This document shows, piece after piece, positions 1 to 64,000 of a stretch of DNA of 64,000 nucleotides (position 1 is the stretch's first letter; the number at the start of each line of letters is the position of its first letter). The stretch is from positions 19,794 through 83,793 of the forward strand of contig SVRW01000007.1 in assembly GCA_015064625.1 (NCBI GenBank), in the 5' to 3' direction. Below the pieces are notes generated by a model. The model was not told where the DNA came from. It made no database searches and saw only the letters and a list, made by a program, of their open reading frames with translations. This DNA comes from Oscillospiraceae bacterium (GTDB lineage Bacteria > Bacillota > Clostridia > Oscillospirales > CAG-382). The translations under genes and the position numbers were made by a program.

Positions 1-1
1 A

Positions 2-1003
2 TTTGCCGCAGAGGTTCTGAAAGAACTTCCCGAATGCGGTGCGGCATACGTTATGGTTGACGAATCAGGTGCATCCGTTTATTCTGCTTCCAAATTGGCG
101 GCAGACGAGTTCCCAGATTTCGACCTTACCTTAAGAAGTGCAGTTTCAATCGCGAGAAGACTTCAAGACCCTCTTGCTGAACTTGTTAAAATTGATCCTA
201 AGGCATTGGGCGTTGGTCAGTATCAGCACGATATGCCTCAGAAACGCCTTTCAGAAACCTTGGACGGTGTTGTTGAAGACTGTGTAAACAGCGTTGGAGC
301 AGACCTTAATACCGCATCTCCCGCTTTGCTTTCAAGAGTTTCGGGACTCACTTCTGCAGTTTGCAAAAATATCGTTAAATACCGTGAAGAAAATGGTGCA
401 TTCAAATCAAGAAAAGAGCTTCTTAAGGTTCCAAAGCTTGGAGCAAAAGCATTTGAACAGTGTGCAGGCTTCCTCCGCGTTGCTGAAAGTGATAACCCAC
501 TTGACAATACGGCGGTTCACCCTGAGTCATACGAGGCGGCTGAATCTATTATCACCCGTTGCGGATTCACTTTGGATGAACTGAAAAAAGGAGGACTTTC
601 AACTGTTAAAGAAGCGGCTGTGGATATCGGCGTTGGAAATCTTGCCCGTGAGCTTGGTATGGGACTTCCTACCGTTGCTGATATTCTTTCCGAGCTTGCA
701 AAGCCCGGCAGAGACCCTCGTGATGATTTGCCCAAGCCTATTCTCAAAACAGACGTTCTTGATATTAAGGATTTGAGAGAGGGTATGGTTCTCAGCGGTA
801 CAGTCAGAAACGTTGTTGACTTCGGTGTTTTCATTGACATCGGTGTTCATCAATCAGGATTGGCACATATATCTCAGCTTTGCGATAAATATATCCGCCA
901 TCCTTCAGAGGTTCTGAAAATAGGTGACGTTGTACAGACGAAGGTTCTTGGTGTTGACGTTGCAAAAGGAAAAATTTCCCTTACGCTAAAAGGAATAAAG
1001 TAG
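2..1003 (+). CDS. tex: Tex-like transcription accessory protein, C-terminal part (5' end lies outside the window)
   Basis: The frame is open from nt 2, upstream of the listed ATG at 53. It shows the VMVDESGASVYSAS segment, a helix-hairpin-helix region and a terminal S1 domain (GMVLSGTVRNVVDFGVFIDIGVHQSGLAHISQL), all typical of Tex/YhgF. Confidence 0.85.
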   Translation, partial: FAAEVLKELPECGAAYVMVDESGASVYSASKLAADEFPDFDLTLRSAVSIARRLQDPLAELVKIDPKALGVGQYQHDMPQKRLSETLDGVVEDCVNSVGADLNTASPALLSRVSGLTSAVCKNIVKYREENGAFKSRKELLKVPKLGAKAFEQCAGFLRVAESDNPLDNTAVHPESYEAAESIITRCGFTLDELKKGGLSTVKEAAVDIGVGNLARELGMGLPTVADILSELAKPGRDPRDDLPKPILKTDVLDIKDLREGMVLSGTVRNVVDFGVFIDIGVHQSGLAHISQLCDKYIRHPSEVLKIGDVVQTKVLGVDVAKGKISLTLKGIK

Positions 1004-1063
1004 CAGAAACTTTTTTGTTAACCTGTGTGGGACTGAAAATATTTTTCAAAAACATAAATAACG

Positions 1064-1107
1064 AAAATGCTGTTTTGAAAACGAAATTTCAAAACAGCAT
1101 TTTTGAT
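1064..1107. terminator. Bidirectional intrinsic terminator between convergent tex and the GH25 gene
   Basis: Perfect 17-bp stem, AAAATGCTGTTTTGAAA (1064-1080) pairing with TTTCAAAACAGCATTTT (1087-1103), 6-nt loop. The A-run and T-run are part of the arms. Confidence 0.8.
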
Positions 1108-1126
1108 TGTGTGAAGGTTTTATATA

Positions 1127-2983
1127 TCAGCTTGTAGGCTCTGTAAATGAAACGTGGGCAGGGTTTGCGCTGACGTATGCTTCTGTTCCTTCGAATTTTA
1201 TTTTCACGTATTCATCGGTTTTTTCGATGATTTCAAATTTATCTCCAAAGTGAGCTACAGTGAGAACGTTATTAGCAGTTGAAAGATCCCAGTAAGATCT
1301 TACGTTAAGGTTCCTTACAATGACCCAGACGTATTCCTTGCTTTCTCCCGAAAAACCGTTCAGTCCTAATTTTTTGATTATTGACGGATAATCCTTGTAT
1401 GCGTAGTTCAGGTCAAAATGCTCATCCTCGATAAAGGAGAAAACGCCCTTGTGAGCGTATTGCCACATACCGAATTCCTCGTGACCCAGACAGTCTTCGG
1501 GATTCCACGTGTAAGTCTGATCTATGCTTACGGACTCGGATGAGTCGATTCTTGCAAACCAGATATCTATCATTCCAATAAGCTTGTCAGCTTCAAGTAC
1601 CTTGTATTCGGGGGTCATCCAATGCTTCCCCACATATAATCCGGCATAATACCCGTTTCTTTGAAGCGTTGCGGCGAAGCTTTTAATCATCTCTGTCTTT
1701 ACGGAAGGAGCAATGCTTCTTTGGGAGCTGTCCTCGAAATCCATGTATAAAGGATATTCGAAGGTTTTGCCTTTGACGTATGTAACAAATTGCTTTGCTT
1801 CTTCTATGGCGTCGTTTACGTTGAGAGCGTAGGAATAATAATACGCCCCAACGTCAAGACCTGCGGCTTTTGCGCCTTCGTAATTCATATCAAAGGTCGG
1901 GTCTATGCCTACGTTTGAACCCGCTTTTATGATAACGTAATCAATACCTGCGTTTTTAATTGCCACCCAATCAAGCGGTATAAAATTACCGTCTGCATCT
2001 TTTTTGTGATTCCATTTTGAAACGTCAATTCCTTGTGCAAGAACTTTTTTGTTGCCTGCATAGGCAGAACTGCAAATTGAACTGTAATCCGTATAATTGT
2101 CCTTGTAGGATGTTTTACAGTAAGAGCAGGTATACCTTGTGTACCCTTGGTCAAGAAGCGTTGGTAAAATCACAGCACTTGTGTAAGAATGTTTGGTTTT
2201 ATCAACCTTGTTGTCTTTGTAGGAGTCTCCGCAAGAGCTACATTTGTGTAGCGTATATCCTTCCGTTTTACAAGTGGGGGAAATTACGGTTTGAACGTAT
2301 TCATGACCTTTTTTTGTATAGTTGTCTTTGTATGAATCAGAACAAGCTGTGCATTTATGCAACGTGTAGCCGTCATTTTTGCAAGTAGGCTCAATGATTT
2401 TTTCTGTGTAATTATGGGGGAGCTTAGGTGTTGCTTCTCCCGTGTAGGTTTCTCCGCAAGCACAGCTGAACAGAGTATAACCATCCTTTTGGCAAGTTGG
2501 CTCAACCTTTTCCTTTTCAACGTAATTATGTCCTGTTGGAGAAATAACCTCCTGCTCTGTTATTATAAATGCGCAAACGGTGCAGAAATTTCCTTCTGTC
2601 AATCCGTGCTCCGTGCAGGTAGGGTCTTTAGCCGGTAAAGTTTCTTGGGTGTGGGGGAGTATTTCTGTTTCGTCTGATTCTGAAAAACCGCAAACAGTAC
2701 ATACCCGCTCAACGAGTCCCGCTTCCTTGCAGGAGGCTTCTTTTTTTGTTTCCCAATCAGAAAAAACGTGTGCTTCGTGAATTGAAACATCTTCGGAAAA
2801 ATCAACGCTTTCGGATTCCGACGTTGGTTCAACACTTTCAAGTTCATCAGACGAAACACTCAGGACGGATTCGTCTTCAAGAGTTTCGTCCGCACCGGAG
2901 GTTTCAACGTAAATCTGACAGGACGTCATAAAAAAAGTGAGTACGAATAATAAAAATACGGCTGATAAATAAAATTTTTTCAT
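1127..2983 (-). CDS. Secreted lipoprotein: Cys-rich tandem repeats, GH25 muramidase (lysozyme) domain and a C-terminal SH3-like segment
   Basis: Lipobox-like signal (LTFFMTSC). About 6-7 repeats of roughly 35 aa (PTCxxxGYTLxxCxxCxxSYKDN). GH25 core motifs (QGIDVSKWN, IDYVIIKAG, GAYYYSY, YMDFE). Confidence 0.8.
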   Translation of the reverse strand: MKKFYLSAVFLLFVLTFFMTSCQIYVETSGADETLEDESVLSVSSDELESVEPTSESESVDFSEDVSIHEAHVFSDWETKKEASCKEAGLVERVCTVCGFSESDETEILPHTQETLPAKDPTCTEHGLTEGNFCTVCAFIITEQEVISPTGHNYVEKEKVEPTCQKDGYTLFSCACGETYTGEATPKLPHNYTEKIIEPTCKNDGYTLHKCTACSDSYKDNYTKKGHEYVQTVISPTCKTEGYTLHKCSSCGDSYKDNKVDKTKHSYTSAVILPTLLDQGYTRYTCSYCKTSYKDNYTDYSSICSSAYAGNKKVLAQGIDVSKWNHKKDADGNFIPLDWVAIKNAGIDYVIIKAGSNVGIDPTFDMNYEGAKAAGLDVGAYYYSYALNVNDAIEEAKQFVTYVKGKTFEYPLYMDFEDSSQRSIAPSVKTEMIKSFAATLQRNGYYAGLYVGKHWMTPEYKVLEADKLIGMIDIWFARIDSSESVSIDQTYTWNPEDCLGHEEFGMWQYAHKGVFSFIEDEHFDLNYAYKDYPSIIKKLGLNGFSGESKEYVWVIVRNLNVRSYWDLSTANNVLTVAHFGDKFEIIEKTDEYVKIKFEGTEAYVSANPAHVSFTEPTS

Positions 2984-3004
2984 ATCAGATTACCTTTTAA
3001 TATA

Positions 3005-4249
3005 TCATTGTTTAAAAAAGTAAAATTCATCAACGTCTGCACTATTAAAGTCGCCCGAAAAAACAAGCTTCAGCTCGTAAATTCCGTTTATTGAACGAAA
3101 TTCGGTTTTGGTTTCTACAAAGCTTTCAGAGGGAAGAACTGCCAATTCATTCACTAAAACCTCGTCTGCGTAAATCGAAACCTTGCATGGAAGGTCGTTT
3201 TTCATTCTGATGGCGAATATGTTTTCACCTTTGAAGTCTAAACTGCGGAAAACCATACTGTCAGAATCCTTTATTTCCCGCAAACAAAGATGGTTTTCGG
3301 ATTCTTCGTCCACAGCAATTCTTACGTTACCCGAAAGGAAACAGGCTGTGTTTGCGGGGATATGGTTCGAAGCTGATAAAGCATGTCCCAAAAAAGAGGT
3401 CTGCTTCACCTCGGGTATACTTCCGTCCTCATTTATGAAAATCGGCTCTGCGCAAACGTGTCTTGAAAATTCGAAGCCATGGGTTGAACGGTGATAAAAA
3501 ACGTACCATTGACCTTGAAAAAGCTCTATGGATCCATGATTGTTCCATACAAAAGGGTCGCATCCAAAATTATCAATAATAACCCCTTTGTATTCAAACT
3601 CTCCAAGGGGTTCATCTGAAACTGCATATCCGAGGCAAGTAGGACGGCCCCCATGTCTGTGGGTATCTGCAAAAAGATAATAATATTTACCGTTGATTTT
3701 CTTAACAGAGCTTCCTTCGTGAAACTCGTGCTTTTCTATGGTAAGAGGAGTTGTTACGGTATCTTTGATGATTTCCGTCATGTTGTCCTTAAGCTTGGCG
3801 GCGTGACACCAAGTGAGCTGTCCCCAATATAAATATGCCTGACCGTCATCGTCTATAAAAACAGCAGGGTCAATGCCCCAAACCCCTTCAATTGGTCCAA
3901 TGTCGGAAAAAGGCCCTGCAGGTGAGCTTGATACGGCAACACCGCATCTTCCGTCGGGCACGCAGTAGTAAAGATAATATTTTCCGTTTTTGTAAGCACA
4001 ATCGGGAGCATAGAGCGCACCGCAGTCCTTTGCCCATGTAGTATGGGCAAGTGAAAAAGCGACTCCATGATCCACCCAATTTATCATGTCATCAGAGGAA
4101 TAAACATGGTAAACGTCGCTACAATAGTCTTTTTTGCCAACGATATCAAATGAACCGTACAGATAGATTCTACCGTCTTCCCAAACGTGAGCCTCCGCAT
4201 CGGGAACAAAAATTTTGCTGTCAAGCAAGGGATTTTTTGTTTTTTTCAT
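3005..4249 (-). CDS. Glycoside hydrolase family 43 (beta-xylosidase / alpha-L-arabinofuranosidase type)
   Basis: Five-bladed-propeller GH43 hallmarks: FVPDAEAHVWEDGRIYLYGS, YAPDCAYKNGKYYLYY, GIDPAVFIDDDGQAYLYWG, HEGSSVKKINGKYYY. Confidence 0.8.
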   Translation of the reverse strand: MKKTKNPLLDSKIFVPDAEAHVWEDGRIYLYGSFDIVGKKDYCSDVYHVYSSDDMINWVDHGVAFSLAHTTWAKDCGALYAPDCAYKNGKYYLYYCVPDGRCGVAVSSSPAGPFSDIGPIEGVWGIDPAVFIDDDGQAYLYWGQLTWCHAAKLKDNMTEIIKDTVTTPLTIEKHEFHEGSSVKKINGKYYYLFADTHRHGGRPTCLGYAVSDEPLGEFEYKGVIIDNFGCDPFVWNNHGSIELFQGQWYVFYHRSTHGFEFSRHVCAEPIFINEDGSIPEVKQTSFLGHALSASNHIPANTACFLSGNVRIAVDEESENHLCLREIKDSDSMVFRSLDFKGENIFAIRMKNDLPCKVSIYADEVLVNELAVLPSESFVETKTEFRSINGIYELKLVFSGDFNSADVDEFYFFKQ

Positions 4250-4261
4250 AAATGCTTTTAC

Positions 4262-4579
4262 CTACTCTAAAAAAAAGACCTGCTCCAAAAGCGGCTGTGC
4301 GCCTGTTACGGGATCCATATCCATAACCATAACGTCCTTCATATATTCGTTCCAACGGTCAACGACGGGGGATTCGCTTTGAACCTTTGCGGCATATTCA
4401 ATGCCTTTTTCACATTCATAATAGCCGAAAAGCTCGTCACCTACGTTCCAGATTGTGTAATTCTTGATTCCTGCTTCTTTCAGAACATCGAGCATTTCCT
4501 GCCAAATTTCATCGTGACGTCTGACGTATTCTTCCTTTTTTCCAGGTAGTATTCTTGCTTTCCAAGCGTAGCGTTCCAT
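4262..4579 (-). CDS. rhaM: L-rhamnose mutarotase
   Basis: 105 aa. MERYAWKARILPGKKEEYVRRHDEIWQEM...NYTIW...LFGYYE is the RhaM family signature. Confidence 0.85.
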   Translation of the reverse strand: MERYAWKARILPGKKEEYVRRHDEIWQEMLDVLKEAGIKNYTIWNVGDELFGYYECEKGIEYAAKVQSESPVVDRWNEYMKDVMVMDMDPVTGAQPLLEQVFFLE

Positions 4580-4598
4580 AAAAAATCCTTTCTATAAT

Positions 4599-4701
4599 GC
4601 GGAATGAGGAATGCGGAATTCGGAATAAAGGTGGCTTTTCTCCATACTGTTGAAAAGCATATTTTTTTATTCCGCATTACGAATTCCGAATTCTGAATTC
4701 C
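4599..4701. repeat. Mosaic element, locus A: imperfect inverted ATTCCGN heptad arms flanking the conserved core hairpin
   Basis: Left arm 4599-4626 (GCGGAATGAGGAATGCGGAATTCGGAAT). Core hairpin GCTTTTC-N11-GAAAAGC at 4634-4658. Right arm 4669-4701 (ATTCCGC ATTACGA ATTCCGA ATTCTGA ATTCC). TCCTGCC/TCTTGCC-type units follow at 4704-4720. Confidence 0.85.
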
Positions 4702-4709
4702 ACTCCTGC

Positions 4710-5333
4710 CTATCTTGCCTTGTACGTTTCTCCAACGTTTTCAACTATTGCCTTACCGCCTGTCATATCCATAAGGGCAGATTCAACCTCTGTATACTTT
4801 TCGGGCAAAAGGTGAGCGACTAATGTTACGTTCATGCCGAATTCAGCGTTTGTATGGCTGATTTCTCGTTTATCAAGGTAATAAACAACCTTCTGATAAT
4901 CGGAATAGGAAACGGTTATCTCCATTTTTTTGAAAAGGGTGAATGTTACAACTTCACCGTCTTCAACCGCATCCTTTGCCGATGTTGAATATGCACGTAC
5001 AAGTCCTCCGGTGCCAAGAAGTATACCACCGAAATATCGGGTTACAACTATAACACAGTCTGTAATATTTTGCTTTCTCAACGTGTCGAGAAGGGGAAGC
5101 CCCGCTGTTCCGTGAGGCTCACCATCATCGCTGAAACGTTGAATGTTGTTCTCGCGGAGAACGTATGCATATACGTTGTGCCTTGCATCAGAATGCTTTT
5201 CTTTTATTTTTTTGACGAAAGCTACGGCTTCTTCTTCTGTAGCTACGGGAGCGGTATATCCGTAGAAAACGGAACGCTTTTCCGTATACTCGCTGAAGCC
5301 TTCCTTCTTTATTGAAAGGTATTCGCCCTTCAT
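4710..5333 (-). CDS. yigZ: IMPACT/YigZ family protein (UPF0029)
   Basis: RSVFYGY...HSDARHNVYAY...QRFSDDGEPHGTAGLPLL...VVTRYFGGILLGTGGLVRAYS matches the YigZ N-terminal domain. Confidence 0.85.
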   Translation of the reverse strand: MKGEYLSIKKEGFSEYTEKRSVFYGYTAPVATEEEAVAFVKKIKEKHSDARHNVYAYVLRENNIQRFSDDGEPHGTAGLPLLDTLRKQNITDCVIVVTRYFGGILLGTGGLVRAYSTSAKDAVEDGEVVTFTLFKKMEITVSYSDYQKVVYYLDKREISHTNAEFGMNVTLVAHLLPEKYTEVESALMDMTGGKAIVENVGETYKAR

Positions 5334-5334
5334 G

Positions 5335-6660
5335 TTAACCTATGAATTCCTTGTAGATTGCACGGAGAGTTTTTTCGAAATCCTTTTCCTCCACACCGAT
5401 AATGATGTTAAGCTCGCTTGACCCTTGGTCGATCATTCTGATGTTTATATTTTCCGAAGCAATAGCCTTGAAAATCCTTGATGCTGTTCCGTGGGCATTT
5501 TTCATACCTCTGCCAACTATGGCAATAAGGCTGATTCCGTTTTCAATATGGATAACGTCGGGATTAACTGCTTCGCTTATTTCGTTTATAACTTCTTTTT
5601 CTCTGCCTTCGATGTAGGAGGTATTTACAACGATACTCATCGTGTCAATTCCCGAAGGGAGATGCTCAAAGGAAATACCCATATCGCAGAGTGCTTCAAG
5701 AACCTTCATTCCGAATCCAACCTCGGCATTCATCATATCCTTTTCAAGATGAATTATGGAAAGGTCCTTTTTGCCTGCTATACCTGTTATAATATCCTTG
5801 CTCTTGTGTTCATCTCCATCAGTAACGATAAGAGTTCCATGGTCAGCGGGAGCGTTTGTGTTTTTGATGTTAATGGGAATTCCAGCCTGCTTAACAGGGA
5901 AAATTGAATCCTCGTGAAGCACGGTTGCACCCATGTATGCAAGTTCACGCAATTCCTTATAGGTGATAACGGAAATAGGCTTTGGATTCTCAACTATTCT
6001 TGGGTCGCACATTAAGAAGCCTGAAACGTCTGTCCAGTTTTCGTAAAGGTCAGCATTTACTGCCCTTGCAACTATAGCTCCCGTTATGTCAGAGCCGCCT
6101 CTGGAGAAGGTCTTAACCGTTCCGTCGGGCATTGAACCGTAAAAGCCGGGAATAACAGCTTTTTCTACTGTTGCAAGTCTTGCGGACATTATTTTGTTTG
6201 TTTCATCTGCAAGGAATTTTCCGTTTACGTCGAAAACAACAACCTTTGCCGCATCGATAAATTCGTATCCAAGATATGAAGCTAAAATAATACCATTGAG
6301 GTATTCTCCACGGCTTGCCATGTAATCTCTGCTGCAACCGTATTTCAGCTTGTTTGCAATAAGCTCGAATTCGCCTTCAAGAGAAAGCCCAAGCTCCAAC
6401 TCTTCTATAATTGAATAGTATCTTTCCTTGATTTTTTCCAGAATTGTCGTGTAGTCGCCACCGTTTGCGGACGCAGATTGGCATTTTATCAAAAGGTCTG
6501 TAACCTTTTCGTCTTCCTTGAAGCGTTTTCCGGGCGCGGAAGGAACAACGTATCTTCTGCTTTCCTCTGCTGTGATTATTGCGTGAACCTTTTTGAACTG
6601 CTCTGCAGAGGCTAAAGAGCTTCCGCCAAATTTAACAACTTTTTTTACATTGTCTGCCAT
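5335..6660 (-). CDS. lysC: Aspartate kinase
   Basis: VVKFGGSSLASAEQFKKV start, amino-acid kinase fold motifs (FSRGGSDITGA) and C-terminal ACT-like repeats. 441 aa. Confidence 0.9.
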   Translation of the reverse strand: MADNVKKVVKFGGSSLASAEQFKKVHAIITAEESRRYVVPSAPGKRFKEDEKVTDLLIKCQSASANGGDYTTILEKIKERYYSIIEELELGLSLEGEFELIANKLKYGCSRDYMASRGEYLNGIILASYLGYEFIDAAKVVVFDVNGKFLADETNKIMSARLATVEKAVIPGFYGSMPDGTVKTFSRGGSDITGAIVARAVNADLYENWTDVSGFLMCDPRIVENPKPISVITYKELRELAYMGATVLHEDSIFPVKQAGIPINIKNTNAPADHGTLIVTDGDEHKSKDIITGIAGKKDLSIIHLEKDMMNAEVGFGMKVLEALCDMGISFEHLPSGIDTMSIVVNTSYIEGREKEVINEISEAVNPDVIHIENGISLIAIVGRGMKNAHGTASRIFKAIASENINIRMIDQGSSELNIIIGVEEKDFEKTLRAIYKEFIG

Positions 6661-6856
6661 AATTTCTATCCTTTCGATGAAGCTGTAAACGCTTCCGCTT
6701 TTTTCATTAGTATATATCTATATTATAATATCATAAAAAATCGATTTTTGCAACTGTTTTTAGATATTTTTATAAGGATTTCTTTATGGATGTTTTTTGA
6801 CAATAAGTAGAATTTAAAATACAAAAAAATTGCAATAACTTGATTTCTATTCGGGG

Positions 6857-6884
6857 TTGACTAAATTCTTTTTTGTGGTATACT
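6857..6884 (+). promoter_or_regulatory. Sigma-A-type promoter upstream of hflX
   Basis: TTGACT (6857-6862), 16-nt spacer, TGnTATACT extended -10 (6876-6884). Confidence 0.55.
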
Positions 6885-6915
6885 TTATATATTAAGTAAA
6901 ATAAAAAGAGGTTTT

Positions 6916-8166
6916 ATGGAAATAACCAAAGAATTTGAAAGTGAATATGCAAAAGCGGTGCTTATATCCATAGGTGAGGATGAAGCGACGCTGGACGAAT
7001 TAGAACGTCTTGTTGAAACGGTAGACGGTGAGGTTATTGCAAGAATGACTCAGAACCGTGAAAAGCCTGACGTTTGCACGTATATTGGTTCGGGAAAGGC
7101 GAAAGAGCTTTCCGAGTTCATTGAAAATAACGGAGAAGTAAATCTGGTTATTGCAGATGCTGAACTGACACCCTCACAGATTAAAAATCTTGAGGATGCT
7201 GTCGGTTGCCGTGTTATAGACCGAACAATGCTTATACTTGATATTTTTGCTCTCCACGCCAACAGCGCGGCCGGTAAATTGCAGGTGGAGATTGCCTGCC
7301 TTCGATATACAGCTCCCCGACTTATGGGAAAAGGGAAAGAGCTTTCCCGACTTGGAGGCGGTATCGGTACGAGAGGTCCCGGTGAAAGCAAGCTGGAAAC
7401 AGACAGACGTCATATAAAACGCAGAATTGAAGCGTTGGAAGAAAAGCTTTCCGAGCTTGAACGCACAAGGAGCTTGCAGAAGGAATCGAGAAGCAAAAAA
7501 GGGCTTCCAACAGTTGCAATAGTGGGATATACAAACGCAGGCAAGTCAACCTTGCTTAACGCGCTCACGGGAGCGGGCGTTCTTGCGGAAGACAAGCTTT
7601 TTGCAACTCTTGACCCTGTTACGAGAATAATGAAGCTTCCTGCGGGAAATGAAGTGCTTCTCACTGACACGGTAGGGTTTATTGACAGACTTCCTCACCA
7701 TCTTGTGAAAGCCTTCAGGTCAACGCTTGAAGAACTGAAATACGCGGATATAGTTATGATTCTGACAGACGCTTCCGAAAGCGTTGAAGAACAGCTCCGC
7801 AAAAATGCGGTTACGGAGTCTCTTGTGGAGGAGTTTGGCGGAGGCGCAAAGGATGTAATTAGAGTTTATAACAAAATCGATTCCTGCGAAAACAGAGAAT
7901 TTATTCCCAAGGAGGGCTTTGGAATATCCGCAAAAACGGGAGAGGGCGTTGAAGGCTTGCTCTCAGAGATAGAAAGAATTGTAAAAAGCAAAAAATGCGT
8001 TTGCGAATTTCTTATTCCATACGCCAATATGGAGGTTTCAAACGCTCTTTATAAAAAAGCAACGGTAATTTCTTCCGAGTATACGGACGAGGGGAATCTT
8101 ATAGTTGCGGAGATGGAAAGCGCATATTTGCCTCAATTCTTAAAATATATGAAAAATAATAATTAA
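6916..8166 (+). CDS. hflX: GTPase HflX
   Basis: HflX N-terminal domain (DELERLVETVDGEV, LSPSQIKNLE, VIDRTMLILDIFALHA), G1 GYTNAGKSTLLN, DTVGFI. Confidence 0.9.
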   Translation: MEITKEFESEYAKAVLISIGEDEATLDELERLVETVDGEVIARMTQNREKPDVCTYIGSGKAKELSEFIENNGEVNLVIADAELTPSQIKNLEDAVGCRVIDRTMLILDIFALHANSAAGKLQVEIACLRYTAPRLMGKGKELSRLGGGIGTRGPGESKLETDRRHIKRRIEALEEKLSELERTRSLQKESRSKKGLPTVAIVGYTNAGKSTLLNALTGAGVLAEDKLFATLDPVTRIMKLPAGNEVLLTDTVGFIDRLPHHLVKAFRSTLEELKYADIVMILTDASESVEEQLRKNAVTESLVEEFGGGAKDVIRVYNKIDSCENREFIPKEGFGISAKTGEGVEGLLSEIERIVKSKKCVCEFLIPYANMEVSNALYKKATVISSEYTDEGNLIVAEMESAYLPQFLKYMKNNN

Positions 8167-8192
8167 CCATATGTTAAAAGTGACAAATAAAC

Positions 8193-8221
8193 TTGAAAAA
8201 GTTAAGTTTGTATTGTATAAT
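8193..8221 (+). promoter_or_regulatory. Near-consensus sigma-A promoter of the scaffoldin-like gene
   Basis: TTGAAA (8193-8198), 17-nt spacer, TG-extended TATAAT (8214-8221). Confidence 0.7.
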
Positions 8222-8273
8222 GACAACAGATTATATTCATTTAAATAAAAAGCTCTGAAAGGCAGATTAAATT

Positions 8274-10259
8274 ATGAAAGTTAATGCCACTCGTCGTGTT
8301 CTTGCGCTTGTTCTTGCTTCGCTGATGGTTCTTGGCGTTGTTACGCTTCTTTTTGAAGTTACAGCAGGTGCTGTGGTTACGAACTACGCCAAAGGAAACT
8401 CCTATACGTCAAGCGCGTTTTCAGTCGTTGCGGGTATGGGAGATACGGGAAATCTTCTTACTGACGGTGTTGTAGGTACTACGGAAGCTGTAGGCGTTAC
8501 AGTTGCATACGGCGGAACTAATAAAGTGCATACACTTGTTTTCGACCTCGGTGAAATTAAATACGATATCAAAACAATCAAATTCATGAACGTTCTCGTT
8601 TCGGGAAACAGAGGCTTTACTGATGATGCAGTTACTATTTCCGTTTCCAAAAACCTTGAAACAGTAGGAAACGTTACAAATACTTATACTCATGAGTCTG
8701 AGATTCAATATGGAACGGATTGTTTTAACTTCGTTTATGAGCTTAGTACGGAAGCAGTTGGACGTTACGTTCAGATAACTATGGTTACTGTTGATACTTA
8801 TGTTCTTTCTCTCAGTGAGATTGAAATCTGGGGAAGCGGAAACCCTGTTGTTGAAGACGAAGAGCCTGTTATTGTGAACTATTCAAACGGAATTTCCTAT
8901 TCTATTCCCGAGCTTAAATACCTTGAAGGATTTGAAGACAATGGGAAGCTTCTCACCGATGGTAACGTAGCGACGGTCGAAACAAAGGGAACATCTGTTG
9001 CATACGTAGGTACGGAGCATTTCTATACGTTGATTTTTGACCTTGGTGCAGTAAAGGATGATATAAAAACTGTTAAATTCAGAAACGTTTGTGTTGCAGG
9101 TAACAGGAACTTTGGAGCAGAACAAGTTGTTATTGCTGCTGCTGAATCTCTTGACAGTTCAGAGCCAATAGCCAGTGCTTACAAATATGAAAGAGTTCTC
9201 CAATCGGGAAGCACTTATTTCGATTTTGTTTATACTTTGGATTCTGAAGCAAGCGGAAGATACGTTTACATTACTATTTATTCGCCTTCTTACGTTCTTT
9301 CACTTAGTGAAATAGAAATCTGGAGCGCACCTCAGAGCAGCTCTGCGGTTGTAGTTCCTGATCCTATTGACCCCACGCCTAAATTTGACATCACTCTTTC
9401 ATGTGAAGAAAATTTCAAGGATAACGGACAGTTTGAGCTTCTTTGCACTGTAAATAATATTACTGCAACTTACGGAATTGTTGGGGTGGATTTCGTTGTA
9501 AGCTACAATACAGCCGCATTTACTCCTGCTTATCCTTCTGGAAATGATCTTTCCGCTAATTATATCAAAGTTGCTCCCATGGATGGAAAAAAGCTGCTTT
9601 GGGAAGATATCGGAACGTATTGCGACACTTCTGCAGGTAAGATTTATATGAGATTTGCTCATGTAAAAGCGGAAAATGGTGACGGTGCCAGAAATAACGG
9701 AGAGATTGTATTTAAAATTGTTTTCAATCCCAAGGTTTCCTATGGAACGTATAATTTTGAAGCAACAAGCTGTAAGGGAACAGACCCAGGTTCTTCAAAC
9801 TACAAAAAGCTTACAGAGGTTTATGCAAACGGTTCTTCCTGCTCAACCACAGCAATGCCCATTATAGACGAGCTTATTCCCACGGATAGTGGCATTACCG
9901 TATCTGATGGATATATTTACGGAGTTAAACCAGGTCTTACAAAGGATGAGCTTGCATCTATGTTCGAAGGTGAAGTTGCCGTTACTGAAAACGGAGTAAG
10001 TAAAAAGGTAGGTACGGGTTACGTTGTTACGTCAGAGGGCGGAGGCGAATCCGCAGTTGTAGTAATTTACGGTGACGTTGACGGCTCCGGTTCTATTGAT
10101 GCTACGGACTATCTTTCCGTTAAAAAGCATTTTCTTAAGCAGATAAACGTTGAAGGTGTTTACGCTATTGCGGCAAATACTGACCAAAAGGGAACTATTG
10201 ATGCTACAGACTATCTGAAAATCAAAAACCATTTCCTCGGTACAAATTTACTTTACTGA
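8274..10259 (+). CDS. Secreted scaffoldin-like protein: two F5/8 type C (discoidin/CBM32-like) domains, a cohesin-like module and a C-terminal dockerin
   Basis: N-terminal signal/TM. Two about 170-aa internal repeats, both ending in SLSEIEIWG/S. The segment FELLCTVNNITATYGIVGVDFVVSYNTAAF resembles cohesin. Dockerin duplicated EF-hand motif GDVDGSGSIDATDYLSVKKHFL ... NTDQKGTIDATDYLKIKNHFLG. Confidence 0.7.
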   Translation: MKVNATRRVLALVLASLMVLGVVTLLFEVTAGAVVTNYAKGNSYTSSAFSVVAGMGDTGNLLTDGVVGTTEAVGVTVAYGGTNKVHTLVFDLGEIKYDIKTIKFMNVLVSGNRGFTDDAVTISVSKNLETVGNVTNTYTHESEIQYGTDCFNFVYELSTEAVGRYVQITMVTVDTYVLSLSEIEIWGSGNPVVEDEEPVIVNYSNGISYSIPELKYLEGFEDNGKLLTDGNVATVETKGTSVAYVGTEHFYTLIFDLGAVKDDIKTVKFRNVCVAGNRNFGAEQVVIAAAESLDSSEPIASAYKYERVLQSGSTYFDFVYTLDSEASGRYVYITIYSPSYVLSLSEIEIWSAPQSSSAVVVPDPIDPTPKFDITLSCEENFKDNGQFELLCTVNNITATYGIVGVDFVVSYNTAAFTPAYPSGNDLSANYIKVAPMDGKKLLWEDIGTYCDTSAGKIYMRFAHVKAENGDGARNNGEIVFKIVFNPKVSYGTYNFEATSCKGTDPGSSNYKKLTEVYANGSSCSTTAMPIIDELIPTDSGITVSDGYIYGVKPGLTKDELASMFEGEVAVTENGVSKKVGTGYVVTSEGGGESAVVVIYGDVDGSGSIDATDYLSVKKHFLKQINVEGVYAIAANTDQKGTIDATDYLKIKNHFLGTNLLY

Positions 10260-10264
10260 TTTAA

Positions 10265-10300
10265 TTTCCCGCAGGCTTAAATAGCTTGCGGGAAAATTTT
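10265..10300 (+). terminator. Intrinsic terminator after the scaffoldin-like gene
   Basis: 12-bp stem (TTTCCCGCAGGC / GCTTGCGGGAAA, one G-T pair), 7-nt loop, followed by ATTTT. Confidence 0.7.
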
Positions 10301-10351
10301 AATATATGAGGGAAATTGCCGAAAAATGTTAACTAAAGATGAAAAACGGGG

Positions 10352-10380
10352 TTGACAAGCCAAAATAATTGTGATATACT
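10352..10380 (+). promoter_or_regulatory. Sigma-A promoter of the TM2/DUF2752 pair
   Basis: TTGACA (10352-10357), 17-nt spacer, TATACT (10375-10380). Confidence 0.7.
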
Positions 10381-10445
10381 TTTTTTAACATGGAATGGCG
10401 GTTTTTGCCGAACTGTGACATATTTATTTTTTCGGAGGTAATACT

Positions 10446-10829
10446 ATGTATTGCAAAAATTGTGGTCAACAGATGAACGACAATCAGGCTATTTGCTTGG
10501 CTTGCGGTGTTGAAAAAGGCAAAGGAAATGCTTATTGCAGCAACTGCGGAGCTGCTCTTGCTCCTAATGCATCTGTTTGTATGAATTGCGGCGTCGCTAC
10601 CGCTCAGCCTAAAGATAGACTTAACGGACAAGATAAGATTCTTATGGCGGTGCTTTGTTTCTTCCTTGGTAGCATCGGTATTCACAACTTTGTGATGGGA
10701 GAGACAAAGAAAGGTATTGTGAAAATTGTTGCTTCTTTCATTTGCGGTATCAGCACTATTCTTATGTTGATCGACTTCGTTAAGATATTGACTGATAAAT
10801 ATACATACGATCCCAACGCATTGTTCTAA
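10446..10829 (+). CDS. Zinc-ribbon plus TM2 domain membrane protein
   Basis: Three CxxC pairs (CKNCG, CLACG, CSNCG, CMNCG), then a TM2-like hairpin (LCFFLGSIGIHNFVMGETKKGIVKIV). Confidence 0.75.
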   Translation: MYCKNCGQQMNDNQAICLACGVEKGKGNAYCSNCGAALAPNASVCMNCGVATAQPKDRLNGQDKILMAVLCFFLGSIGIHNFVMGETKKGIVKIVASFICGISTILMLIDFVKILTDKYTYDPNALF

Positions 10830-10832
10830 ACC

Positions 10833-11159
10833 TTGCAAAGTTTCAAGAAAAAGCTATTGATATTTCCTTGCATATTTCTGATGTATGCTTTGTTGGATTT
10901 GTTCGACGTATCATGCTTTATTAAATATGTCACAGGTGTATCTTGTCCGGGTTGCGGTATGACCCATGCTCTGATGAAGGCTTTGACTTTTGATTTCAGA
11001 GAGGCGTTCCGTTATCATCCTATGTTTTGGTCAGTTCCTGTTCTTTTTCTTTATTTTTTTAAGGATGGGGTATTGTTCAAAAACAAAATCCTGAATCTTG
11101 GCGTTTTTATCGCGATTCTTTCGGGATTTATGGTGAACTGGATTTATAAATTAGTTTAA
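10833..11159 (+). CDS. DUF2752-like membrane protein
   Basis: The CPGCGMTHA motif after a first TM is typical of DUF2752. The start is uncertain (TTG 10833 or ATG 10881). Confidence 0.6.
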   Translation: MQSFKKKLLIFPCIFLMYALLDLFDVSCFIKYVTGVSCPGCGMTHALMKALTFDFREAFRYHPMFWSVPVLFLYFFKDGVLFKNKILNLGVFIAILSGFMVNWIYKLV

Positions 11160-11184
11160 AACGGGCGATTTCGCCCGTTTTTTC
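11158..11184 (+). terminator. Intrinsic terminator
   Basis: ACGGGCG-ATTT-CGCCCGT stem followed by TTTTTT. Confidence 0.85.
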
Positions 11185-11194
11185 GTTGCATGAC

Positions 11195-11238
11195 AAATGA
11201 GCTGTTAAACTAACTAAGGTTAGCATAACAGCTCATTT
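11195..11238. other. Second long stem-loop in a gene-free gap
   Basis: Perfect 13-bp arms AAATGAGCTGTTA / TAACAGCTCATTT, with an inner CTAAC/GTTAG pair. Confidence 0.6.
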
Positions 11239-11432
11239 TGTAAATATTTGTTTTAGACCAACTCTGCATAGAGCGAAAAATCTTCGCCCGCTTCACCGTT
11301 TTTTGCTCTTTTATCTTTTCGAGGATGCAAAAGCAATTTTTGCAAAATTTAACACGCAGAGAGACAGCTTATCGGCTTAAAACCTTACTTTTTCACCGGC
11401 TTTGAACTATCCCCTGTCTCCGCCGGACTGAT

Positions 11433-12338
11433 TCAACTCTTAAATTTACTAATTATAAAGTCTATTGGTTTATTATAAAACATTGGATCTTCGGAATAAC
11501 CTAAAATATTATTAATAACTCCTTCGTATTGACTCATGTGTTCGAGATACGTTATCAAATCAGAATTTGCCGCAAATTCCTTTATTTTTCCAACATCTTT
11601 TTCAGCAAGATAATAAATTTGATATATATCATAGAGTTTGCCATCGTACAAAAATGCAGTATCTAACTTTAATTCTTTTTTTATGAGTTCCTCATCCCCG
11701 CTAAAAATAACATCTATTTCTCTGTCGGAAAAAACATACTCCTCGTATTCCCGTCCAACCGATATAAGATGGTCTTTATGAATATTATTAACGCGTATAA
11801 AGTCTTCTTTTTCTATTCCGAATTCTCTTATAAAATATATTAGTGTTGGAAGCTGGTCATATTCTTCGTTATAAATTCCATTTTCATAAAAAGTTTTTTT
11901 ACAATACGGATCTAATAAATCATTTCCTATAATTTCACCTATTTCATTCAATGATAACAAGCATCGTCTGTAATACCCTCCGTATTCATTATCATATATG
12001 GAATTAACTCCCATGCCGTTTAAATCATCTTGCGAGACGTTAGAAGAACCATCTTCAACCGAATTTTCTGTTTTGCTTTCGTTTTCGCTTGGTTGTTCCG
12101 AATAATTTTCACTTGTTTCTAAGCTTTCAGCAGAATGTATAGCTTTGCTATTCTCCTCCTCAGACACCGCGCTTAATACTTCTTCAAATGAAGTGTCGTC
12201 AACGTTTTCTTTGGACGAATTGGAAGGCGATGATAATGGGTTATAAGACGAGGATATTTCTTCTATATGGCAAGAACACATTATCGCCGTGCAAGACAAT
12301 ATAAATAAAATAAATAAGTATTTTTTTATATAACTCAT
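11433..12338 (-). CDS. Hypothetical lipoprotein (Ser/Glu-rich linker plus C-terminal domain of unknown function)
   Basis: Signal with lipobox-like LSCTAIMCSC, a low-complexity acidic linker, and no family recognised. The gene is AT-rich. Confidence 0.55.
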   Translation of the reverse strand: MSYIKKYLFILFILSCTAIMCSCHIEEISSSYNPLSSPSNSSKENVDDTSFEEVLSAVSEEENSKAIHSAESLETSENYSEQPSENESKTENSVEDGSSNVSQDDLNGMGVNSIYDNEYGGYYRRCLLSLNEIGEIIGNDLLDPYCKKTFYENGIYNEEYDQLPTLIYFIREFGIEKEDFIRVNNIHKDHLISVGREYEEYVFSDREIDVIFSGDEELIKKELKLDTAFLYDGKLYDIYQIYYLAEKDVGKIKEFAANSDLITYLEHMSQYEGVINNILGYSEDPMFYNKPIDFIISKFKS

Positions 12339-12782
12339 TTAACCTCCATTTGGTAAAATCATTTTTTATATTTAAACATATTAGCGTGATAGAAAACCAT
12401 CTGATTCAAGCATGTGCGTTTTCGTTGCGGGAGCTTTGGTATGCGTTTTTCAAATGAGCATTGGACTCGCCTCCTTTGAAATTATTTTTGGATTTTTTTA
12501 AAAATGATTTGTGCCTCTATAAGTATACTGTTTTGAACATACCCAAAGGTTACACTTTCTGATGTGATTTTTTTGAAAAATGGATTTTTGTATGTTTGTA
12601 CAAAAAATGCATCGAGGAATTGTGCATTTTCACATCGAATTTTTTCACATTTTTACTTGGTTTTTCACTTTTTTTGACATATGTAACGAGAATGGCAAAA
12701 GGTTACATTCTTTGCGAATTTCTTTTGTAAATTTTAAAATTCAAAAAGTTTTCATAATTGACATTAAATTGCGAACAAAACT

Positions 12783-12791
12783 TGGTATAAT
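12783..12791 (+). promoter_or_regulatory. Extended -10 element upstream of the sigma factor gene
   Basis: TGGTATAAT lies about 40 nt upstream of the ATG at 12831. There is no well-spaced -35. Confidence 0.4.
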
Positions 12792-12830
12792 AATTACGAG
12801 CGAATCGAAAATCTGCAGGAGATAAAGATT

Positions 12831-13364
12831 ATGTTTTTTATTTTTTTGTGTTGCAGCGAATTGGAAGATGATGATCAAAAGCTCATAGCGGAATTATATG
12901 CAAGGTTAATGCCTAAATTAGTTAAATATAGTACAGTAAGACTTATTGATCAAAGTTATGCAGAAGATATTGTTCAGGCTACATTTATGGTTCTGATTAA
13001 AAAGTATAAAGATCTGAATCATGAAAACTTGGATTATTGGATGCTCCAAGTAGTCGATCTTTTGATAAAAAATAAGAATCGCATAGAAGAAAATAGGGCA
13101 TCTATTGTTTCTGCTGTTAATATTGATGACTTGAGTGAAGAAAAACTGCTTTTCTGTGGGAATACTTCTTACATAAAAGATATACTTTCAAGAGAACTGA
13201 CCAAAACGGAATCAGATTTTTTTAATACTTATTTTGTGATGTGCGAACCTCATGAAAAAGCGGCGAAAAAATATAACATATCCATAAGCGCATCGAAGGT
13301 AAGGAAAAGCAGAATCAGAATAAGGGTTGTTCGTATTCTTCAAGAAAACGGTATAACTCCCTGA
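12831..13364 (+). CDS. Sigma-70 family (ECF-like) RNA polymerase sigma factor
   Basis: Region 2-like DIVQATFMVLIKKYKDL...YWMLQVV and region 4 HTH-like EKAAKKYNISISASKVRKSRIR. Confidence 0.7.
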   Translation: MFFIFLCCSELEDDDQKLIAELYARLMPKLVKYSTVRLIDQSYAEDIVQATFMVLIKKYKDLNHENLDYWMLQVVDLLIKNKNRIEENRASIVSAVNIDDLSEEKLLFCGNTSYIKDILSRELTKTESDFFNTYFVMCEPHEKAAKKYNISISASKVRKSRIRIRVVRILQENGITP

Positions 13365-13418
13365 GAAATAACCTCAAAATAATTTGGCGTGCGGTAAATC
13401 GACGGAAAGGAAGATTAT

Positions 13419-14318
13419 ATGGAAAATGTTATAAATTTTGAAAATATGTTCTCGTTCTCCTCAGAAGATATATTCGGTTTCCTTCAACGTACAATTGACG
13501 AAGAAATACAAAAAGGGAATAAAGGTATGGATGCCGTTCTTGTGGATGAATGTGTGCTTATTTTAGAACAGCTTTACGGCAAAGAAATTTATTGCCCGAC
13601 TAAAGATCAAATTTACGAAAAATATAGAAAATTAAAAGAAAAGTACGAGAAAATTAAGGACGACGAGTTATTTTGGAAGGATTTGTCCTGCGACAACGAT
13701 GAATTAAAGGCGATTATAAATGGCGACGTTTCAGAAAAGCCGTTGAAGCATATAAAATTCAGAAAAACTTTGCTGATAGCGGCGATAGTTGCTGCATCTA
13801 TTTTGGGGTTGACGATAACGGGCGCGGCAACGGGGAAAAATATTTTTGGAGATATAAAATTCTTTGGGTTTAATTATAAAGATCTTCCTGCGGGAAGTGA
13901 AATGACGGATGGAAAAATAAGCGTATACAAGAACGATAAGGCGTCCGTTTATGCGACCATAGAAGAAATGGCTCGTGCGAAAGGTTTTGAAGGATTTTAT
14001 TATCCTGAATCTTTGGAATTCAAGAAGATAAATATAGATGAATATGATGGTAAAATCACAATAACGTTTATTATTTCTGAGGGCGGATATCATTTTTCTT
14101 TGATTGCTGTTTCATATGATGAATATGGTATACAGAATGACATTCCTGCGTATACCAAAGAAACATTGAAGAACGGTACGGAAGTGTTCTGCTATGAGAT
14201 GAAAGATGGAAAATATCAGCTTATGTTTAAAATGGGAAATTGGTATTATTGCTTAGTCACCGAAAATTATGATGAAGGAATCAAAACCATAGAAACTTTT
14301 AAGGAGGCAACGCCATGA
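13419..14318 (+). CDS. Single-pass membrane protein, putative anti-sigma factor
   Basis: Lies immediately downstream of the sigma gene. Cytoplasmic N-terminus, one TM (LLIAAIVAASILGLTITGAA) and an extracytoplasmic C-terminal domain. The function is inferred from context only. Confidence 0.5.
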   Translation: MENVINFENMFSFSSEDIFGFLQRTIDEEIQKGNKGMDAVLVDECVLILEQLYGKEIYCPTKDQIYEKYRKLKEKYEKIKDDELFWKDLSCDNDELKAIINGDVSEKPLKHIKFRKTLLIAAIVAASILGLTITGAATGKNIFGDIKFFGFNYKDLPAGSEMTDGKISVYKNDKASVYATIEEMARAKGFEGFYYPESLEFKKINIDEYDGKITITFIISEGGYHFSLIAVSYDEYGIQNDIPAYTKETLKNGTEVFCYEMKDGKYQLMFKMGNWYYCLVTENYDEGIKTIETFKEATP

Positions 14319-14689
14319 AAAAAATAATCAGCATTTTAATCTGTTCAGCTCTTCTTTTCTCCCTTTCTTTTTCAAGCGTTTCTGCGGAAGAAACGACTTG
14401 CGAAGAAACCCATATTGAATTTATCTTTGAAGAAGGTCTTTCAAGCGAGCTTAAAACGAAAATCGAAGCTCATCTTTTGGGAGAAAGTACAAATCCCAAT
14501 GCAAGAGGCTTTTGGTGCAACCTTTTTGGCCATGACCTTGTTGAATCAACCACAACTCAAGTAACTCATAAGGTAAATGCAAGTGCTCCAAGATGCCTTA
14601 AGGAAATTTATGAGGTTGAAGCTTGCGAGGATTGCGATTACGTAAAATCAACATTGATTGCTCAATCATACATTAACTGTTGCACATAA
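14315..14689 (+). CDS. Small secreted Cys-containing protein
   Basis: Signal peptide (LFSLSFSSVSA-EE). ATGA overlap with the upstream gene. Cys pattern CxxxxxxC...CEDC...CC. No family recognised. Confidence 0.5.
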   Translation: MKKIISILICSALLFSLSFSSVSAEETTCEETHIEFIFEEGLSSELKTKIEAHLLGESTNPNARGFWCNLFGHDLVESTTTQVTHKVNASAPRCLKEIYEVEACEDCDYVKSTLIAQSYINCCT

Positions 14690-14811
14690 TCAAAAAATAA
14701 AAAGCAATAATACCATCGGTTAAAAAAGAGGCTGCCCTGAATGCAGGTTATCCGCCAAGGACGACGTGCACAGGGCATTCTCTTTTTAAAATGCATTTTT
14801 AATAAAAAGTA

Positions 14812-14840
14812 TTTACTTTTTTGTTTGTTTGATGTATAAT
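14812..14840 (+). promoter_or_regulatory. Sigma-A promoter of ddl
   Basis: TTTACT (14812-14817), 17-nt spacer, TG-extended TATAAT (14835-14840). Confidence 0.6.
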
Positions 14841-14906
14841 GTAGAATGTGTTGAAATATGTATAGCAATATGCATTATTTAATTTAATCCGAAAGGAAAA
14901 ACATTC

Positions 14907-15971
14907 ATGGGCGAAAAGAAAAACGTTGCGCTTATTTTCGGTGGTGCTTCTTCCGAGCATAGCGTATCATTGATGTCAGCTTATTCGGTTTTGAAAAATA
15001 TATCTTATGATTTGTTTAACGTTATTAAGGTTGGCATAACCGAAAAAGGTGTTTGGTTTGTATATAATGGGGATGCTGAAAAAATAAAGGACGGTAGCTG
15101 GGAGAAGGATACGGAAAACCTTGTTCCTGCTGTTATTTCTCCTTGTACAGTTCAACATGGATTGTTTTTGTTCGACAAGCCTGCAAAAAAGTTTGATACT
15201 TTAAGAATTGACGTTGCTTTCCCCATTATTCACGGTAAAGGCGGAGAAGATGGGGCGTTGCAGGGACTTTTTTCCTTGGCGGGTATTCCCTTCGTTGGAT
15301 GTGGTATTTTATCTTCTGCCTGCTGTATGGATAAGGCTATTGCCAAGGAGCTTTGCGAAAAAGCCGGTGTTCCTGTAGTAGATTGGGTTTGTACATCGAA
15401 AAAGGATTTCGGTGGCGACGTTATTCTTGAATGTGAAGAAAAGCTTTCTTATCCTATGTTCGTAAAACCCGCTTCCGAGGGTTCTTCCTTTGGTACGGCT
15501 AAGGTGAAAAACAGAGATGAGCTTATTTCAGCGGTGAAGACGGCTTTTTCCCTTGATGACAGAGTTCTTATTGAAAAATACATAAAATGCAGAGAGGTTG
15601 AGCTTGCCGCTCTCGATGCCGATGGATTGTATATTTCATCTCCCGGTGAGATTGTAACCGAAGAATTTTACGATTTTGATTCAAAATACGTAAATGACAA
15701 TGCCACTCTCCACATTCCTGCGATTTTGGGAAAAGATACAGAGGAGCTTCTCAAAGAAACGGCAAGAACGGTTTTTTCCACCTTGCGTTGCAAGGGATTT
15801 GGAAGAATTGATTTCTTTGTTGACGGTGAAAAAGTGTATTTCAACGAGATAAACACGTTGCCTGGGTTTACTCACATAAGCATGTATCCCAAGCTTATGG
15901 AGTTTGACGGCATTTCCTATACTGAGCTTATTACAAAACTGATAAATTCTGCCACGGCGCAGACGGAATAA
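14907..15971 (+). CDS. ddl: D-alanine--D-alanine ligase
   Basis: ALIFGGASSEHSVSLMSA, FPIIHGKGGEDGALQGLF, the ATP-grasp segment and NEINTLPGFT. Confidence 0.92.
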   Translation: MGEKKNVALIFGGASSEHSVSLMSAYSVLKNISYDLFNVIKVGITEKGVWFVYNGDAEKIKDGSWEKDTENLVPAVISPCTVQHGLFLFDKPAKKFDTLRIDVAFPIIHGKGGEDGALQGLFSLAGIPFVGCGILSSACCMDKAIAKELCEKAGVPVVDWVCTSKKDFGGDVILECEEKLSYPMFVKPASEGSSFGTAKVKNRDELISAVKTAFSLDDRVLIEKYIKCREVELAALDADGLYISSPGEIVTEEFYDFDSKYVNDNATLHIPAILGKDTEELLKETARTVFSTLRCKGFGRIDFFVDGEKVYFNEINTLPGFTHISMYPKLMEFDGISYTELITKLINSATAQTE

Positions 15972-15972
15972 T

Positions 15973-16494
15973 ATGAAAATAGATATTAAAGCAAAAATAA
16001 CGGGAAAACGTATTCCCCATCCTTTCGGTGAGGTTGTTCCCAGAGGAGAAGATTCTATGTTGGGCGGTTTTGACCCGTTCCCTAAAAATGATAAAATATC
16101 CTTTAATAACATTAAAGGAGAAGCAATTTTTGAACGTGACGGAAGCGTCTCTTTGTTTTTCGGAGAAGGGAACTCCCCCTTCAGATTCGAGATTCACGTA
16201 ACGCCTGAAGAACAATCGAAAAGCAGTGTTTTCTTTTCGTATTTCGGGCTTGGTATTCGGTTCAGCTCCTTCTTTTCAGAGAAGAAGGAATGCCAATTTT
16301 CCTTGACAAAATATTCTTTTTTTGATGCAGAAGTACATACGGGAATTATTCAAGCGTTGAAAATAAAAAACGGACTTACAAAGAATGGAGGAAAGCTTAC
16401 GTTAAGGTTTAACACGTTCTTTGGCGGTGTTCTTACCAACGCTTCTATATTTGAGCTTAGCATTATTCCTTCGGGAAGGTTTTTGCTTTCTTGA
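15973..16494 (+). CDS. Hypothetical protein
   Basis: The ORF starts 2 nt after the ddl stop and has coding-like composition. No family recognised. Confidence 0.45.
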   Translation: MKIDIKAKITGKRIPHPFGEVVPRGEDSMLGGFDPFPKNDKISFNNIKGEAIFERDGSVSLFFGEGNSPFRFEIHVTPEEQSKSSVFFSYFGLGIRFSSFFSEKKECQFSLTKYSFFDAEVHTGIIQALKIKNGLTKNGGKLTLRFNTFFGGVLTNASIFELSIIPSGRFLLS

Positions 16495-16519
16495 TAAATT
16501 CTGAAAGGCGGATGTTTTA

Positions 16520-17722
16520 ATGAAATTTACTTTTCTTGACGGAGCAACGGGAACAAATTTAATGAAATCGGGACTTCCGCAAGGCGTATGCGTTGAAAAA
16601 TGGGTTTCGGAAAACCCCGACGTTTTAATTTCTTTGCAAAAGGAATACGTTGATGCAGGTTCTGATATAATATACGCCTCCACATTTGGAGCAAACCCTA
16701 TATCGTTAAGTAAATATTCCCTTGAGGATGAAACGGAAACGTTGAACGCAAAATTGGTATCCATTTCTAAAATTGCCTCAAACGGAAAAGCCAAGGTTGC
16801 AGGTGATATTTCTTCAACGGGATGTTTACTTGCTCCTTTGGGAGATGCTACCTACGATGATATAAAAAACGCTTACATGAGACAGGCGAGGGCTCTTGAT
16901 AAAGCAGGCGTGGATCTTTTCGTTTTGGAAACCTTTTCGTCACTTGCGGAATGCCTTGCGGCGTTTGACGGTGTTCGAGCGGTTTCCGATAAGAAGATTA
17001 TTGCATCTGTAACGGTTGAGCCGAGTGGGAAAACATTATGCGGAGATTCTCCCGAGAGCTGTCTAATTGCACTTACCGCAAGGGGAGCGTATGCGTTTGG
17101 AGTTAACTGTTCTTCAGGCGTGGAATCTATGGCGAAAATAGTAAAAAAGCTTTATCCAATTTCGTCTGTGCCTATTATTTCAAAGCCTAATGCAGGTCTT
17201 CCCGTTCTTGTTAACGGAGAGAACGTTTTTCCCGATTCCAGCGCGGTTTTTGCTGAAAAATACGAGGAATTGGCAAAAGCAGGGGCATCATTTATAGGCG
17301 GCTGTTGCGGAACAACGCCTTCACATATAAAAGAGCTGTATGAAAAATTTTCAAGCAGAGAACCACTTTCTGTTGCTTCTTCAGGGATGTATGCCGCTTC
17401 AAATAAGGAAGTTTTCCTTATTGATAAAATTGATGATATTCCCGAAAGAACTCCATGTGATGAGGATTTGATTTTCTCAATACCCGAAAAGGACGAGGCT
17501 TCTTTTTTCAGACTTTACATCGAAAAAGAGGAAGAATTGGAGAATTTCATAGAAAGTATGTCTTCCATTGAAACTCCTCTCATTCTTGGCGCTTCAAGTG
17601 TTTCACTTTTTGAAAAGGCTGTTGCTCTATATGCGGGAAGATGTATTTACGATAGAGAATGTGATTTTGAAGATTCGCAGGTGGAGAATCTCAGAAAAAA
17701 ATACGGATTTATAGTTCTTTGA
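16520..17722 (+). CDS. Homocysteine S-methyltransferase domain protein (MetH N-terminal-like) with a short C-terminal extension
   Basis: LDGATGTNL, the ASTFGAN-type segment, GVNCSSG and the zinc-site GGCCGTTPSHI. The last about 110 aa are unassigned. Confidence 0.75.
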   Translation: MKFTFLDGATGTNLMKSGLPQGVCVEKWVSENPDVLISLQKEYVDAGSDIIYASTFGANPISLSKYSLEDETETLNAKLVSISKIASNGKAKVAGDISSTGCLLAPLGDATYDDIKNAYMRQARALDKAGVDLFVLETFSSLAECLAAFDGVRAVSDKKIIASVTVEPSGKTLCGDSPESCLIALTARGAYAFGVNCSSGVESMAKIVKKLYPISSVPIISKPNAGLPVLVNGENVFPDSSAVFAEKYEELAKAGASFIGGCCGTTPSHIKELYEKFSSREPLSVASSGMYAASNKEVFLIDKIDDIPERTPCDEDLIFSIPEKDEASFFRLYIEKEEELENFIESMSSIETPLILGASSVSLFEKAVALYAGRCIYDRECDFEDSQVENLRKKYGFIVL

Positions 17723-17737
17723 TTTAAGGATGAAAAA

Positions 17738-18658
17738 ATGGACTTGAATAACGAAAAAAGTATTACCGCTACAGGACTTGATGAATATTTTATAGTGCCT
17801 AAAAAGGTTATGAATTGCATAAAAGGGATGAATGAAGGCGAGATCAAGCTGTTTTTATACCTTTGTGCCAATGGGAGCTGTACCACCTCGGAAGCCGCTT
17901 CTGCTCTCGGAATGTCCAAGGATGAATTTGAAGCCGCAGTAGGATATCTTCGTGGAGCAAGACTCTTTGAGGTTTCAAAATCTTCTGACGAGCCTAAAAA
18001 GAAAATGGCTCAGGCTTCCCTTATTCAGAGCTACGACGGTGAGATTATCGCTGACGCTCTTGAGAAAAATGAGGAATTCAAATTCGTTGCATCCGTTGCG
18101 GCAGAATGTCTCGGGAAGGCTAACCTTAACAGAAATGACCTTAATTCCTTGTATAATCTTTTTGATTACGTAGGCCTTGATGCAAAATTCATTTGCGGGG
18201 TTATTCATTATTGCGTTGAAAAAGGTAAAACTTCCATGCAATACATAATGAAAACCGCCCTTTCACTTTCCGATTCGGGCGTGAATACATATGAACAGCT
18301 TGAAGACTATCTGAAACAAAAAGAAGAAGCGAATACGGAGATTTCAAAATTCAAATCTCTTTGCGGATTCGGCAACAGGGCTCTTTCTTCAAAGGAAGAA
18401 AAATTCTTTACCCGTTGGTTTGAAGAAATGCGTTATGGCTTTGAGGTGGTAAGACTGGCTTACGAAGTGACGGTTGATAAAACTCACGAAATCAATTTCA
18501 ATTATATGGGGAAAATCCTCGAAAATTGGTTTGCCGCAGGTCACAGAAGCGTTGCGGATATAAAGAATAATTCCAGAAAGCCTTCGGGAAAAGCAACCTC
18601 CGATAGCTTTGAAGTGGATGATTTTGTTGCCGCTGCTCTGAAAAAAAGCGGATATTGA
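17738..18658 (+). CDS. DnaD-domain replication protein
   Basis: Two DnaD-like repeats (FICGVIHYCVEKGKTSMQYIMKTALSL ; VVRLAYEVTVDKTHEINFNYMGKILENW). Confidence 0.7.
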   Translation: MDLNNEKSITATGLDEYFIVPKKVMNCIKGMNEGEIKLFLYLCANGSCTTSEAASALGMSKDEFEAAVGYLRGARLFEVSKSSDEPKKKMAQASLIQSYDGEIIADALEKNEEFKFVASVAAECLGKANLNRNDLNSLYNLFDYVGLDAKFICGVIHYCVEKGKTSMQYIMKTALSLSDSGVNTYEQLEDYLKQKEEANTEISKFKSLCGFGNRALSSKEEKFFTRWFEEMRYGFEVVRLAYEVTVDKTHEINFNYMGKILENWFAAGHRSVADIKNNSRKPSGKATSDSFEVDDFVAAALKKSGY

Positions 18659-18676
18659 TAAAGGCGGAGAAATATT

Positions 18677-19495
18677 ATGGATCTTTTTAACTCTAATGCA
18701 AACGAATCGGAAAAGTCCTTTTTGAAAAACAGAATGAGGGCAATCTTCGGTTCAACGGAAATGCTGGTTCATGGAATAATAAAAATTATTCTGGCATTGT
18801 TTTTTATCATAGGTGGGTTTTCTTCCCACGTTGCGTGGATGGGTGGCGTTTTCTTTCTGCTTTCTGCTGCATCAACTTTTCTGATGTTTTCCAAAATGCA
18901 GGGAGAGAGAAAATATTCTCCTATAGGCGCAAAGATGTATTCTATACTGACTTTGATAGAAAGTATTTTTATAAAAGTTTATCTTCTTACGTACTGCGTA
19001 TTTCTCCTTACCGCTATGTTTGGCTGGAGCTTATTTGGAAAAGCAACGGAAGCGGCGGCTATTCCCGCTTATAAAATGGGTTTCTTTTGTATTGTTGCAA
19101 TTATTTGTGTTTTAATTGTTTTTTCAATGGTTTCGGTTTACTTAAAGCAACAAAGAAAGTTTGCGGAAAATATTTTTGATTGTGTTGATGCACAGCTTGT
19201 TTTCTTCAGCACGGAGAGAAAATACGCTATGAGAAGCTTTGTATATGCGTTACTCGTTTTTATGTATAACATATTCAAAATGCTTTGCCCGTCCTGGTAC
19301 AGACTTAACGTTCTCCCTGCTAAATTTGCAGAATATCTTGACAGCGGTATAATTATCGAAAAATACGGTGTATTCACTTTTTTGGCGTTACTTCTTTTAA
19401 GCGTTCACTTGGTGCTTTCGGGAAGGCTTGCCGCAAATTATATGATGGTTGTAAGAAAGCTGAAAAAGAAGATTGACGAAAGACACGCAAGTTGA
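18677..19495 (+). CDS. Polytopic membrane protein of unknown function
   Basis: About 6 hydrophobic segments. No family recognised. Confidence 0.5.
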   Translation: MDLFNSNANESEKSFLKNRMRAIFGSTEMLVHGIIKIILALFFIIGGFSSHVAWMGGVFFLLSAASTFLMFSKMQGERKYSPIGAKMYSILTLIESIFIKVYLLTYCVFLLTAMFGWSLFGKATEAAAIPAYKMGFFCIVAIICVLIVFSMVSVYLKQQRKFAENIFDCVDAQLVFFSTERKYAMRSFVYALLVFMYNIFKMLCPSWYRLNVLPAKFAEYLDSGIIIEKYGVFTFLALLLLSVHLVLSGRLAANYMMVVRKLKKKIDERHAS

Positions 19496-19596
19496 GCGAA
19501 GCTCCACTTCGCAATGAAATCCACTTTCAGTGGATGAAATCGCTCAAGGCGGTGAAATTCACCTTCGGTGAATGAAATGTTGCAAAGCAACGTTGA
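19496..19596 (+). repeat. Tandem array of five mini-hairpins with an 18-20-nt period
   Basis: GCGAAG-ctcca-CTTCGC; ATCCACT-ttc-AGTGGAT; ATCGC-tcaag-GCGGT; ATTCACC-ttc-GGTGAAT; ATGTTGC-aaa-GCAACGT. Units are separated by GAA. Stem sequences differ but pairing is maintained. Confidence 0.85.
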
Positions 19597-19623
19597 GGAA
19601 AATTTTCTCCCTGCGGTCGAAAA
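19597..19623 (+). repeat. 26-28-nt box, copy 1 of 5 (GGAAAATTTTCTCCCTGCGGTCGAAAA)
   Basis: Same box as at 38226, 38354, 57841 and 57911. Confidence 0.8.
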
Positions 19624-19681
19624 TATTTTATTATATAATTTTTGTGAGTGCTACCTTTAATAAACGAGAAAGACTTATATC

Positions 19682-20539
19682 ATGAAAATGAATTTTACCA
19701 AAATGCATGGATTGGGGAACGATTATATTTACGTTTATTGCCCTGATAAAGAGCCGTCTGATCCGAATGAAATATCAAGACTTGTATCAAAACGACATTT
19801 TTCCATTGGAAGCGATGGACTTGTTCTTATCTGTTCTTCAAAAATTGCAGATGCGAAAATGCGTATGTTCAATGCCGACGGAAGCGAAGGTGGAATGTGC
19901 GGTAACGCTGTAAGGTGCGTTGGAAAATATCTGTACGATTTTGGCATAATAAAAAAGAAAGAGGTTTCCATAGAAACTCTTTCGGGGATAAAGTATCTGA
20001 CATTAAATATTGGTGATGACGGATTGGTTGAAAGCGTTTCCGTGGATATGGGAAAAGCAAGCTTTGATCCCAAGGTTATTCCCACGGTGTTTGAGGGAGA
20101 GGCTATTGATAAGATCATCACGGTAAAAGGAAAAGAATATAAAATAACTGCGCTGTCTACCGGTAGTGCTCACTGTGTTATCTTTGAAAAGGATGTTTTT
20201 TCTCTTGATATATCTGAAATCGGTCCTTTGTTCGAAAATCACGAAGTGTTCCCGCAACGTGTAAATACCGAATTTATTGAATGTACAGATGAAACAAACA
20301 TCAATATGCGAGTTTGGGAAAAGGGGAGCGGTGAGACGTTGGCTTGCGGAACGGGTGCTTGCGCTTCCGTAGCATCATCTGTTCGCCTTGGAAAATGTAA
20401 AGCAGGCGTTCCCGTTACGGTTCACCTGATAGGCGGAGAGCTTGAAATTATCTGTAATGAGGATTATTCAATAATTATGAGAGGGAAAGCGGAAACGGTT
20501 TTCCACGGCGTTATTGATATCCCCGATGAATTGATGTGA
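19682..20539 (+). CDS. dapF: Diaminopimelate epimerase
   Basis: FTKMHGLGNDYIY, FNADGSEGGMCGNAVRC and GETLACGTGACA (both catalytic Cys motifs). Confidence 0.92.
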   Translation: MKMNFTKMHGLGNDYIYVYCPDKEPSDPNEISRLVSKRHFSIGSDGLVLICSSKIADAKMRMFNADGSEGGMCGNAVRCVGKYLYDFGIIKKKEVSIETLSGIKYLTLNIGDDGLVESVSVDMGKASFDPKVIPTVFEGEAIDKIITVKGKEYKITALSTGSAHCVIFEKDVFSLDISEIGPLFENHEVFPQRVNTEFIECTDETNINMRVWEKGSGETLACGTGACASVASSVRLGKCKAGVPVTVHLIGGELEIICNEDYSIIMRGKAETVFHGVIDIPDELM

Positions 20540-20553
20540 AAATAATTTAATTT

Positions 20554-20600
20554 ATGGGGCGTTGCACTGATTTGGTTAGTGTAACAGCCCCATGAGTTTT
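20554..20600 (+). terminator. Probable dapF terminator
   Basis: ATGGGGC...GCCCCAT stem, extendable to about 14 bp with one bulge, followed by GAGTTTTAT. Confidence 0.55.
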
Positions 20601-20727
20601 ATATGATTGTTCAACGCTTTAAAATAGCTTGTCGTTTACAAAAATTAAAATCAAATTCTGCAACATATTACGTTATATTTTTACACGTTATGAAATGTTG
20701 CGAGTGTATTTAGTTGTTTTATTTACA

Positions 20728-20795
20728 CAAGCCTATTATGCTGATGATATATATAATTTTACCGATTGGTAAGGTTGCACAAACCAATCGGTAAA
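20728..20795. repeat. 68-bp repeat, copy A, directly 3' of the yafQ stop
   Basis: CAAGCCTATTATGCTGATGATATATATAATTTTACCGATTGGTAAGGTTGCACAAACCAATCGGTAAA. Contains a 13-bp perfect hairpin (TTTACCGATTGGT / ACCAATCGGTAAA). Confidence 0.95.
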
Positions 20796-20797
20796 AA

Positions 20798-21070
20798 TTA
20801 AAACAAATCGCTATGAGTTCCTGTGCGAGAAAGAATCAATACAACTTCTGATTCGTCTATGCGGTATATCAATAACCAATCAGGCAATATATGACATTCT
20901 CTGAATCCGACATAATTTCCTGTCAACGAATGATCTCTATACTTTTCTTCCAATGGAATGTTGCTTGCTAAATTTTCTACTACTTTGTCAAGCAAATCCA
21001 AGTCATATCCTCGTTTCGATATAACCTTCAAGTCTTTTTTGAAGCGATTGGATAATACTATGTCAAGCAT
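20798..21070 (-). CDS. yafQ: Type II toxin, YafQ family (RelE superfamily mRNA interferase)
   Basis: FKKDLKVISKRGYDLDLL...YRDHSLTGNYVGFRECHILPDWLLIYRIDE...LSRTGTHSDLF is the YafQ signature. Confidence 0.88.
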   Translation of the reverse strand: MLDIVLSNRFKKDLKVISKRGYDLDLLDKVVENLASNIPLEEKYRDHSLTGNYVGFRECHILPDWLLIYRIDESEVVLILSRTGTHSDLF

Positions 21071-21359
21071 TTTCTAACACATCTTTTACAGCAGATTTAA
21101 AATCAGGATATCGCTTATATTTTTCGGGATGAGCTTTCATTTCGTAATATTCATTCATCGCTGCTATTGTATCTGCGTTAGGAGTTCTTGTGGATATATC
21201 AAAAGGAATTCTTTGTTCTCTTACCACGGTTTTAGCAAAGATATTAAAAGCTGCACTAACGGAAATCCCAATTTCATTGCAGAAAGCATCGAACGCTTTT
21301 TTTGTTTCTTCGTCAAGGCGAATATTAACATTTGTCTGCGCCATGCGTTTTTCCACCAC
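21063..21359 (-). CDS. dinJ: Type II antitoxin, RelB/DinJ family
   Basis: NVNIRLDEETKKAFDAFCNEIGISVSAAFNIFAKTVVREQRIPF (DinJ RHH). 8-nt overlap with yafQ. Confidence 0.88.
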   Translation of the reverse strand: MVEKRMAQTNVNIRLDEETKKAFDAFCNEIGISVSAAFNIFAKTVVREQRIPFDISTRTPNADTIAAMNEYYEMKAHPEKYKRYPDFKSAVKDVLENA

Positions 21360-21370
21360 CTTTCTATTAT

Positions 21371-21399
21371 ATTATATATAATTTGTATGTATTTGTCAA
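21371..21399 (-). promoter_or_regulatory. Sigma-A promoter of dinJ-yafQ
   Basis: On the minus strand: TTGACA (21399-21394), 17-nt spacer, TATAAT (21376-21371). Confidence 0.7.
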
Positions 21400-21543
21400 T
21401 ATAATTTATGGCGTTTGAAAAACAATTTATAAAATTTTTTTAAATCGGTTGCTTTTTGCGGTTTCAAAAAGCTTCATTTTCTCTTATCTATTCTCTCTCA
21501 TTTTTTATCTGTTCATTCAATAAAAGATTTATTGAATAAGCAT

Positions 21544-21609
21544 CAAGCCTATTATGCTGATGATATATAATTTTACCGATTGGTAAGGTTGCACAAACCA
21601 ATCGGTAAA
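21544..21609. repeat. 66-bp repeat, copy B, directly 3' of the HTH gene stop
   Basis: Identical to copy A except for one TA unit fewer in the (TA)n tract. Confidence 0.95.
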
Positions 21610-21616
21610 TAGTAAT

Positions 21617-21850
21617 TCAATGACTTTCAGGACCAAACTCTACTTTTAATTGCATTCCCATCCCTTCAGCAAGTCGTATTAAGGTACGTAAGGAAGGGTT
21701 AGCGTTTCCCTTTTCCAACTTACTGATATCACCTTGGGCAATTCCTGTAATCTTGGACAATTCCTTTTGTGTCATTCCTGAAGCGTGTCTTGCCTCAATC
21801 AATGCTTGTACAATTTCGTCTACTTCAACAGTATAGGTTGTGTTACTCAT
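21617..21850 (-). CDS. XRE-family helix-turn-helix protein (HigA/antitoxin- or regulator-like)
   Basis: MTQKELSKITGIAQGDISKLEKGNANPSLRTLIRLAEGMG. Start taken at MSNTTY (21850), which overlaps the upstream stop by 8 nt (ATGAGTAA). The ORF track's longer version begins at 21910. Confidence 0.8.
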   Translation of the reverse strand: MSNTTYTVEVDEIVQALIEARHASGMTQKELSKITGIAQGDISKLEKGNANPSLRTLIRLAEGMGMQLKVEFGPESH

Positions 21851-22061
21851 CGGTTCCAATGCTCTCCCAATCGATGTCTTCTGCATCAACGTAACCGCTT
21901 TTTTCTGCATCCTCTATTTTCTTTGCTTCCTCTGCGGTAACTTTAGTAAAATCCGGATCCCAAGCAAGAACTAATTTTTTGATAAACTCGTAAGCAAACG
22001 CCTTGTCTGCTTCTGGAAGTACATCCATTAAGCGTGCTGCTTCAATTACAATACTTGACAT
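21843..22061 (-). CDS. Small acidic protein (72 aa), candidate antitoxin/adaptor of a three-gene TA module
   Basis: AGGAGGAG RBS about 7 nt upstream of the ATG at 22061. Acidic C-terminus (EDAEKSGYVDAEDIDWESIGTDE). No family recognised. Confidence 0.6.
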   Translation of the reverse strand: MSSIVIEAARLMDVLPEADKAFAYEFIKKLVLAWDPDFTKVTAEEAKKIEDAEKSGYVDAEDIDWESIGTDE

Positions 22062-22074
22062 ATAAGACTCCTCC

Positions 22075-22344
22075 TTATTTGTATATATCTCCGCGATTGC
22101 CAATATCGATTACAAAGCTGATCTCTACCGTTTCTTCATTTTCGTGTCTATAGATAATTCTCCACGATCCAACACGGAGTCGTTTCCTTCCGTCGTTGTA
22201 GCCCTGCATCGTTTTGATATCTCCAACTGGCGGATTATAAGTCAATCCCGTAATAGCATCACGGATTCTACCAACAGATTTTTTGTCTAATTTTTACAGA
22301 AATTTCAGTGCATCTTTCGAATATCTGATTTTAATTTCATTCAT
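22075..22344 (-). pseudogene. RelE/ParE-family toxin gene interrupted by an in-frame TAA at codon 17
   Basis: My minus-strand translation: MNEIKIRYSKDALKFL*KLDKKSVGRIRDAITGLTYNPPVGDIKTMQGYNDGRKRLRVGSWRIIYRHENEETVEISFVIDIGNRGDIYK. The stop is at 22294-22296. The LRVGxxRIIY...IGxRxDIY core is typical of RelE/ParE. Missing from the ORF track because of the stop. Confidence 0.85.
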
Positions 22345-22387
22345 CTATTATTCTCCGTGAAAATGAAATATTTTATTCTACACCTGT

Positions 22388-22416
22388 ATTATATAGGATT
22401 TATCCTATTTTGCCAA
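22388..22416 (-). promoter_or_regulatory. Promoter with embedded palindromic operator for the three-gene TA module
   Basis: On the minus strand: TTGGCA (22416-22411), 17-nt spacer, TATAAT (22393-22388). The spacer holds the palindrome TAGGATAAATCCTA (22394-22407). Confidence 0.65.
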
Positions 22417-22448
22417 CGTTTTTTTGAAAATCAAAATCTCAATTTCTT

Positions 22449-23486
22449 TCATATAATCAGCATCGCGTCGCCGAAGCTGAAGAAGCGGTACTGCTTTTCC
22501 ACGGCTTCGCGGTATGCGTTCATGGCGTTGTCATAGCCTGCGAAGGCGGATATGAGCATAAGCAAGGTGCTTTGGGGAAGGTGAAAGTTAGTAATCAGCG
22601 CATCGATACCCTTGAAGGTATAGCCTGGGTATATAAATATTCCCGTATCTCCGCTATATGCATGGATAACGCGGTTTTCATCAGCTACGGACTCAAGGGT
22701 TCTGCAAGAAGTTGTTCCTACAGCAATTACTCGTCCGCCTTTTTTGCGGACGTTGTTTATTTTGTCAGCGGCTTCTTGTGTGACTTCGATATACTCTTTA
22801 TGCATTTTATGATCTAAAATATTTTCTTCCTTTACAGGTCGGAAAGTACCAAGACCAACGTGGAGTAAGATTTCAACCACCTCAACGCCTTTTTCTTTTA
22901 TCCTTGCGAGAAGCTCGTTTGTGAAGTGAAGTCCCGCAGTTGGTGCGGCGGCAGAGCCTTTATGGAGGGCATAGACTGTTTGATAGCGTTCTTTGTCCTC
23001 CAATTTTTTCGTAATGTATGGGGGAAGGGGCATAGCTCCTATTTTATCAAGAACGGAATAAAATTCTGTATCCATATTGAATTCGATAAGGCGAACGCCA
23101 TCTTCGATAACGTTCAATATCTTTCCCGAAAGACCTTCGGGATATTCAATAACGTCTCCGATTCTTGCCTTTTTGCCAGGCTTGACGAGACATTGCCATA
23201 CGTTACCCGATACTTTTTCCCTTGATAAAAGCACAGTTTCAATTTCACCCGCACGACGTGGATTTTTCCCGAAGATTCGCGCAGGAATAACCCTTGTGTT
23301 ATTGATAACAAGGCAATCTCCTTCTTTTAGATAATCGAGAATATCGAAAAAATGCTTATGCTCACGATTTCCCGTTTCTTTGTTAATAACGAGCAATCGG
23401 GAGTTATCTCTTTTTTCTGCAGGTGATTGAGCGATAAGCTCCTCGGGTAAAAAATAATCGTAGGTTGAAAGCTTTGTAAAGTCCAT
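22449..23486 (-). CDS. queA: S-adenosylmethionine:tRNA ribosyltransferase-isomerase
   Basis: [31 protein letters not shown]...[13 protein letters not shown] and [10 protein letters not shown]. Confidence 0.92.
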
Positions 23487-23659
23487 AAAATAAACCGTTC
23501 CTATATATAAAAAGTAATAGCAATATTGGCAAACACAAAATACAATAATAATGTGCCGAAAGTATTATATAGCAAAACCTTTAAAAAAGCAATAGCAAAA
23601 AGCGAGGCTTTTTTGAAGTGATTTTTCGGTGAGTAAATAATAAAGGAGTATAGTGTTTT

Positions 23660-24535
23660 GTGAAAAAAACTATTTTTAAAGGTATCGGAACAGCATTGAT
23701 AACACCCTTTCGTGAAGGTAAGGTGGATTACGTTTCACTTGCCAACCTTATTGAGCTACAGATTTTTTCAGGCGTTGATGCTATAATAGCTTGCGGAACT
23801 ACGGGTGAAGCTTCAACCCTTTCAATAGCGGAGCAGGAGGGGGTTATTAAATTTGCAATAAAGATAACCGCAGGCAGAGTTCCCCTTATTGCAGGTGTGG
23901 GAAGTAATGATTATCAGAAGGCAAAGCATTTAGCAGAATTTGCATCAAAAGAAGGAGCGGACGGACTTCTTGCCGTAACCCCTTATTATAATAAAGGAAC
24001 GGAAAAAGGTATTTTACAGTATTATAGCGGTCTTGCAAACGTATCTGAAGGCAAGGTAATTGCATATAACGTTCCAACGAGAACTGGAGTCAGTATTACG
24101 CCTGAGATGTACGGAAAGCTTTGTGATGAAGGGGTTATATGCGGAATCAAAGAGGCAAAAAACGATATGGCGGAAGCGGCGAGAACCTTTGCTTTGTGCG
24201 GAGAAAAGGTAAGCATTTATTCGGGAAACGATAATTTGCTTTTACCTTTTTTGTCGCTGGGCGGTGATGGTTGCATTTCCGTTGCTTCAAATATTATCCC
24301 ATCTGTGATGAGAGAAATATATACGCTGTATACCGAGGGAGAAAAAGAAGAAGCTGCAAAGCTGTTTTTGCATTATTTGAAATTTATGGACGGTCTTTTC
24401 TCTGTGGTTAATCCCGTTCCTGTGAAAAAATGCGCAGAACTTTTAGGAATGTGCGGTGGAGATTTAAGACTTCCACTTACGGAATACGAAGGGGACGCAA
24501 TGGAAAAGCTATTAAAAGAGTATGGTTTAATATAA
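23660..24535 (+). CDS. dapA: 4-hydroxy-tetrahydrodipicolinate synthase (GTG start)
   Basis: GIGTALITPF, ACGTTGEASTLS, YNVPTRTG and the GIKEAKND (active-site Lys) region. Confidence 0.9.
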   Translation: MKKTIFKGIGTALITPFREGKVDYVSLANLIELQIFSGVDAIIACGTTGEASTLSIAEQEGVIKFAIKITAGRVPLIAGVGSNDYQKAKHLAEFASKEGADGLLAVTPYYNKGTEKGILQYYSGLANVSEGKVIAYNVPTRTGVSITPEMYGKLCDEGVICGIKEAKNDMAEAARTFALCGEKVSIYSGNDNLLLPFLSLGGDGCISVASNIIPSVMREIYTLYTEGEKEEAAKLFLHYLKFMDGLFSVVNPVPVKKCAELLGMCGGDLRLPLTEYEGDAMEKLLKEYGLI

Positions 24536-24560
24536 GGGAGCGAAAAAAGCTCCCTTTTAT
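24534..24560 (+). terminator. dapA intrinsic terminator
   Basis: AAGGGAGC-gaaaaaa-GCTCCCTT followed by TTAT. Confidence 0.75.
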
Positions 24561-24562
24561 TC

Positions 24563-24592
24563 TTGACAGAAAGCCTTTATATGTGTTATAAT
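24563..24592 (+). promoter_or_regulatory. Sigma-A promoter of the sugar ABC operon
   Basis: TTGACA (24563-24568), 18-nt spacer, TGT-extended TATAAT (24587-24592). Confidence 0.65.
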
Positions 24593-24632
24593 TTGGGAAA
24601 ATGTTAGTTTTTAGCCTATTTTGGAGAAGTAT

Positions 24633-25526
24633 ATGAAAAAGAATGATTTAAAAGGCTGGCTTTATTTATTACCCGCTTTTTTGTTTCTTGGCGTTTTTAT
24701 GGTTTATCCTCTTATAGACGTGTTTATTTACTCGTTTGAGGAAGGGTATAATTCTGCGTCACAGACGCATTTCGGGGTGGGGATTTACAATTATTCCTAC
24801 GTGTTGCGTGACCCATATTTTTTGCAGGCGTTGAAAAACACTCTTATACTTGTGTTTATAACCGTACCTGCTTCAACCCTTCTTGCTCTCGCAATATCCG
24901 TTGCTCTGTCATCTGTCAAGAGGATTCGAAACCTTTTTCAGACTATATATTTTCTCCCTTACGTAACGAATACGTTAGCGGTAGGACTCGTATTTATGAT
25001 TCTTTTCCAAAAGAGCGAATATTCTGTGGGACTTGTAAACTCATTTTTGGGGATTTTTGGAATATCTCCCGTTGATTTTATTGAAGGCCCTTATTTCGCC
25101 AAAATGCTTACTCTTTGCATTTATACTGTGTGGACGGTTCTGCCCTTTAAAATTCTCGTTCTGACAACTGCCCTCGCTTCTGTAAACAAGGAATACTACG
25201 AAGCCGCAAAGGTTGATGCAACGCCAAAATTCCGCGTTTTTATGAAGATAACCCTTCCTTCTATATCTTCAACTCTTTCCTATCTTATAATAACGGGGTT
25301 TATCGGCGCATTCAAGGCGTACAGCGATGCGGTTGCTATTTTCGGAACTGATCTGAACGTTGCAGAAATGAATACAATAGTTGGATATATTTACGATATG
25401 CTTTACGGCGACAGTGGGGGATATCCCTCCTTCGCTTCGGCAACGGCAATTATACTTTTTGCTATTGTACTTACCATAACGTGTATAAATCTTGCAGTCA
25501 GCAAGAAACACGTTAAATATCAATGA
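24633..25526 (+). CDS. Carbohydrate ABC transporter permease (MalF/UgpA-like)
   Basis: Six TMs and an EAA-loop-like EYYEAAKVDATPKFRVFMKITLP. Start taken at ATG 24633, which has a GGAG RBS. Confidence 0.8.
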   Translation: MKKNDLKGWLYLLPAFLFLGVFMVYPLIDVFIYSFEEGYNSASQTHFGVGIYNYSYVLRDPYFLQALKNTLILVFITVPASTLLALAISVALSSVKRIRNLFQTIYFLPYVTNTLAVGLVFMILFQKSEYSVGLVNSFLGIFGISPVDFIEGPYFAKMLTLCIYTVWTVLPFKILVLTTALASVNKEYYEAAKVDATPKFRVFMKITLPSISSTLSYLIITGFIGAFKAYSDAVAIFGTDLNVAEMNTIVGYIYDMLYGDSGGYPSFASATAIILFAIVLTITCINLAVSKKHVKYQ

Positions 25527-26410
25527 AAGGGGGAGCTTCTTTGGAAAAAACTGTTCTTTCAAAAAAGAAAAAAAGCGATGCAAGAGAAAAAACGGGAAAA
25601 GTGTTTATATACGTTCTTCTTGCATTCTGGGCTTTAGTCGTTTTGTTCCCTTTCTATTGGATGGTGCTTTCATCCTTCAAAAGCTACGGAGAATATACGT
25701 CGGAGTATATACCTAAATTTTATTCCGCATCTCCCACCTTTGAAAATTATTTTCAGGCGTTTACCGCAGTTCCTTTGGGAAAATATTTTTTCAACACTCT
25801 TCTTTACACCGTGGTAACTACTGCACTTATGCTTATAGTCAGCATTCTTGCGGCTTTTTCCTTTGCCCGCCTTGAATTCAAGGGTAAGAATTTGGCTTTT
25901 ACCTTGCTTCTGTCCCTTATGATGATTCCCAACGAGCTTGTTGTTATTACAAACTTTGTAACAGTTACCAATCTTGATATGAGAAATACGTTCATGGGAC
26001 TTATTCTCCCTTCGGTAACGTCGGTTTTCTATATTTATCTCCTTAAAGAGAATTTTGCTTCCGTTCCCGATCAGATATATTATGCCGCCAAGGTTGACGG
26101 TGCATCTGATTTCAAATATCTTCTTCGGGTTATAGTTCCCGTATGCAAGCCTACCATAGTTACAGTTACCATACTGAAGGTGGTTGAATGCTGGAATTCA
26201 TACGTTTGGCCAAGACTTATTACGGATGATCAGAATTATTTCCTTGTGTCAAACGGCATACAGGAGATAAGGGAAAACGGCTTCGGCAGAGAAAACGTTC
26301 CCGCTATGATGGCGGCGGTTGTGGTTGTTTCACTTCCTCTTATCGTGTTGTTTCTTATATTCCATAAAAAAATCAGCGCAGGCGTTGCGAGAGGGGGAAT
26401 CAAGGGATGA
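25523..26410 (+). CDS. Carbohydrate ABC transporter permease (MalG/UgpE-like)
   Basis: EAA loop QIYYAAKVDGASDFKYLLRVIVP. ATGA coupling to the upstream permease. Confidence 0.8.
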   Translation: MKGGASLEKTVLSKKKKSDAREKTGKVFIYVLLAFWALVVLFPFYWMVLSSFKSYGEYTSEYIPKFYSASPTFENYFQAFTAVPLGKYFFNTLLYTVVTTALMLIVSILAAFSFARLEFKGKNLAFTLLLSLMMIPNELVVITNFVTVTNLDMRNTFMGLILPSVTSVFYIYLLKENFASVPDQIYYAAKVDGASDFKYLLRVIVPVCKPTIVTVTILKVVECWNSYVWPRLITDDQNYFLVSNGIQEIRENGFGRENVPAMMAAVVVVSLPLIVLFLIFHKKISAGVARGGIKG

Positions 26411-28002
26411 AAAAACTGTGCCTTTTTTTAACGTTTGTATTGGTTTTTTCTTTGACATCCTGCCACGGTGGTGGAAAGCTTGTTGGCTTCGATGTTCCTT
26501 CGGAGTTTGACGAAAGCAAAGAGGTTGAGTTGACCTTCTGGGCAAAAAACGATACGAATATAACTCAGGCAAATATATATAGAAAAGCTATTGAGGATTT
26601 TTGCAAAATCTATCCCAATATCAAGATAAATTTAAGGCTTTATACAAACTATAACGATATATATAATGACGTTATAACCAATATTGCCACGTCAACCACT
26701 CCTGACGTATGCATAACGTACCCCGACCATATTGCAACTTATCTTTCGGGTGAAAACGTTGTAGTCCCCCTCGATGAGCTTATGGCGGACGAAAAATACG
26801 GTTTGGGAGGAACTGAGGTTAAATTCGATTCCGTTAAAAACGGTGAAATAATTGATAAGTTTCTGAAAGAAGGAAAGATAAACGGAACACAGTACGCCCT
26901 TCCTTTCATGCGTTCTACGGAGGCTTGTTATATAAACAAGGATTACGTTGAAAAGCTGGGTTATACGATTCCTGAGGTCCTCACTTGGGATTTTGTTTTC
27001 GAGGTTTCCGAGGCGGCTATGGCGAAGGATGAAAACGGGAACTTTGCCGTTAACGGTCAAAAAGTTCTTATACCTTTTATTTATAAATCGACGGACAATA
27101 TGATGATCCAGATTTTGAATCAGAAAAAAGCGGGTTATTCAACGGATAAAGGGGAAATTCTCCTTTTTAACGATACTGCAAAAGAGCTTTTGTTGAATAT
27201 TGCTCCATATGCGAAAGCGAAATCTTTTTCCACATTTAAAATTACAGGATATCCTGCAAACTACCTCAATGCAGGTCAATGTATTTTTGCCGTTGACTCA
27301 ACGGCGGGAGCAACTTGGATGGGCTCAAACGCTCCCCTTATTGATATAGCGGAAGACCAGCTCGTTAAATTTGATACGGTTGTCAAACCTATTCCCCAGT
27401 ATGATACGGAAAACCCAACTATGATATCCCAAGGCCCTTCCGTATGCGTGTTCAACAAGGAAGATCCTGACAGAGTTCTTGCTTCATGGCTCTTTACGCA
27501 ATTCCTTCTTACGAATGACGTTCAGATTGCTTATTCTCAAACGGAAGGATACGTTCCTGTAACCTCAAAGGCGCAAAGCTCGGATGAATATAAGGATTAT
27601 CTGTCAAGAAGCGGTGAGGACAACGACTTTTATTACAACGTTAAATTGGATGCAACGAAGCTCCTTCTCGATAACACTGATAAAACCTTTGTTACCCCTG
27701 TTTTCAACGGTTCTGCATCCTTGAGAAATGCGGCGGGGCAGTTAATAGAAGACGTAACAAAGTCCGTCAGAAGAGGTCAAACCGTTGATGAGACTTATAT
27801 TGATAATCTTTACAAGGAAATGACTTCCCTTTACAGACTCGATAACCTTTCTCCCACCAATGCAAAAGAGGGAAAAAAGGACCTTGGCGAGCTTCCGAAA
27901 GAGTCGAAAATTCTCATCGCTTCGCTTATATCCGTGTGGACTGTGCTTGTTTTCTTTTCTGTTTATTCAGCTTTTAAAAAGAAAAAGGACTTGACAAAGT
28001 AA
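26407..28002 (+). CDS. ABC transporter extracellular solute-binding lipoprotein with an extra C-terminal TM anchor
   Basis: Lipobox LTSC, a family-1 SBP-like body (ELTFWAKND...), and a terminal hydrophobic helix ILIASLISVWTVLVFFSVYSAF followed by KKKKD. Confidence 0.75.
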   Translation: MKKLCLFLTFVLVFSLTSCHGGGKLVGFDVPSEFDESKEVELTFWAKNDTNITQANIYRKAIEDFCKIYPNIKINLRLYTNYNDIYNDVITNIATSTTPDVCITYPDHIATYLSGENVVVPLDELMADEKYGLGGTEVKFDSVKNGEIIDKFLKEGKINGTQYALPFMRSTEACYINKDYVEKLGYTIPEVLTWDFVFEVSEAAMAKDENGNFAVNGQKVLIPFIYKSTDNMMIQILNQKKAGYSTDKGEILLFNDTAKELLLNIAPYAKAKSFSTFKITGYPANYLNAGQCIFAVDSTAGATWMGSNAPLIDIAEDQLVKFDTVVKPIPQYDTENPTMISQGPSVCVFNKEDPDRVLASWLFTQFLLTNDVQIAYSQTEGYVPVTSKAQSSDEYKDYLSRSGEDNDFYYNVKLDATKLLLDNTDKTFVTPVFNGSASLRNAAGQLIEDVTKSVRRGQTVDETYIDNLYKEMTSLYRLDNLSPTNAKEGKKDLGELPKESKILIASLISVWTVLVFFSVYSAFKKKKDLTK

Positions 28003-28021
28003 AATTTGTATGATAGAATGA

Positions 28022-28059
28022 AACCGTACTATTACAAGTAGTACGGTTCCGTTTTTTTT
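28022..28059 (+). terminator. Intrinsic terminator after the SBP gene
   Basis: AACCGTACT...AGTACGGTT stem followed by a run of 8 T. Confidence 0.85.
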
Positions 28060-28089
28060 GAATTTTTAATGCGAAAGGAATACGAAGAT

Positions 28090-29466
28090 ATGAAAAAGAA
28101 AATAATTTTATTCATAGCGTTAACGGTATTGGTTGTGGCGGGTATGGCGTTGTTGGCTTCTTATGTTTTCAGTGGTGGCAAATACGACAATATAAGTTGG
28201 GAATACAGAAACGACGTTCTTACCATTAAAGGTGAGGGAGATATGCCTGATTTCTATTATGAATGTCCGTTGGATAAGTATGCAGAGAAAGCAAAAGAGC
28301 TTGTAATTGAGGAAGGAATAACCTCCGTGACGGGAGATACTTTTTACGGTTTTAATAAACTTGAAAAAATAACGTTGCCCGACAGTGTGAATAAAATCGG
28401 AGATTCTGCTTTTGATTGTTGTATAAGTCTTAAAGAGGTTGATTTTGGCGAAGGGGTTGTTTCCATTGGAAGAAATGCTTTTGAATTTTGCATTGAACTC
28501 GAAAGTGTTAAGCTTCCCGAAAGTCTTGAAAGCTTGGGTTGTGTTTCCTTTTCCTGTTGTGAAAAACTCAAAACAGTTCATATGGGGTCAAAACTAAAGG
28601 AAATAGGTTGGTCGGCTTTTGATGATTGCCATGAAGATATAAGATTCTTTTTGAATGAAGAAAATCCGTTTTTGGTTTGCGAGGACGGTGTGTTTTTCTC
28701 CGAGGATAAAAAAACGCTCCTTTATTATTGCAACGTTAAGAAAAATGAAACGTATACTATTCCCGAAGGGATTGTGAAGATTGCTCCTTATGCGTTCCTC
28801 AACAGCGAAAATCTTAAGAAAGTGGATTTCCCGCAAAGCATTCAGATTATAGACGAAATGGCTTTCTGTAATAATTCAAATCTTCATATTGTTACTATTC
28901 CCGATTCTGTAACGGAAATCGGCAAAGGTGCTTTTGGCGGATGTATAAATTTGGAAAGGGTTTATATAGGAAAAGGTGTTTCTTCCGAATTAGAAAGTGT
29001 TTTCGTGCTTTCTGCCTGCATTTCCGAAATTTCCGTATCCGAGGAAAATATGCATTTTTCGTCTGTGGACGGAGTTTTGTTCAACAAGGATAAAACCAAG
29101 TTGATAATGTACCCTGCGGCAAAGGGCGGCGTAGTTTATGAAGTTCCTTCGACGGTTAATGAAATCGGACGGGGCGCATTTTCAAACTCCAACTTTTTAG
29201 GCGTTATTCTTCCTGATAACCTTGTTTCCGTTGGAGAGAGTGCTTTTAGCAATTCTACGATAGAGGAGATAAACATTCCCGCATCTGTTACGTCTTTGGG
29301 CGAAAATGCATTCAGAGATTGTGAATCGTTGAAAAAGATAATTTACGAAGGAACTATGAGCGAGTGGAAGAAGAATTTTTCGGACTCTTACTACGATTCC
29401 CGAACCGCCAATCATACGGTTATATGTTCCGATGGTGAAATAAACGTTGAAACCGATGATGAATAG
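28090..29466 (+). CDS. Membrane-anchored BspA-type leucine-rich repeat protein
   Basis: N-terminal TM, then many repeats of about 23 aa (IPDSVTEIGKGAFGGCINLERVYI etc.). Start taken at MKKKII (AAGGAA RBS). The ORF track's alternative start is 28069. Confidence 0.75.
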   Translation: MKKKIILFIALTVLVVAGMALLASYVFSGGKYDNISWEYRNDVLTIKGEGDMPDFYYECPLDKYAEKAKELVIEEGITSVTGDTFYGFNKLEKITLPDSVNKIGDSAFDCCISLKEVDFGEGVVSIGRNAFEFCIELESVKLPESLESLGCVSFSCCEKLKTVHMGSKLKEIGWSAFDDCHEDIRFFLNEENPFLVCEDGVFFSEDKKTLLYYCNVKKNETYTIPEGIVKIAPYAFLNSENLKKVDFPQSIQIIDEMAFCNNSNLHIVTIPDSVTEIGKGAFGGCINLERVYIGKGVSSELESVFVLSACISEISVSEENMHFSSVDGVLFNKDKTKLIMYPAAKGGVVYEVPSTVNEIGRGAFSNSNFLGVILPDNLVSVGESAFSNSTIEEINIPASVTSLGENAFRDCESLKKIIYEGTMSEWKKNFSDSYYDSRTANHTVICSDGEINVETDDE

Positions 29467-29548
29467 TGAGAAGATAAAAACGGCGATTATTTAGTGAAAT
29501 TCAATAATTTTTGAATTTGATAGCGAAAAATAACTTTCAAATTAACTA

Positions 29549-29576
29549 TTGACTTTTAAAAAAATTGGTATATAAT
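29549..29576 (+). promoter_or_regulatory. Sigma-A promoter
   Basis: TTGACT (29549-29554), 16-nt spacer, TATAAT (29571-29576). Confidence 0.65.
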
Positions 29577-29628
29577 ATGCTTTGTTCGGACGATAAGCCG
29601 AAACACAAATTTTTTAGGAGAATAAAAA

Positions 29629-30474
29629 ATGAAAAAATTCACCATTTGCATGTTGCTTTTAGCACTTGCTCTTTCCACAGTTCTTGTTGGTTGCGGTAAT
29701 GGCGATGATTCTTCCGCAGTATCAACAGAATCCAAAGCAGAAGAATCCAAGACAGAATCCAAAGCAGAAGAATCCAAAGCAGAAGAATCTGCTGACGCAT
29801 CCGCAGATGCTTCTACTGATGCTTCCGCAGATGCATCCACAGACGCATCTACAGACGACGTTAAAGTTATGACTTATGCTGAATATGCAGCAGCTGAAGT
29901 TGACGCAGCAGTTGTTATCGAAGCATACGTTCAGGCAAAACAGTCCTGGTGGGATAACAAAGCTACTATCTATACACAGGACAAAGACGGTGCATATTTC
30001 ATCTATGAAATGTCTTGCTCAGAAGAAGATTTTGCAAAACTCGTTCCCGGTACAAAGATTCGTGTAACGGGCTTCAAAACCATTTGGGAAGGTGAAGTTG
30101 AAATTGCTTCAGGTTCTACTTTCGAAATCATTGAAGGTGCAGACACATATATTGCAGAACCTGTTGATCTTACAGACGTTATCGCAACAGAAGATCTTAT
30201 CAACTATCAGAACCAGCTTGCAGTATTCAAGGGCATGACAGTTGAAAAGGTTGAGTTCAAAAACGGTGAACCTGGTGACGATATTTACGTAACACTTGGT
30301 CTTAACGGCGCAAGCTATTCTTTCTGCGTTGAACGTTACCTTACAGACCCTGAAACAGACGTTTATAAGACTGTAAGCACACTTGAAGTTGGTAAGGTTA
30401 TTGACGTTGAAGGCTTTGTTTATTGGTACAAAGGTTCAAACCCCCACATCACAAAGGTTACAGTTGTTCAGTAA
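29629..30474 (+). CDS. Lipoprotein with a low-complexity linker (SKAEES and DASA/DAST repeats) and a C-terminal domain of unknown function
   Basis: Lipobox LVGC. Tandem codon repeats at about 29730-29860. No family recognised. Confidence 0.6.
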   Translation: MKKFTICMLLLALALSTVLVGCGNGDDSSAVSTESKAEESKTESKAEESKAEESADASADASTDASADASTDASTDDVKVMTYAEYAAAEVDAAVVIEAYVQAKQSWWDNKATIYTQDKDGAYFIYEMSCSEEDFAKLVPGTKIRVTGFKTIWEGEVEIASGSTFEIIEGADTYIAEPVDLTDVIATEDLINYQNQLAVFKGMTVEKVEFKNGEPGDDIYVTLGLNGASYSFCVERYLTDPETDVYKTVSTLEVGKVIDVEGFVYWYKGSNPHITKVTVVQ

Positions 30475-30497
30475 TTGAATTGTAATTTAAAAAATGA

Positions 30498-30532
30498 GGT
30501 TTCTTTCTCTGCGGAGAAGGGAACCTTTTTTT
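30498..30532 (+). terminator. Intrinsic terminator
   Basis: 12-bp stem GGTTTCTTTCTC / GAGAAGGGAACC (two G-T pairs), tetraloop, then TTTTTTT. Confidence 0.8.
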
Positions 30533-30840
30533 GTCCTAAATAAGCTGTTTGTGGTTGACAAATTGTAAAAGGGGCGATAAAGTAAAAGCGTAGATTTTCG
30601 GTGATAGAGGGTGAAACTTTAAACGCTTTTCAAAATGATGCGAATTCGACATTAAATAGAGCAGAAAACGGATAAGACACCGTTGTTTTAGTGGTTTGGG
30701 ACAAGTCTCTGCCTCCGACAATGTATCTAAATCTATTATGCACCCCAAAAAAGTTCAAGATTGTATCAACTTCTTCGTTTTAGAATTGGCTTGCATTTTG
30801 CAAAAAAACATTGTTAAAGTACACAAATCTCAAACTTGTT

Positions 30841-30860
30841 TTTTGTGCAATTGCACAAAA
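30841..30860. promoter_or_regulatory. Perfect 20-bp palindrome, candidate operator
   Basis: TTTTGTGCAATTGCACAAAA equals its own reverse complement. It lies in an about 890-bp gene-free gap. Confidence 0.45.
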
Positions 30861-31059
30861 AGACGTTTTTGAAAATTTTTTTTGCAAAAAAATGTAACCT
30901 TTTGGAATGCTTAATACATTATATATATAGAGGGGCAAATTATTTTCAAAATATAAACTTGCCTTTAAAGCATTTTGAAAGGGGGACGTCCAATGGCCGG
31001 AAAAGACCGCATAAAACATTTTACGTAATGAAAACGGACTTGTTTTAATTTTAAAAAAA

Positions 31060-31091
31060 GAGGCATTTTCAAAAAGAGGCATTTTCAAAAA
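31060..31091. repeat. Perfect 16-bp tandem duplication
   Basis: GAGGCATTTTCAAAAA occurs twice in tandem. Confidence 0.9.
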
Positions 31092-31368
31092 AACGAAAAA
31101 CTAAAAAGATATGATGGCTAAAAATGTTTATAAAGGGGACGCTAACTGAGTGGGGTTCTTCTCTGTTTGATGAGTGAGGATGAAAGAGTAAGTATTTAAG
31201 CTGCTTCTTGACATTCTGTTGTTAAAATTTTTAAAATTAAACATCTCTGTCTCCTGCTTGGCATTCCAAAACGTCTATTTTAACAAAGAGGTGATACCGA
31301 TATTTTAATGTCTTTAAGCATGCTTTTACCAATTTGAAAATACAAAAAAATTGAAAAGGAAAGATATC

Positions 31369-32670
31369 ATGAAAAAAAATATAAAAAAACTTACTTTCTT
31401 CGTCATATTAATCACAATTGTTTTATCAAGTCTGAATTTTTCAAGTTTCAATACAGCCATGGCAGATGAACAACCTGTTTTGCCAGATGGTATGTATTTA
31501 ATTAAAAATTTGGGATTGGACACAAATATTCGCGCTGGGAGCTATTGTACAGTTCGTACTTCTTTTGGCAGGATAGATTACTACACTATAGAGGAAATGT
31601 TCACCGAAAACACAGCAAGTACTCCTGAAGCAACAGGAAGTTTGCTGTGGTATATTAAAAGAGATGAAATAAACAATAAATATTCTATCACTGCAGTTGG
31701 ATTAAGGCCAGCAGGCGAAGAAAGATTTGGAGCATATAAACTTTCAGCGTGTAGTGCTTACGCATACTTGTGCTATAACACACCACAATTCCCAAATTCT
31801 TTTGAAATTTCTGTAACTCAAAATGGTAATATATATACTGGAAATGTTATTGAAAATAATAGCAATACACGTTTGTCAGCTTCGTCGTCTAATGTTTATT
31901 TTTTCTCAGAAGATGGCATTAATGATCAGTGGGAGTTTACATATATAGATACAGCAAGATATAATTTTTTTTGGGAAGGCACATACAACCAAGGTATTTA
32001 TAATGGCGTTGCTCATGTGAAGATTTTACTTTCAGATGATTTATTAAACAGCAATTTATTTGGTGAAACCTTTGGCGTATCAAGAATACAAGAAGCAGTT
32101 ACAAAATGGAATGGAATTTCTGAAAATGTAATTATTTATGGCCCTAACGATTCGTTTCCAAACGGAATTACTCCATTTTATGTTACAATCACCACGAGTG
32201 ATGAAATATCTGTTGAGGGAGTCCAAGGGGATGCGTTTGGCGTAATGTTAGCTAATGGGGATGTAAACAATCATTCCTCAATTTTAGCAGAAGATTGGAA
32301 TAGCGCAACGATTGTTTTGAACGATTATGATACATGGCAAGATAATCCATTTTTACTTTATGAAACTGGAAGCACGGAACAATTAACAACTATTTCTGCA
32401 GTTATTACTCATGAAGTGGGGCATGCGCTTAAGCTTTCGCATCCGAACGAAGGGATATCGTTGGGCAACAGACATACTTTTGAAGGCAGTGTTGATAATA
32501 CACTTGAAACACATGAAATTTATTCTGTGATGAATAGTGGTAGCTTGTTTGAATATACTATAAATGGCTACGTTATTGACCCCCTTCCCGACACCTCTGC
32601 TGCACCTCAAGCATTTGACATTATAAACCTTAAAAGTAAATGGGAATATCACAATGGGTGTAATCATTAA
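31369..32670 (+). CDS. Secreted zinc metalloprotease (metzincin-like HExxHxxxxxH)
   Basis: Signal peptide and the motif HEVGHALKLSHP. The N-terminal about 170 aa may be a lectin-like domain (a QxW-like DQWEF). The gene is AT-rich. Start taken at ATG 31369; the ORF track's TTG start is 31351. Confidence 0.65.
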   Translation: MKKNIKKLTFFVILITIVLSSLNFSSFNTAMADEQPVLPDGMYLIKNLGLDTNIRAGSYCTVRTSFGRIDYYTIEEMFTENTASTPEATGSLLWYIKRDEINNKYSITAVGLRPAGEERFGAYKLSACSAYAYLCYNTPQFPNSFEISVTQNGNIYTGNVIENNSNTRLSASSSNVYFFSEDGINDQWEFTYIDTARYNFFWEGTYNQGIYNGVAHVKILLSDDLLNSNLFGETFGVSRIQEAVTKWNGISENVIIYGPNDSFPNGITPFYVTITTSDEISVEGVQGDAFGVMLANGDVNNHSSILAEDWNSATIVLNDYDTWQDNPFLLYETGSTEQLTTISAVITHEVGHALKLSHPNEGISLGNRHTFEGSVDNTLETHEIYSVMNSGSLFEYTINGYVIDPLPDTSAAPQAFDIINLKSKWEYHNGCNH

Positions 32671-32877
32671 TTTAATTTCTTGAATTTTTTCATAGAAATA
32701 CACGAAAATATGTGTGCTGCACTTGAACCCTAATAGCGCGCAAAACTGAAAAAACTATAGGCTGAAAGTGGTTTTATTTTAAATAGAACTCACAAATTAT
32801 TAATTGCTTGTAGAGATTTAAAAGTGAAAACGGTCTTGTTTTTTAAAAAACACATTACATAAAAGGGGGCATAAAAT

Positions 32878-33963
32878 ATGAAGACCAAATTTAAAAATAC
32901 TCTTTTATCTGCACTCATTTTATCCACGTCATTGAGTGGCTTTGCTTTGGGTGTTTCCGCTGAAACGGCGACGGAAACACAGTACATAAAGCTATACGAA
33001 AACTACACTGTGGGAGAATTTCTTGAAAGATATAAATTAAATCTCCCTGAAGGTGTTTCTGCTGATTTGGAAAAAGCATTGGGTAGCGGATTTAGCGCAA
33101 AGGACGCTCTTGGCGACTATATAACTGTGCTTTCGGGAGATGCGGACGGTGACGGTTTGGTAAGCTCCACGGACTATCTTAAACTGAAAAAACACATTCT
33201 GAAAGATATTGAACTTGACGGTGCATTTTTAGAAGCTGCGGACGTTAATGAGGACGGAGCTGTGGACAGTACGGACCTTCTCAGAGTAAAATCCAGCTTT
33301 TTAGGCGAATACAATATGAATTTGTCCATAAAATCAAAGTTGGATTCATATAGCTACTATTCTGCCACATCGTTAGCAACGTTGGAAAAAGAAACAATGG
33401 AATATCCTGATTCTGCATTTTTGCTCAAAATACGAATTGACGGTGTGGATTCATCGGTTTCAAGATTAGGCAAAGAGCTTGATTTGAAAAAGTATGTAGA
33501 TCCCGATTATAATTCCATGCAAGTATCTTTTACAATAACTGAGATTCTATCCGAAAGCGGAAAAGATAAATTTACTGTTGGCCAAAAACTCACAGCGGGT
33601 CAGGATTTTGTACATCTCATGCCAAACGGTAAAGGAACGTATCAACTTATAACAAGCCGATTTAACCCTCAGCTTCCATTAACGGAAGTGGGTAGGGAAT
33701 ACATTGTTTTAATGAGAGATTTGAGGTTTAGAAATTCAAATGGGGTGTTTACTGAGGAGAGAACGGAAAATCTTCCTTATTCCTTATATGGTATTGCGCC
33801 CACGTGGACTAAAAATCTTAACTCTATAGATATGTTTGCGGATATGTCCTTTAGTGAAATTTATCAGGATTTGGTAGAAGAAATTCAAGGGAAATACTGT
33901 GTAGATGAAAGCATCCCTGACGAAAGAACCAAATTTTTGATTCCCACATGGTGTTTAACTTAA
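32878..33963 (+). CDS. Secreted dockerin-containing protein with a C-terminal domain of unknown function
   Basis: Signal peptide. Dockerin GDADGDGLVSSTDYLKLKKHIL ... DVNEDGAVDSTDLLRVKSSFLG near the N-terminus. Confidence 0.7.
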   Translation: MKTKFKNTLLSALILSTSLSGFALGVSAETATETQYIKLYENYTVGEFLERYKLNLPEGVSADLEKALGSGFSAKDALGDYITVLSGDADGDGLVSSTDYLKLKKHILKDIELDGAFLEAADVNEDGAVDSTDLLRVKSSFLGEYNMNLSIKSKLDSYSYYSATSLATLEKETMEYPDSAFLLKIRIDGVDSSVSRLGKELDLKKYVDPDYNSMQVSFTITEILSESGKDKFTVGQKLTAGQDFVHLMPNGKGTYQLITSRFNPQLPLTEVGREYIVLMRDLRFRNSNGVFTEERTENLPYSLYGIAPTWTKNLNSIDMFADMSFSEIYQDLVEEIQGKYCVDESIPDERTKFLIPTWCLT

Positions 33964-33979
33964 AAACGTAATATTTTCA

Positions 33980-34017
33980 AAACCGCTGCGGATTATCTGC
34001 GGCGGTTTGTGTTTTTT
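33980..34017 (+). terminator. Intrinsic terminator
   Basis: AAACCGCTGCGG...CTGCGGCGGTTT stem followed by GTGTTTTTT. Confidence 0.75.
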
Positions 34018-34052
34018 GATAAAACAGTTAAATATAAAAGGCTTTTTTATGG

Positions 34053-34082
34053 TTGACATTATGCGGTGTTATGTGGTATAAT
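34053..34082 (+). promoter_or_regulatory. Sigma-A promoter of malQ
   Basis: TTGACA (34053-34058), 18-nt spacer, TGG-extended TATAAT (34077-34082). Confidence 0.65.
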
Positions 34083-34135
34083 TTATCCGAAAAGAGGTCT
34101 CCGATCAGGAGCAAACTAAAACAAAGGAGTTTACT

Positions 34136-35641
34136 ATGTCAGGTTTTATTTGTTCAGATGAAAAAAAGAGAAAAATATGTTTTTTAAAGCGTTCATCAGG
34201 TGTTCTTATGAACATTTCTTCCTTGCCAGGTGAATACGGTATTGGTACTGTGGGAAAAGAAGCAAGAAAATTTGCGGATTTCCTTGCAGAAGGCGGATTT
34301 ACCTATTGGCAGATTTTGCCCATAAATCCTCTTGGCGATGCAAACTCACCTTATTCCAGCGACGGTGCATTTGCGGGCAACTATCTTTATATAGACCCCG
34401 AAATGCTTTGCGAGGTAGGTCTTATTTCCAGAGCTACTCTTGAAAATTGCAAATACGCAGGCTCACCATATTCTGTTGATTATGAGTTTATTTATAAGTC
34501 AAGAATGTTTGCTCTTGAAGAAGCTTTTAGCAATGCATCTCCCGAGCTTTTGGAAAAAGCGGTTGCTTTTGCCAAAGAAAACCCATCGGTAGAAGAATAT
34601 GCAGAATTTTTTGCAGTTGCAAAAGCAAACGGATATATTCCTATGGGAGAGTGGGACAAAAACAAAGCAGATGAAAAAGATAAAATGCTTTGCATTTTCA
34701 TTCAGTATCTTTTTGATATGCAATGGGCTTCTTTCAAGGAATACGTTAACTCCAAGGGAATTTATATAATAGGGGACATGCCTTTCTACGTAAGTCTCCG
34801 TTCCGCAGACGTTTACAACAACAAGGAACTTTTCCAGCTTGACGATCAGTACGTTCCATCTGCTGTTGCGGGTGTTCCTCCTGATTTCTTCTCTGAGGAC
34901 GGTCAGTATTGGGGCAATCCTGTTTATAACTGGAAGGAAATGGAAAAGCAAGGCTTTGAATGGTGGATAAAACGAATTAAAAACAGCCTTAAATATCACG
35001 ATATAATAAGAATTGACCATTTCAGAGCATTTGCTTCTTATTGGTCTATTCCCGCAGGTGCTGAAACGGCAAAGGAAGGCAAATGGGTTAAAGGCCCTAA
35101 AATGAAGCTCTTCAAAGCCCTCAAAGCCGCTCTTGGAGAATTGCCAATTATTGCGGAGGACTTGGGCGAATTTGGTGAGGACGTAGAAAAGCTTCTTGCT
35201 GATACTGCATTCCCAGGAATGAAAATTATTCAGTTTGGTATCGGCTGCAAGGAGGAAAGCGAACATTCGCCTCACGTTTACCCCGAAAACTGTGTTGCTT
35301 ACACAGGCACTCACGATAACGATACCCTTCTTGGCGCACTTTTCTCTATGGATCATGAGGACAGAGAACGTGCTATGCGTTATTGCTCTGCTGAAGGAGT
35401 TCGTTGGGACGAAGGCGGATTCTACGCTCCGGGCTGTAGAAAGATTATTGAGGTTCTCTGGCGTTCAAACGCACGTGTTACTATTCTTCCTTTCCAGGAT
35501 ATGTGCGGATTCGGTTCTGACACAAGAATGAACGTTCCCGGTACTGCTGAGGGTAACTGGATGTACAGAACAACAGAGGAAACAATAGAAAACGTAGATA
35601 TTGCATATTACAAAAAGATCAACGAAGTTTTCATGAGATAA
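34136..35641 (+). CDS. malQ: 4-alpha-glucanotransferase (amylomaltase, GH77)
   Basis: RSSGVLMNISSLPGEYGIGT, WQILPINP, IGDMPFYV, IIRIDHFRAF and YTGTHDNDT. Confidence 0.92.
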   Translation: MSGFICSDEKKRKICFLKRSSGVLMNISSLPGEYGIGTVGKEARKFADFLAEGGFTYWQILPINPLGDANSPYSSDGAFAGNYLYIDPEMLCEVGLISRATLENCKYAGSPYSVDYEFIYKSRMFALEEAFSNASPELLEKAVAFAKENPSVEEYAEFFAVAKANGYIPMGEWDKNKADEKDKMLCIFIQYLFDMQWASFKEYVNSKGIYIIGDMPFYVSLRSADVYNNKELFQLDDQYVPSAVAGVPPDFFSEDGQYWGNPVYNWKEMEKQGFEWWIKRIKNSLKYHDIIRIDHFRAFASYWSIPAGAETAKEGKWVKGPKMKLFKALKAALGELPIIAEDLGEFGEDVEKLLADTAFPGMKIIQFGIGCKEESEHSPHVYPENCVAYTGTHDNDTLLGALFSMDHEDRERAMRYCSAEGVRWDEGGFYAPGCRKIIEVLWRSNARVTILPFQDMCGFGSDTRMNVPGTAEGNWMYRTTEETIENVDIAYYKKINEVFMR

Positions 35642-35647
35642 TAGATT

Positions 35648-36775
35648 ATGAGAAAAACAGTTAAAGCCGGAATTGACAATTTATCGAAGCTTGATATTCT
35701 GAAGGAAGGAAGACTTGGCGTTTTAACCGCTCCAACAGGGGTTGATGCCAAGCTTCGCCCTACATACGAGGTTCTTGCGGAAAAATATAACGTAACCGCG
35801 CTTTTTGCTCCCGAGCATGGAATCCGCGGAGATATTCAGGCGGGCGAGCATATTTCCACGTATATTGATTCTGAAACGGGTCTTACTGTTTATAGCCTTT
35901 ACGGTGAAAACAAGCATATGACGGATGAAATGCTTGATACCTTCGATATTCTGGTGTTTGATATACAGGATGTTGGAGCAAGATATTACACCTTCATTTA
36001 TGCTCTTACCCGCTCAATGAAGCTTTGTGCGGAAAAAGGGAAGAAGGTTGTTGTTCTTGACAGACCTAATCCCGTCGGCGGAATTATTATGGAGGGCATT
36101 ACTCTTGATGAGAATTTCTCCAGCGGGGTTGGTGAATACGCAATCCCCGCAAGATATGCTCTTACCGTGGGAGAATTTGCGACCTATATAAACAAAGAAA
36201 AAAATATGGGCTGTGAGCTTACGGTTATCCCTTGCGAGGGGTGGAAAAGAGATATGTACTACGATGAAACATGTATGCCTCTTATCCTTCCTTCTCCAAA
36301 TCTTCCAACGGTGAATTCTTTCATTAACTATTTTGCGACCTGCTACTTTGAGGGAACTAATATTTCCGAAGGGAGAGGAACAACCATTCCTTTTGAAATG
36401 GTTGGTGCGCCTTTTATCGACGGAAAAAAGCTGGCAGATGCTCTTAACTCTAAAAAACTCCCAGGTGTTGTTTTCAGAAGTGCGTATTTTACCCCAACGT
36501 TCAGCAAACACAAGGGGGAAAGATGCGGCGGGGTTCAGCTTCACATTCTTGACAGAGATATATACAGACCCTTTGATGCAGGAATGTATCTTCTTGATGA
36601 AATAAGAAAATACAAAGAATTTGAATTTTTGAACGGCGGTAACTTTGAAGCAAAGCTTTTCGGTGATGATTCCATTCTTAAAGAAGATTTTTCCGTGAAT
36701 GACTGCTTCAAGCGTGCGGAAAATGATTGCGCGGAGTTCAGAAAGAAAATCGAGGGCGTGTTGATGTATGACTAA
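35648..36775 (+). CDS. DUF1343 family protein (NamZ-like exo-beta-N-acetylmuramidase family)
   Basis: GVLTAPTGVD, LFAPEHGIRGD, VYSLYGE, FDIQDVGARYYTFIY and RPNPVGG. Confidence 0.75.
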   Translation: MRKTVKAGIDNLSKLDILKEGRLGVLTAPTGVDAKLRPTYEVLAEKYNVTALFAPEHGIRGDIQAGEHISTYIDSETGLTVYSLYGENKHMTDEMLDTFDILVFDIQDVGARYYTFIYALTRSMKLCAEKGKKVVVLDRPNPVGGIIMEGITLDENFSSGVGEYAIPARYALTVGEFATYINKEKNMGCELTVIPCEGWKRDMYYDETCMPLILPSPNLPTVNSFINYFATCYFEGTNISEGRGTTIPFEMVGAPFIDGKKLADALNSKKLPGVVFRSAYFTPTFSKHKGERCGGVQLHILDRDIYRPFDAGMYLLDEIRKYKEFEFLNGGNFEAKLFGDDSILKEDFSVNDCFKRAENDCAEFRKKIEGVLMYD

Positions 36776-38060
36776 AAAAATGCATTCATCAAAATTTTGG
36801 CTTGCTCTCACCATATTCGGTTTTATGGGGCAAGTGGCATGGACTGTTGAAAATATGTATTTCAACGTGTTTATGTATAAAATGTTTGGCGCGTCTCCTG
36901 AGGATATTTCTCTTATGGTAGGCGCAAGTGCCGTTGCCGCCACTGTTACCACTGTGTTTATGGGCGCTTTATCTGACAAAATAGGAAAGCGCAAGCTTTT
37001 TATATGCGGTGGATATATACTTTGGGGAATATCAATTTTTACGTTCTGTTTTTTACGGCTTGACCTTATAGAAAAAGTGGTAGGTACTGCGGTTCAGGCT
37101 GCAACGGTTGGGATTTCCCTTGTTGTTATCCTTGACTGCTTGATGACGTTTTTCGGCTCTACTGCTAACGATGCGGCTTTTAACGCATGGGTCACGGATA
37201 TGACTGACAGCACAAACAGAGGTGCGGCAGAGGGAATAAACTCTATGATGCCAATGCTGGCTGTCCTTGCAGTTTTCGGCGGATTCATGGCGTTTGACCT
37301 GAACAAATCGGAAAGCTGGACATCAATATTCGCTATTATAGGAGTTTGTGTTATAGTTGTTGGTATTTCGGGGTTTTTTATTATAGAAAAGGATAAAAAC
37401 GTACCGACAAAAAGCGGATACTTGAAAAACGTTGTATACGGCTTTTTACCGTCAACTGTCAAAGAAAATCTTTCTTTGTATTTTCATCTCTTGATGTTTA
37501 TTATTTTCAACGTTTCCATACAGATTTTTATGCCTTATTTGATAATCTACTATGAGCAGACGTTGAAAATGGCAAATTATACACTGATTATGGCTCCTGC
37601 CGTTATTCTTGCCGCTGTTGCCACGTTCTTCTGGGGCAAGGTGTATGACAAAAAGGGATTTGATTTTTCTTCCGCATTTTCTGTTTGCTTTCTTGCTTTG
37701 GGATACGTGGTTTTAGTCGTTGCAAAGAGCATGGTTCCGGTGTTTATTGGTTCGCTTTTTATGATGTGCGGTTATCTTTGCTCAATGGCGGTTTTTGGCG
37801 CAAAAATACGTGACTTGACTCCGATGGGAAAATCGGGTATGTTCCAAGGAGTGAGAATTTTCTCCCAAGTTCTTATACCGGGCGTATTAGGCCCGTACAT
37901 AGGGCAGGCGGTTTTGAAAAACGCTGACAAGATAACAAACAGTGACGGAACAACGTCGTTCTTGCCAAACGTGAATATTTTTATAGCAGCCTTTGCTGCT
38001 TTAGGCGTTTTGGTTGTTTTGGCGGCGGCAAAACGATTTTTTATGAAGATTAAAAAGTGA
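36768..38060 (+). CDS. MFS transporter
   Basis: About 12 TMs, with a GALSDKIGKRK loop-2/3 motif. Confidence 0.8.
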   Translation: MTKKMHSSKFWLALTIFGFMGQVAWTVENMYFNVFMYKMFGASPEDISLMVGASAVAATVTTVFMGALSDKIGKRKLFICGGYILWGISIFTFCFLRLDLIEKVVGTAVQAATVGISLVVILDCLMTFFGSTANDAAFNAWVTDMTDSTNRGAAEGINSMMPMLAVLAVFGGFMAFDLNKSESWTSIFAIIGVCVIVVGISGFFIIEKDKNVPTKSGYLKNVVYGFLPSTVKENLSLYFHLLMFIIFNVSIQIFMPYLIIYYEQTLKMANYTLIMAPAVILAAVATFFWGKVYDKKGFDFSSAFSVCFLALGYVVLVVAKSMVPVFIGSLFMMCGYLCSMAVFGAKIRDLTPMGKSGMFQGVRIFSQVLIPGVLGPYIGQAVLKNADKITNSDGTTSFLPNVNIFIAAFAALGVLVVLAAAKRFFMKIKK

Positions 38061-38128
38061 ATATTTGAAAAAAGTTATCTTTCCTCGCTTCGCTCGAAAA
38101 TCATTTATATAAAATATTAGTCTAATTC

Positions 38129-38170
38129 AATGCTCAATTCAAGGTTCAACGCCCCGAATTGAGCATTTTT
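38129..38170 (+). terminator. MFS terminator, which is also the hairpin module of the mosaic element family (locus B)
   Basis: ATGCTCAATTC-N15-GAATTGAGCAT followed by TTTTAT. The GCTCNATTCAAGG...CCCCGAANNGAGC core is homologous to the hairpins at 58118-58149 and 58533-58564. Confidence 0.75.
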
Positions 38171-38192
38171 ATATTCCGCATTCCGCTTTTAA

Positions 38193-38220
38193 ATTGAAAA
38201 TGGAAAATGGAAAATTGAAA
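38193..38220. repeat. ATTGAAA/ATGGAAA heptad array (4 units)
   Basis: ATTGAAA ATGGAAA ATGGAAA ATTGAAA. The same heptads occur at 57878-57905. Confidence 0.85.
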
Positions 38221-38225
38221 GTTAA

Positions 38226-38251
38226 GGAAATTTTTCTCCCGTTGGTCGAAA
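38226..38251 (+). repeat. 26-28-nt box, copy 2
   Basis: GGAAATTTTTCTCCCGTTGGTCGAAA. Confidence 0.9.
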
Positions 38252-38257
38252 CCATAA

Positions 38258-38348
38258 GGCAAGAGAGAATAGGCAAGAGGGAAGAGGCAGGAGGCAAGAG
38301 GGAAGAGGCAGGAGGCAAGAGGGAAGAGGCAGGAGGCAAGAGGCAGGA
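38258..38348. repeat. Thirteen GGNANGA heptads forming a 21-nt higher-order tandem repeat
   Basis: (GGCAAGA GGGAAGA GGCAGGA) three times plus partial units. This creates four AGGAGG strings on the plus strand. The array is bracketed by box copies 2 and 3. Confidence 0.9.
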
Positions 38349-38353
38349 GGGGA

Positions 38354-38381
38354 GGAAATTTTTCTCCCGTTGGTCGAAAAA
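38354..38381 (+). repeat. 26-28-nt box, copy 3
   Basis: GGAAATTTTTCTCCCGTTGGTCGAAAAA, identical to copy 2 over 26 nt. Confidence 0.9.
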
Positions 38382-38395
38382 TATTTTATATAATT

Positions 38396-38483
38396 GCTTT
38401 TCGAACGCAGAGAGAAAAGCTACCTTTATTCCGAATTCCGCATTCCGAATTCCGCATTCCGAATTCCGCATTCCGCATTCCGC
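38396..38483 (+). repeat. Conserved core hairpin plus eight ATTCCGN heptads
   Basis: GCTTTTC-gaacgcagaga-GAAAAGC (38396-38420), TACCTTT, then ATTCCGA/ATTCCGC eight times (38428-38483). The array ends 8 nt before the RadC-like stop codon. Confidence 0.9.
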
Positions 38484-38491
38484 ATTTTACT

Positions 38492-39166
38492 TTACCTTTT
38501 CCAATTATCCGTATCGGCAAGGTCGTATAAAATTCCGTAATATCTACCTTTATTTACAACGAAATGTTCCATGAGCTTTATTCCTGATGCTGAAAAATAC
38601 GATTCCATTTTCCTTGTAGCGTGATAATCCTCCATGGAATATTTCATATATGAGCTTGCATGGTTATGAGCTATAATAACCTTTTTGGCACAAAGCACAT
38701 TTGCTCTTTTTATCATTGAATCAACGTCTATAAAAACTGAACCCAAATCTCCATTTGCGGTCTTTTCAGCGTGGAGCACGTTGTTGAATTCCCCCATAAA
38801 CACGGTATATAGCCCTTCTTCTTTGTTGCTCCCGACAAAATTTTTTATAAATTCTCCTGCACTTCTATGGGAGTCAAGAATATTTTCTTTTGTATTCAAT
38901 TCCGAGGAGAGTTTCATTATGGAAATCAGAGCCTTTATTAAAGGAAAGTATTCGCTTTTTATTTCTCCTTCGAAAAGCTTTTCAGGGACGGGCATAAATA
39001 TTCCGCCCTCGCAAAAAAGCTTTTTGTATACAAGCTCAGCAACGTTTTTGTATTCATCTTCAGGGAAAGAATAATGAAAAATGATTTCAAAAAGCTCTTT
39101 ATGGGTGGGGATATATAGCCCGCTTTTATATTCGATAAGCATATTATTGAAATTTTTTTCTTCCAT
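38492..39166 (-). CDS. RadC-like JAB/MPN domain protein (variant motif HNHASS)
   Basis: C-terminal VIIAHNHASSYMKYSMEDYHATRKM resembles the RadC HNHPSG...S.eD motif. Start taken at MEEKNF (AGGAGG RBS). The ORF track's longer version starts at 39217. Confidence 0.6.
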   Translation of the reverse strand: MEEKNFNNMLIEYKSGLYIPTHKELFEIIFHYSFPEDEYKNVAELVYKKLFCEGGIFMPVPEKLFEGEIKSEYFPLIKALISIMKLSSELNTKENILDSHRSAGEFIKNFVGSNKEEGLYTVFMGEFNNVLHAEKTANGDLGSVFIDVDSMIKRANVLCAKKVIIAHNHASSYMKYSMEDYHATRKMESYFSASGIKLMEHFVVNKGRYYGILYDLADTDNWKR

Positions 39167-39324
39167 ACAGCCTCCTGCCTTTTTCTTGATTATACATTCG
39201 AAAAATCTTTTTGTCAACCATGGAAAATATACATGGAAACGAATATAAATACAGTAAATAAAGGCTTTAAAGGGGAGATAATGGATTTAAAATCGCGTTT
39301 GTGATACAAATTTCGATTTTATAC

Positions 39325-39353
39325 TTGACAAAGTAACGTAAATGTGGTAATAT
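39325..39353 (+). promoter_or_regulatory. Sigma-A promoter of the opp operon
   Basis: TTGACA (39325-39330), 17-nt spacer, TGG-extended TAATAT (39348-39353). Confidence 0.6.
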
Positions 39354-39445
39354 AATTTTTAATCTGTGGTTGAGAATATTTTTGCGAATCAAATGCAGAA
39401 TAAGAAAGAAAAAATTTAAACAAAAAACTAATTTTGGAGGAAAAC

Positions 39446-41410
39446 ATGACTAAAAAGATTATTGCGTTGATGCTTTGTCTCGTTATGGTATGCCTTGCTA
39501 TGGCATCCTGCGACGGCTCTGACACAAGCAGCACAGATGCAAGCGAACAGAACGCTTCTAACGTTTCTAACGCTGAAACAGAAGTTAACTACGTTAAAGA
39601 CGGCGTTTACCGTGTTCTTTATTCAGGCGAACTTTCCACGCTCAACTATCTCACAACTTCTAACTCTAATGAGATGACAGTTGGTGCAAACACCGTAGAT
39701 TCTCTCGTAGAATACGATCCCAAGGGTGCTCTTAAAGCAGGTCTTGCTGAAAGCTGGACTTATGACGAAGCAACTCTTACCTGGACCTTTAAGATTCGCG
39801 AAGGCCAGAAATGGGTTGACCACACAGGCGCTGCAAAAGCAGACGTTACTGCTAACGACTTCGTATCTGCACTCAAATATTCTCTTAATCCCGCAAACGA
39901 AAGCTCAACCGTTCAGAACCTTTTCGGCAAAATTAAAAATGCTGAAGAATATTACAACGGTCTTGCATTCAAAGATGCAGGCGGAAAAGAATTTGACGAT
40001 GATGGCAACGAAGTTGCTACATGGGCTGAAATAAGCTTCGACGAAGTTGGTGTTAAGGCTGTTGATAACTACACTCTTACATATACTCTTGTTGAAGAAT
40101 GTCCTTATTTCCTTTCTTCTCTTACTTATATCACATATCTTCCCGTATACGGTCCTATGGTTGAAGAAATGGGTAAAGAATTTGCAACAGCAGCAGACAA
40201 AATGTACTACTGCGGTGCATACTACCTCTCTGAATTCGTTCCTAACGAAAAGAGAACTCTCAAGAGAAACGACCTTAACTACGATGCAGATATGGTTTAC
40301 ATCGCAGAAATTAAATATATCTATAATGCAGAATCAGAAGCAGTAGCTCCCGATATGGTTCTTAAGAACGAAATCGACTACGCAGATATTGATACTGAAG
40401 TTGCTGATGACTGGCTTGCAAACGAAGAAAAATTGAAGTATATCAGCCAATCCAGAGCATCTGTTGACTATTCTTACTTCTACTGCTTCAACTTTGACCC
40501 CAAATTTGACGCAGAATATGAACCTGAAAACTGGAAAATTGCTGTTAACAACGAAGATTTCCGTAAAGCAGTTCTTTATGCAATGAACAAGAACGCTCTT
40601 ATGGGTCTTGCTGAAGCAAACAATCCTGAAGAATACGTTTACAATACAATTACTCTTTCAACCTTCTGCACAAACAATGACGGAAAAGATTTCTCCGCTC
40701 TTGCTCCCTTTGACGGCATCAACGCTACAAAAACAGGCGATGCTGAAAAGGCTGTAAGCTACAGAGATGCAGCAAAAACTGCTCTTACAGCTGCAGGTGC
40801 AACGTTCCCTGTAAAAATGCTCGTTTCCTACAATCCTAATACAACAAGCTGGGATGGCGAATGCGGTCTTCTCGAACAGCAGCTTGAAACTGTTCTCGGA
40901 GCAGATTTCATTGACGTTGTTGTTGTAGCAGGTCCTTCCTCCAACTTCCTTACAGAAGTAAGACGTTCCGGAAAATATGCATTCATGAAATGTAACTGGG
41001 GTGCTGACTATCAGGATCCTGAAACATGGACAGATCCTTTCTATCAGGAATCCGTTGATGACGGTTACAAATACAACTTTATGTATCAGTCCGTTGTAGA
41101 CGGCGGTGCTTCTGCTGAAGTTATCAAAGGTTATTATGCCCTTGTTAAAGCAGCAAAAGAAATCAAATCCGACATCAATGCTCGTTACGAAGCATTTGCA
41201 AAGGCTGAAGCATATCTTATCGATCACGCATTGGTAATTCCTTACGGTGCATCTCCTGCGGGATACGTTGCAACAAAACTTAACACGTTTGAAGGTCAGT
41301 TTGCATCCTTCGGTATTTCTACTTTGAGATACAAGGGTCAGAAGCTTTACGATCATTTCATCACAATGGAAGAATTCGTAAACAACAAAAACGCAGTAGA
41401 AGGCAAATAA
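39446..41410 (+). CDS. oppA: Oligopeptide ABC transporter substrate-binding lipoprotein (family 5)
   Basis: Lipobox LAMASC, family-5 SBP length and motifs, and first position in an oppABCDF-like operon. Confidence 0.8.
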   Translation: MTKKIIALMLCLVMVCLAMASCDGSDTSSTDASEQNASNVSNAETEVNYVKDGVYRVLYSGELSTLNYLTTSNSNEMTVGANTVDSLVEYDPKGALKAGLAESWTYDEATLTWTFKIREGQKWVDHTGAAKADVTANDFVSALKYSLNPANESSTVQNLFGKIKNAEEYYNGLAFKDAGGKEFDDDGNEVATWAEISFDEVGVKAVDNYTLTYTLVEECPYFLSSLTYITYLPVYGPMVEEMGKEFATAADKMYYCGAYYLSEFVPNEKRTLKRNDLNYDADMVYIAEIKYIYNAESEAVAPDMVLKNEIDYADIDTEVADDWLANEEKLKYISQSRASVDYSYFYCFNFDPKFDAEYEPENWKIAVNNEDFRKAVLYAMNKNALMGLAEANNPEEYVYNTITLSTFCTNNDGKDFSALAPFDGINATKTGDAEKAVSYRDAAKTALTAAGATFPVKMLVSYNPNTTSWDGECGLLEQQLETVLGADFIDVVVVAGPSSNFLTEVRRSGKYAFMKCNWGADYQDPETWTDPFYQESVDDGYKYNFMYQSVVDGGASAEVIKGYYALVKAAKEIKSDINARYEAFAKAEAYLIDHALVIPYGASPAGYVATKLNTFEGQFASFGISTLRYKGQKLYDHFITMEEFVNNKNAVEGK

Positions 41411-41454
41411 TTCGTTGAAGAATTTACCCTTTCGGGTGAATAAAGGATAATTCT

Positions 41455-41487
41455 GTTAGTGCGGGGCGGTTTTCGTTCCGCACTAAC
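41455..41487 (+). terminator. Stem-loop after oppA (partial terminator/attenuator)
   Basis: GTTAGTGCGG-N13-CCGCACTAAC with no clear T-run. Such stem-loops are typical after SBP genes. Confidence 0.5.
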
Positions 41488-41511
41488 TTGAAGTTTGGAG
41501 CATAGTACATA

Positions 41512-42456
41512 ATGGTTAAATATTTGTTAAAAAGAATTGCGCGATCGCTCCTGACACTTATCATAATTATCACTATTGTTTTTGTCTTGGTTCGTCAAAT
41601 GCCTATAGAAGGTTATTTTGATAATTTTGATAAGCTGACAGATGCGCAAATAGAAACCAAGCTGGATGCCATGGGGCTGAACGACCCTATGCCAAAGCAA
41701 ATAATAAATTTTTATAAAAACTTGTTAAAGGGTGATTTGGGCGTTTCCAACAAGATACAGAGAAACGTTCCTGTTGTGGATATCCTTTTGCCTAAACTCC
41801 CTGTATCCATAAAGCTTGGCTCTGCTTCTTTGGTGTTGTCTTTGCTTTTGGGTATACCCCTCGGTATACTTATGACAAAGTACAAGGGAAAGTTTTTTGA
41901 CAAATTCGGTACTGTGTTTATAGTATTTATCCAAGCTGCTCCTGCGGCGGTATACTATCTCTTTATACAGCATTACGGAACAAACCTTTTTGGAATACCT
42001 ATGATTTATTCCGAGGACGTGAGCATATTCTGGTGGCTCTTGCCTGTGTTCTCTATGTCCCTTGGTAATATTGCTTATTACGGAATGTGGCTAAGGCGAT
42101 ATATGGTTGACGAGCTTAACAAGGATTACGTTCGTCTTGCCCGCGCAAAAGGACTTTCCGAAGGCAAGATAATGTTCAAACACGTTTTCAAGAATGCTTT
42201 TGTTCCCATGGTTCAATATATACCTACGTCATTCCTCAATACTGTTATCGGCTCTATTTACGTTGAATCCCTTTACAGTATAAACGGTATGGGCGGTCTT
42301 TTGGTTAAGTCCGTTCAGCAATCGGATAACAATCTGGTTCAGGCAATCGTTCTGCTTTATGCTACAGTTGGTATTATAGGCTTGCTTTTGGGTGATTTGC
42401 TTATGGTATTTATCGATCCCCGTATAACGTTATCGGAGAAAGGGGGAGACAGATAA
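41512..42456 (+). CDS. oppB: Oligopeptide ABC transporter permease
   Basis: MVKYLLKRIARSLLTLIII start and EAA-like YVRLARAKGLSEGKIMFKHVFKNAF. Confidence 0.88.
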   Translation: MVKYLLKRIARSLLTLIIIITIVFVLVRQMPIEGYFDNFDKLTDAQIETKLDAMGLNDPMPKQIINFYKNLLKGDLGVSNKIQRNVPVVDILLPKLPVSIKLGSASLVLSLLLGIPLGILMTKYKGKFFDKFGTVFIVFIQAAPAAVYYLFIQHYGTNLFGIPMIYSEDVSIFWWLLPVFSMSLGNIAYYGMWLRRYMVDELNKDYVRLARAKGLSEGKIMFKHVFKNAFVPMVQYIPTSFLNTVIGSIYVESLYSINGMGGLLVKSVQQSDNNLVQAIVLLYATVGIIGLLLGDLLMVFIDPRITLSEKGGDR

Positions 42457-43634
42457 TGAAAAAGTTTTCAATAAAAGGTCAAAAGACGGAAAATTTAGAA
42501 AACAGTCTTAACGAAGCCTTGAAGGATGACGTAAGAAATCGCAAAATGAGCGAAAAAGAGTTGTTCTCACGAGCAAAGTTTGACGAAGAAGCCGTTGAAA
42601 GAATCGGATATAGCAACTACTCTTATTGGAGATGTACCTTCAGAGCCTTTTTGAAACAGAAATTTGCTATGTTTCTTGTGGTTATGATGTTTGTCGTAGT
42701 GGGATTTACAGTTATACAGCCTTATCTCCCAGGACAACATGACCCTAACTTTTACAATACGTACACAGACATTAACGGACGTGAGAAAACTGCCCAGAAC
42801 GTAAAGCCCTATCTTAACTATAAGGTGAACTGCGTTCTCAACAAAATAGGTATTGTTGGTGATGATAAGCTGAACTATACAGTTAACGGCGGCTTTGATA
42901 TGTCAACGGGTAAGGTTCAGATAATTGAAATGTCCGGAGAGGAATATTTCAACCTTCACGGCAAATATATTTTAGGTACTAACGGAAACGGTCAAGACCT
43001 TTGGGCGCGTCTTTGGGCGGGTACACGTAACTCCCTTTTCATTGGCGTGTGCGTTGCTTTGGTTGAGGCTATCCTCGGTATTATCGTAGGCGTTCTCTGG
43101 GGATACGTAAGAAGACTTGATTTTATCTTTACGGAAATATACAACATTCTTGATAATATTCCAAATACGATTTTGCTTATTCTCATTTCTTATATTATGA
43201 AGCCAAGCATTTCTACCCTTATTTTTGCTATGTGCCTTACGGGTTGGATTCAGATGGCTCGTTTTATCAGAAACCAGATACTTATAATTCGTGACAGAGA
43301 TTACAATACGGCATCCCGTTGTCTTGGTACTCCTACAAGGAGAATACTTTATAAGAACTGTTTGCCTTACCTTGTTTCTGTTATAATGCTCAGAATTGCT
43401 CTCACAATTCCTTCCGTTATCGGAAGCGAAGTATTCATTACGTATATTGGTTTGGGTCTTCCTATAAAGATTCCCAGCCTTGGAAGGCTTATTGACGATG
43501 GAAGAGCTTTGCTCAGCACAGCGAAAAGCTATCAGCTTTTCTATCCCGTTATTATCCTTTCTGCAATTACTATTTCTTTCTACGTAATCGGTAATGCATT
43601 TTCCGATTCCGCTGACCCGAAAAACCATCGTTGA
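42456..43634 (+). CDS. oppC: Oligopeptide ABC transporter permease with a long N-terminal extension
   Basis: GTNGNGQDLWARLWAGTRNSL and EAA-like YNTASRCLGTPTRRILYKNCLP. Confidence 0.85.
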   Translation: MKKFSIKGQKTENLENSLNEALKDDVRNRKMSEKELFSRAKFDEEAVERIGYSNYSYWRCTFRAFLKQKFAMFLVVMMFVVVGFTVIQPYLPGQHDPNFYNTYTDINGREKTAQNVKPYLNYKVNCVLNKIGIVGDDKLNYTVNGGFDMSTGKVQIIEMSGEEYFNLHGKYILGTNGNGQDLWARLWAGTRNSLFIGVCVALVEAILGIIVGVLWGYVRRLDFIFTEIYNILDNIPNTILLILISYIMKPSISTLIFAMCLTGWIQMARFIRNQILIIRDRDYNTASRCLGTPTRRILYKNCLPYLVSVIMLRIALTIPSVIGSEVFITYIGLGLPIKIPSLGRLIDDGRALLSTAKSYQLFYPVIILSAITISFYVIGNAFSDSADPKNHR

Positions 43635-43645
43635 GGAGGCTGAAT

Positions 43646-44662
43646 ATGGAAAACAATAAAACAGAAGTTATTTTATCCGTAAAAGACCTTGAAGTTAAAT
43701 TCAAGCTCAGAGGAAAAGTTCTCCACGCCATAAGAAAGGTTTCTTTGGATATATACAAAGGCGAAGTAATAGCTATAGTTGGAGAAAGCGGTTCGGGTAA
43801 ATCCGTATTTACCAAGAATTTTTTGGGACTTCTTGATTCGAACGGCTTTATAAGTGGCGGAAGCATTATGTATGGCGGAACTGATCTTGCAAAGCTTTCC
43901 CAGAAAAAGTGGGAAAAAGCAGGCATCAGAGGCAAGGAAATCGCAATGATAATGCAAGACCCTATGACAAGCCTTAATCCTCTTAAAAGCATTGGCGATC
44001 AGATAGCAGAAGCTATTATGACTCATCGTAAAATCTCAAAGTCAGAAGCAAAGCTTGAAGCTATCAAATGCCTGAGGGACGTTGAAATAGGTGATGAAGA
44101 AAGAAGATACAAGCAGTATCCTCATGAATTTTCGGGCGGTATGCGTCAGCGTGTAGTTATTGCTATGGCAATAGCTTGTAATCCGAAAATCCTCATTTGT
44201 GATGAACCTACAACTGCTCTTGACGTTACGATTCAGGCTCAGGTTTTAAAGCTTATTAAAAACCTTAAAGAAAAATATAATCTTACGGTTATATTTATAA
44301 CTCACGACCTTGGCGTTGTTGCTAATATTGCAGACCGTGTTGCAGTTATGTACGCAGGAGATATCGTTGAGATAGGAAACAGCGACGAGATTTTCTATGA
44401 TCCAAAGCATCCGTATACGAAAGCACTTCTGAAATCACTTCCCAATATTGCGGAAAAGGGGAACGACCTTCATTCAATCAAGGGAACGCCCCCCAGCCTT
44501 TTCGGAGAAATTGTGGGAGATGCTTTTGCTCCAAGAAATCCCGAAGCTTTGAATATCGATTATGTTGAAACTCCTCCTTATTTCGAGGTTTCTCCAACAC
44601 ATAAAGCGAAAACGTGGCTTCTTGACCCCCGATATAAAAAGTATAACGGGGAACAGTCATAA
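43646..44662 (+). CDS. oppD: Oligopeptide ABC transporter ATP-binding protein
   Basis: Walker A GESGSGKS, signature FSGGMRQR and Walker B ILICDEPTTALD. Start taken at ATG 43646 (GAGGAGG RBS); the ORF track's TTG start is 43631. Confidence 0.88.
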   Translation: MENNKTEVILSVKDLEVKFKLRGKVLHAIRKVSLDIYKGEVIAIVGESGSGKSVFTKNFLGLLDSNGFISGGSIMYGGTDLAKLSQKKWEKAGIRGKEIAMIMQDPMTSLNPLKSIGDQIAEAIMTHRKISKSEAKLEAIKCLRDVEIGDEERRYKQYPHEFSGGMRQRVVIAMAIACNPKILICDEPTTALDVTIQAQVLKLIKNLKEKYNLTVIFITHDLGVVANIADRVAVMYAGDIVEIGNSDEIFYDPKHPYTKALLKSLPNIAEKGNDLHSIKGTPPSLFGEIVGDAFAPRNPEALNIDYVETPPYFEVSPTHKAKTWLLDPRYKKYNGEQS

Positions 44663-44686
44663 ACACGTAATCGAAAGGAAACTCAA

Positions 44687-45661
44687 ATGGAACAAACAGT
44701 TTCTAAGAGAAATATAAATAAAGAAAATAAAATATTAGAAGTCAAGAATCTTAATATCGCATACGGCGAAGGGAAAAACAAGTTTCTTGCCGTGAAAAAT
44801 GCAAGCTTCCATATTTATCAGGGCGAAACCTTTGGTCTGGTAGGCGAGAGCGGTTCGGGTAAAACAACTATTGGCAGAGCGGTTATGCGTATTTTGCCAA
44901 CCTGCGGCGGCGATATTATTTATGACGGCGACAAGATAAACGGAAAGATTCCAAAGGCTCTTGATAAAAAGGTTATAAAAGAAGTTCAGATGATCTTTCA
45001 AGACCCTATGGCAAGTCTTAACGAAAGAGCAAAAATAGACTATATCGTTGGTGAAGGTCTTAAAAATTTAGGTGTTCCTAAAAATGAAAGACATCAAATG
45101 GTTATTGATGCTCTTTTGAAGGTTGGTCTTCTCCCTGAGTTTTCAAGCCGTTTCCCTCACGAATTTTCGGGCGGTCAGAGACAGAGAATAGGTATTGCAA
45201 GGGCTCTCGTTATGAATCCCAAGCTTATCGTTGCTGACGAGCCTATTTCAGCTCTTGACGTTTCAATTCGTGCTCAGGTTCTCAATCTTCTTGCGGAGAT
45301 GCAGAGAGAAAGCGGACTTACGTATCTGTTTATTGCTCATGACCTTTCAGTTATGAGATACATTACAGACAGAATTGCCGTTATATATAAAGGTGAAATT
45401 GTTGAACTTGCAGAGACGGAGGAGCTTTTCAAAAGACCGCTCCATCCTTATACACGTTCATTGCTTTCTGCTATCCCTGTTCCTGATCCTAAAATCGAAA
45501 AGGATAAGAAGCTTATCACTTTTGAACCCGAAAGGGATCTTACCGCGGGTGTTGAAAAAGAGTGGATAGAAGTATTTGACGAACACTATGTTTTCGGTGC
45601 AAACTGTGACGTAGAAAAGTGGAAAGATATTCTTGAGCAAGACCCCGATTTGTTGGATTGA
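44687..45661 (+). CDS. oppF: Oligopeptide ABC transporter ATP-binding protein
   Basis: GESGSGKTT, FSGGQRQRIGIARAL and LIVADEPISALD. Confidence 0.88.
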   Translation: MEQTVSKRNINKENKILEVKNLNIAYGEGKNKFLAVKNASFHIYQGETFGLVGESGSGKTTIGRAVMRILPTCGGDIIYDGDKINGKIPKALDKKVIKEVQMIFQDPMASLNERAKIDYIVGEGLKNLGVPKNERHQMVIDALLKVGLLPEFSSRFPHEFSGGQRQRIGIARALVMNPKLIVADEPISALDVSIRAQVLNLLAEMQRESGLTYLFIAHDLSVMRYITDRIAVIYKGEIVELAETEELFKRPLHPYTRSLLSAIPVPDPKIEKDKKLITFEPERDLTAGVEKEWIEVFDEHYVFGANCDVEKWKDILEQDPDLLD

Positions 45662-45700
45662 GTTAAAGAATCAAGATGTTGATTTTCATAATTAAAAATG

Positions 45701-45735
45701 CGGATGCTTTGCTTGACGCAAGGTATCCGTTTTAT
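45701..45735 (+). terminator. opp operon terminator
   Basis: About 12-bp stem CGGATGCTTTGC / GCAAGGTATCCG (with G-T pairs), followed by TTTTAT. Confidence 0.7.
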
Positions 45736-45894
45736 GTTGTCAAAATACGAATTATAGTATTTGTCGAGAAAGATATTTATAACAACTTGTTAGCAAAAAC
45801 TTGACAAAGGTTACAGTGAATGATAAAATAAATGTAGCTTATTTTTATGGGAAATCCAAAAATATTAGTTTACAGGTATTATTTATGCAAATTC

Positions 45895-45938
45895 GGAAAG
45901 GAATTTTATGAAAGAAGGAAAGGAATTTTATGAAAGAA
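45895..45938 (+). repeat. Perfect 22-bp tandem duplication covering the RBS and start codon
   Basis: GGAAAGGAATTTTATGAAAGAA occurs twice. This creates an out-of-frame ATG at 45908, 22 nt upstream of the main ATG at 45930. Confidence 0.95.
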
Positions 45939-46907
45939 AACAAACCTATTGCAAAAGGAATATTTAAAAGAAATAAAAAGGTGTTTTTTCAAAACATAAT
46001 AACTGCTATGGCCTTTATATTTTTTGCGCTTTTGTTCTTTGAATTGGGAATTAAGTTAAAGAAAAATGAAGATGCAGTATGGTTTTTTTCTTTTATAGCA
46101 TGTCTGTTTTGTTTCCTTTTCAGCGGAATTTTGGCAATTAAAGAAGCTCAATTCAAACTATATAGTATAGAGCTTTATGACCGTGAGATAAAATTAAGAG
46201 ATTCTTTGTTCAAAGAAAAAATAATTGAATATTGTGATATTGTAGACGTATTCAGCTTGAATGATGGGCTGATGATAGTATTTAAACGAAAGGGGGTAGG
46301 TGTGCCCCATTTGTCGAACAATGATGAAATAGCTGCGCTGATACGCCAAAAGATTAACGAAAACAAAAGACAGCGAATATTTGATCCAGAAAAAGAAGAA
46401 ATAAACTTCAAATCGAAAAAACGAACCTTATGGTTGAGGACATTCTTTTTATGCGGAACTATTATTCTGATGTTTCTTGCTATTTTCGCAACTATGTGGG
46501 CTACGGGGTGCAGGGAAATGGCGGATTTTACTCCTAAGGATGAAAAAATATTTTCCGTTTTCGTTATAGTTGAAATATTGATTCTGGTGGGGTTGATTGT
46601 TTGCTCGGCTTTGATAGTAAGAGCAAGATACGCTTATGACGATGCAAAGCAACGTTATTCCGAAGCACTTGCAAATGCTCTTATCAATAAAGGCATTGAT
46701 GAAAGAACGGTTCGCGTTTTGAGAACCAACACAGGCAGAGTTGTTATATACCGCGATGAATACTTGAAAGCGTACAAATGTTCCCATGAAATGTTTATTT
46801 TGAAAGGCCAAGAGTGGTATTCCTATATGCTTTCAGACAGCTTTCAAATCCTTGATGAAGTATGGGAATATCTCGAAGACTTTGAAGACGAAATTATTGA
46901 TTTATAG
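45930..46907 (+). CDS. Membrane protein of unknown function
   Basis: Four hydrophobic segments interleaved with soluble segments. No family recognised. Confidence 0.5.
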   Translation: MKENKPIAKGIFKRNKKVFFQNIITAMAFIFFALLFFELGIKLKKNEDAVWFFSFIACLFCFLFSGILAIKEAQFKLYSIELYDREIKLRDSLFKEKIIEYCDIVDVFSLNDGLMIVFKRKGVGVPHLSNNDEIAALIRQKINENKRQRIFDPEKEEINFKSKKRTLWLRTFFLCGTIILMFLAIFATMWATGCREMADFTPKDEKIFSVFVIVEILILVGLIVCSALIVRARYAYDDAKQRYSEALANALINKGIDERTVRVLRTNTGRVVIYRDEYLKAYKCSHEMFILKGQEWYSYMLSDSFQILDEVWEYLEDFEDEIIDL

Positions 46908-46925
46908 TTTGAAAACGGTGATAAT

Positions 46926-47870
46926 TTGAAGTTTGAAAAAAGGCATATAAAAGAATGTATCCAAATATTTAATAGCTACGCCAACGCTAAAGAGGTTGTG
47001 TTCAAGCCCTTGGATGAAGAACGGTTTGAAGCTCTTTTCTGCTCCGATAAATATAATTCTATGGGCGTTGTTAAAGAGGATGCGAATGGTGAGGTTTTGG
47101 GGTTTGCCTTTGGTACTGTCTCTGAAATAGCAGGGTATATTTCGTATATAGGGGTCAGAAAAGACGTTTGTCGTAGGGGATTTGGTAAAGAATTATTTTC
47201 TGAGTTAACGGAAGCTATCAAAAAGGAAAACAGAGAGATAAAGAGATTGGATTGTATATTTTATAATCCGTGTCAGCTTTCCTGGTTCGTTCCCAATCAT
47301 GAGCCACACGATCATCCGGGAGTTCCGGGCGTTTATATGAAAGGTTCGGGATATGAATTTTTTAAAGCCTGTGGATTTTACGATTATGCTGTCCAAAACG
47401 CTTATTATATGCAGTTGAACAAGTTTGAAGAAAGAGAAAAAATAAAAGAGAAAAAAGAAAAATTAAATAATCAGGGTATAGAGGTATGTTTTTTTGATAA
47501 GGAAAAGCATACGGGTTTTTCGGAGCTTTTTGAAAATATAAAAAACGAAGGATGGCGCAAAAGCGTTATGTCGAGGCTTGACGAAAAAATCGTCGTTGCC
47601 GTAAAGGATAACGTTGTTATCGGATATTCAGGCCCGCTTTCCGTTTCGAAGGGGAAAAGAGGTCTTTTTTGTGGAATCGGTGTTCATACGGATTTCAGGC
47701 AGTACGGTATAGGAAGTGTTATTTTTTCAGAGCTTTGCGCAGGTCTTAAAGGTATGGGAGCGGAATTTATGTCGCTTTTTACGGGAGATAATAATCCGGC
47801 TCGATTTGTATACGAAAGCACTGGTTTTGAGCTTGTTGCAAAATTTTCTTGTATGAGGAAAGAACTGTAA
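46926..47870 (+). CDS. Tandem GNAT-domain N-acetyltransferase (TTG start)
   Basis: Two acetyl-CoA motif A-like segments: VRKDVCRRGFGKELF and VHTDFRQYGIGSVIF. Confidence 0.65.
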   Translation: MKFEKRHIKECIQIFNSYANAKEVVFKPLDEERFEALFCSDKYNSMGVVKEDANGEVLGFAFGTVSEIAGYISYIGVRKDVCRRGFGKELFSELTEAIKKENREIKRLDCIFYNPCQLSWFVPNHEPHDHPGVPGVYMKGSGYEFFKACGFYDYAVQNAYYMQLNKFEEREKIKEKKEKLNNQGIEVCFFDKEKHTGFSELFENIKNEGWRKSVMSRLDEKIVVAVKDNVVIGYSGPLSVSKGKRGLFCGIGVHTDFRQYGIGSVIFSELCAGLKGMGAEFMSLFTGDNNPARFVYESTGFELVAKFSCMRKEL

Positions 47871-48001
47871 AACTACTTGACTATGTTTTGAAAAAATGGT
47901 AAAATAAACGTGGTGATAGAAAAAAGTATCGCAAAAGATAATTATTGTAATAGATAAGTTGAAATATAAAAAACTTGTTTGATAAATGAAAGGATTTTGA
48001 T

Positions 48002-48832
48002 ATGAGTATTTATGCAAAGCTTGAAAAATGTCTTGAATGTGTGAGAAAGCAGACAGATTTTGTGCCTGACGTGGCGGTTATTTTAGGTTCAGGTCTTGGT
48101 GCTTTGGCAGATGAGATAAAAAAGGAAGCGGTTGTTGAATATTCCTCCATTGAGGGATTCCCCGTTTCTACAGTTCCGGGTCACAAGGGAAGATTCGTTT
48201 TTGGATATATGGGCGACGTTAAAGTTGTTGTTATGCAGGGCAGAGTTCATTTCTACGAAGGATATCCCATAACGGACGTAGTTTTGCCAACAAGACTTAT
48301 GAAGCTTATGGGAGCAAAAATACTGTTCGTGACAAATGCGGCAGGCGGTGCAAACCCTGAATTTGACGCAGGTGACCTTATGCTTATAAACGACCATATA
48401 TGCAAGGTTCCTAACCCTCTTATCGGCGCAAACGTTGAAGAACTTGGAACGAGATTCCCCGATATGAGCGAGGTTTATTCCTCAAGACTCAGAAACGTTG
48501 TGAGAAAAGTGGCTTCTGAGAATGGTGTTGACCTTAAAGAAGGAGTTTACGTTCAGCTTACAGGCCCCAGCTTTGAAACTCCTGCTGAAGTCAGAATGTG
48601 CAGATTTTTTGGCGGTGATGCAGTTGGAATGTCAACAGCATGCGAAGCTATTGCGGCACGTCACGCAGGAATGGAAATCGTTGGCGTTTCTCTTATCAGC
48701 AACAAAGCCGCAGGTATTTCCGAAACGCCTCTCACCCATGAGGAAGTTCAGGAGGCTGCAAATCTTGCCGCTCCCAAATTCAAGAAGCTTGTTACTGATT
48801 CAGTTTCACGTTTTGGAGAGTTTTTGAAATGA
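48002..48832 (+). CDS. Purine nucleoside phosphorylase (PunA/MTAP-type trimeric PNP family)
   Basis: [46 protein letters not shown] and GADAVGMST. Confidence 0.85.
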
Positions 48833-49884
48833 GCATAAACGAAGGAAGTGTTGTTTTATCAAAGGATAAAAACTGCGTTGAAATTATAGACCAGACTTTA
48901 CTTCCCCTTGAAGAAAGAATTATATCTTTATCTACCCCTGAAGAAATTTACGACGCTATATATTATCTTAAAGTCAGAGGTGCTCCTGCTATTGGTATAT
49001 GTGCAGGGTACGGAATGTACGTTCTTGCAAAGCAGATAAAAAAAGAGCCTTTTCTTGACGAGCTTTTAAGATTGGGGGATTATCTCAATTCCTCACGTCC
49101 GACAGCGGTAAATCTAAGCTTTGCCGTTAACCGTCTGTGCAACGTTGCGAAGAAAAACATTTTGCTTCCAAGAGAAGAGCTTTTGGAGCTTATGCGTCTT
49201 GAAGCGGAAAAGATTCACAAAGAAGATATTGAAATGTGCCGCAGTATTGCAACCTTCGGTCTTGAGCTTGTTAAAGCCGGAGATACCATACTGACCCATT
49301 GTAATGCAGGACCTCTTGCGACGTCAAAATATGGAACAGGACTTGGAACGTTTTTCCTTGCTAAAGAAAAAGGTATTGAGCTTAAGGCGTATTGCGATGA
49401 AACAAGACCTTTACTTCAAGGTGCAAGACTTACGGTTTACGAGCTTCAGAACGCGGGCGTGGATTGTACGTTGATTTGCGACAATATGGCGGCAGCCCTT
49501 ATGAAGCAAGGAAAAATAGATGCTTGTTTTGTGGGATGTGACAGGGTTGCTCTTAACGGTGATGCGGCAAACAAAATAGGAACTTTGGGTGTTGCTGTGC
49601 TTGCAAAGCATTATGGCGTTCCGTTTTACGTTTTCTGTCCTTCTTCAACTGTGGACAAGAACTGCAAAACGGGTGATGATATAGTTATTGAGGAACGTAA
49701 ATCTTCTGAAATTTTTGAAATGTTTTATGAAAAACCCGTTGCACGCGAGGGCACGAAATGCTATAACCCCGCATTTGACGTGACAGACCACGAACTTATT
49801 ACGGCAATAGTTACAGAAAAGGGAATATGGAGAGGAGACGAAAGTTTTGAAACGTTTTTACGGCGGAAAAATATTATTGACTGA
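48829..49884 (+). CDS. mtnA: S-methyl-5-thioribose-1-phosphate isomerase
   Basis: [40 protein letters not shown] and [17 protein letters not shown]. Confidence 0.88.
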
Positions 49885-51118
49885 AGGAAAGACCTTTAAA
49901 GTTATAGAAAATGGCGAAGTTGTTGTTGACGGCAACAAGATTATAAGCGTATCTGAAACGCCTTTGTATGAAAACAAAGGATGCGAAGAAATTGACTTAA
50001 AGGGCAATTTACTTATGCCTTCTTTCAAAAACGCTCATACTCATTCTGCGATGACCTTCCTTCGTTCCTTTGCGGACGACCTTCCTTTGAAGGAATGGCT
50101 TTTCAACAGAATTTTTCCTATGGAAGATAAATTGCAGGGGGAACATATTTACACTTACGCAAAGCTTGCAAACCTTGAATATTTGTCAAGCGGAATAACC
50201 TCTTCTTTCGATATGTATTTCTTCCTTGACGACTACGTTAAGGCAAATATTGATATGGGCTTCAGAACGGTTATGTGCGGTTCTGTAAACGGTAATCCAG
50301 AAAGGGCAGATGAGCTTGTTTCAAACTTTGAAAAGTATAACGGCAAGAGTGACCTTATAAACTACGTTTTGGGTTTCCACGCTGAATATACAGCTACAGA
50401 AGAATTACTTGACAGAATAGGGGAGGTGGCAAAAGCTCTTAAAGCCCCCGTTTTCACTCATAACAGCGAAACACAGAATGAAGTAGATGAATGTATCAAA
50501 AAATACGGAATGACCCCCACACAGCTTTTTGACAAAAAAGGAATTTACGATTTTGGCGGTGGAGGATATCATTGTGTATACCTTTCCGACGAGGATATGG
50601 AAATATTCAAGGAAAAAAATCTTTGGGCTGTAACTTGTCCCGCTTCCAATGCCAAGCTTGCAAGCGGAATTGCTGATTTGAAAAAACAGCTTGAATTTGG
50701 ACTTAATATGGCTATAGGTACAGACGGCCCTGCTTCAAACAATGCCCTCGATATGTTCAGAGAAATGTATTTAGCCTGTGCGTTGCAAAAGCTTAAATAT
50801 ATGGATGCGGCAGAGTTTGGCGCAGAAAACGCACTTTGGATGGCAACGGCGGGAAGTGCTCTCGCTATGGGGCTTACAGATTGCGACTGTATAGCCGTCG
50901 GTAAAAAAGCTGACCTTTTGGTTATTGATATGAATACTCCAAATATGCAACCTGTTCACGACGTGGCGAAAAATATTGTTTACAGTGGTTCAAAGCAGAA
51001 CGTTAAAATGACCATGATAAACGGTAAAGTTCTTTACGAAAACGGCGTTTATCACATAGACGAACCCGTAGAGGAAATATACGCAAGAGCAAATAAAATG
51101 CTAAAATCTTTCAGATAA
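49847..51118 (+). CDS. mtaD: Amidohydrolase, 5'-methylthioadenosine/S-adenosylhomocysteine deaminase-like
   Basis: [33 protein letters not shown] and [13 protein letters not shown]. The TTG start overlapping mtnA is uncertain. Confidence 0.75.
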
Positions 51119-51149
51119 AGGGTTTTACAGATTTAAAATCTGAATAGAC

Positions 51150-51187
51150 AAACGGCTGACTCGAAATTAACCGAGTCAGCCGTTTTT
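51150..51187. terminator. Bidirectional intrinsic terminator (mtaD / LRR-dockerin gene)
   Basis: Perfect 14-bp stem AAACGGCTGACTCG / CGAGTCAGCCGTTT, 8-nt loop, with the A and T runs inside the arms. Confidence 0.85.
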
Positions 51188-51202
51188 ATGAAACAATGAT
51201 TT

Positions 51203-53377
51203 TTATGAGTAGAGGTCATACTTGCCAAGGAAGTAGTTTTTAATCTGGAGATAATCTGTGGAATTTATTGTGCCGTCGTCGTTTGTATCCGAGGCGGTAA
51301 TAAATACTCCTTCAAGGACAAGCTCGCCTAAAAATGCTTTTTTTAGTCTGAGATAGTCTGTTGCATCAATTTTTCCATTTCCGTCCGTGTCACCGTTTAT
51401 TATAGCTGTGTAGTATTTTCCGTTCGTAGTTTCAATAACACATCCCGTACCTATGATGTCTTTGTTATCTAACTCTTTGCCGTCCTTGGTAATTGATTTG
51501 ATTACGACGCCGTATTTTTCGAAATAAGACAGCTTGAACGTGTTTACGTCCGTGTTCGCGGGAATATTTGGCATGGTGTTGTATTTTGCGTTGATATAAA
51601 GAGGATCTTTTACTTCTTTGGGCAGTCTTTCTGTTGTGAATTTGTTTTGGCTTGCGTATGTTGTTGCTGTGCAAATTAAAGGGCATACGATGATAAACGA
51701 GGGATTGGCTACAATTTCAAATGATTCTTCGTCTATATTGTATCCCAAGGCGTATTCGCCTATTTTGACATTGGAGGATTTTACAGTGACCCTATTTAAA
51801 GAAGGACAATGAAAGAATGCATATTCAGATATGGTTTGAAGATTTTTCGGAATAACAACTTCTGAAAGAGATGTACATAAAGAGAATGCACCTGTTTTTA
51901 TATTCACTAAAAATTCGGGTAAAATTACGGACGTAAGGGATATACATGCAGCGAATGACCCTTCACCGATTGTATTTATAAGGGGAGAAAACTCTATTTT
52001 CTCAAGGGATACACAAGCAGAAAATGCAAAGTCGCTTATTGATTCAAGGCTTTCGGGAAAAGATGCTGCTTTTAATTGAACCTGACCTGCAAAAAGCGAA
52101 TCTGCCATTAAGGTAGTTCCTTCTTTTATTTTGCAGTATTCAAGAGAGAAGTTATCTTTTACAGCCACGGCGTATTTGCCTATATACAGAACTCCGTCCT
52201 CCCAATCGTCCGGAGTGTTGTAATTTTTGGTTCCGTCAAAGGCATATGCACCGATTTTGGTTATATTATCCCTGAGGCTGTATACGTAAAGGTTTGAACA
52301 ACCGTAAAACGCTGCTTCGCCTATTTGGTTCACGGATCTGGGAATGGTGAAATCCGAAGGTAAGTCACAGTTATAGAAGGCGTAGCCTTTTATTATAAAA
52401 ATACTTCCGTCGTTGGGAATAGTGGAGTTTTTGCATCCCAAGACAACATATTTTGAATTTTTTTCTATAAGCGTGTTGTTACTTGCATAGAAATACTTGC
52501 TTGACGAATCAACTGTTATGGATGATATATTGACACAATCTATAAACGCACCTTCGCTTATTTTTAAGATATTAGCGGGGATATTAAGGCTTGTGAGGGA
52601 CGAAACGCCTGCAAAAGCAAAGGAATCTATGGAATAAGTGTTGGTATTTACGTCACCTTCCGGGAAAGTGCTTCCTTCGCAGGCGGCAATTATATAGTTG
52701 GTTTCTTTGTCAATAAGGCAATTTGACAAGGCTTCGTAATAAGTGTTATCACTATTGACGATGATTTTTTTAAGTGAAGGACAATATGCGGTTATTCCAC
52801 TTCCAATATAAACTACTGATAAAGGAATATTTAATGATTTTATTCCTGTGCCCATAAATGCAAAATCGCCTATGTACATAACCCCTGTGGGTAGCAAAAG
52901 GGAAGTTAACGATTCACAGCTTTCAAAGGCGTATGCACCGATATATTCCACCGTTGGTGCAATAGACACGGAGGTAAGATTGATGCAATATGCAAACGCT
53001 TGATCTCCAATACTTTGAACTCCGCTTTTGATTGTTATGCTTTTAATAGATTCATAGCTTTCTATCCATGGAGCAAATTCTCCTGCTTCGGCACTGTAGT
53101 CATACATATAACCGCTTCCGGAAATAGTCAGATTACCTGCTGACGATAAGCTCCATGAAACGTTTTCTCCGCAAGTGCCGGAAGCACCGACGTTTTCAAC
53201 TGCGAAATCGTTGGAAATCAAGTTTACCTTTTTCGTTGGAAATTTACGCTTTTCATAAAAAGATGAAATATTTGTTTCTTCTTGTGGGACATTATCCTCA
53301 GCCGTTACGGTCAGGGATGATGCTACTGATAAAAGCAAACAAACGCTGATTACTAAAGAAAGTATTTTTTTGCTCAT
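51203..53377 (-). CDS. Secreted BspA-type leucine-rich repeat protein with a C-terminal dockerin
   Basis: Signal peptide and a long LRR region (IGDQAFAYCINLTSVSI etc.). Terminal dockerin GDTDGNGKIDATDYLRLKKAFLG ... DTNDDGTINSTDYLQIKNYFLG. Confidence 0.8.
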   Translation of the reverse strand: MSKKILSLVISVCLLLSVASSLTVTAEDNVPQEETNISSFYEKRKFPTKKVNLISNDFAVENVGASGTCGENVSWSLSSAGNLTISGSGYMYDYSAEAGEFAPWIESYESIKSITIKSGVQSIGDQAFAYCINLTSVSIAPTVEYIGAYAFESCESLTSLLLPTGVMYIGDFAFMGTGIKSLNIPLSVVYIGSGITAYCPSLKKIIVNSDNTYYEALSNCLIDKETNYIIAACEGSTFPEGDVNTNTYSIDSFAFAGVSSLTSLNIPANILKISEGAFIDCVNISSITVDSSSKYFYASNNTLIEKNSKYVVLGCKNSTIPNDGSIFIIKGYAFYNCDLPSDFTIPRSVNQIGEAAFYGCSNLYVYSLRDNITKIGAYAFDGTKNYNTPDDWEDGVLYIGKYAVAVKDNFSLEYCKIKEGTTLMADSLFAGQVQLKAASFPESLESISDFAFSACVSLEKIEFSPLINTIGEGSFAACISLTSVILPEFLVNIKTGAFSLCTSLSEVVIPKNLQTISEYAFFHCPSLNRVTVKSSNVKIGEYALGYNIDEESFEIVANPSFIIVCPLICTATTYASQNKFTTERLPKEVKDPLYINAKYNTMPNIPANTDVNTFKLSYFEKYGVVIKSITKDGKELDNKDIIGTGCVIETTNGKYYTAIINGDTDGNGKIDATDYLRLKKAFLGELVLEGVFITASDTNDDGTINSTDYLQIKNYFLGKYDLYS

Positions 53378-53571
53378 AATTTATCTCCTTTGACTAATGT
53401 ATTAGTATTATAGCACTAAACATCATCAATGTCAATAAAAATTCATAAATTTATGAATAAATATTTTGGGGACTTTTTTATTGGTTGACTTTTCCGATAT
53501 TTATTTTCGATTGCTTCCTCTGTTACGTGTTAAAACAGCTTAAATCAAATAAAATGCTTTCTCATTTCAGA

Positions 53572-53620
53572 TAAAGAAAAAGGGCAAGAGTAAAGAGGCG
53601 AATCCTTTATTCTTGCTCTT
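53572..53620 (-). terminator. Terminator of the lipoprotein/kinase-like operon
   Basis: About 15-bp stem (53581-53619). On the minus strand it is followed by TTTTTCTTT. Confidence 0.65.
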
Positions 53621-53623
53621 TGT

Positions 53624-54136
53624 TTATGATTTAGTCAAAGCGAGGGAATAAACGTGGGTGGAGGAGGTAGTTTTATCTGAAACTGTGAGTTTGAAAAGTT
53701 CAGGTTTATCTTCAAGATAGAAATAACATTCCAAAACCACGTTTTCTTCAACGTTTTCTTCAAAGGCTGGGTATGGGTCAAAAGCGATTACGTCAAAAGC
53801 TGCATCGTAACTCCTCTTATATACGTTACCGCTTTTTACGGTGTTTTTCAGATAAGACAAAATTTCATTATAATAAGCTTTTCTCTCGGCATCTGAATCA
53901 GCTTCAATTTTTACGGAAAATTCGTATTTTGCAGAAACGTCTGTTTCTTCGATTTTCGTATAGTCTATAAACTGTTTTGGAGCGATGCCCGAAAGTCCGT
54001 GTTTTGAGAATGAATCGGATTGTGAAAGGGACTCACTTTGCTGTGATTCGGCGGATGTAGCTTCGTTATCGCACGAAGTACAGAAAAAAAGAGATAAAAT
54101 AACGGTTAATGCTAAAACAAAGCGTAAGATTTTCAT
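53624..54136 (-). CDS. Hypothetical lipoprotein
   Basis: Lipobox FFCTSC and a Ser-rich linker (SAESQQSESLSQSDSFS). ATGA overlap with the upstream gene. Confidence 0.55.
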   Translation of the reverse strand: MKILRFVLALTVILSLFFCTSCDNEATSAESQQSESLSQSDSFSKHGLSGIAPKQFIDYTKIEETDVSAKYEFSVKIEADSDAERKAYYNEILSYLKNTVKSGNVYKRSYDAAFDVIAFDPYPAFEENVEENVVLECYFYLEDKPELFKLTVSDKTTSSTHVYSLALTKS

Positions 54137-54837
54137 TTATTGTCTATTCCTTTTATAGCAATTTGAGCGGATTCATCGTCCATATTGCAATACAGACGGT
54201 ATACCTTTATGAGCTTTGAAAGGGATTTGACAAGCTTTATAACTGAATTGGCTTTTTCTTTATCCTTCGGGATATAAGTTTGTTTTATAAGCTCAAAGAA
54301 GGCGTCATTTTCAGATACGGCTTCTATGCGGTTTTCTTCACTTCTTACAATTACGAAAACCGCTTCAATGGGGCATGATGCGTTTTCACCTAAATTATGC
54401 TCTCCCATCCATGGTGAGCCGTAAGCGATGGCTTTTTTGTCTATTTTGATAAGTGGTTTATCGTCGTTTATATATGAGGCACCGAACAGTCTGTGCCACT
54501 TTTCCGCATGAGTTGATTTTCCTGTTCCGCTTGGGGCTGTGAAAATATATCCTTTTCCGTCAAGACATACGGCAGAGCCGTGAAAAAGAATAACGTTATG
54601 GTGAAGCAGTGAATGGACAAGCTTTCTGTGCAATGCGAAGATTTCGGCTGATTCTTCGGATATATTGGGAAAGCAAGCTTTTTCATTCTGAACGTCGGAG
54701 TCTATAACAGAAACGGTTTCTTCAGCCGGTTCTTGACAGATGTATTTTTGGCAAAAATCTTTAGTGCTTTTGAAAAATACTTTTGCATTGAAAACTTTTC
54801 CCGCAAGCTTCAGGTTGAATTCTGTTTGCGACGGCAT
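54133..54837 (-). CDS. HPr kinase C-terminal-domain-like P-loop protein (HprK-related kinase family)
   Basis: FHGSAVCLDGKGYIFTAPSGTGKSTHAEKWHRLFGASYINDDKPLI parallels the HprK core HG..V...G.G.L..G.SG.GKS......G..LI.DD. Confidence 0.55.
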   Translation of the reverse strand: MPSQTEFNLKLAGKVFNAKVFFKSTKDFCQKYICQEPAEETVSVIDSDVQNEKACFPNISEESAEIFALHRKLVHSLLHHNVILFHGSAVCLDGKGYIFTAPSGTGKSTHAEKWHRLFGASYINDDKPLIKIDKKAIAYGSPWMGEHNLGENASCPIEAVFVIVRSEENRIEAVSENDAFFELIKQTYIPKDKEKANSVIKLVKSLSKLIKVYRLYCNMDDESAQIAIKGIDNK

Positions 54838-54850
54838 AGCTTAATATCCT

Positions 54851-55078
54851 TTAGTCAAAGGGAACGAAGGGGAGAGAAACCTTTTCTTCCAAAGAAGCTT
54901 CGCTAACAAATTCGATTTCTGATTCATCAGATGCAAATGCGCTTTCTTCCGATGCCAAGGAAGATACTGATTCGGATGATTCGTTTTCTTCGGGCAATGA
55001 AATTTCAGGTGTTGGCACACAGGAAACGAGAAGAATTGATAAAAGAACTAAAGATACAAATAAATAAGCTTTATTCAT
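54851..55078 (-). CDS. Small Ser/Glu-rich lipoprotein (75 aa)
   Basis: Lipobox LLVSC. The mature part is about 50 aa, dominated by S and E. Confidence 0.5.
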   Translation of the reverse strand: MNKAYLFVSLVLLSILLVSCVPTPEISLPEENESSESVSSLASEESAFASDESEIEFVSEASLEEKVSLPFVPFD

Positions 55079-55278
55079 GAAAAATACCTCGTAACACTTT
55101 ATTTGAAAACATATTTATCAACATAAAAATTATAGCATATTACTTTTGCGATGTCAATTCGAATTTTCAAAAAAGTAAAACTTACATCTGCTGTCAATCA
55201 CGGAAGCAATTTATTATTGACAAGTAAATTCTTTAATGGTAAAATAGAATAAAATAATATCTGAGGTTCAAAAAGGTT

Positions 55279-57192
55279 ATGAAATACGGATTTGATAAAT
55301 ATATAAATAAAGGCTTGACAAAAGCTTTGTTTTTATTTGTGGCAGTTATGCTTTTTTCGGCTTTAACTTCTTTTTCTGCAGATGCACAAGCTTTATCTGC
55401 GGATTATGAGGGTGCATCGGATGCTTTTGCAGATGCTTTGAGGGAAGGAAAAAGCTCTGTTTCTGTGGTGGAATTTAATATTCCCAAGGACGAAGCAGGA
55501 TTCTTGCTTCAGTTTTCCCAAAGTCATAATACGGACGTTTTCTGGTATCCTCTTTCAATAAGCTATAATTTTTCAGACGAGGATAATATTATTGCTGAAA
55601 TAGAATGGGAAAATGTTTTTGAAGATTTTTCCCAGATTGAAGCTATGCAAAAGGATTTTGAAAAATACGCCAAGGAAGCTGTCAACGTTTGTTTTGACCG
55701 TAATATGACGGATTTTGAAAAGATATTATCTGCCCATGAATATCTTACTGAGTTTACAACGTATACTCTGACGGACGATTATTCTTTTACCGCTTACTCT
55801 GTTTTCGTTCGAGGCGAGGGAGTTTGTCAAGGATATTCCTATGCTTTCAAGTATCTTATGGATGCGGTTGGCATTGAATGTCATTACGTCAGCTCCAATA
55901 CCCTTGACCACGGTTGGAATATTGTGAAATTGGATGGGGAATATTATCATGTTGACGTTACGGGTAACGATGCCGTGGCAAAATACAACGGTGTGGAAAT
56001 AAAGCATGGAAGACAAAAGCATACCAAGCTTCTTTGCTCTGATGCGGCACTCAATTGCGGAGTTGACGACGTTAAGATATGGAGTGATATAGCTCTACCC
56101 GAATGTAAAAGCACTTTGTACGATAATGCTTTTTATAAAAATATAACCGGCTCTATGGAATTTATAGACGGCTTTTGGTATTACATTGAGCCCAACGAAT
56201 ATATAAACGGTTCAAGGCGTGTGCTTAAAACTGATGGGGAAAAAACTGAGGTTTTCCTTGAAATGAAAAAGCCTGTGTATGCCATTTCCAGTCATGGTAA
56301 AGAAATTTACTGTGCAGTAAAAGATGTTGTATATAAAGTTGATCTTGACGGAAAATATAAGGAATTCTGTTCCACAGTCGGAGAAATTTTCGGTTGCGCT
56401 ATTCGAGAGGATGAATTGTATTACGGTGTTTACAGAAAGAAAAGCTACGCTGTTTGCAGTGTGTATATCCCGAAAAATCTTGATTGTATCGAGGGCGTTA
56501 ATCTGGACGTTACCTCGGAAACGTTGGCTTTGAATATCTACGTTAAGGATTTTATAGAGCTTAAGGACGGATTTATAAAATACACCTTTGACGGCGAGAA
56601 ATTTTCCGTTTCAATGAAAAAAATAGACGAAAGCAGAGTTATTTCCGTTCCTGTTAATTTGACACAGCTTGACCTTGAAATTGAAATCACGGTAGTTTAC
56701 GGTGAGGAAGAAAAGAAGTATACAACCTCTGCTTTGAAATATTTAACTGCAGTATCAAAAACTGAAGCTGATTCAAAAACCTTGAACGTTGTAAAAGCTT
56801 TGCTTGAGTACAGCGGAATAAATGAACCCTCGGAGGTTACTGTTTCGGGGTATGAAACGAAAATTTCGGATTCATCGGACGAAATATCCTTTATCAGCGC
56901 AGAGCTTGCTTTCGACGGAAAGGTTGACGTGAAGCTTAAATTTTCTGTTCTTGGAAAGGTTGAATTCAAATCCAACGGCAAAATAAAGGTTGAAAAAGAC
57001 GGTCTTTATTATACCGTTACAGTTCTTGATATATCAGCCTTCGACCTTGAGGCTAAATTCAAGGTAATAGCAAAAGACGTTTCGGTTAAATTCAACGTTT
57101 TGGGACTTATTTCAAACTGCGACGAAGAAACAAAAAAAGAAATTCTGGCTTTTTATAATTACGGAAAGGCACTTTCAGAATATTCAAAATAA
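55279..57192 (+). CDS. Secreted transglutaminase-like (Cys-His-Asp core) protein with C-terminal beta-rich domains
   Basis: Signal peptide. GEGVCQGYSYAFKYLMDAVGIECHYV...DHGWNIVKLDGEYYHVDVT is the transglutaminase-like core. Confidence 0.7.
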   Translation: MKYGFDKYINKGLTKALFLFVAVMLFSALTSFSADAQALSADYEGASDAFADALREGKSSVSVVEFNIPKDEAGFLLQFSQSHNTDVFWYPLSISYNFSDEDNIIAEIEWENVFEDFSQIEAMQKDFEKYAKEAVNVCFDRNMTDFEKILSAHEYLTEFTTYTLTDDYSFTAYSVFVRGEGVCQGYSYAFKYLMDAVGIECHYVSSNTLDHGWNIVKLDGEYYHVDVTGNDAVAKYNGVEIKHGRQKHTKLLCSDAALNCGVDDVKIWSDIALPECKSTLYDNAFYKNITGSMEFIDGFWYYIEPNEYINGSRRVLKTDGEKTEVFLEMKKPVYAISSHGKEIYCAVKDVVYKVDLDGKYKEFCSTVGEIFGCAIREDELYYGVYRKKSYAVCSVYIPKNLDCIEGVNLDVTSETLALNIYVKDFIELKDGFIKYTFDGEKFSVSMKKIDESRVISVPVNLTQLDLEIEITVVYGEEEKKYTTSALKYLTAVSKTEADSKTLNVVKALLEYSGINEPSEVTVSGYETKISDSSDEISFISAELAFDGKVDVKLKFSVLGKVEFKSNGKIKVEKDGLYYTVTVLDISAFDLEAKFKVIAKDVSVKFNVLGLISNCDEETKKEILAFYNYGKALSEYSK

Positions 57193-57211
57193 AAATACAA
57201 AGGGTGATTTT

Positions 57212-57820
57212 ATGAAATATTTTATAAAAACCATTGAAAACGAAAAAGAAGTTGATTCTTTGCCAAAGGCTTATATTGACAAATACGTATGGGGTGATGA
57301 GTATACTCCTGTATCCTTTGCGCAGCTCGGACTTCTCAAAGGCAAGGGTCTTTATCTTAAGCTTACGTCCTTTGAAAAATCTCCAAAGATAACGGGAACG
57401 GAATACGGTCACAAGGTGCATCTGGATAGTTGTCTTGAGTTTTTTGCATCTATGGATAATTCTTCACCGCTGTACGTTAACTTTGAAGCAAACGCGGCAG
57501 GTGCTTTTGTCCTGACCTCCAGACTTAACCGTAATGAAAAAGTTAATCACGCTCATACTATCGAAGGCTTGAAGCTTCCCGACGTAAAGGCAAATATAAA
57601 CGAAGACAACTGGACTGTAGAAGTGCTTTTCGATTTCGACCTTGTGGAGAAGCTTTTCGGAAAACGTGTTGAATTTGAAAAAGGATACGTTTTCAAGGGG
57701 AATTTTTATAAATGCGGTGATGAAACAAAAATAGCACATTATGGAATGTGGTCTCCCGTGTTACTTGAAAATCCTGACTTTCATCAAAGCGGATTTTTTG
57801 CAGAGCTTGAGATTGAATAA
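57212..57820 (+). CDS. Carbohydrate-binding family 9-like protein
   Basis: 202 aa. DSCLEFF, NFEANAAG, GNFYKCGD and HYGMWSPV...PDFHQSGFF resemble the cytoplasmic CBM9-like family. Confidence 0.55.
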   Translation: MKYFIKTIENEKEVDSLPKAYIDKYVWGDEYTPVSFAQLGLLKGKGLYLKLTSFEKSPKITGTEYGHKVHLDSCLEFFASMDNSSPLYVNFEANAAGAFVLTSRLNRNEKVNHAHTIEGLKLPDVKANINEDNWTVEVLFDFDLVEKLFGKRVEFEKGYVFKGNFYKCGDETKIAHYGMWSPVLLENPDFHQSGFFAELEIE

Positions 57821-57840
57821 GACGCGAAGGAAAGAGGAAA

Positions 57841-57867
57841 GGAAATTTTTCTTCCGCCGATCGAAAA
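57841..57867 (+). repeat. 26-28-nt box, copy 4
   Basis: GGAAATTTTTCTTCCGCCGATCGAAAA. Confidence 0.8.
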
Positions 57868-57877
57868 ACGTTATTTA

Positions 57878-58015
57878 ATTGAAAATTGAAAATGGAAAGT
57901 TGAAAATTATGGTAATTTTTCTCCCACCGGTCGAAAAATAAATTCTTGTTTACCCTTACCTCTTGCCTTTGCATCAGCCTTTACAATTTTCAACTTTCAA
58001 CTTTCAATTTCCAAT
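57878..58015. repeat. Inverted heptad arms enclosing box copy 5
   Basis: ATTGAAA ATTGAAA ATGGAAA GTTGAAA (57878-57905). Box GGTAATTTTTCTCCCACCGGTCGAAAA (57911-57937). Inverted TTTCAAC TTTCAAC TTTCAAT TTCCAAT (57988-58015). Confidence 0.85.
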
Positions 58016-58073
58016 TTCCCATCGCTCCTTTGATATTGTATCATGCAAGGTGTGTCAGTTATCACACATTTTT

Positions 58074-58150
58074 AATTCGGAATTCGGAATGCGGAATTCG
58101 GAATAAAAAAAGCTCGGTTCGGGGTTTTACCCTTGAATCGAGCGTTTTTT
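58074..58150 (+). terminator. Left inverted arm of locus C: AATTCGG/AATGCGG heptads plus a terminator-like hairpin
   Basis: Heptads at 58074-58104. AAAAAAA-GCTCGGTTCGGGG-tttt-ACCCTTGAATCGAGC-GTTTTTT: a 13-bp stem whose non-Watson-Crick pairs are G-T on the plus strand. Likely terminator of the CBM9-like gene. Confidence 0.7.
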
Positions 58151-58195
58151 GATTGTTTTATTTGTGAATGTTTTAGTTTATTTTTCGATAATTTA

Positions 58196-58277
58196 TTTTT
58201 CGAACGCAGTGAGAAAAATTTCCATTATTCCGCATTCCGCATTCCGCATTGAAAAAGTTCCGCATTCCGCATTATGC
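58196..58277 (+). repeat. Conserved core hairpin plus ATTCCGC heptads (locus C)
   Basis: TTTTTC-gaacgcagtga-GAAAAA (58196-58218; same 11-nt loop as locus B with one difference). ATTCCGC three times (58227-58247), then further units to 58277. Confidence 0.85.
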
Positions 58278-58278
58278 A

Positions 58279-58392
58279 TAGGTTTAGGTTTAGGTTTAGG
58301 ATTAGGTTTAGGATTAGGATTAGGATTAGGATTAGGTTTAGGATTAGGATTAGGATTAGGATTAGGTTTAGGATTAGGATTAGGTTTAGGAT
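58279..58392. repeat. Nineteen-unit hexamer array TAGGTT/TAGGAT
   Basis: Unit order by variant base is TTT A T AAAA T AAAA T AA T A, which partly gives a 30-nt higher-order period. Confidence 0.95.
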
Positions 58393-58530
58393 TACTGAGC
58401 AAAAATTAGCAAAAATAGCATTTGCTACCATTTGCTGTTTTTGCAATGGTTTACTATTTAACTTTTGCACTTGCTGTTTTTGCTCACATTAGTTCGAATT
58501 TGCTGTTTTATTATGACTTCAAAATAGATA

Positions 58531-58647
58531 AAGCTCGATTCAAGGGTAAATCCTCGAACCAAGCTTTATTATTTCGAATTACGAATTACGCATTCCGAAT
58601 TGAACAAGTTACGCATTCCGAATTACTCCTGCCTCCTGCCTCTTGCC
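58531..58647 (-). terminator. Right inverted arm of locus C: hairpin plus ATTNCGN heptads plus TCCTGCC/TCTTGCC heptads (likely murA terminator region)
   Basis: The reverse complement of 58531-58601 aligns with 58074-58150 (about 80 percent by eye). The hairpin mismatches become G-U only on the minus strand, where TTATCTATTTT follows. Heptads TCCTGCC TCCTGCC TCTTGCC at 58627-58647. Confidence 0.65.
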
Positions 58648-58657
58648 TTGGCGAAGC

Positions 58658-59944
58658 CTATTCTTCCACGTTTTCCCAATATATATCCGCTCCGACTTGC
58701 TCAAGCTTTTTGACAATATCGTCGTATCCTCTGAGAATATAGTCTATTTTACGGATAACTGTTGTTCCCTCTGCGGCAAGTCCTGCAAGAACCAAGGCTG
58801 CACCGCCTCTCAGGTCCATAGCATTTACCTCTGCTCCTTTAAGCTTGGATACGCCTGTAGCAATAACACGCGATGCACGAATACCAAGAGACGCATGCCT
58901 TTCTATAGATGCATCCATCTTTTTAAGTTCGTTTATGTATTCAAAACGGTCAGACCAGATTTCTTCAACCACGGAGCCTTTTCCTGCCAGACAGAGAAGA
59001 ACCATTACCTGCGGATGCATATCCGTTGGGAAGCCTGGGTAAGGAGCTGTTGTTACGTCTGTTCCCTGAAGCTCACCATTTCTTTCGACGGTTATGTTTT
59101 CCCCATCTTCCGTTACAGTCAAGCCTATTTTTTTGAGGACTGCGACAGTTGATTCCATATGCTTTGGAATAACGTTTTTAACGGTTATACGGCTGCCGTC
59201 AACCATTCCTGCGGCACACATAAACGTTCCGGCTTCTATCATATCAGGTATTACCGTATATGGCTGAACAGGAGAATGAAGTCCTTCCACGCCCTTTATT
59301 TTTATTGTGGAGGTTCCTGCGCCTACTATGTTTGCTCCGCACACGTTGAGGAAGTTTGCGAAATCAACAACGTGAGGTTCTCTTGCGGCATTTATTATTG
59401 TTGTAGTTCCTTCTGCGTGAACAGCCGCCATAGCTATATTCATAGTGCTTCCCACAGAGAAATGACCGTCTATGATATTTCCCTTAAGGGGGGAGCTTGT
59501 TGTCAATTCCACAAGCTCGTCAGAAACTATAGCCTTAGCACCCAAGGCTTCAAAGCCTGCAAGATGATAATTTATAGGGCGTTCGCCTATCTTACATCCG
59601 CCTGACGAATATCCAGAAGCTTTTCCGAATCTGCCTAAAAGCGCGCCCAAAAGATAATATGAGGCTCTCATCGTTCCCATCAGCTCTTTGTCTACGATAA
59701 TCTCAGAATTGATGTTTCTTGTGTCTATTTTAAGTATACCGCTTCCAAGCTTTGTTATTTTTGCGCCTGCGGCGGTAAGGATTTTCAGGGAGTTTTCCAC
59801 GTCAGAAATATCGGGGATATTTTCGATAACGCAAACACCGTCAATAAGCACGGTTGCGAAAAGAATGGGCAGAACGGCATTTTTCATTCCGCTTATAGGA
59901 ATCTCGCCGCAAAGCTGTTTGCCTCCGTTAACTGAAATTCTCAT
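58658..59944 (-). CDS. murA: UDP-N-acetylglucosamine 1-carboxyvinyltransferase
   Basis: GEIPISGMKNAVLPIL, GGCKIGERPINYHL (active-site Cys), PGFPTDMHPQ and LRGGAALVLAGLAAEG. Confidence 0.93.
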   Translation of the reverse strand: MRISVNGGKQLCGEIPISGMKNAVLPILFATVLIDGVCVIENIPDISDVENSLKILTAAGAKITKLGSGILKIDTRNINSEIIVDKELMGTMRASYYLLGALLGRFGKASGYSSGGCKIGERPINYHLAGFEALGAKAIVSDELVELTTSSPLKGNIIDGHFSVGSTMNIAMAAVHAEGTTTIINAAREPHVVDFANFLNVCGANIVGAGTSTIKIKGVEGLHSPVQPYTVIPDMIEAGTFMCAAGMVDGSRITVKNVIPKHMESTVAVLKKIGLTVTEDGENITVERNGELQGTDVTTAPYPGFPTDMHPQVMVLLCLAGKGSVVEEIWSDRFEYINELKKMDASIERHASLGIRASRVIATGVSKLKGAEVNAMDLRGGAALVLAGLAAEGTTVIRKIDYILRGYDDIVKKLEQVGADIYWENVEE

Positions 59945-60089
59945 ATATAAATACCTTTCGGTTGTAAACTATATTTGTGTGGATATAATCCAATTCATTT
60001 TACATTATATCAAGTTTAAAACGAAAGTTCTACATTGAATTGTAAACATTTGATAATTTTAAAACTTTTTTATTCAGTATATGCTTTTT

Positions 60090-60959
60090 TTAAAATTTTG
60101 AGAGAAGATTATGTACAGGAACAACAGCAAATGCGGAAAATAATCCTTGTGCAAGCTTGGAAACGAAGAATTTTCTCATCTTCACGTTACAAAGGGAAAA
60201 AATTTGAAAATGAACGCAGATTCCGCCAAAACCTAAAAACAATCCTGAGTAGAAAAGGCGTTTTTCGAAGTCGAGGGGGAAAAGAGAATTTATTCCCGAA
60301 GTAAGCTCTACCATTCCCTTTATGAAAACAGGGGCATCGGACAGAAAAACAGCAGAAAATACAGAGAAAAAAACGATATATCCGCAAATATTTATCATAT
60401 TCACTGTGGCGTTTCTGATTCCGTTTATAAGAAATGAAGAATCAAGGCTCTTGGGTCCAGAGACGAAAGTTTTTTTATCTTCGCCGGAAAGAAATTTGCG
60501 AAAGAAAAATGCGAAAAACAAAGATGATAATATCTGACATAAAAAAAGTGAAAAAGCGCCTTTTTTTCCAACTGAACTTGCGACAAATCCAAATATAAAA
60601 GAAATTCCCGCATTGTTGGAAAAAAGCATAAGATATTGAGCGCGTTTATCCGTTATTATTTTCTCACTTTGTAGATTTCCTGCGATTAAAGCTCCTGCGG
60701 GGAATCCCGAAAGCAATCCTACAGTAAATGCGGAGATTTCTGCGCCGTACCGTGGAAAAGCTGAAACGATTTTGTCTACAATTTTCAATTCCCAAAGTAC
60801 AGAAGAAAGGCATACGTATAAAAAAAGCTGTGGAATTACCGTTTTACCGCAGAATGCAAGGGAATCTGATATGGACACCGCAATTCTTTCATTGGGAATA
60901 ATAAGCATTACAAACGCAAAAATTGTAAAAATAAGGCTTAAAACTGCCTTTTTTCTCAT
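60090..60959 (-). CDS. ylbJ: YlbJ-like sporulation integral membrane protein (nucleoside-recognition/Gate-type)
   Basis: Polytopic. GLLSGFPAGALIAGNL...LMLFSNNAGISFIFGFV resembles YlbJ. Lies next to yqfC/yqfD. Shorter than B. subtilis YlbJ. Confidence 0.55.
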   Translation of the reverse strand: MRKKAVLSLIFTIFAFVMLIIPNERIAVSISDSLAFCGKTVIPQLFLYVCLSSVLWELKIVDKIVSAFPRYGAEISAFTVGLLSGFPAGALIAGNLQSEKIITDKRAQYLMLFSNNAGISFIFGFVASSVGKKGAFSLFLCQILSSLFFAFFFRKFLSGEDKKTFVSGPKSLDSSFLINGIRNATVNMINICGYIVFFSVFSAVFLSDAPVFIKGMVELTSGINSLFPLDFEKRLFYSGLFLGFGGICVHFQIFSLCNVKMRKFFVSKLAQGLFSAFAVVPVHNLLSKF

Positions 60960-61055
60960 AACCTGAAATCCTCTCTTTTTTGGCGATTTATATATGTATA
61001 TTTAATGCATAGGGGTAAATATACATATAAATATAAAAACGGAGAGGGTGGGAAA

Positions 61056-61298
61056 TTGGGTAAATACAGAATAGAAATATTGAGTGAAGGCGGAAAAGAC
61101 GTACTTAACGTTGAAGGCTGCAAAAGCATTGAAAAATATACGGTGGAAGAAATAAAGCTTGAGCTTAACCGCAGAAAGCTTACCGTTTTCGGAAAAGGAC
61201 TTAATATGCCTGTGCTCGTTGGCGGAAACTTATGTATAAAGGGGTTTGTGAAAAGCTTGGAATTTTCTGACGAGGCTGAAAAGAGGAAAACGAAATGA
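61056..61298 (+). CDS. yqfC: Sporulation protein YqfC (YabP/YqfC family)
   Basis: ILSEGGKDVLNVEGCKSIEKYTVEEIKLELNRRKLTVFGKGLNM...LCIKGFVKSLEF. Start taken at TTG 61056 after GGAGAGGGTGG. The ORF track's start at 61005 is the alternative. Confidence 0.65.
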   Translation: MGKYRIEILSEGGKDVLNVEGCKSIEKYTVEEIKLELNRRKLTVFGKGLNMPVLVGGNLCIKGFVKSLEFSDEAEKRKTK

Positions 61299-62476
61299 GC
61301 GTTTATTACAAATGGTTCAGGAATTTTTTTGGAAGCTCTCTCCTTGAAATAAGAGGGGAAAAAGAAAAGCTCATAAACGTGCTTTCTGAAAAAGGCATTT
61401 ATTTTTGGGGAACGGAAATAAAAGAAGACGGTTCTATGAATATAAACGGCTCGGTTTTTTCCGCAGGAAAGATAATTGAAGAAGGAGAAAAATTAGGCTG
61501 TAACGTTTCTGTACTTAAACGAAAAGGACTTCCTTTCCTTGCGGAAAAATACAAAAAGCGGTATGCAATAATGGTTGGAGTGATTATTGCCTGGGCATTT
61601 TTGTTCCTTTCATCACTTGTTGTGTGGGACGTTCAGATTTCGGAAAGAAGCGGGGAAGACCCGCAGAAAATATGCGAATATCTGGAAAAATGCGGTCTTG
61701 AGACAGGAACGTTTCTTCCAAGGCTTAACGTGAGAGCGGTTGAAAATCAATTCATGATAGAGCATAGTGAATATTCCTTTATTGCCGTCAACGTTTGCGG
61801 AACTGTGGCAAGAGTTGAGCTTCGTCGAGCTGTAAAGGCGGGAGAGCCTGAAAATCTTTCAATTCCATCAAACGTGGTGGCACAAAAGAGCGGTACTGTA
61901 ATTTCTGTAGAAGCATACGGCGGAAGTCCTGCTGTGAAAAGCGGTGACGTAGTTGAAGAAGGGGATTTGCTTATAAGCTCCTTTATGGAGGGGAGCTTTG
62001 GCGTTCAAAGAAGTGTTCACGCATATGGAAAGGTCAAAGCAGCCGTCAGTTATGAATTTGAAACGGAAATTCCGTTCGAATATGAAATTTCAAGTCTTAC
62101 GGGCAAGGAAGAAACAAAAAAGAATTTTAAAATTCTTGGATTTAACGTTCCTTTTTTCTCGGACGAAAAAACTTCATTTGAAAAATGCGTAGCAGTAAGT
62201 GAGAAAAAACGGCTTGAAATCTTCGATATAAAGCTTCCTTTGGAGGTGGAAAGTGTTGAATATCTGGAGCAGGCGAAAGAAATCATTATTCTGACAGAAA
62301 ATGAAGCAGAGAAAAAAGCGTTGGAAGAATTTGAGCGATGGAAAAGCCGTGAAATAAAAGGCGAAATTATCTCTGAAGTTTGGGATGTAACCTTTGACGA
62401 AAACGGGAAAGCTTGCAAGCTGAAAGCATCTTTGATTGCGGAAGAAGATATTGCAAAAACGGTTCTTTTGGAGTGA
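61295..62476 (+). CDS. yqfD: Sporulation protein YqfD (stage IV)
   Basis: ATGA overlap with yqfC, a single central TM, about 390 aa, and a VKSGDVVEEGDLLISS segment typical of YqfD. Confidence 0.8.
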   Translation: MSVYYKWFRNFFGSSLLEIRGEKEKLINVLSEKGIYFWGTEIKEDGSMNINGSVFSAGKIIEEGEKLGCNVSVLKRKGLPFLAEKYKKRYAIMVGVIIAWAFLFLSSLVVWDVQISERSGEDPQKICEYLEKCGLETGTFLPRLNVRAVENQFMIEHSEYSFIAVNVCGTVARVELRRAVKAGEPENLSIPSNVVAQKSGTVISVEAYGGSPAVKSGDVVEEGDLLISSFMEGSFGVQRSVHAYGKVKAAVSYEFETEIPFEYEISSLTGKEETKKNFKILGFNVPFFSDEKTSFEKCVAVSEKKRLEIFDIKLPLEVESVEYLEQAKEIIILTENEAEKKALEEFERWKSREIKGEIISEVWDVTFDENGKACKLKASLIAEEDIAKTVLLE

Positions 62477-62620
62477 AAAACTTCAAGATTACTGAATATA
62501 AAAATGCAAAAAGTGATATTATTAGTTAAAAAACATCAATTTTCCTTTTGTTTTTCACGTGGTTACTCACTTTTTCACACATTTTTTCACACCTATATTT
62601 ATAATTATAAAAAAACAAAA

Positions 62621-62650
62621 AAGAAAAAGGGCGTTTTAAGCCCTTTTTCT
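62621..62650. terminator. Bidirectional terminator
   Basis: AAAAAGGGC-gttttaa-GCCCTTTTT. Confidence 0.65.
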
Positions 62651-62800
62651 GCGTTAGTATATGAATAATATTCAAAAAACGGTATTTTATGCATTAGTGT
62701 TTCAGGAGAACAAAAATTATATCTAAAACGATATACTTTTGATTATCTTTTACTATATGATTTCAGGATTAAAGTTTTTGGTTTCATAAAGCTAAAAATC

Positions 62801-63052
62801 TTATCTGCCAGAATAGAATTCCTCTCTCAACGTTTCAAAATCCTTCAGATTTTCGGGAAAGAAATAAACCCTGAATGTATTTATCTGCAATGCGCCTTCG
62901 TCAACCGCTAAAGTTGATGTCCAATATATATATTTTGCAGCGATGGCGGAATATTCAATAGTTCCGTTGGGATGGGAAATCCATCTGAATGGCACAAATA
63001 AAACAATCAGGAGAACTATTGCAATAATTACGTAAATATTTCTTCTTTTCAT
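62801..63052 (-). CDS. Small membrane-anchored hypothetical protein
   Basis: N-terminal TM (IYVIIAIVLLIVLFVPF). 83 aa. No family recognised. Confidence 0.45.
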   Translation of the reverse strand: MKRRNIYVIIAIVLLIVLFVPFRWISHPNGTIEYSAIAAKYIYWTSTLAVDEGALQINTFRVYFFPENLKDFETLREEFYSGR

Positions 63053-63123
63053 ATCATTCTTATTTGTTTGAATCTTACTTTTTTTATTTCATTGCTTGTT
63101 GGGAGAGGGGTTGGTTTGGGAAA

Positions 63124-63933
63124 TTATTTTTTGTAAATAACTCCCGTGGTGTCGATATAATCCGTGTTTTCATCAGGCTCGTCTGGGTTTATATCTTCAT
63201 CGTCGTCATCGTCGTATTTTCCTGCAAGGCGTTCTTCTTCAGCTTTTTGTTTCTGCTTTTTAGTAAGACAAAGCTTGTTTTCTTTTCCGTTTGCAAGGCG
63301 GGCAATGTTAGACCTATGCATGAAAATAACTATAAAGCTTATTACAACCGATGCTATCATGGGGAATGCTTCAATCATTTTCGTGTAGGTCATATACATA
63401 TAAAGTATTCCGGGGTATGCAAAAGCGGAGAGGATAGAACCAAGAGAAATATATCTTGATACGGCTACAACTGCAACGAATATTGTGAATACTACGAGGA
63501 ATACCACGGGATTGAGGAAAAGAATCATGGTTGCCGCCGTAAGCACGCCTTTACCGCCCTTGAATTTGTAATATACAGGGGCGATATGTCCGAGCATACA
63601 GAACATTCCGGCTAAATATGCACCTTCTCTGCCAAGGATAAAGGCGGCAAAGAAAATAGAAGCTATCTGCTTTGCACAGTCGCCTGCCAAAGTCAGAAGT
63701 GCGGCTTTCATACCGTAGGTTCTATGCATATTGGTCATACCTGCGTTGCCGCTTCCAAAATTGCGGATATCCTCTTTATAAATCTTTTTTGAGAGTATTA
63801 TAGCAGAATTTATACTTCCCAAAAGATAGGGAACGAGAATACAAAGGAGTATCTGTATTATAAAAAGCACGCCTTCGTCTATATTAAACCAATTACATAT
63901 ACCGAATTTCGTATATATAGTCTGATAAATCAT
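63124..63933 (-). CDS. plsY: Glycerol-3-phosphate acyltransferase PlsY with a charged C-terminal tail
   Basis: YLLGSINSAIILSK, FGSGNAGMTNMHRTYG and FKGGKGV. The start overlaps the der stop (ATGA). The C-terminal about 50 aa are basic then poly-acidic (YDDDDDEDINPDEPDE). Confidence 0.88.
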   Translation of the reverse strand: MIYQTIYTKFGICNWFNIDEGVLFIIQILLCILVPYLLGSINSAIILSKKIYKEDIRNFGSGNAGMTNMHRTYGMKAALLTLAGDCAKQIASIFFAAFILGREGAYLAGMFCMLGHIAPVYYKFKGGKGVLTAATMILFLNPVVFLVVFTIFVAVVAVSRYISLGSILSAFAYPGILYMYMTYTKMIEAFPMIASVVISFIVIFMHRSNIARLANGKENKLCLTKKQKQKAEEERLAGKYDDDDDEDINPDEPDENTDYIDTTGVIYKK

Positions 63934-64000
63934 ACTTCTTCGCCTCTTCTTCTGATGATTATTTTGATTGGCGTACCATCAAATCCGAAGGTGTTTCTCA
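63930..64000 (-). CDS. der: GTPase Der (EngA), C-terminal end (rest lies outside the window)
   Basis: My minus-strand translation ...RNTFGFDGTPIKIIIRRRGEEV* matches the conserved Der C-terminus. The der-plsY order is conserved in Firmicutes. Confidence 0.7.
   Translation of the reverse strand, partial: RNTFGFDGTPIKIIIRRRGEEV

Follow-up and report, generated by a model that had tools for sequence, protein, structure and literature searches.

The DNA analyzed here, a 64-kb stretch referred to as the window, contains a repeat block of about 165 nt (19496-19660, plus strand) between two genes of an operon. The upstream gene (18677-19495, plus strand) encodes a 272-aa membrane protein without a Pfam family and terminates with the stop codon TGA at 19493-19495. 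This protein has 18 homologues; the cluster at 100% identity bears the name of a protein from a Ruminococcaceae/Oscillospiraceae MAG. The downstream gene, on the same strand, is dapF (19682-20539; PF01678), encoding DAP epimerase. The block itself consists of an array of hairpins, a box, and an AT-rich tail.

Inspection of the sequence showed five consecutive hairpins with mutually unrelated stems at 19496-19593, followed by the 27-nt box. The first hairpin, hp0 (GCGAAG-ctcca-CTTCGC, 19496-19512), has a 6-bp stem, and its first base directly adjoins the stop codon. It is followed on the plus strand by unit 1 (ATCCACT-ttc-AGTGGAT, in RNA notation AU-CCACU-uuc-AGUGG-AU; 19519-19535), which is preceded by AAUGAA and followed by GAA, unit 2 (ATCGC-tcaag-GCGGT, or AU-CGC(U)-caa-(G)GCG-GU; 19539-19553), which contains U·G pairs, unit 3 (ATTCACC-ttc-GGTGAAT, or AU-UCACC-uuc-GGUGA-AU; 19557-19573), and unit 4 (ATGTTGC-aaa-GCAACGT, or AU-GUUGC-aaa-GCAAC-GU; 19577-19593). 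Units 1-4 share the form AU-stem-loop-stem'-(A/G)U, with A-U or U·G closing pairs and GAA as the joining element, and the array has a regular spacing of 18-20 nt. The original prediction had described five tandem hairpins with distinct stems right after a stop codon, and both the sequence and the minimum-free-energy (MFE) fold bear this out. Its GAA linker holds between units 1-4, but hp0 and unit 1 are separated by AATGAA, and unit 4 is followed by TGA.

Folding of 19496-19626 as RNA yielded an MFE structure of exactly five hairpins plus a weak hairpin in the box, with an energy of -40.2 kcal/mol (z = -3.0; none of 200 shuffles folds equally well), so that the in-silico folding proposed earlier recovered the described hairpins. 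Every hairpin unit also folds in isolation. When the last codons of the upstream ORF are included, an alternative hairpin (GAGC-GAA-GCUC) competes with hp0. The pattern TGAAAT-N9-20-TGAAAT-N9-20-TGAAAT has this array as its sole occurrence in the window and was absent from all 100 shuffles. The constant part of the array measures 7 nt and the variable part is a palindrome of 10-14 nt, unlike a CRISPR array; this reading, as well as riboswitch and attenuator readings, was ruled out on anatomy.

An Rfam scan of the window identified 19512-19583 (plus strand) as a match to the Gut-1 RNA motif (RF01706), which extends over the full model (1-77) and scores 57.7 bits, against a curated gathering score of 50 bits, with E = 8e-9 for the whole 64-kb window. 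Gut-1 was the only Rfam match at gathering score in the window. None of the riboswitch and leader models matched, and a scan of 19300-19800 gave only chance-level matches at E up to 10, in agreement with the earlier statement that the array has no known riboswitch shape. The model consensus, CAaUGAAAU-hp-GUGAAAU-hp-GUGAAA-hp-UGAAAU, has the same geometry as the window array, and the array displays the structure that characterizes the family: at least three consecutive hairpins with variable stems, A-U plus U·G/U-A closing pairs, and single-stranded GAA. On sequence grounds, it is a bona fide copy of RF01706, an already catalogued family that the original prediction had missed, and not a new kind of element. 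The window copy shares with the model the consensus, the A-U/U·G closing pairs, the GAA linker, and the variable stems, and probably with the family the host type, uncultured gut Clostridia. It differs from the model in having five hairpins instead of three, in being AT-richer, with AUGAAAU commoner than GUGAAAU, and in the lineage-specific box that follows it. Of the two additional hairpins, unit 4 lies past the three-hairpin model, and hp0 also lies outside it; an equivalent post-stop hairpin is present in other Gut-1 arrays, for example as TAA-GCGCGCTTACGCGCGC.

Gut-1 was first described from human-gut metagenome reads and was rated as certainly RNA and probably not cis-regulatory; the sole comment on it in the supplement is that it occurs in gut environmental sequence only (Weinberg et al, 2010, Genome Biol 11:R31; PMC2864571). 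This classification rested on short metagenome contigs, without operon context (PMC2864571). Full-text literature searches found no follow-up work on Gut-1 after 2010, and Rfam assigns it the type sRNA. Around the window array, we found no plus-strand promoter-like or terminator-like site that would mark an independent sRNA gene; the array nevertheless stays a member of Gut-1, because the sRNA type is a family annotation and not a structural criterion. The motif was described as a probable sRNA that is confined to human-gut reads and absent from sequenced organisms, whereas the copy in the window is inserted in a MAG operon. Other members derive from human-gut assemblies, and the family is also present in IMG/VR viral/prophage contigs and in a JGI metagenome sample that contains the genome of the window as well.

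The array was further predicted to belong to a family of mosaic repeats in the window, and the box and further modules are indeed shared with other loci. The box (GGAAAATTTTCTCCCTGCGGTCGAAAA, 19597-19623, plus strand) is a lineage-specific module of these mosaics, for which a weak hairpin is possible. At three or fewer mismatches, the window has two copies of it; a looser pattern detects five, at 19603, 38360, 57847, 57917 (plus strand), and 58217 (minus strand), plus degenerate ones. The AT-rich tail of the block (19624-19660, plus strand) contains a palindrome (ATTATATAAT, 19630-19639), a truncated inverted box, and an end module (GCTACCTTTA, 19650-19659) that is common to the loci 38346-38436 and 4606-4676. 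Box, AT-rich segment, and GCTACCTTTA end are the modules that link the Gut-1 locus with those at 4606, 38346, 57905, and 58176.

In addition to the single Gut-1 array, the window has three other mosaic loci, which adjoin ordinary housekeeping genes and are built of forward and inverted heptamer arrays, box copies, and terminator-like hairpins. The locus at 4596-4722, flanked by the ordinary genes UPF0029 and rhaM, reads on the minus strand as stop codon, array of the AGGCAAG type, heptamer arm of the GGAATTC type, inverted box with GCCACCTTTA, complementary ATTCCGM arm, RBS, and next start codon. The locus at 38100-38491 lies between convergent genes and contains a terminator-like module, heptamer arrays, a box, (AGGCAAG)x13, a further box, an inverted box, and (ATTCCGM)x8. 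The locus at 57821-58657 combines boxes, a TGAAAAT heptamer arm with its inverted partner, AATTCGG arms around a terminator-like hairpin, (TAGGAT/TAGGTT)x19, and more arrays.

Comparison with relatives showed that the block is an insertion. In relatives with a 69-72% identical flanking protein (L436, L437/L438, and L439), the gene order (ddl, an S-methyltransferase gene, a DnaD-like gene, the membrane-protein gene, and dapF) is kept, the block is missing, and only 12-18 nt separate the membrane-protein gene from dapF; the box was not found in these relatives either. The stretch missing in the alignment runs from hp0 through GCTACCTTTAA, about 165 nt, and the original TAA-ACGA-RBS junction is still recognizable at 19661-19681. 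Judging from this alignment, the block entered a former 12-18-nt operon junction in one Ruminococcaceae/Oscillospiraceae lineage of gut or rumen Clostridia. Its absence from syntenic relatives also led us to reject the array as an ancestral regulatory region of dapF or of the upstream gene. An 85% relative (L435) carries the block, and the changes in its array are confined to loops or convert U·G to Watson-Crick pairs: hp0 and unit 3 each have a loop change, the inner U·G of unit 2 is replaced by C-G, and unit 4 has a U-A in place of the closing U·G, together with a loop that is changed from AAA to its complement TTT. At the junctions (AGTTGA/GCGAAG and CCTTTAA/TAAACGAG), we found no convincing target-site duplication, and no terminal inverted repeats were definable at the insertion; the window copy is without an inverted right arm. 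A second insertion case is the array behind livF in L246, where relatives at 81-90% identity have plain terminators instead. Strain-level contigs (L001-L008) are identical across the region and hence uninformative, and a contig search based on DapF gave best matches of at most 61% identity. In the 80 DapF loci, no (G/A)TGAWAT hairpin arrays lie within 10 kb of dapF, and the sole Gut-1-like array (L186) has a GTGAAGT linker.

On the plus strand, no sigma-70-like promoter or terminator was found between 19496 and 19682 and no intrinsic terminator in 19300-19800; none of the hairpins is followed by a U-tract. The minus strand has AUUUCA after each hairpin and one weak terminator-like match. The array resembles intrinsic terminators in that G+C-rich hairpins lie directly downstream of a gene, but it is without a plus-strand U-tract, and the operon must read through to dapF; the absence of a plus-strand terminator site thus confirms that it is not a classical terminator. 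A candidate outward promoter for dapF, formed by the box and TATAAT, was rejected for want of a sigma-70-like site, and fits to SigH or ECF-type promoters were not convincing. Since no promoter or terminator was found between the genes and the relatives have an operon junction at this place, we infer that the operon mRNA extends across the block and contains it in the GUGAAAU orientation.

To sample the family, one metagenome and one viral-contig scan were carried out with a linker pattern and a hairpin-spacer filter. A looser linker pattern gave at least 120 matches on viral contigs, mostly chance matches or simple repeats, and the tighter pattern with the hairpin filter was used. The matches listed comprise at least about 50 distinct other Gut-1 arrays, with 3-5 repeats per array. 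All 20 linker-pattern arrays that were submitted to Rfam exceeded the Gut-1 threshold, and the L435 array scores 59.3 bits. The original prediction had counted a lack of further arrays against itself; the pattern searches found many. Linkers vary by lineage (GUGAAAU, GUGAUAU, and AUGAUAU, with GUGAAGU in a Christensenella MAG), and the heptamer (GTGAAAT, GTGATAT, ATGATAT, GTGAAGT) is conserved far better across lineages than any stem. Arrays that are homologous to each other have the same unit types in the same order and differ by gains and losses of whole units.

Pairing is strongly conserved within the family. Among the matches listed, 543 of 550 stem pairs (98.7%) in 102 distinct units of other loci are Watson-Crick pairs, internal G·U pairs account for two of the 550, and the innermost pair is C-G in 80 of 96 units. 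The base before TGAWAT is G in 164 cases, A in 30, and T in one; with G or A preceding UGAAAU in 194/195, the U·G or U-A closing pair is kept. Covariation was scored on hairpin 3 only, as MAFFT placed 5 of 19 sequences out of register. Across these 19 family members, 99.2% of the cells of hairpin 3 are paired and 28 changes are double-sided, whereas shuffles give 8.5 +/- 2.0 such changes and in none of 500 cases as many as 28; pairing drops to 17-52% when the partner columns are slid. These results support the view that differing stems with a kept geometry, closing pair, and linker reflect selection on pairing, as had been proposed from the window array. The more specific claim of covariation between paralogous units is correct as far as pairing is selected, but the differences arise partly because the array is made of different unit types that are copied together.

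Signals for the selected strand point in both directions. Of 96 units, 91 are more stable on the GUGAAAU strand when RNA parameters are used (-7.4 vs -5.5 kcal/mol); with DNA energy parameters, the same units show no strand difference. Among the matches listed, loops have the form 5'-U-N-(N)-C-3' in about 70% of units, which the complementary strand reads as C(GNA)G or C(GNNA)G. GNA and GNNA are unusually stable loop types, and this bias may point to selection on the complementary strand. The near absence of internal G·U pairs and the flipped loop of unit 4 look like the behavior of palindromes at the DNA level, not like RNA evolution. The asymmetry between G·U and A·C is uninformative as a strand test, because the stems are almost purely Watson-Crick.

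Solo arrays have a strict position, with a start 0-4 nt past the stop codon of a gene that runs in the same direction (L210, L245, L246, L264, L292, L307, L386 twice, L435, and the window), and among the arrays listed the genes ahead of them are mutually unrelated. In L246 and L307, an intrinsic terminator follows on the same strand about 35 nt after the array; lying between stop codon and terminator, these arrays are thus in the 3' UTR. Other arrays form a forward and inverted pair just behind the terminators of tRNA genes, and inverted partner arrays are already visible in the flanking sequences of the Gut-1 set of Weinberg et al. Prophage integrases of two unrelated classes (tyrosine and large serine) are often found near the tRNA-linked arrays, which is best explained by prophages that use the same tRNA sites. 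A role of the arrays as arm-type sites for an integrase at tRNA-linked att sites was rejected in view of these two unrelated classes and of the many arrays without an integrase nearby. The phage fragment L386 carries genes for an SPP1-type portal, a scaffold, and a P22-type coat protein. Two complete gaps between its head genes contain, in order, a stop codon, a forward array, other repeat modules, an inverted array, an RBS, and a start codon, and a third gap opens with a forward array, after which the contig ends before completion. The mosaic locus at 4596-4722 has the same layout on the minus strand, with arms that are devoid of hairpins. Folds of whole gaps pair the forward with the inverted array (L386, z = -5.2; tRNA-linked pair of L319, z = -5.6). 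No transposase or partner protein was found next to arrays, a Pfam scan of selected flanking ORFs returned no Y1 transposase, and BLAST searches against GenBank phages gave no match for the window block, the tRNA-linked array pair, or L386.

On balance, the element is probably a modular repeat of dispersed occurrence; any effect it has would be that of a co-transcribed intercistronic block of stable RNA hairpins, as with the REP/BIME elements of enterobacteria and the BOX elements of pneumococci. The Gut-1 array would form one arm of a modular intergenic repeat of about 165 nt, with a stop-proximal hairpin, four units joined by (G/A)UGAAAU, the 27-nt box, and an AT-rich tail that ends in GCTACCTTTA, inserted in the operon ddl ... 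DnaD-like - membrane protein - dapF. Transcribed along with the operon, hairpins that no U-tract follows would not cause termination. The hairpin block would instead protect the upstream cistron against exonucleases at its 3' end, abut the terminating ribosome, and uncouple the two cistrons. The heptamer between the hairpins is presumably read by some factor, either an RNA-binding protein or one that is responsible for the spread of the element. The element could also be selectively neutral.

A further-reaching proposal, which we put forward tentatively, is that Gut-1 arrays are not small-RNA genes but the arms of undescribed modular fold-back elements of gut Clostridia and their phages, spread by a factor that reads (G/A)UGAAAU next to a hairpin. 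A complete element would then comprise a stop codon, a forward array, core modules (box and terminator), an inverted array, an RBS, and the next start codon. Its arms would pair through the complementary heptamers into one large branched intercistronic structure that brackets or processes each cistron, and the window's hairpin-less heptamer arrays would represent sister types of arm within this system.

Several alternatives to a co-transcribed RNA-structure block were considered. Possibly, though we think it rather unlikely, the hairpins serve the DNA: heptamer and hairpin would together be the single-stranded substrate of a structure-specific enzyme, such as a HUH/RAYT-like transposase or another recombinase, which copies or moves the element, any effects on RNA being incidental. 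This reading accords with two loci that are polymorphic for the insertion, with whole units gained or lost from one homologous array to another, and with the fold-back structures of forward and inverted arrays. It also accords with stems that are 98.7% Watson-Crick with almost no G·U, one loop flipped to its complement, C(GNA)G or C(GNNA)G loops on the complementary strand, and a heptamer that outlasts the stems across lineages. However, no transposase was found beside any array, the integrases near tRNA-linked arrays belong to unrelated classes and are best explained by prophages, and the units are in direct tandem instead of alternating as in BIMEs. The strand difference also vanishes with DNA energy parameters, and the U·G closing pair, together with changes from U·G to C-G or U-A, fits RNA on the GUGAAAU strand.

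The remaining alternatives assign the array a function as RNA of its own. A nearly invariant linker next to freely changing stems, the 18-20-nt spacing, and 3-5 repeats per array would suit an RNA whose hairpins space single-stranded (G/A)UGAAAU/GAA for an oligomeric RNA-binding protein, as a sponge or a regulated leader; analogues are CsrB/RsmZ, which present GGA, and the trp leader, which presents (G/U)AG to TRAP. We regard this as distinctly improbable: arrays that lie behind unrelated genes, behind tRNA terminators, and between phage head genes have no common regulated gene, the window array is an insertion, hairpin-less heptamer arrays take the same position in sister elements, and no protein emerged as a candidate. 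A free-standing, trans-acting small RNA appears more doubtful still. It is the type that Rfam gives to Gut-1 and accords with the rating of 2010, but that assignment was made from short metagenome contigs without the present context, the window array begins post-stop inside an operon with neither a plus-strand promoter before it nor a terminator after it, and elsewhere an array is located between a stop codon and the terminator of that very gene. A ligand- or protein-responsive leader or attenuator of dapF, which the location of the array directly upstream of this gene on the same strand might suggest, is largely refuted by the empty sites and hardly tenable: in relatives without the array, dapF is intact and follows the upstream gene at 12-18 nt, riboswitch and leader models gave no match, no terminator/antiterminator alternative is present, and the same type of array is found behind many unrelated genes.

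Gut-1 has been an orphan motif since 2010, and the assembled operon provides the first usable context for it. Relatives with empty sites, a strict post-stop position, inverted partner arrays, and an occurrence between phage head genes replace the label "unknown sRNA" with alternatives that can be tested: the array may be a mobile intercistronic RNA-structure cassette or an enzyme substrate at the DNA level. For annotation, such arrays in Oscillospiraceae/Ruminococcaceae MAGs are better labeled as dispersed repeats than as regulators of neighboring genes. Should the element be no more than a neutral passenger, the finding is an ordinary one.

Among known systems, Gut-1 arrays are comparable to the REP sequences and BIMEs of enterobacteria and pseudomonads, which are associated with REP-associated tyrosine transposases (RAYTs) (PMC2817692). 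Each is a short palindrome of extragenic DNA whose hairpin adjoins a conserved single-stranded tag, both are clustered with other modules in mosaic elements, and both are dispersed behind unrelated genes, in 3' UTRs or between cistrons. REPs stabilize upstream mRNA and affect translation when they are near a stop codon. The Gut-1 tag is (G/A)TGAAAT and contains no GTAG, in contrast to that of REPs, and a RAYT gene was not found with Gut-1 among the selected flanking ORFs. While REPs are copies of one palindrome in alternating orientation, Gut-1 units are direct tandem units with different stems; inversion occurs only between whole arrays, and units within an array have the same orientation. 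BOX elements of Streptococcus pneumoniae, boxA-(boxB)n-boxC, are, like Gut-1 arrays, intergenic and predicted to have a stable RNA structure. They share with Gut-1 the succession of a head, a tandem middle with a variable number of units, and a tail, but the sequences are unrelated. The boxB units repeat a single sequence of 45 nt, in contrast to Gut-1 units, which measure 15-20 nt and have unrelated stems. Compared with MITEs, Gut-1 arms are tandem arrays and not simple terminal inverted repeats, and the window copy consists of one arm. Like MITEs and fold-back elements, such as the Correia elements of Neisseria, Gut-1 elements are polymorphic in presence and absence at conserved gene junctions, complete ones have inverted arms that fold back, and some copies carry terminators.

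Three intergenic repeats elsewhere in the window (4596-4722, 38100-38491 and 57821-58657) are mosaics built from the tandem heptamers AATGCGG/AATTCGG and their complement, together with TGAAAAT and AGGCAAG. Their heptamer arrays occur in both forward and inverted orientations, and they also contain copies of the 27-nt box, the module that follows the Gut-1 array of the window, as well as a recurrent terminator-like hairpin (GCTCGATTCAAGG...CCCCGAACCGAGC). All three adjoin the stop codons of ordinary genes, namely UPF0029, rhaM, MFS, RadC, CBM9 and EPSP-synthase family genes. The mosaic at 57821-58657 additionally carries 19 tandem TAGGAT/TAGGTT hexamers (58279-58394), which look telomere-like and are followed by AGCAAAAAT-type repeats.

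In the Gut-1 array itself, a series of hairpins with differing stems and conserved linkers, unit 4 (19577-19593) has an AAA loop in the window vs a TTT loop in L435, an 85% relative that keeps the array. The loop is complemented within an unaltered stem, which suggests a DNA-level palindrome event. Downstream of dapF, the gene that follows the array, lies a small variable island (20798-22245), among whose small minus-strand ORFs are those for a toxin of the YafQ/ParE type, accompanied by a RelB antitoxin, and for an HTH protein. The gene content of the island varies among syntenic relatives, where a GH123 gene and a PP-binding gene occur.

In a G+C-rich lineage (L210, L216, L245, L264 and L307), additional dispersed modules lie downstream of the Gut-1 arrays. 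They comprise GGTGAGCGCGGGAGATTGTAAAGC, a terminator GGGGACGGGAAGCCGTCCCC and CACCAAAAGGCTCCCC-N4-GGGGAGCTG...CTGAGGGGTT, and point to a separate mosaic vocabulary of this lineage. A four-hairpin array in Christensenella sp. UBA3798 (L186, 2615-2699) has the linker GTGAAGT in minus-strand reading, a variant that the TGAWAT search pattern misses. In several lineages, a gene of the 23S_rRNA_IVP/four-helix-bundle family (PF05635) directly adjoins tRNA-linked pairs of Gut-1 arrays: in L232 (878-1225), in L279 (6510-6857, minus strand), in L412 (1-390, minus strand), and in L408 and L428. The L232 gene has direct repeats of a terminator plus half-array on both sides.

Gut-1-like arrays are also present in a phage head-gene fragment (L386, 1-4487; IMG/VR contig 3300031555_007141), which encodes portal, scaffold and P22-type coat proteins. 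A forward array opens every gap between the head genes, and an inverted array precedes the next start in both complete gaps and in the sequence ahead of the portal gene. Two other repeat modules, GGTACACGCTNANGCGTGATTGGA and GTAGGGGCGGTCATTGATCGCC, recur in the fragment. The intergenic gaps measure 300-390 nt, a size that is unusual in a phage morphogenesis operon.

Follow-up and report, generated by a model that had tools for sequence, protein, structure and literature searches.

In the window (the whole 64-kb stretch of DNA analysed here), a small islet of toxin-antitoxin (TA)-type genes lies between the housekeeping genes dapF and queA, as had been stated in the original prediction, and its two units follow queA on the minus strand (Table 1). 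The toxin gene of the unit next to queA, cassette 1, is found as intact 89-aa versions at the related loci L034 and L079 (Pfam ParE_toxin 1.9e-8), and a Pfam search with the 72-aa middle gene of this cassette gave zero matches. Cassette 2 corresponds to the DNA between the two repeat copies, which had been described as one self-contained unit of promoter, dinJ and yafQ, and all three parts are present, in agreement with Pfam. The putative DinJ/RelB-YafQ pair meets the criteria of a type II TA system, namely both families, an 8-nt gene overlap and a single consensus promoter, with its activity being inferred. The terminal flank at 20595-20727 gave no homology in blastn searches against the relatives. 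Identical-protein look-ups with YafQ, DapF and the XRE protein returned only the same arrangement and were uninformative on gain or loss.

Table 1. Features of the islet between queA and dapF, listed from queA onwards (positions in the window)
Feature	Position	Strand	Remarks
queA, head of the array	22449..23486	-	Pfam Queuosine_synth on identical contigs
Putative attL core within the queA 3' end	22456..22481	-	TTCAGCTTCG-GCGACG-CGATGCTGAT; imperfect dyad (8/10) centred on the Asp-codon GA
Cassette 1 promoter	22388..22416	-	TTGGCA-17-TATAAT; also in L079 as TTGACAAAATAGGATAAATCC
Cassette 1 toxin gene, ParE/RelE-like	22075..22344	-	Codon 17 is an in-frame TAA (22294-22296), which inactivates the gene
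Cassette 1 middle gene, 72 aa	21843..22061	-	Kept in L034 and L079
Cassette 1 XRE-type HTH gene, putative antitoxin	21617..21850	-	Pfam HTH_3 7e-12
Repeat copy B, 3' module of cassette 1	21544..21610	-	HP1 21572-21609, AT spacer; P arm and core centre 21544-21571
Internal junction, right half	21529..21543	-	ATGCTTATTCAATAA; reads M-L-I-Q-stop, a queA-like end
Cassette 2 promoter	21371..21399	-	Perfect TTGACA-17-TATAAT; region kept in the window-type cassettes of L067 and L084
Cassette 2 dinJ/relB antitoxin gene	21063..21344	-	Pfam RelB 1.6e-16
Cassette 2 yafQ toxin gene	20798..21070	-	Pfam YafQ_toxin 2.7e-34
Repeat copy A, 3' module of cassette 2	20728..20797	-	HP1 20757-20796; spacer and P arm 20728-20756
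Terminal flank beyond copy A	20595..20727	-	TGTAAATAAAAC...; not recognisably queA-like
dapF, convergent housekeeping gene closing the variable interval	19682..20539	+	Pfam DAP_epimerase; homologous in L079-L083

Each cassette ends in one copy of a 66/68-nt repeat. That two hairpin-containing repeats occur here, differing by no more than one TA unit, was borne out by exact-match counts in the window and by alignment of the minus strand, in which the copies are identical from TTTACCG through GGCTTG, where the identity runs out, except for the single TA-unit indel. The 34-nt hairpin core and the 26-nt distal part have two exact matches each in the window, where shuffles (n=100) expect 0. Gene positions also agree with the stated distances, as copy A starts 2 nt after the yafQ stop (20798-20800) and copy B 7 nt after the XRE stop (21617-21619). 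The hairpin, termed HP1, had been described as a perfect 13-bp stem with a 12-nt loop; the stem measures 14 bp in copy A (arms 20757-20770/20783-20796, 100% complementary) and is a perfect 13 bp in copy B (arms 21572-21584/21597-21609), with a 12-nt loop in both. Fold energies of the two copies are -22.7 and -23.9 kcal/mol as RNA (z = -4.4 and -4.6) and -13.5 and -15.4 kcal/mol under DNA parameters (z about -5.8). HP1 is not a canonical intrinsic terminator, again in line with the original prediction: the minus strand 3' of the stem reads AAAAUUAUAUAU without a U-tract, the stem is flanked on both strands by a 5' U-run and a 3' A-run, which is the terminator order reversed, and a terminator scan of both strands flagged neither copy. 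No Rfam family covers the repeat or the related loci, and the only match, to RT-17, was below threshold (23 bits vs a gathering score of 40.4, E 0.37) and was taken as chance. A promoter-like TTACCA-17-TATCAT within the repeat scores 9/12, but its spacing is not kept in other species. Since copies A and B are the same and the modules inside other arrays (L032, L084) have diverged, a recent homogenisation of the window copies, probably by gene conversion or duplication, is indicated. Direct repeats of 66 bp would also permit RecA-dependent loop-out of the dinJ-yafQ unit.

An exact-arm search, for which we estimate about one match by chance, recovered the hairpin, with its loop and the following ~45 nt unchanged, in 18 different Clostridia metagenome-assembled genome (MAG) assemblies, at one locus each. 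The module is thus found in at least 18 ruminant-gut Clostridia MAGs, in addition to further metagenome contigs. Nine of the 27 genome matches, from Proteobacteria, Melainabacteria, Planctomycetes and others, proved to be palindromes close to promoters, unrelated to the module, and were discarded; a scan of metagenomes for the hairpin pattern gave five unrelated operator-like matches. The repeat flanks other small cassettes in relatives, which the original prediction had proposed to look for, and five TA-like cargo types precede the module: general RelB-YafQ, window-type RelB-YafQ, ParE/72-88 aa/XRE, Gp49 (HigB-like)/XRE and DUF4160/DUF2442-HTH_59. Wherever the upstream context is visible, queA directly precedes the array in the same orientation (L017-20, 23, 28, 30, 32, 35, 37, 38, 41, 42, 67-70, 84-87 and the window), with L025, on contig JAZRBV010000009.1, as the exception, where unannotated small ORFs and copies of the queA end are seen upstream and no queA. 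These small ORFs occupy about 2.5 kb and end in a degenerate HP1 plus core, and the sequence of the locus stops short of any integrase; the ORFs have no Pfam match, only marginal PHROG matches and no IMG/VR relatives. The cassettes are compact (~0.75-0.9 kb) and uniform in at least 12 species, each consisting of just a promoter and one TA-type operon of two to three small genes, with neither integrase nor transfer genes. Units made of an ORF and a 3' site are arrayed in the same orientation, two in the window, three in L032 and two in L084, besides non-coding units.

A dispersed REP/MITE-like repeat does not fit for lack of scattered copies, as the window holds two copies in its 64 kb, both in the array, and the exact-arm search gave one locus in each of the 18 MAG assemblies, with the caveat of MAG incompleteness. 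Indeed, most of the genomes are incomplete MAGs, so that "one locus per genome" and "no integrase" are only weak negatives outside the examined flanks. A search of IMG/VR with the hairpin or the P arm found nothing, and in phage and plasmid collections the matches were limited to one of 24 nt, attributable to chance, or to yafQ coding sequence without the module. Besides, prophage relB-yafQ genes (70-76% aa identity) and the XRE gene of L079 end in ordinary terminators where the module would sit, and by this comparison the module does not belong to the genes themselves.

The module is composed of two parts, HP1 and a ~30-bp putative recombination core that mimics the queA end (F-S-F-G-D-A-M-F/L-I). 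The dyad symmetry of the core has its midpoint at the GA of the Asp codon, an invariant dinucleotide, and follows a 10-6-10 architecture, albeit imperfect (median about 8/10), and the site takes the form ATCAGCATCG-TAGAyG-CGATGyTkAT, or TTCAGCTTCG-GCGAyG-CGATGCTGAT in queA itself. Part of this symmetry is already inherent in the queA coding sequence. An nhmmer profile of the core also matches genuine queA ends, including that of the window at 22480-22455 (E 0.0034), and copy B is matched by the profiles of both HP1 (E 5e-15) and core (E 4.7e-7). At the arrays the queA reading frames are complete, and queA-like cores mark queA itself, the internal junctions and the distal end, where the junctions read like queA ends (DAMFIE-stop, DAMLIV-stop and similar). 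In 12-13 species conservation switches at the central GA: on the attL side, about 0.45 gives way to 0.85-0.89 at the GA, and on the attR side conservation is down to 0.25-0.33 about 20 nt beyond it. In the window, the identity of copies A and B ends 2 nt beyond the 6-nt dyad centre. Cassette sequence starts and stops at the GA, the element bringing a new queA end and leaving an older end at its far side. We infer that the crossover is placed ~28 nt downstream of the hairpin, within the dyad that mimics queA and lies distally in the repeat. The last codons of the window queA (GDAMLII-stop) and the next AAGAAAT match the left (P') arm common to several cassette types, as compared with L020, L025, L032, L079 and L084, and this stretch is therefore probably derived from the element. 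In the relative L080, queA ends with M-F-I-Q-stop, to be compared with the internal junction of the window. A homology between 21400-21543 and the queA terminator of L080 was suspected by eye, found no support in blastn and is not claimed.

We were also interested in the conservation of HP1. In an alignment of 24 sequences, 97.1% of the cells are paired and 7 of the 13 pairs are changed on both sides, which was reached in none of 500 shuffles, and on this evidence HP1 is under selection to pair. However, 20 of the 24 sequences came from a pattern that required perfect 10-nt arms, so that the evidence from covariation is limited to the stem base and seven variants. The stem persists with loops of 3 to 13 nt, its core bases CC.AT.GG are invariant, HP1 begins 0-10 nt past the stop codon in every cassette, and its distance to the crossover is near-fixed at ~28 nt. 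Unit 0 of L084 has an HP1-like copy with direct rather than inverted arms. In L020, L025 and L032 unit 0, HP1 is located 75-100 nt from the core and is inverted in L032, and in the non-coding units of L025, which are bounded by the same core, it is absent or degenerate. The biological role of HP1 can only be given as candidates: it could be a structural or accessory part of the recombination site, a 3'-end or insulator hairpin of the transcript, or both.

Comparison between species suggested that the cassettes have travelled independently of their chromosomal surroundings. The nucleotide identity of the dinJ-yafQ cassette averages 0.878 (0.82-0.95), whereas that of the adjacent queA averages 0.666 (0.56-0.76), and the cassette is more alike than queA in 66 of 66 pairs, a contrast that supports horizontal transfer. 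Tighter constraint on TA genes could inflate the contrast, but not to 95% vs 72% at the nucleotide level. The order of cassettes is also shuffled: cassette 1 is followed by a general-type dinJ-yafQ in L034 and L079 and by the window type in the window, while Gp49/XRE is followed by the general type in L032 and by the window type in L084. Gain or loss at queA, which the original prediction had proposed to look for among strains, is seen among close relatives (QueA 83-89% identical), since L079 carries both cassettes, L080, L081 and L082 carry none, and L083 retains only a yafQ 3' scar past the queA stop. The anatomy, conservation and boundaries of the units, together with their horizontal spread, shuffling and gain or loss among relatives, are thereby documented at the level of sequence, and the idea that dinJ-yafQ is a repeat-bounded cassette rests on the five cargo types, the queA arrays, the sharp boundaries, the transfer signature and these gains and losses.

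Our preferred explanation, which we consider probable without being settled, is that integrase-less cassettes, mobilised in trans or in cis, have accreted in tandem at the queA 3' end, with the repeat copies as conserved cassette 3' ends. Each cassette would begin with a P' arm carrying replacement last codons of queA, followed by a sigma-70 promoter, a TA-type operon, HP1 past the stop codon and a P arm of ~28 nt, and P and P' would form the two halves of a ~30-bp dyad-symmetric site imitating the queA 3' end. A circular cassette, or a larger carrier element, is inferred to recombine with the queA end at or beside the invariant GA. Integration would keep queA intact and shift the previous queA end downstream, and repeated insertions would stack cassettes head to tail. 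As the cassettes encode no recombinase, the enzyme must be supplied from elsewhere; we favour a larger queA-specific integrative element, with the cassettes travelling along as cis-mobilizable elements do. The window would then hold two stacked cassettes, ParE-pseudogene/72-aa/XRE and DinJ-YafQ, whose 3' modules have recently been made identical. What remains inference is that recombination is site-specific, that its enzyme is supplied in trans or in cis, and that HP1 has any function. One observation against the model is that the sequence following copy A in the window cannot be recognised as a queA end. In addition, the internal junction allows two readings, as the P' arm of cassette 2 or as a native end that was displaced, which leaves the order of events in the window unclear.

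The original prediction had itself raised the alternative of a shared 3' UTR element. Taken as the whole explanation, the repeat would be nothing but an RNA 3'-end element (a terminator without U-tract, a stabiliser or a processing hairpin) that was duplicated with its flanks within a vertically inherited, immobile TA islet. Such an element would agree with the position of HP1 directly past the stop codon in every cassette (0-10 nt), with the canonical terminators that homologous operons in L079 and prophage morons carry at this position, with the high stability of the stem as RNA and with the absence of any other predicted terminator for either window operon. Nevertheless, it would not account for U- and A-runs in the reverse of terminator order on both strands, not flagged by the terminator scan, for conservation that reaches ~45 nt past the hairpin into the queA-mimicking core with sharp boundaries, for a module common to five unrelated cargo types only at queA, for cassettes that are far closer than queA in all 66 pairs, or for shuffled cassette order and close relatives without cassettes. 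We consider it very unlikely as the sole reading, while a second role of the hairpin in the 3' UTR is not excluded, given the terminators of homologous operons at this place.

Homologous recombination and gene conversion, acting on the 66-bp module and the ~40-bp queA-like stretch, might also have built most of the array without any dedicated site-specific recombinase. RecA can use direct repeats as long as these for duplication and deletion, the window copies are identical over 66 nt, as opposed to the diverged modules of L032 and L084, and L037 has a longer duplication comprising the queA end and a GC-rich element. Between species, however, identity in queA reaches only 56-76% and the downstream flanks bear no relation to each other, which makes two-sided homologous exchange across species unlikely; the boundaries moreover fall at the same nucleotide in 12-13 species, at a junction with a 10-6-10 dyad like a recombinase core, and we regard this account as improbable. 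Quite unlikely in our view is also a hairpin-dependent single-strand pathway, in which HP1 would be the recognised structure, comparable to attC or the subterminal hairpins of HUH elements, and the queA-like core a mere cleavage or target site. Compensatory changes that maintain pairing, a stem that outlasts the swap from a 12-nt to a 3-nt loop, the invariant CC.AT.GG bases, the near-fixed ~28 nt to the crossover and the stability of the hairpin under DNA parameters speak for such a pathway, but units with a missing or degenerate HP1 next to the same core (non-coding units of L025), or with HP1 displaced by 75-100 nt (L020, L025, L032 unit 0) or inverted (L032), speak against it, and attC core boxes, extrahelical bases and a nearby IntI or HUH gene are all lacking. 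The ends also differ from those of IS200/IS605-type (HUH) elements, as there is no tnpA or tnpB, the hairpin is at one end only, and the ~30-bp queA-like sequence is repeated at both boundaries.

For the favoured model of site-specific cassette accretion, a cognate enzyme is the missing part. The original prediction had suggested a recombinase associated with the repeat; none was found among the window ORFs of at least 170 aa by Pfam family, nor in the Pfam-annotated flanks of the related loci L001, L067, L071 and L084. A regex search for recombinase motifs was likewise negative, as were phmmer searches that used two prophage queries, a fragment of an integrase and a protein with a Recombinase domain. 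No excised circle or empty-site read was seen, and recombination is inferred from anatomy alone. With its invariant GA, the centre of the dyad would suit a large serine recombinase like the clostridial TndX, while a tyrosine recombinase remains possible. GA dinucleotides are where the clostridial large serine recombinase elements (Tn5397/TndX) cut (PMC3672683), which is reminiscent of the GA at the dyad centre where cassette and flank meet, and the hosts are clostridial as well. In contrast, Tn5397 carries its own enzyme and no serine recombinase was found near any array, so that this likeness is only a lead. The defined att site of ~30-50 bp and the conserved hairpin offer a search handle for the cognate recombinase, an enzyme with potential use as a tool for site-specific integration in organisms where engineering is difficult.

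If confirmed, the arrays would represent a compact, widespread movement of TA modules between species of ruminant- and human-gut Clostridia without a carried recombinase, and would give a reason for the small variable islet beside queA in many genomes. For annotation, the last codons of queA could be element-derived, and short queA-like fragments downstream would be att scars rather than noise.

Among the closest described counterparts are cis-mobilizable elements (CIMEs), which, together with tandem accretion at the att sites of ICEs and IMEs, have been reviewed for Firmicutes (PMC5704250). CIMEs lack integrase and transfer genes, are bounded by attL and attR sites that stem from the target gene's 3' end and leave this gene intact, and the queA arrays meet these criteria with direct att repeats from the target 3' end, an intact queA and neither integrase nor transfer genes. 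They differ in that CIMEs are described as decay products of ICEs and IMEs (PMC5704250), whereas the queA units are compact and uniform, each with a promoter, one TA operon and a dedicated 3' hairpin module, and in that no partner autonomous element with its integrase has been identified for them. A description of queA as an integration target was not found in the literature searched.

To our knowledge, integrons are essentially absent from Firmicutes. Integron cassettes with attC sites, among them the TA cassettes of chromosomal integrons (PMC4889954, PMC11023631), resemble the queA units as one-operon cassettes with a hairpin-containing recombination site directly 3' of the ORF, arrayed in the same orientation with hybrid junctions between neighbours and frequent TA cargo. 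Here, in contrast, queA heads the array without an IntI/attI platform, the cassettes have strong promoters of their own, the crossover lies ~28 nt past the hairpin, no pair of attC boxes (RYYYAAC/GTTRRRY) was found on either strand of the repeat, and the stem is a perfect 13-14 bp without extrahelical bases. Of the attC-like recombination at the repeat that had been envisaged, the cassette logic can thus be retained, but the crossover is removed from the hairpin and the site is not an integron attC. A doubtful though conceivable extension is that gut Clostridia own a cassette-capture system, with a dedicated recombinase, a structured site (HP1 stem plus queA-mimicking core) and the queA 3' end as a docking platform, which stockpiles and exchanges TA or defence cassettes with their own promoters, as well as small units without coding sequence, as an integron analogue of independent origin. 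In this respect the queA arrays make integron-like stockpiling of cassettes in Firmicutes a concretely testable question.

The pdif-flanked dif modules of Acinetobacter, which are moved by XerC/XerD (PMC6449649, PMC13141974), are likewise small, often carry TA pairs without a recombinase of their own, have short dyad sites of the 11-6-11 type and are shuffled between replicons. However, dif modules are located on plasmids with sites of alternating orientation that resemble the host dif, whereas the sites of the queA arrays are chromosomal direct repeats that mimic the queA 3' end. A Xer/dif-type site was rejected, as neither a dif-type core at the window junctions nor a correctly spaced dif-like site was found with a dif consensus taken from general knowledge. 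Only one 11-mer resembles the XerD arm, with one mismatch; it is part of the general cassette's P' arm and has no partner at the proper spacing, and at up to two mismatches the window contains 49 such 11-mers.

Direct inspection of region 19800-22800 of the window merged the direct-repeat pieces D1 and D2 into a single repeat, bearing out the two near-identical copies that had been proposed, copy A and copy B (66/68 nt, one TA unit apart), while gene reading and Pfam agreed with the gene content assigned earlier. The hairpin core occurs exactly twice in the 64-kb window, as does the distal 26-mer, and no occurrence of either is expected by chance. Each copy has a mismatch-free stem (copy A, 14 bp; copy B, 13 bp) around a 12-nt loop, and both hairpins fold much better than shuffled controls with RNA as well as DNA parameters; a terminator scan predicted no intrinsic terminator at either copy. 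Along the minus strand, queA is followed by a ParE/RelE-like gene, then by a 72-aa ORF and an XRE gene; next come copy B, a promoter of perfect consensus, relB/dinJ, yafQ and copy A, and last the convergent dapF. In the stretch from copy B to the dinJ promoter, a palindromic stem (GCTTTTTGCGGTTTCAAAAAGC) has the look of a terminator on the plus strand only, antisense to the dinJ-yafQ operon.

Coordinates of features in the window and in homologous loci from other genomes, MAGs or contigs (L handles)
Feature	Locus	Position	Strand	Remark
Copy A	window	20728-20797		
Copy B	window	21544-21610		
Palindromic stem	window	21451-21472		
Acidic 72-aa protein gene	window	21843-22061	-	
ParE/RelE-like toxin gene	window	22075-22344	-	
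Premature in-frame TAA, codon 17	window	22294-22296	-	in toxin gene
queA-dapA interval	window	23487-23659		no lysine riboswitch detected
Gut-1 RNA (RF01706) match	window	19512-19583	+	~100 nt upstream of dapF; 57.7 bits vs gathering score 50, E 5e-10
Dockerin-bearing proteins, glycoside hydrolases GH25, GH43, GH77	window	8274-10259, 32878-33963, 51203-53377		
Lysine riboswitch upstream of queA	L018	762-937	-	related MAG
Lysine riboswitch upstream of queA	L020	342-518	-	related MAG
~130-nt unit	L071	4047-4170		
~130-nt unit	L032	~3880-4010		
~130-nt unit	L018	after 2860		
~130-nt unit	L025	2650-2960		three tandem copies
Prophage relB-yafQ moron	L057	9727-10276		

A scan of one genome per species, using two 10-nt arms with a free 12-nt loop as the query, returned 27 loci; about one match would be expected by chance, by our own estimate without tool computation. 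Nine were set aside as unrelated palindromes from other phyla, and 18 of the 27 lie in different Clostridia MAGs from ruminant and human gut. These 18 share a TTGTGCAATCTT-like loop and ~45 further nt, AAAATCTTATATAGCATCAGCATCG-TAGAyG-CGATGTTTAT, and a gap of 0-10 nt separates the module from the preceding stop codon. That codon belongs to a YafQ gene of either the general type (64% protein identity to the window YafQ) or the window type (L039/L084), to an XRE gene preceded by a ParE-like toxin (L034, which has window cassette 1 in intact form) or by a Gp49/HigB-like toxin (L032, L084), or to a DUF2442-HTH_59 gene that follows a DUF4160 gene (L020, L025, L031, L032). In the L067 variant the stem is kept and the 12-nt loop is swapped for 3 nt. 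The toxin gene of window cassette 1 is interrupted beside intact 72-aa and XRE genes, and a full-length 89-aa toxin is present in L034 and L079. The acidic protein of 72-88 aa conserved between toxin and XRE gene at these three loci has no Pfam family; the three genes form a module of unknown logic.

The 3' module is separate from the TA genes. The relB-yafQ morons of a family of gut prophages (L049-L066), 70-76% identical to the window pair, sit on the opposite strand, flanked by the small terminase gene and a gene for an HNH endonuclease, and end in ordinary terminators, with neither the module's hairpin (HP1) nor the core. At L079 the XRE gene likewise ends in an ordinary terminator without HP1, and only a truncated HP1 start is left behind yafQ; the array of L071-L078 has a decayed appearance.

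HP1 pairing was counted over 24 distinct arm pairs, with a fixed tetraloop substituted for the loops to match registers. Of the cells, 97.1% are paired, 7 of 13 pairs show two-sided changes (for example TTTACC/GGTAAA to TTCGCC/GGCGAA in L084), and these values were reached by none of 500 shuffles, with the caveat that most of the sequences were found via the perfect-arm pattern; the stem bases CC.AT.GG are invariant. The flanking runs (U on the 5' side and A on the 3' side, whichever strand is read) are arranged opposite to those of a terminator. HP1 is accordingly a stem under selection whose role is unknown.

The conserved stretch 3' of the hairpin copies the queA end. A profile built from it also matches genuine queA ends, and the distal junctions translate as alternative queA termini (DAMFIE*, DAMLIV*, DAMFIK*). 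The site is an imperfect 10-6-10 dyad (median ~8/10) centred on the GA of a conserved Asp codon, with the form TTCAGCTTCG-GCGAyG-CGATGCTGAT in queA and ATCAGCATCG-TAGAyG-CGATGyTkAT at cassette ends. At every locus with sufficient upstream sequence queA lies immediately upstream on the same strand, save L025, where none was found within the 4 kb of sequence examined, and the downstream neighbours vary (miaA, tgt, a metallo-beta-lactamase-fold gene, DUF4932, dapF). Upstream of queA, in the region that holds the lysine riboswitches in L018 and L020, the window, L071 and L084 have a divergent dapA.

Boundaries were aligned on the central GA for 12-13 loci with the general-type dinJ-yafQ cassette. 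On the queA side, between-species identity rises from ~0.45 to 0.85-0.89 at the GA and remains high across GCGATGTTTATATGTTGAAAATC..AACATAAAATGCGCATAA into the promoter; on the far side it is high through the GA and queA-like codons and then falls to a background of 0.25-0.33 within ~20 nt. This switch at the GA on both sides defines the cassette as P' arm, promoter, genes, HP1 and P arm, the arms being the two halves of a ~30-bp queA-mimicking core, and the codons that close the resident queA are probably element-derived. A queA adjoining the general-type cassette always ends in FIC*/FIY* followed by TGAAAA; before other cassette types its end is of the GATGATATATAAGAAA type, the ..CTGATTATATGAAAGAAAT of the window among them.

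Between species, the nucleotide identity of dinJ-yafQ averages 0.878 (0.82-0.95) and that of 550 nt of adjacent queA 0.666 (0.56-0.76), and in all 66 pairs the cassette shows the higher identity. Cassettes are also shuffled: after the ParE/XRE cassette comes dinJ-yafQ of the general type (L034, L079) or of the window type (window), after the Gp49/XRE cassette likewise (L032 and L084, respectively), and in L032 DUF4160/DUF2442 comes after the general-type cassette. Among the close relatives of the window organism (L079-L083, QueA 83-89% identical), L079 has both cassettes, with cassette 1 83.6% identical to that of the window versus 79.7% for queA; the queA-dapF interval is free of TA cassettes in L080, L081 and L082; and L083 retains only a 25-nt yafQ 3'-end remnant directly behind the queA stop; near-identical strains all have the window arrangement. 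The module shared across cargo types, the queA linkage, the boundaries, the identity contrast, the shuffling and the gain and loss support the original prediction that the dinJ-yafQ unit is a cassette bounded by hairpin repeats at two TA modules. The flanking DNA beyond copy A does not resemble queA. Unlike the modules of other arrays, which differ mutually, those of the window are identical; we ascribe this identity to a recent duplication or gene conversion event. The dinJ-yafQ unit is also prone to loop out via the direct repeats.

Three kinds of non-coding unit, none with an Rfam match, were found between queA-like cores. Unit 0 (~190 nt; L020, L025, L032, L084) carries an HP1-like hairpin, inverted in L032 and with direct arms in L084. 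The ~130-nt unit (AATACTGCGTT...CGTAGGTAACTACG...CTCCTAATCAGCA) has a queA-like stop before every copy and a small arginine-rich ORF on the opposite strand. The third, a GC-rich element of ~50 nt with cloverleaf-like nested hairpins (GTAGGGGCGAAC..GTTCGCCCGCG.GCGTTC..GAACGCCCCTAC; L020, L022, L030, L035, L037), stands directly after queA-like ends, with two occurrences in L037, one behind the queA stop and one behind the distal junction; recurring across species, it behaves as a separate unit in the arrays. The array of L025 is preceded by ~2.5 kb of small ORFs without a Pfam family, ending in a degenerate HP1 and core, which hints at a larger element with the same site, though this is unproven.

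With moderate confidence we infer site-specific recombination at the queA-mimicking core, on which a recombinase supplied from elsewhere would act. Pfam revealed no recombinase, transposase or HUH family among window ORFs of at least 170 aa, nor did precomputed Pfam annotation of as much as 10 kb either side of related arrays, or crude searches of the MAG loci, yield any. Integron cassettes and Acinetobacter dif modules are the closest systems in logic, but their defining features were tested and are unmet in the queA cassettes. The central GA is reminiscent of TndX-type serine recombinases, which cut at GA dinucleotides (PMC3672683), and is a lead only. Full-text searches found no literature linking queA with such cassettes. 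The window itself is ordinary chromosomal DNA from a member of the Clostridia that forms spores and bears dockerins, whose dockerin and glycoside hydrolase content points to a cellulosome-type fibre degrader.

Follow-up and report, generated by a model that had tools for sequence, protein, structure and literature searches.

A probable mosaic of heptamer arrays and short palindromic boxes between convergent MFS and RadC genes of a Clostridia bacterium

The spacer between the convergent MFS and RadC genes analyzed here (locus B, positions 38061-38491 of the window, the window being the whole stretch of 64,000 nucleotides under analysis) is probably a non-coding, lineage-specific mosaic made up of heptamer simple-sequence arrays and of 'box' repeats, which are short and palindromic. 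In sister genomes its place seems likely to be taken by just a plain bidirectional terminator. Near relatives have either a different version of the locus or none, and it is therefore a member of an old, unexplained class of bacterial heptamer repeats and not a new RNA gene.

The host of this sequence was an uncultured gut or rumen Clostridia bacterium. The MFS gene ends with a TGA stop codon at 38058-38060 and RadC, on the minus strand, with a stop codon at 38492-38494. A re-check of the sequence retrieved within 38061-38491 all features that the original prediction had listed, and these were much commoner than chance. Three assignments are new here: the box nature of the so-called 'core hairpin', a fourth, degenerate box, and the identity of 38129-38167 as the MFS terminator. 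The features of locus B and of the related loci in the window are the following, with the means of detection in brackets.

4596-4720, no strand: locus A, with (KCGGAAT)4, a box-like hairpin, (ATTCCGM)5 and TCYTGCC x2 (TRF, motif search)
19597-19623, plus strand: isolated box copy with 4 mismatches and the same AT-rich tail as the locus B boxes (box search)
38067-38118, plus strand: left arm of a 52-nt inverted repeat, just past the MFS stop, made of a degenerate box and an AT-rich tail (inverted-repeat comparison)
38129-38172, plus strand: T hairpin followed by UUUUUAU, predicted MFS intrinsic terminator (inverted repeat and fold)
38173-38186, plus strand: ATTCCGC x2, a short H1 heptad array (sequence)
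38191-38220, plus strand: H3 heptads, ATTGAAA/ATGGAAA x4.3 (TRF, 91% matches)
38225-38251, plus strand: box 1, 27 nt, AGGAAATTTTTCTCCCGTTGGTCGAAA (direct-repeat comparison)
38257-38350, plus strand: H2 array of 13.4 GGNANGA heptads, (GGCAAGA GGGAAGA GGCAGGA) x3.8 (TRF)
38353-38379, plus strand: box 2, the same sequence as box 1, 128 nt further downstream (direct-repeat comparison)
38380-38395, no strand: AT-rich loop separating box 2 from the inverted box (inverted-repeat comparison)
38396-38420, minus strand: inverted box, the former 'core hairpin' GCTTTTC-N11-GAAAAGC (box alignment and fold)
38428-38483, minus strand: H1 array, (KCGGAAT)x8 in the RadC sense, read on the plus strand as (ATTCCGM)x8 with a 14-nt super-period (TRF, sequence)
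57830-58650, no strand: locus C, with two boxes around ATTGAAA heptads, inverted heptad arms, two T hairpins, an inverted box and ATTCCGM arrays (TRF, motif search)

Lying between the MFS and RadC stop codons, locus B shares the non-coding location of prokaryotic LSSRs, and its head-to-tail units within the 5-11-nt range exceeded chance length, since TRF returned 13.4, 8.4 and 4.3 copies of 7-nt units. Dimers of ATTCCGM were matched 21 times in the window against 0.18 expected. The 21-nt super-period of the H2 array was repeated 3.8 times at 96% identity (TRF), and the higher-order 14- and 21-nt units of the heptamer arrays, which are 96-97% identical, display the signature that recent slipped-strand or unequal-exchange expansion would leave. 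The eight predicted ATTCCGM heptads were found at 38428-38483, with 8 nt between the array and the RadC stop; this RadC-side array is without an inverted partner. Of the thirteen GGNANGA heptads announced for the H2 array, twelve fitted the pattern and the second, GAGAATA, did not. This array forms a 94-bp tract with 89% purine on the plus strand, where it contains seven GGA and four AGGAGG strings; the latter four had been noted before, and none has a start codon 3-12 nt downstream. The minus strand consists of 50% C and 10% G (dG about 0), and the array was predicted to be unstructured on both strands (plus strand dG -5 kcal/mol, centroid 0).

The two identical 26-nt boxes described at 38226 and 38354 were confirmed, with 0 matches expected in shuffles, and their identity really extends over 27 nt (38225-38251 and 38353-38379). 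The 'core hairpin' at 38396-38420 is also present, but it is not a separate core element: it corresponds to a box copy in reverse orientation, whose reverse complement agrees with the box at 19603 except for 2 of 21 nt, and it falls into a 'core' box subfamily whose members always abut an ATTCCGM array. A degenerate fourth box (67% match) was located at about 38073-38099. The four boxes of locus B are thus copies of one hairpin family, three direct (the degenerate one included) and one inverted. In the 64-kb window the box hairpin TTTTC-N11-GAAAA occurred 7 times against 0.78 expected. Its 7-bp 'core' stem, with 91% of cells paired, is backed by two co-varying pairs, the two outer ones, which switch from AU/UA to GC/CG. 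The 52-nt inverted repeat, in which 38067-38118 is 83% complementary to 38380-38431, is composed of box copies that elsewhere occur singly.

The proposal of a modular repeat family common to loci A, B and C was upheld for the T hairpin, the box and the ATTCCGM, GGCARGA and ATKGAAA heptads. The three loci have modules in common, but not module order or length. Locus A is flanked by two minus-strand genes, one UPF0029/YigZ-like and the other rhaM, and locus C by a converging CBM9-domain gene and aroA. At locus C, H3 heptads also precede a box (57877-57908), and (TAGGAT/TAGGTT)x19 and TCCTGCC x3 are found in addition. The isolated box lies 14 nt past a Gut-1 RNA match, upstream of dapF. Every repeat unit of the family shows GGA or GAA on its purine-rich strand, and for all array types the purine/GGA-rich strand has the same sense as the upstream gene (loci A and C) or as RadC (locus B).

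Homology of the 38129-38170 hairpin to the arms at locus C had also been claimed and proved correct (58112-58143 and 58533-58564, with compensatory changes), the T hairpin being one of a family of three copies in the window. It has a 12-bp perfect outer stem with inner GG/CC pairs (38129-38167; dG -18.2 kcal/mol, z -6.3), and folding shows it, together with its U-tract, as a canonical predicted intrinsic terminator for the MFS gene. A simple terminator scan had missed it owing to the loop and stem limits of that scan, whereas folding reveals it. The arrays are therefore downstream of a terminator, with the H2 array about 90 nt past it on the plus strand. For RadC, the terminator scan detected no intrinsic terminator ahead of the arrays.

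Searches for a gene product within the spacer were negative. Two ORFs running through the arrays had no match in Pfam, and ORFs across the spacer were not conserved in relatives. Rfam covariance models gave nothing above gathering score in the spacer and only chance-level matches at E<=10, a tRNA/tmRNA gene search found none, and a promoter scan of the spacer returned no promoter-like site. Folds of the whole locus as RNA were no better than shuffles on both strands (z +0.63 and -1.21). Locus B would accordingly be expected to give rise to no dedicated RNA or protein.

At least 8 samples yielded contigs of the same clone, and these were identical at locus B, with no copy-number variation. In the relative L248, whose RadC is 89% identical, the same architecture was found, but with a single box and without the GGNANGA array, and the window contained exactly 128 nt more, namely the H2 array and box 2. 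The suggestion that the box-array-box arrangement reflects duplication or deletion via slippage or recombination fits this difference of exactly one 128-nt box-to-box unit. GGNANGA heptads numbered 13 in the window versus 0 in L248, and ATTCCGM copies 8 versus 4, with at least 4 in L250; locus B thus shows the copy-number difference among related strains that characterizes LSSR slippage. The equivalent of the 38380-38395 loop in L248 is 33 nt long and of different sequence. The left arm 38067-38118 was identical in the relative L122. L122 and L248 stem from one assembly (GCA_045606585.1) and disagree past ATTCCGC x2, which reflects either two haplotypes or an assembly tangle. In L249, which by MFS identity is nearer to the window than L248 (identical at 421 of 431 residues, 98%), the complex was absent: the whole spacer was replaced by a different one of 66 nt with a plain hairpin terminator, and no clean empty site was left. 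Three further species (L123, L124 and L125; MFS 77-79%, synteny kept) had spacers of 90-278 nt with plain terminators and no arrays. Because relatives carry none, the H2 array is, judging from these sequence comparisons, a strain-specific simple-sequence expansion between recombinogenic direct repeats and not a conserved RNA. Its gain or loss may have come about through the two 27-nt direct repeats, by slippage or recombination between them, and its growth through slippage of heptads or 21-mers.

The distribution of (ATTCCGM)n arrays was much wider. They were found in at least 117 contigs, all of them MAGs, from about 17 phylum-level groups, as well as in phages. The GGAAT core recurs in groups with GC contents of 40-74%, from Clostridia to Acidobacteriota, Planctomycetota and phages, and such arrays also occur in Bacteroidota and in a cyanobacterial MAG. 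The GGAAT strand started within 20 nt past the stop of a long ORF for 87 of 236 arrays, compared with 21 of 236 for the opposite strand and 4.5% of random positions; the median start was 5-12 nt from stop codons. Most arrays form inverted pairs, and these have a fixed polarity: the G-arm precedes the C-arm in 53 cases and follows it in 5. The arms displayed no co-variation at the variable dinucleotide (0.634 vs 0.620 in shuffles, p=0.5), which means that selection does not act on perfect pairing. Inverted pairs were not enriched in convergent spacers (tandem/convergent/divergent 26/9/4, background 65/18/17%). In one phage lineage, an ATTCCGM-array element was better conserved than the flanking genes, and 11 of 12 phages had 4 of 4 copies, which shows that neutrality or instability does not hold for every such array. 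Array centres in other genomes were locus-specific, and BLAST of these centres against all fetched loci revealed no dispersed common centre, which rules out a MITE with a conserved core. An all-against-all BLASTP of the ORFs of 158 loci for a recurrent array-adjacent gene yielded only ABC ATPases and one phage lineage. A literature search on the repeat strings found, among the papers covered, none with the tandem heptamer ATTCCGM. The control heptamer CATTCGM also forms inverted arrays; being one deletion away from ATTCCGM, it is too close to serve as a good control. A GGAAT core and fixed gene polarity over some 17 groups go beyond what slippage alone would give and hint at a recognised motif. 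Fixed stop orientation, fixed pair polarity and independently evolving arms point to a transcript-level or transcription-coupled constraint.

A cis role of locus B, REP-like or rut-like, is possible on this analysis. RadC lacks an intrinsic terminator before the arrays, and any effect of the locus would fall in cis on the RadC transcript. The (KCGGAAU)8 array, 8 nt past the RadC stop and thus in a REP/BIME-like 3' UTR position, would recall REP elements situated within 15 nt of stops, and the H2 antisense could provide an unstructured tract of about 100 nt, 130-230 nt past the RadC stop, resembling a Rho-loading (rut) site. It is unlikely, all the same, that arrays and hairpins are selected and kept for shaping flanking mRNA ends. 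We consider it doubtful that post-stop (KCGGAAU)n, or hairpins between it and a partner arm, act in a REP-like manner, by ribosome stalling or exonuclease protection, and hold with similar reserve that the C-rich antisense of the purine-rich arrays offers Rho-loading sites against RadC read-through and antisense transcription into the converging genes. Such roles would agree with the strong gene-relative polarity over 117 loci, the 53 to 5 polarity of inverted pairs, array starts at a median of 5-12 nt from stops, the purine/GGA-rich strand lying in the sense of the upstream gene (A, C) or RadC (B), the minus-strand tract (50% C, 10% G, dG about 0), the missing RadC terminator ahead of the arrays, the conserved phage element and the REP precedent (PMC12306157). 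However, close relatives do without the GGNANGA array or have just a plain terminator, inverted arms do not co-vary (p=0.5), inverted pairs occur at about background frequency among spacer types, the RadC-side array of locus B is unpaired, and Rho dependence is purely conjectural. In a broader version, (NNGGAAT)n would be a cis element, not described before, that has spread horizontally among bacteria and their phages, a gene-end 'punctuation' read at transcript level by a widely conserved machine (for example Rho, a ribosome at termination or an RNA-binding protein); this can be put forward as a tentative and rather unlikely idea. The GGAAT strand would then lie in the upstream-gene sense within about 15 nt of the stop, usually with an inverted (ATTCCNN)n arm, an arrangement whose generality we would likewise rate as improbable. 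Locus B would represent a fast-evolving instance, with GGNANGA, ATKGAAA and TAGGAT as lineage-specific purine-in-sense variants, a view to be held as loosely.

Other explanations appear weaker than the mosaic of arrays and boxes. A trans-acting sponge, whose GGA/AGGAGG-rich transcript would titrate a CsrA-like protein or the ribosomal anti-Shine-Dalgarno, is very improbable. Seven GGA and four AGGAGG within 94 unstructured nt, and GGA or GAA on the purine-rich strand of all family units, might suggest it, and titration of anti-SD sequences or a GGA-binding protein had been envisaged in the original prediction. It found no support: the H2 array lies past a strong MFS terminator, without a promoter or Rfam match, and is unstructured, whereas known GGA sponges expose GGA in hairpin loops. 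Absence from closely related genomes had been named in advance as grounds for dismissal, and the array was indeed absent from the nearest relatives (L248, L249 and L123-L125). Possible antisense transcription from the RadC side would yield a CU-rich, not a GGA-rich RNA. No csrA was found among the small window ORFs tested, and GGAAT arrays are also present in Bacteroidota and a cyanobacterial MAG, groups in which CsrA is not generally known. Non-autonomous mobility, with the complex or the 26-28-nt box as a MITE-, SDR- or BOX-like repeat inserted in the spacer or in a heptamer array, is quite unlikely, and we give as little credit to the 52-nt inverted repeat as its termini. In its favour, this repeat (83%) brackets 38067-38431, box, T hairpin and heptads are found again at four places in the window beside unrelated housekeeping genes, near-identical genomes are polymorphic for presence or absence, the interior 38187-38427 is flanked by ATTCCGC heptads in the same orientation, and cyanobacterial dispersed repeats of 21-27 nt reportedly nest in heptamer arrays. 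Yet target-site duplications were lacking, no two whole-element copies were alike, module order differs by locus, array centres elsewhere are locus-specific and the L249 spacer is replaced rather than cleanly empty. No transposase was found in the 20 window ORFs tested, nor beside arrays over 158 loci, and a scan of metagenome contigs with the box pattern gave only chance matches in coding sequences and unrelated repeats, with no relatives. Of the hallmarks of a MITE proper, target-site duplications (borders), a clean empty site (L249) and near-identical full-length copies (loci A, B and C) were all missing. Function at the DNA level, as a contingency (phase-variation) locus, a protein-binding array or a polymerase-blocking H-DNA/R-loop purine tract, is extremely unlikely. 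One strand of the 94-bp tract has 89% purine, heptad numbers vary between strains, and regulators bind heptamer arrays elsewhere (PMC5930380; ctx promoter). But locus B lies between two 3' ends and its copy number is therefore unable to switch a promoter or reading frame; gene-relative polarity favours a strand-specific, transcript-level constraint, and copy number did not vary within the clone in at least 8 samples. A CRISPR array, with its three or more regularly spaced repeats, unique spacers and usually cas genes, was also considered and discarded: there are two direct box copies only, the 'spacer' is a low-complexity heptad array, and no more in-register copies exist.

Sponge RNAs of the CsrB/RsmZ type are shared by related genomes, expose GGA in the loops of hairpins and are delimited by a promoter and a terminator of their own. 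The H2 array resembles them in having many GGA in a short stretch and in nothing else, and was rejected as such an RNA since none of these properties was found. In this respect locus B is a caution: an ordered, Shine-Dalgarno-rich array proves to be a strain-specific simple-sequence expansion and not a conserved RNA gene. The pneumococcal BOX element (boxA-boxB(n)-boxC) is modular and intergenic, has a variable copy number of its internal module and folds into hairpins. It has no sequence relation to the present repeats, and its modules follow one fixed order, unlike those of the present loci, which are each arranged differently. Cyanobacterial STRR heptamers were reportedly described by Mazel in 1990, and Elhai is said to have described in 2008 small dispersed repeats of 21-27 nt nesting in such arrays. 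The likeness lies in hairpin-capable dispersed repeats of 21-27 nt that accompany tandem heptamers and are missing at orthologous sites of relatives; unlike these, ours belong to Clostridia and are unrelated in sequence, and mobility of the box is only a candidate property.

REP/BIME elements are extragenic palindromes in transcribed spacers, many of them within 15 nt of the upstream stop and often in inverted pairs; REPs this close to stops stall ribosomes and affect translation and stability of the upstream mRNA (PMC12306157). The GGAAT arrays are similar in their near-stop position and frequent inverted pairing. Each REP, however, is a palindromic unit 20-40 nt long that carries a conserved motif and is linked to RAYT (Y1) transposases, whereas the present arms are tandem heptads without co-variation; no RAYT or transposase was found among the 20 window ORFs scanned. 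TAACTGA heptamers are known from Beggiatoaceae, Cyanobacteria and Bacteroidetes (MacGregor 2015, PMC4679880). They likewise consist of one heptamer in short intergenic arrays, spread over distant phyla without an evident transfer mechanism and biased in gene orientation, but they lie just upstream of starts as direct repeats, with one indirect repeat reported, while GGAAT arrays lie just past stops, mostly as inverted pairs. The closest frame is that of prokaryotic LSSRs and intergenic tandem heptanucleotide repeats (Mrazek et al. 2007, cited after PMC4679880; Mori et al., bioRxiv 10.1101/309039), with which locus B shares 7-nt head-to-tail arrays beyond chance, intergenic location, patchiness in relatives, higher-order units and an unexplained function. 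It differs in that a single spacer combines three heptamers and a hexamer with interspersed hairpin boxes and a terminator, and in that ATTCCGM extends across many phyla with fixed stop-codon polarity. GGAAT arrays thereby offer a concrete handle on an old puzzle, the 7-nt tandem repeats that dominate prokaryotic intergenic DNA.

All the items that the original prediction had described were present in the spacer between the MFS_1 and RadC-like genes (locus B), whose layout is given below with that of two further loci of the same repeat family (loci A and C). M stands for A or C.

Features of locus B and positions of loci A and C (window positions)
36768-38060, plus strand: MFS_1 transporter gene, 5' of the spacer and ending at it
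38061-38491: spacer, 431 nt, between the MFS_1 stop and the RadC-like stop
3' of the MFS stop (arm 1) and 38380-38431 (arm 2): 52-nt inverted repeat, 83%; arm 1 is a degenerate box with its AT-rich tail
38129-38167, plus strand: T hairpin, a fold followed by UUUUUAU
within the spacer: ATTCCGC, two copies
within the spacer: ATTGAAA/ATGGAAA heptads, four copies
from 38225 and from 38353: box 1 and box 2, hairpin repeats identical over 27 nt
38257-38350: GGNANGA heptad array, 13.4 copies; 21-nt super-period, 3.8 copies, 96% identity
38396-38420: GCTTTTC-N11-GAAAAGC ('core hairpin')
end of the spacer: ATTCCGM heptads, eight copies, the last one 8 nt from the RadC stop
38492-39166/39217, minus strand: RadC-like JAB-domain gene, its stop bordering the spacer
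4596-4720: locus A, adjoining a YigZ-like gene and rhaM
57830-58650: locus C, adjoining a CBM9-domain gene and aroA

The two identical boxes, initially described as 26 nt long from 38226 and 38354, were recovered with an identity running to 27 nt, and the array of thirteen GGNANGA heptads was present with its super-period, but 12 of the 13 heptads fitted the pattern. A chance origin of these modules is excluded; the box had no match in shuffled sequence, and observed matches were 21 for ATTCCGM dimers (0.18 expected), 7 for TTTTC-N11-GAAAA (0.78 expected) and 7 for the hairpin-arm motif GCTCRRTTCRRGG (0.59 expected). Modules of locus B were reused in different orders in loci A and C, both flanked by ordinary genes, in agreement with the proposal of a modular unit. 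Locus C also contained a hexamer array (TAGGAT/TAGGTT, 19 copies, 58279-58394) with a plus strand devoid of C, bordered by ATTCCGC heptads on one side and by a T hairpin on the other. Elsewhere in the window, a YafQ/ParE-type toxin and RelB antitoxin pair (20798-21359) was found near an HTH_3 regulator (21617-21910).

The 'core hairpin' turned out to be an inverted box: its reverse complement differed at 2 of 21 nt from the box copy at 19603. A fourth, degenerate copy was located just 3' of the MFS stop. The alignment of 11 box copies backed a 7-bp stem (91% paired cells), whose two outer pairs are GC/CG instead of AU/UA in the 'core' subfamily. Covariation in this alignment scored 0.203 versus 0.077 in shuffles, which may stem from one subfamily split only. 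The stretch at 19512-19623, upstream of dapF, comprised a Gut-1 RNA match (57.7 bits) with three hairpins and UGAAAU linkers between them, then a further hairpin and, 14 nt on, an isolated box copy with an AT-rich tail as in locus B.

The fold of the T hairpin (-18.2 kcal/mol, z -6.3) and the UUUUUAU tract directly 3' of it identify a standard intrinsic terminator of the MFS gene, and all locus B arrays thus lie downstream of this terminator. Its announced homology to hairpins of locus C held for two of them, with compensatory changes. The spacer was devoid of promoter-like sites, and there was no intrinsic terminator between the RadC stop and the arrays; Rfam gave no match within the spacer, nor did Pfam for ORFs running through it. 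The whole-locus fold was not better than that of shuffled sequence, and both strands of the GGNANGA array were predicted to be unstructured, the plus strand being 89% purine. Read in RadC sense (minus strand), the array gives a tract of about 100 nt in which C makes up 50% and G 10%. The four AGGAGG strings, described earlier as lacking downstream start codons, indeed had none 3-12 nt downstream.

Names of related proteins in public sources assign the organism to Clostridia/Oscillospiraceae. In at least 8 metagenome samples, contigs of the same clone, recognised by identical MFS or RadC proteins, had an identical spacer, indicating no copy-number variation within the clone. A close relative, L248 (GCA_045606585.1, RadC identity 200/225), displayed the same layout with a single box, a different 33-nt loop, four ATTCCGM heptads versus eight, and no GGNANGA array. 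Here the window exceeds L248 by exactly 128 nt, corresponding to the array plus box 2, which supports the idea of direct boxes as agents of array gain or loss. In L249 (GCA_045596755.1; identity 421/431 for MFS, 203/225 for RadC), the spacer was a plain bidirectional terminator of 66 nt, unrelated in sequence and without repeat modules, and three syntenic species (MFS identity 77-79%) likewise had plain terminators without arrays. Lacking in L248, L249 and these three species, the array is strain-specific, a result that, by the reasoning of the original prediction itself, counts against a functional RNA. Another contig of the L248 assembly, L122, carried ATTCCGC twice, followed by a long ATTYCGM array. 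L122:2702-2783 and L248:3660-3865 had 19 nt in common (TTTATATTCCGCATTCCGC) and then diverged, the former into this array and the latter into the box complex, reflecting either two haplotypes (heterogeneous strains) or an assembly tangle or break caused by the repeats at the very position of the heptads. Termination within these arrays was also seen in several other contigs (e.g. L002 and L003 at 38268).

A cross-genome scan for (ATTCCGM)4, with one genome per species, gave at least 117 contigs, all from MAGs, one being a closed 9.5-Mb long-read chromosome. The matches listed covered about 17 phylum-level groups and GC contents of 40-74%, including Clostridia, Acidobacteriota, Planctomycetota, Nitrospirota, Myxococcota and other 'delta' groups, Gemmatimonadota, Chloroflexota, Bacteroidota, Verrucomicrobiota and others (examples among contigs L005-L121: L012:6681-6775, L015:6140-6243, L051:2108-2224, L033:2487-2571). 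Among all tandem repeats at these loci, period 7 dominated, other units being mostly NNGGAAT variants. Among the matches listed, neighbouring arrays were mostly inverted pairs, (NNGGAAT)n preceding (ATTCCNN)n in 53 cases and following it in 5, and a long-ORF stop lay within 20 nt upstream on the NNGGAAT strand for 87 of 236 arrays, versus 21 of 236 on the opposite strand and 4.5% of random positions. By crude gene calls, the median distance from arrays to stops was 5-12 nt and that to starts 30-70 nt. The frequencies of inverted pairs in tandem, convergent and divergent spacers were roughly those of the background, the sequence between the arms was locus-specific, and the arms did not mirror each other at the variable dinucleotide (0.634 versus 0.620, p=0.5). 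This cross-phylum, stop-codon-polar GGAAT array is the most interesting by-product of the analysis.

Phage contigs had (ATTCCGM) arrays in 41 stretches, versus 2 for a scrambled heptamer, 6 for a near-variant and 20 for GGCARGA, and in one lineage the array element was more conserved than its flanking genes. In this IMG/VR lineage (GC 0.55-0.58; L127, L131, L132, L134, L138, L142, L146, L147, L154, L158, L160, L161, L166, L167), (KCGGAAT)4 (K, G or T), two hairpins and (ATTCCGM)4 occupied the intergenic interval from a stop codon to the next RBS; a second array was in frame, in a linker region within an ATPase-like ORF (e.g. L131:5232-5259). Two 'viral' contigs of 95 and 157 kb, perhaps jumbo phage or organelle (IMGVR_UViG_3300023029_000004 and 3300023035_000005; L229, L230, L237, L240, L242; GC 0.33-0.38 in sampled stretches), were scattered with perfect palindromes, (TCCTGCC)n-TACG-(GCAGGAG)n and (CTAATC)n/(GATTAG)n, whose units are the GGNANGA heptad and TAGGAT hexamer of the window, there with the pyrimidine arm first. 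Incidentally, the box pattern also brought up an element of about 90 nt, CAGCTATAAGCTCGTCGTTTCACTCCTCGGCCTTCGGCTAATTTTTCTCCCGTTCGGTCGAAAAACTACTCATAGCTG, which is conserved in metagenome contigs (L169, L174, L183, e.g. 560-660, L184, L185, L194, L198, L204); its outer stem varied in a seemingly compensatory way, judged by eye, and two copies (L169, L183) gave no Rfam match at gathering score. Tandem units of about 119 nt, each with a box-like TTTTTCTCCCTTACGGTCGAAAA, occurred in fermentation and other metagenomes (L177, L206:6700-6950, L209), without Rfam match and unrelated to the window family.

Locus B is probably a non-coding, fast-evolving mosaic that arose around a terminator through slippage and local recombination and has no dedicated product. 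Alternatively, selection could maintain the arrays as cis elements at the ends of genes, with a REP-like role 3' of the RadC stop and a rut-like one on the antisense strand of the purine arrays, which is rich in C. The polarity of the arrays across genomes and the copy conserved in phages lend credibility to this reading, but arrays are dispensable in close relatives and the inverted arms do not co-vary, and we consider it rather unlikely. A MITE- or SDR-like mobile origin seems less probable still. The suggested titration of anti-SD sequences or a GGA-binding protein by RNA was unsupported, the array being strain-specific, and is very improbable; roles at the DNA level are the least plausible.

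Locus B falls within a known kind of element, in which intergenic heptamer arrays are combined with small palindromic repeats. The tandem string GCGGAAT had no occurrence in the literature searched. In the summary of Mrazek 2007 given by PMC4679880, the long simple-sequence repeats of prokaryotes are most often heptanucleotide repeats, with polymerase slippage as their proposed cause. REP elements located at most 15 nt from a stop codon lead to ribosome stalling (PMC12306157). TAACTGA repeats share with GGAAT arrays a cross-phylum, orientation-biased distribution but, unlike them, lie upstream of start codons (PMC4679880).
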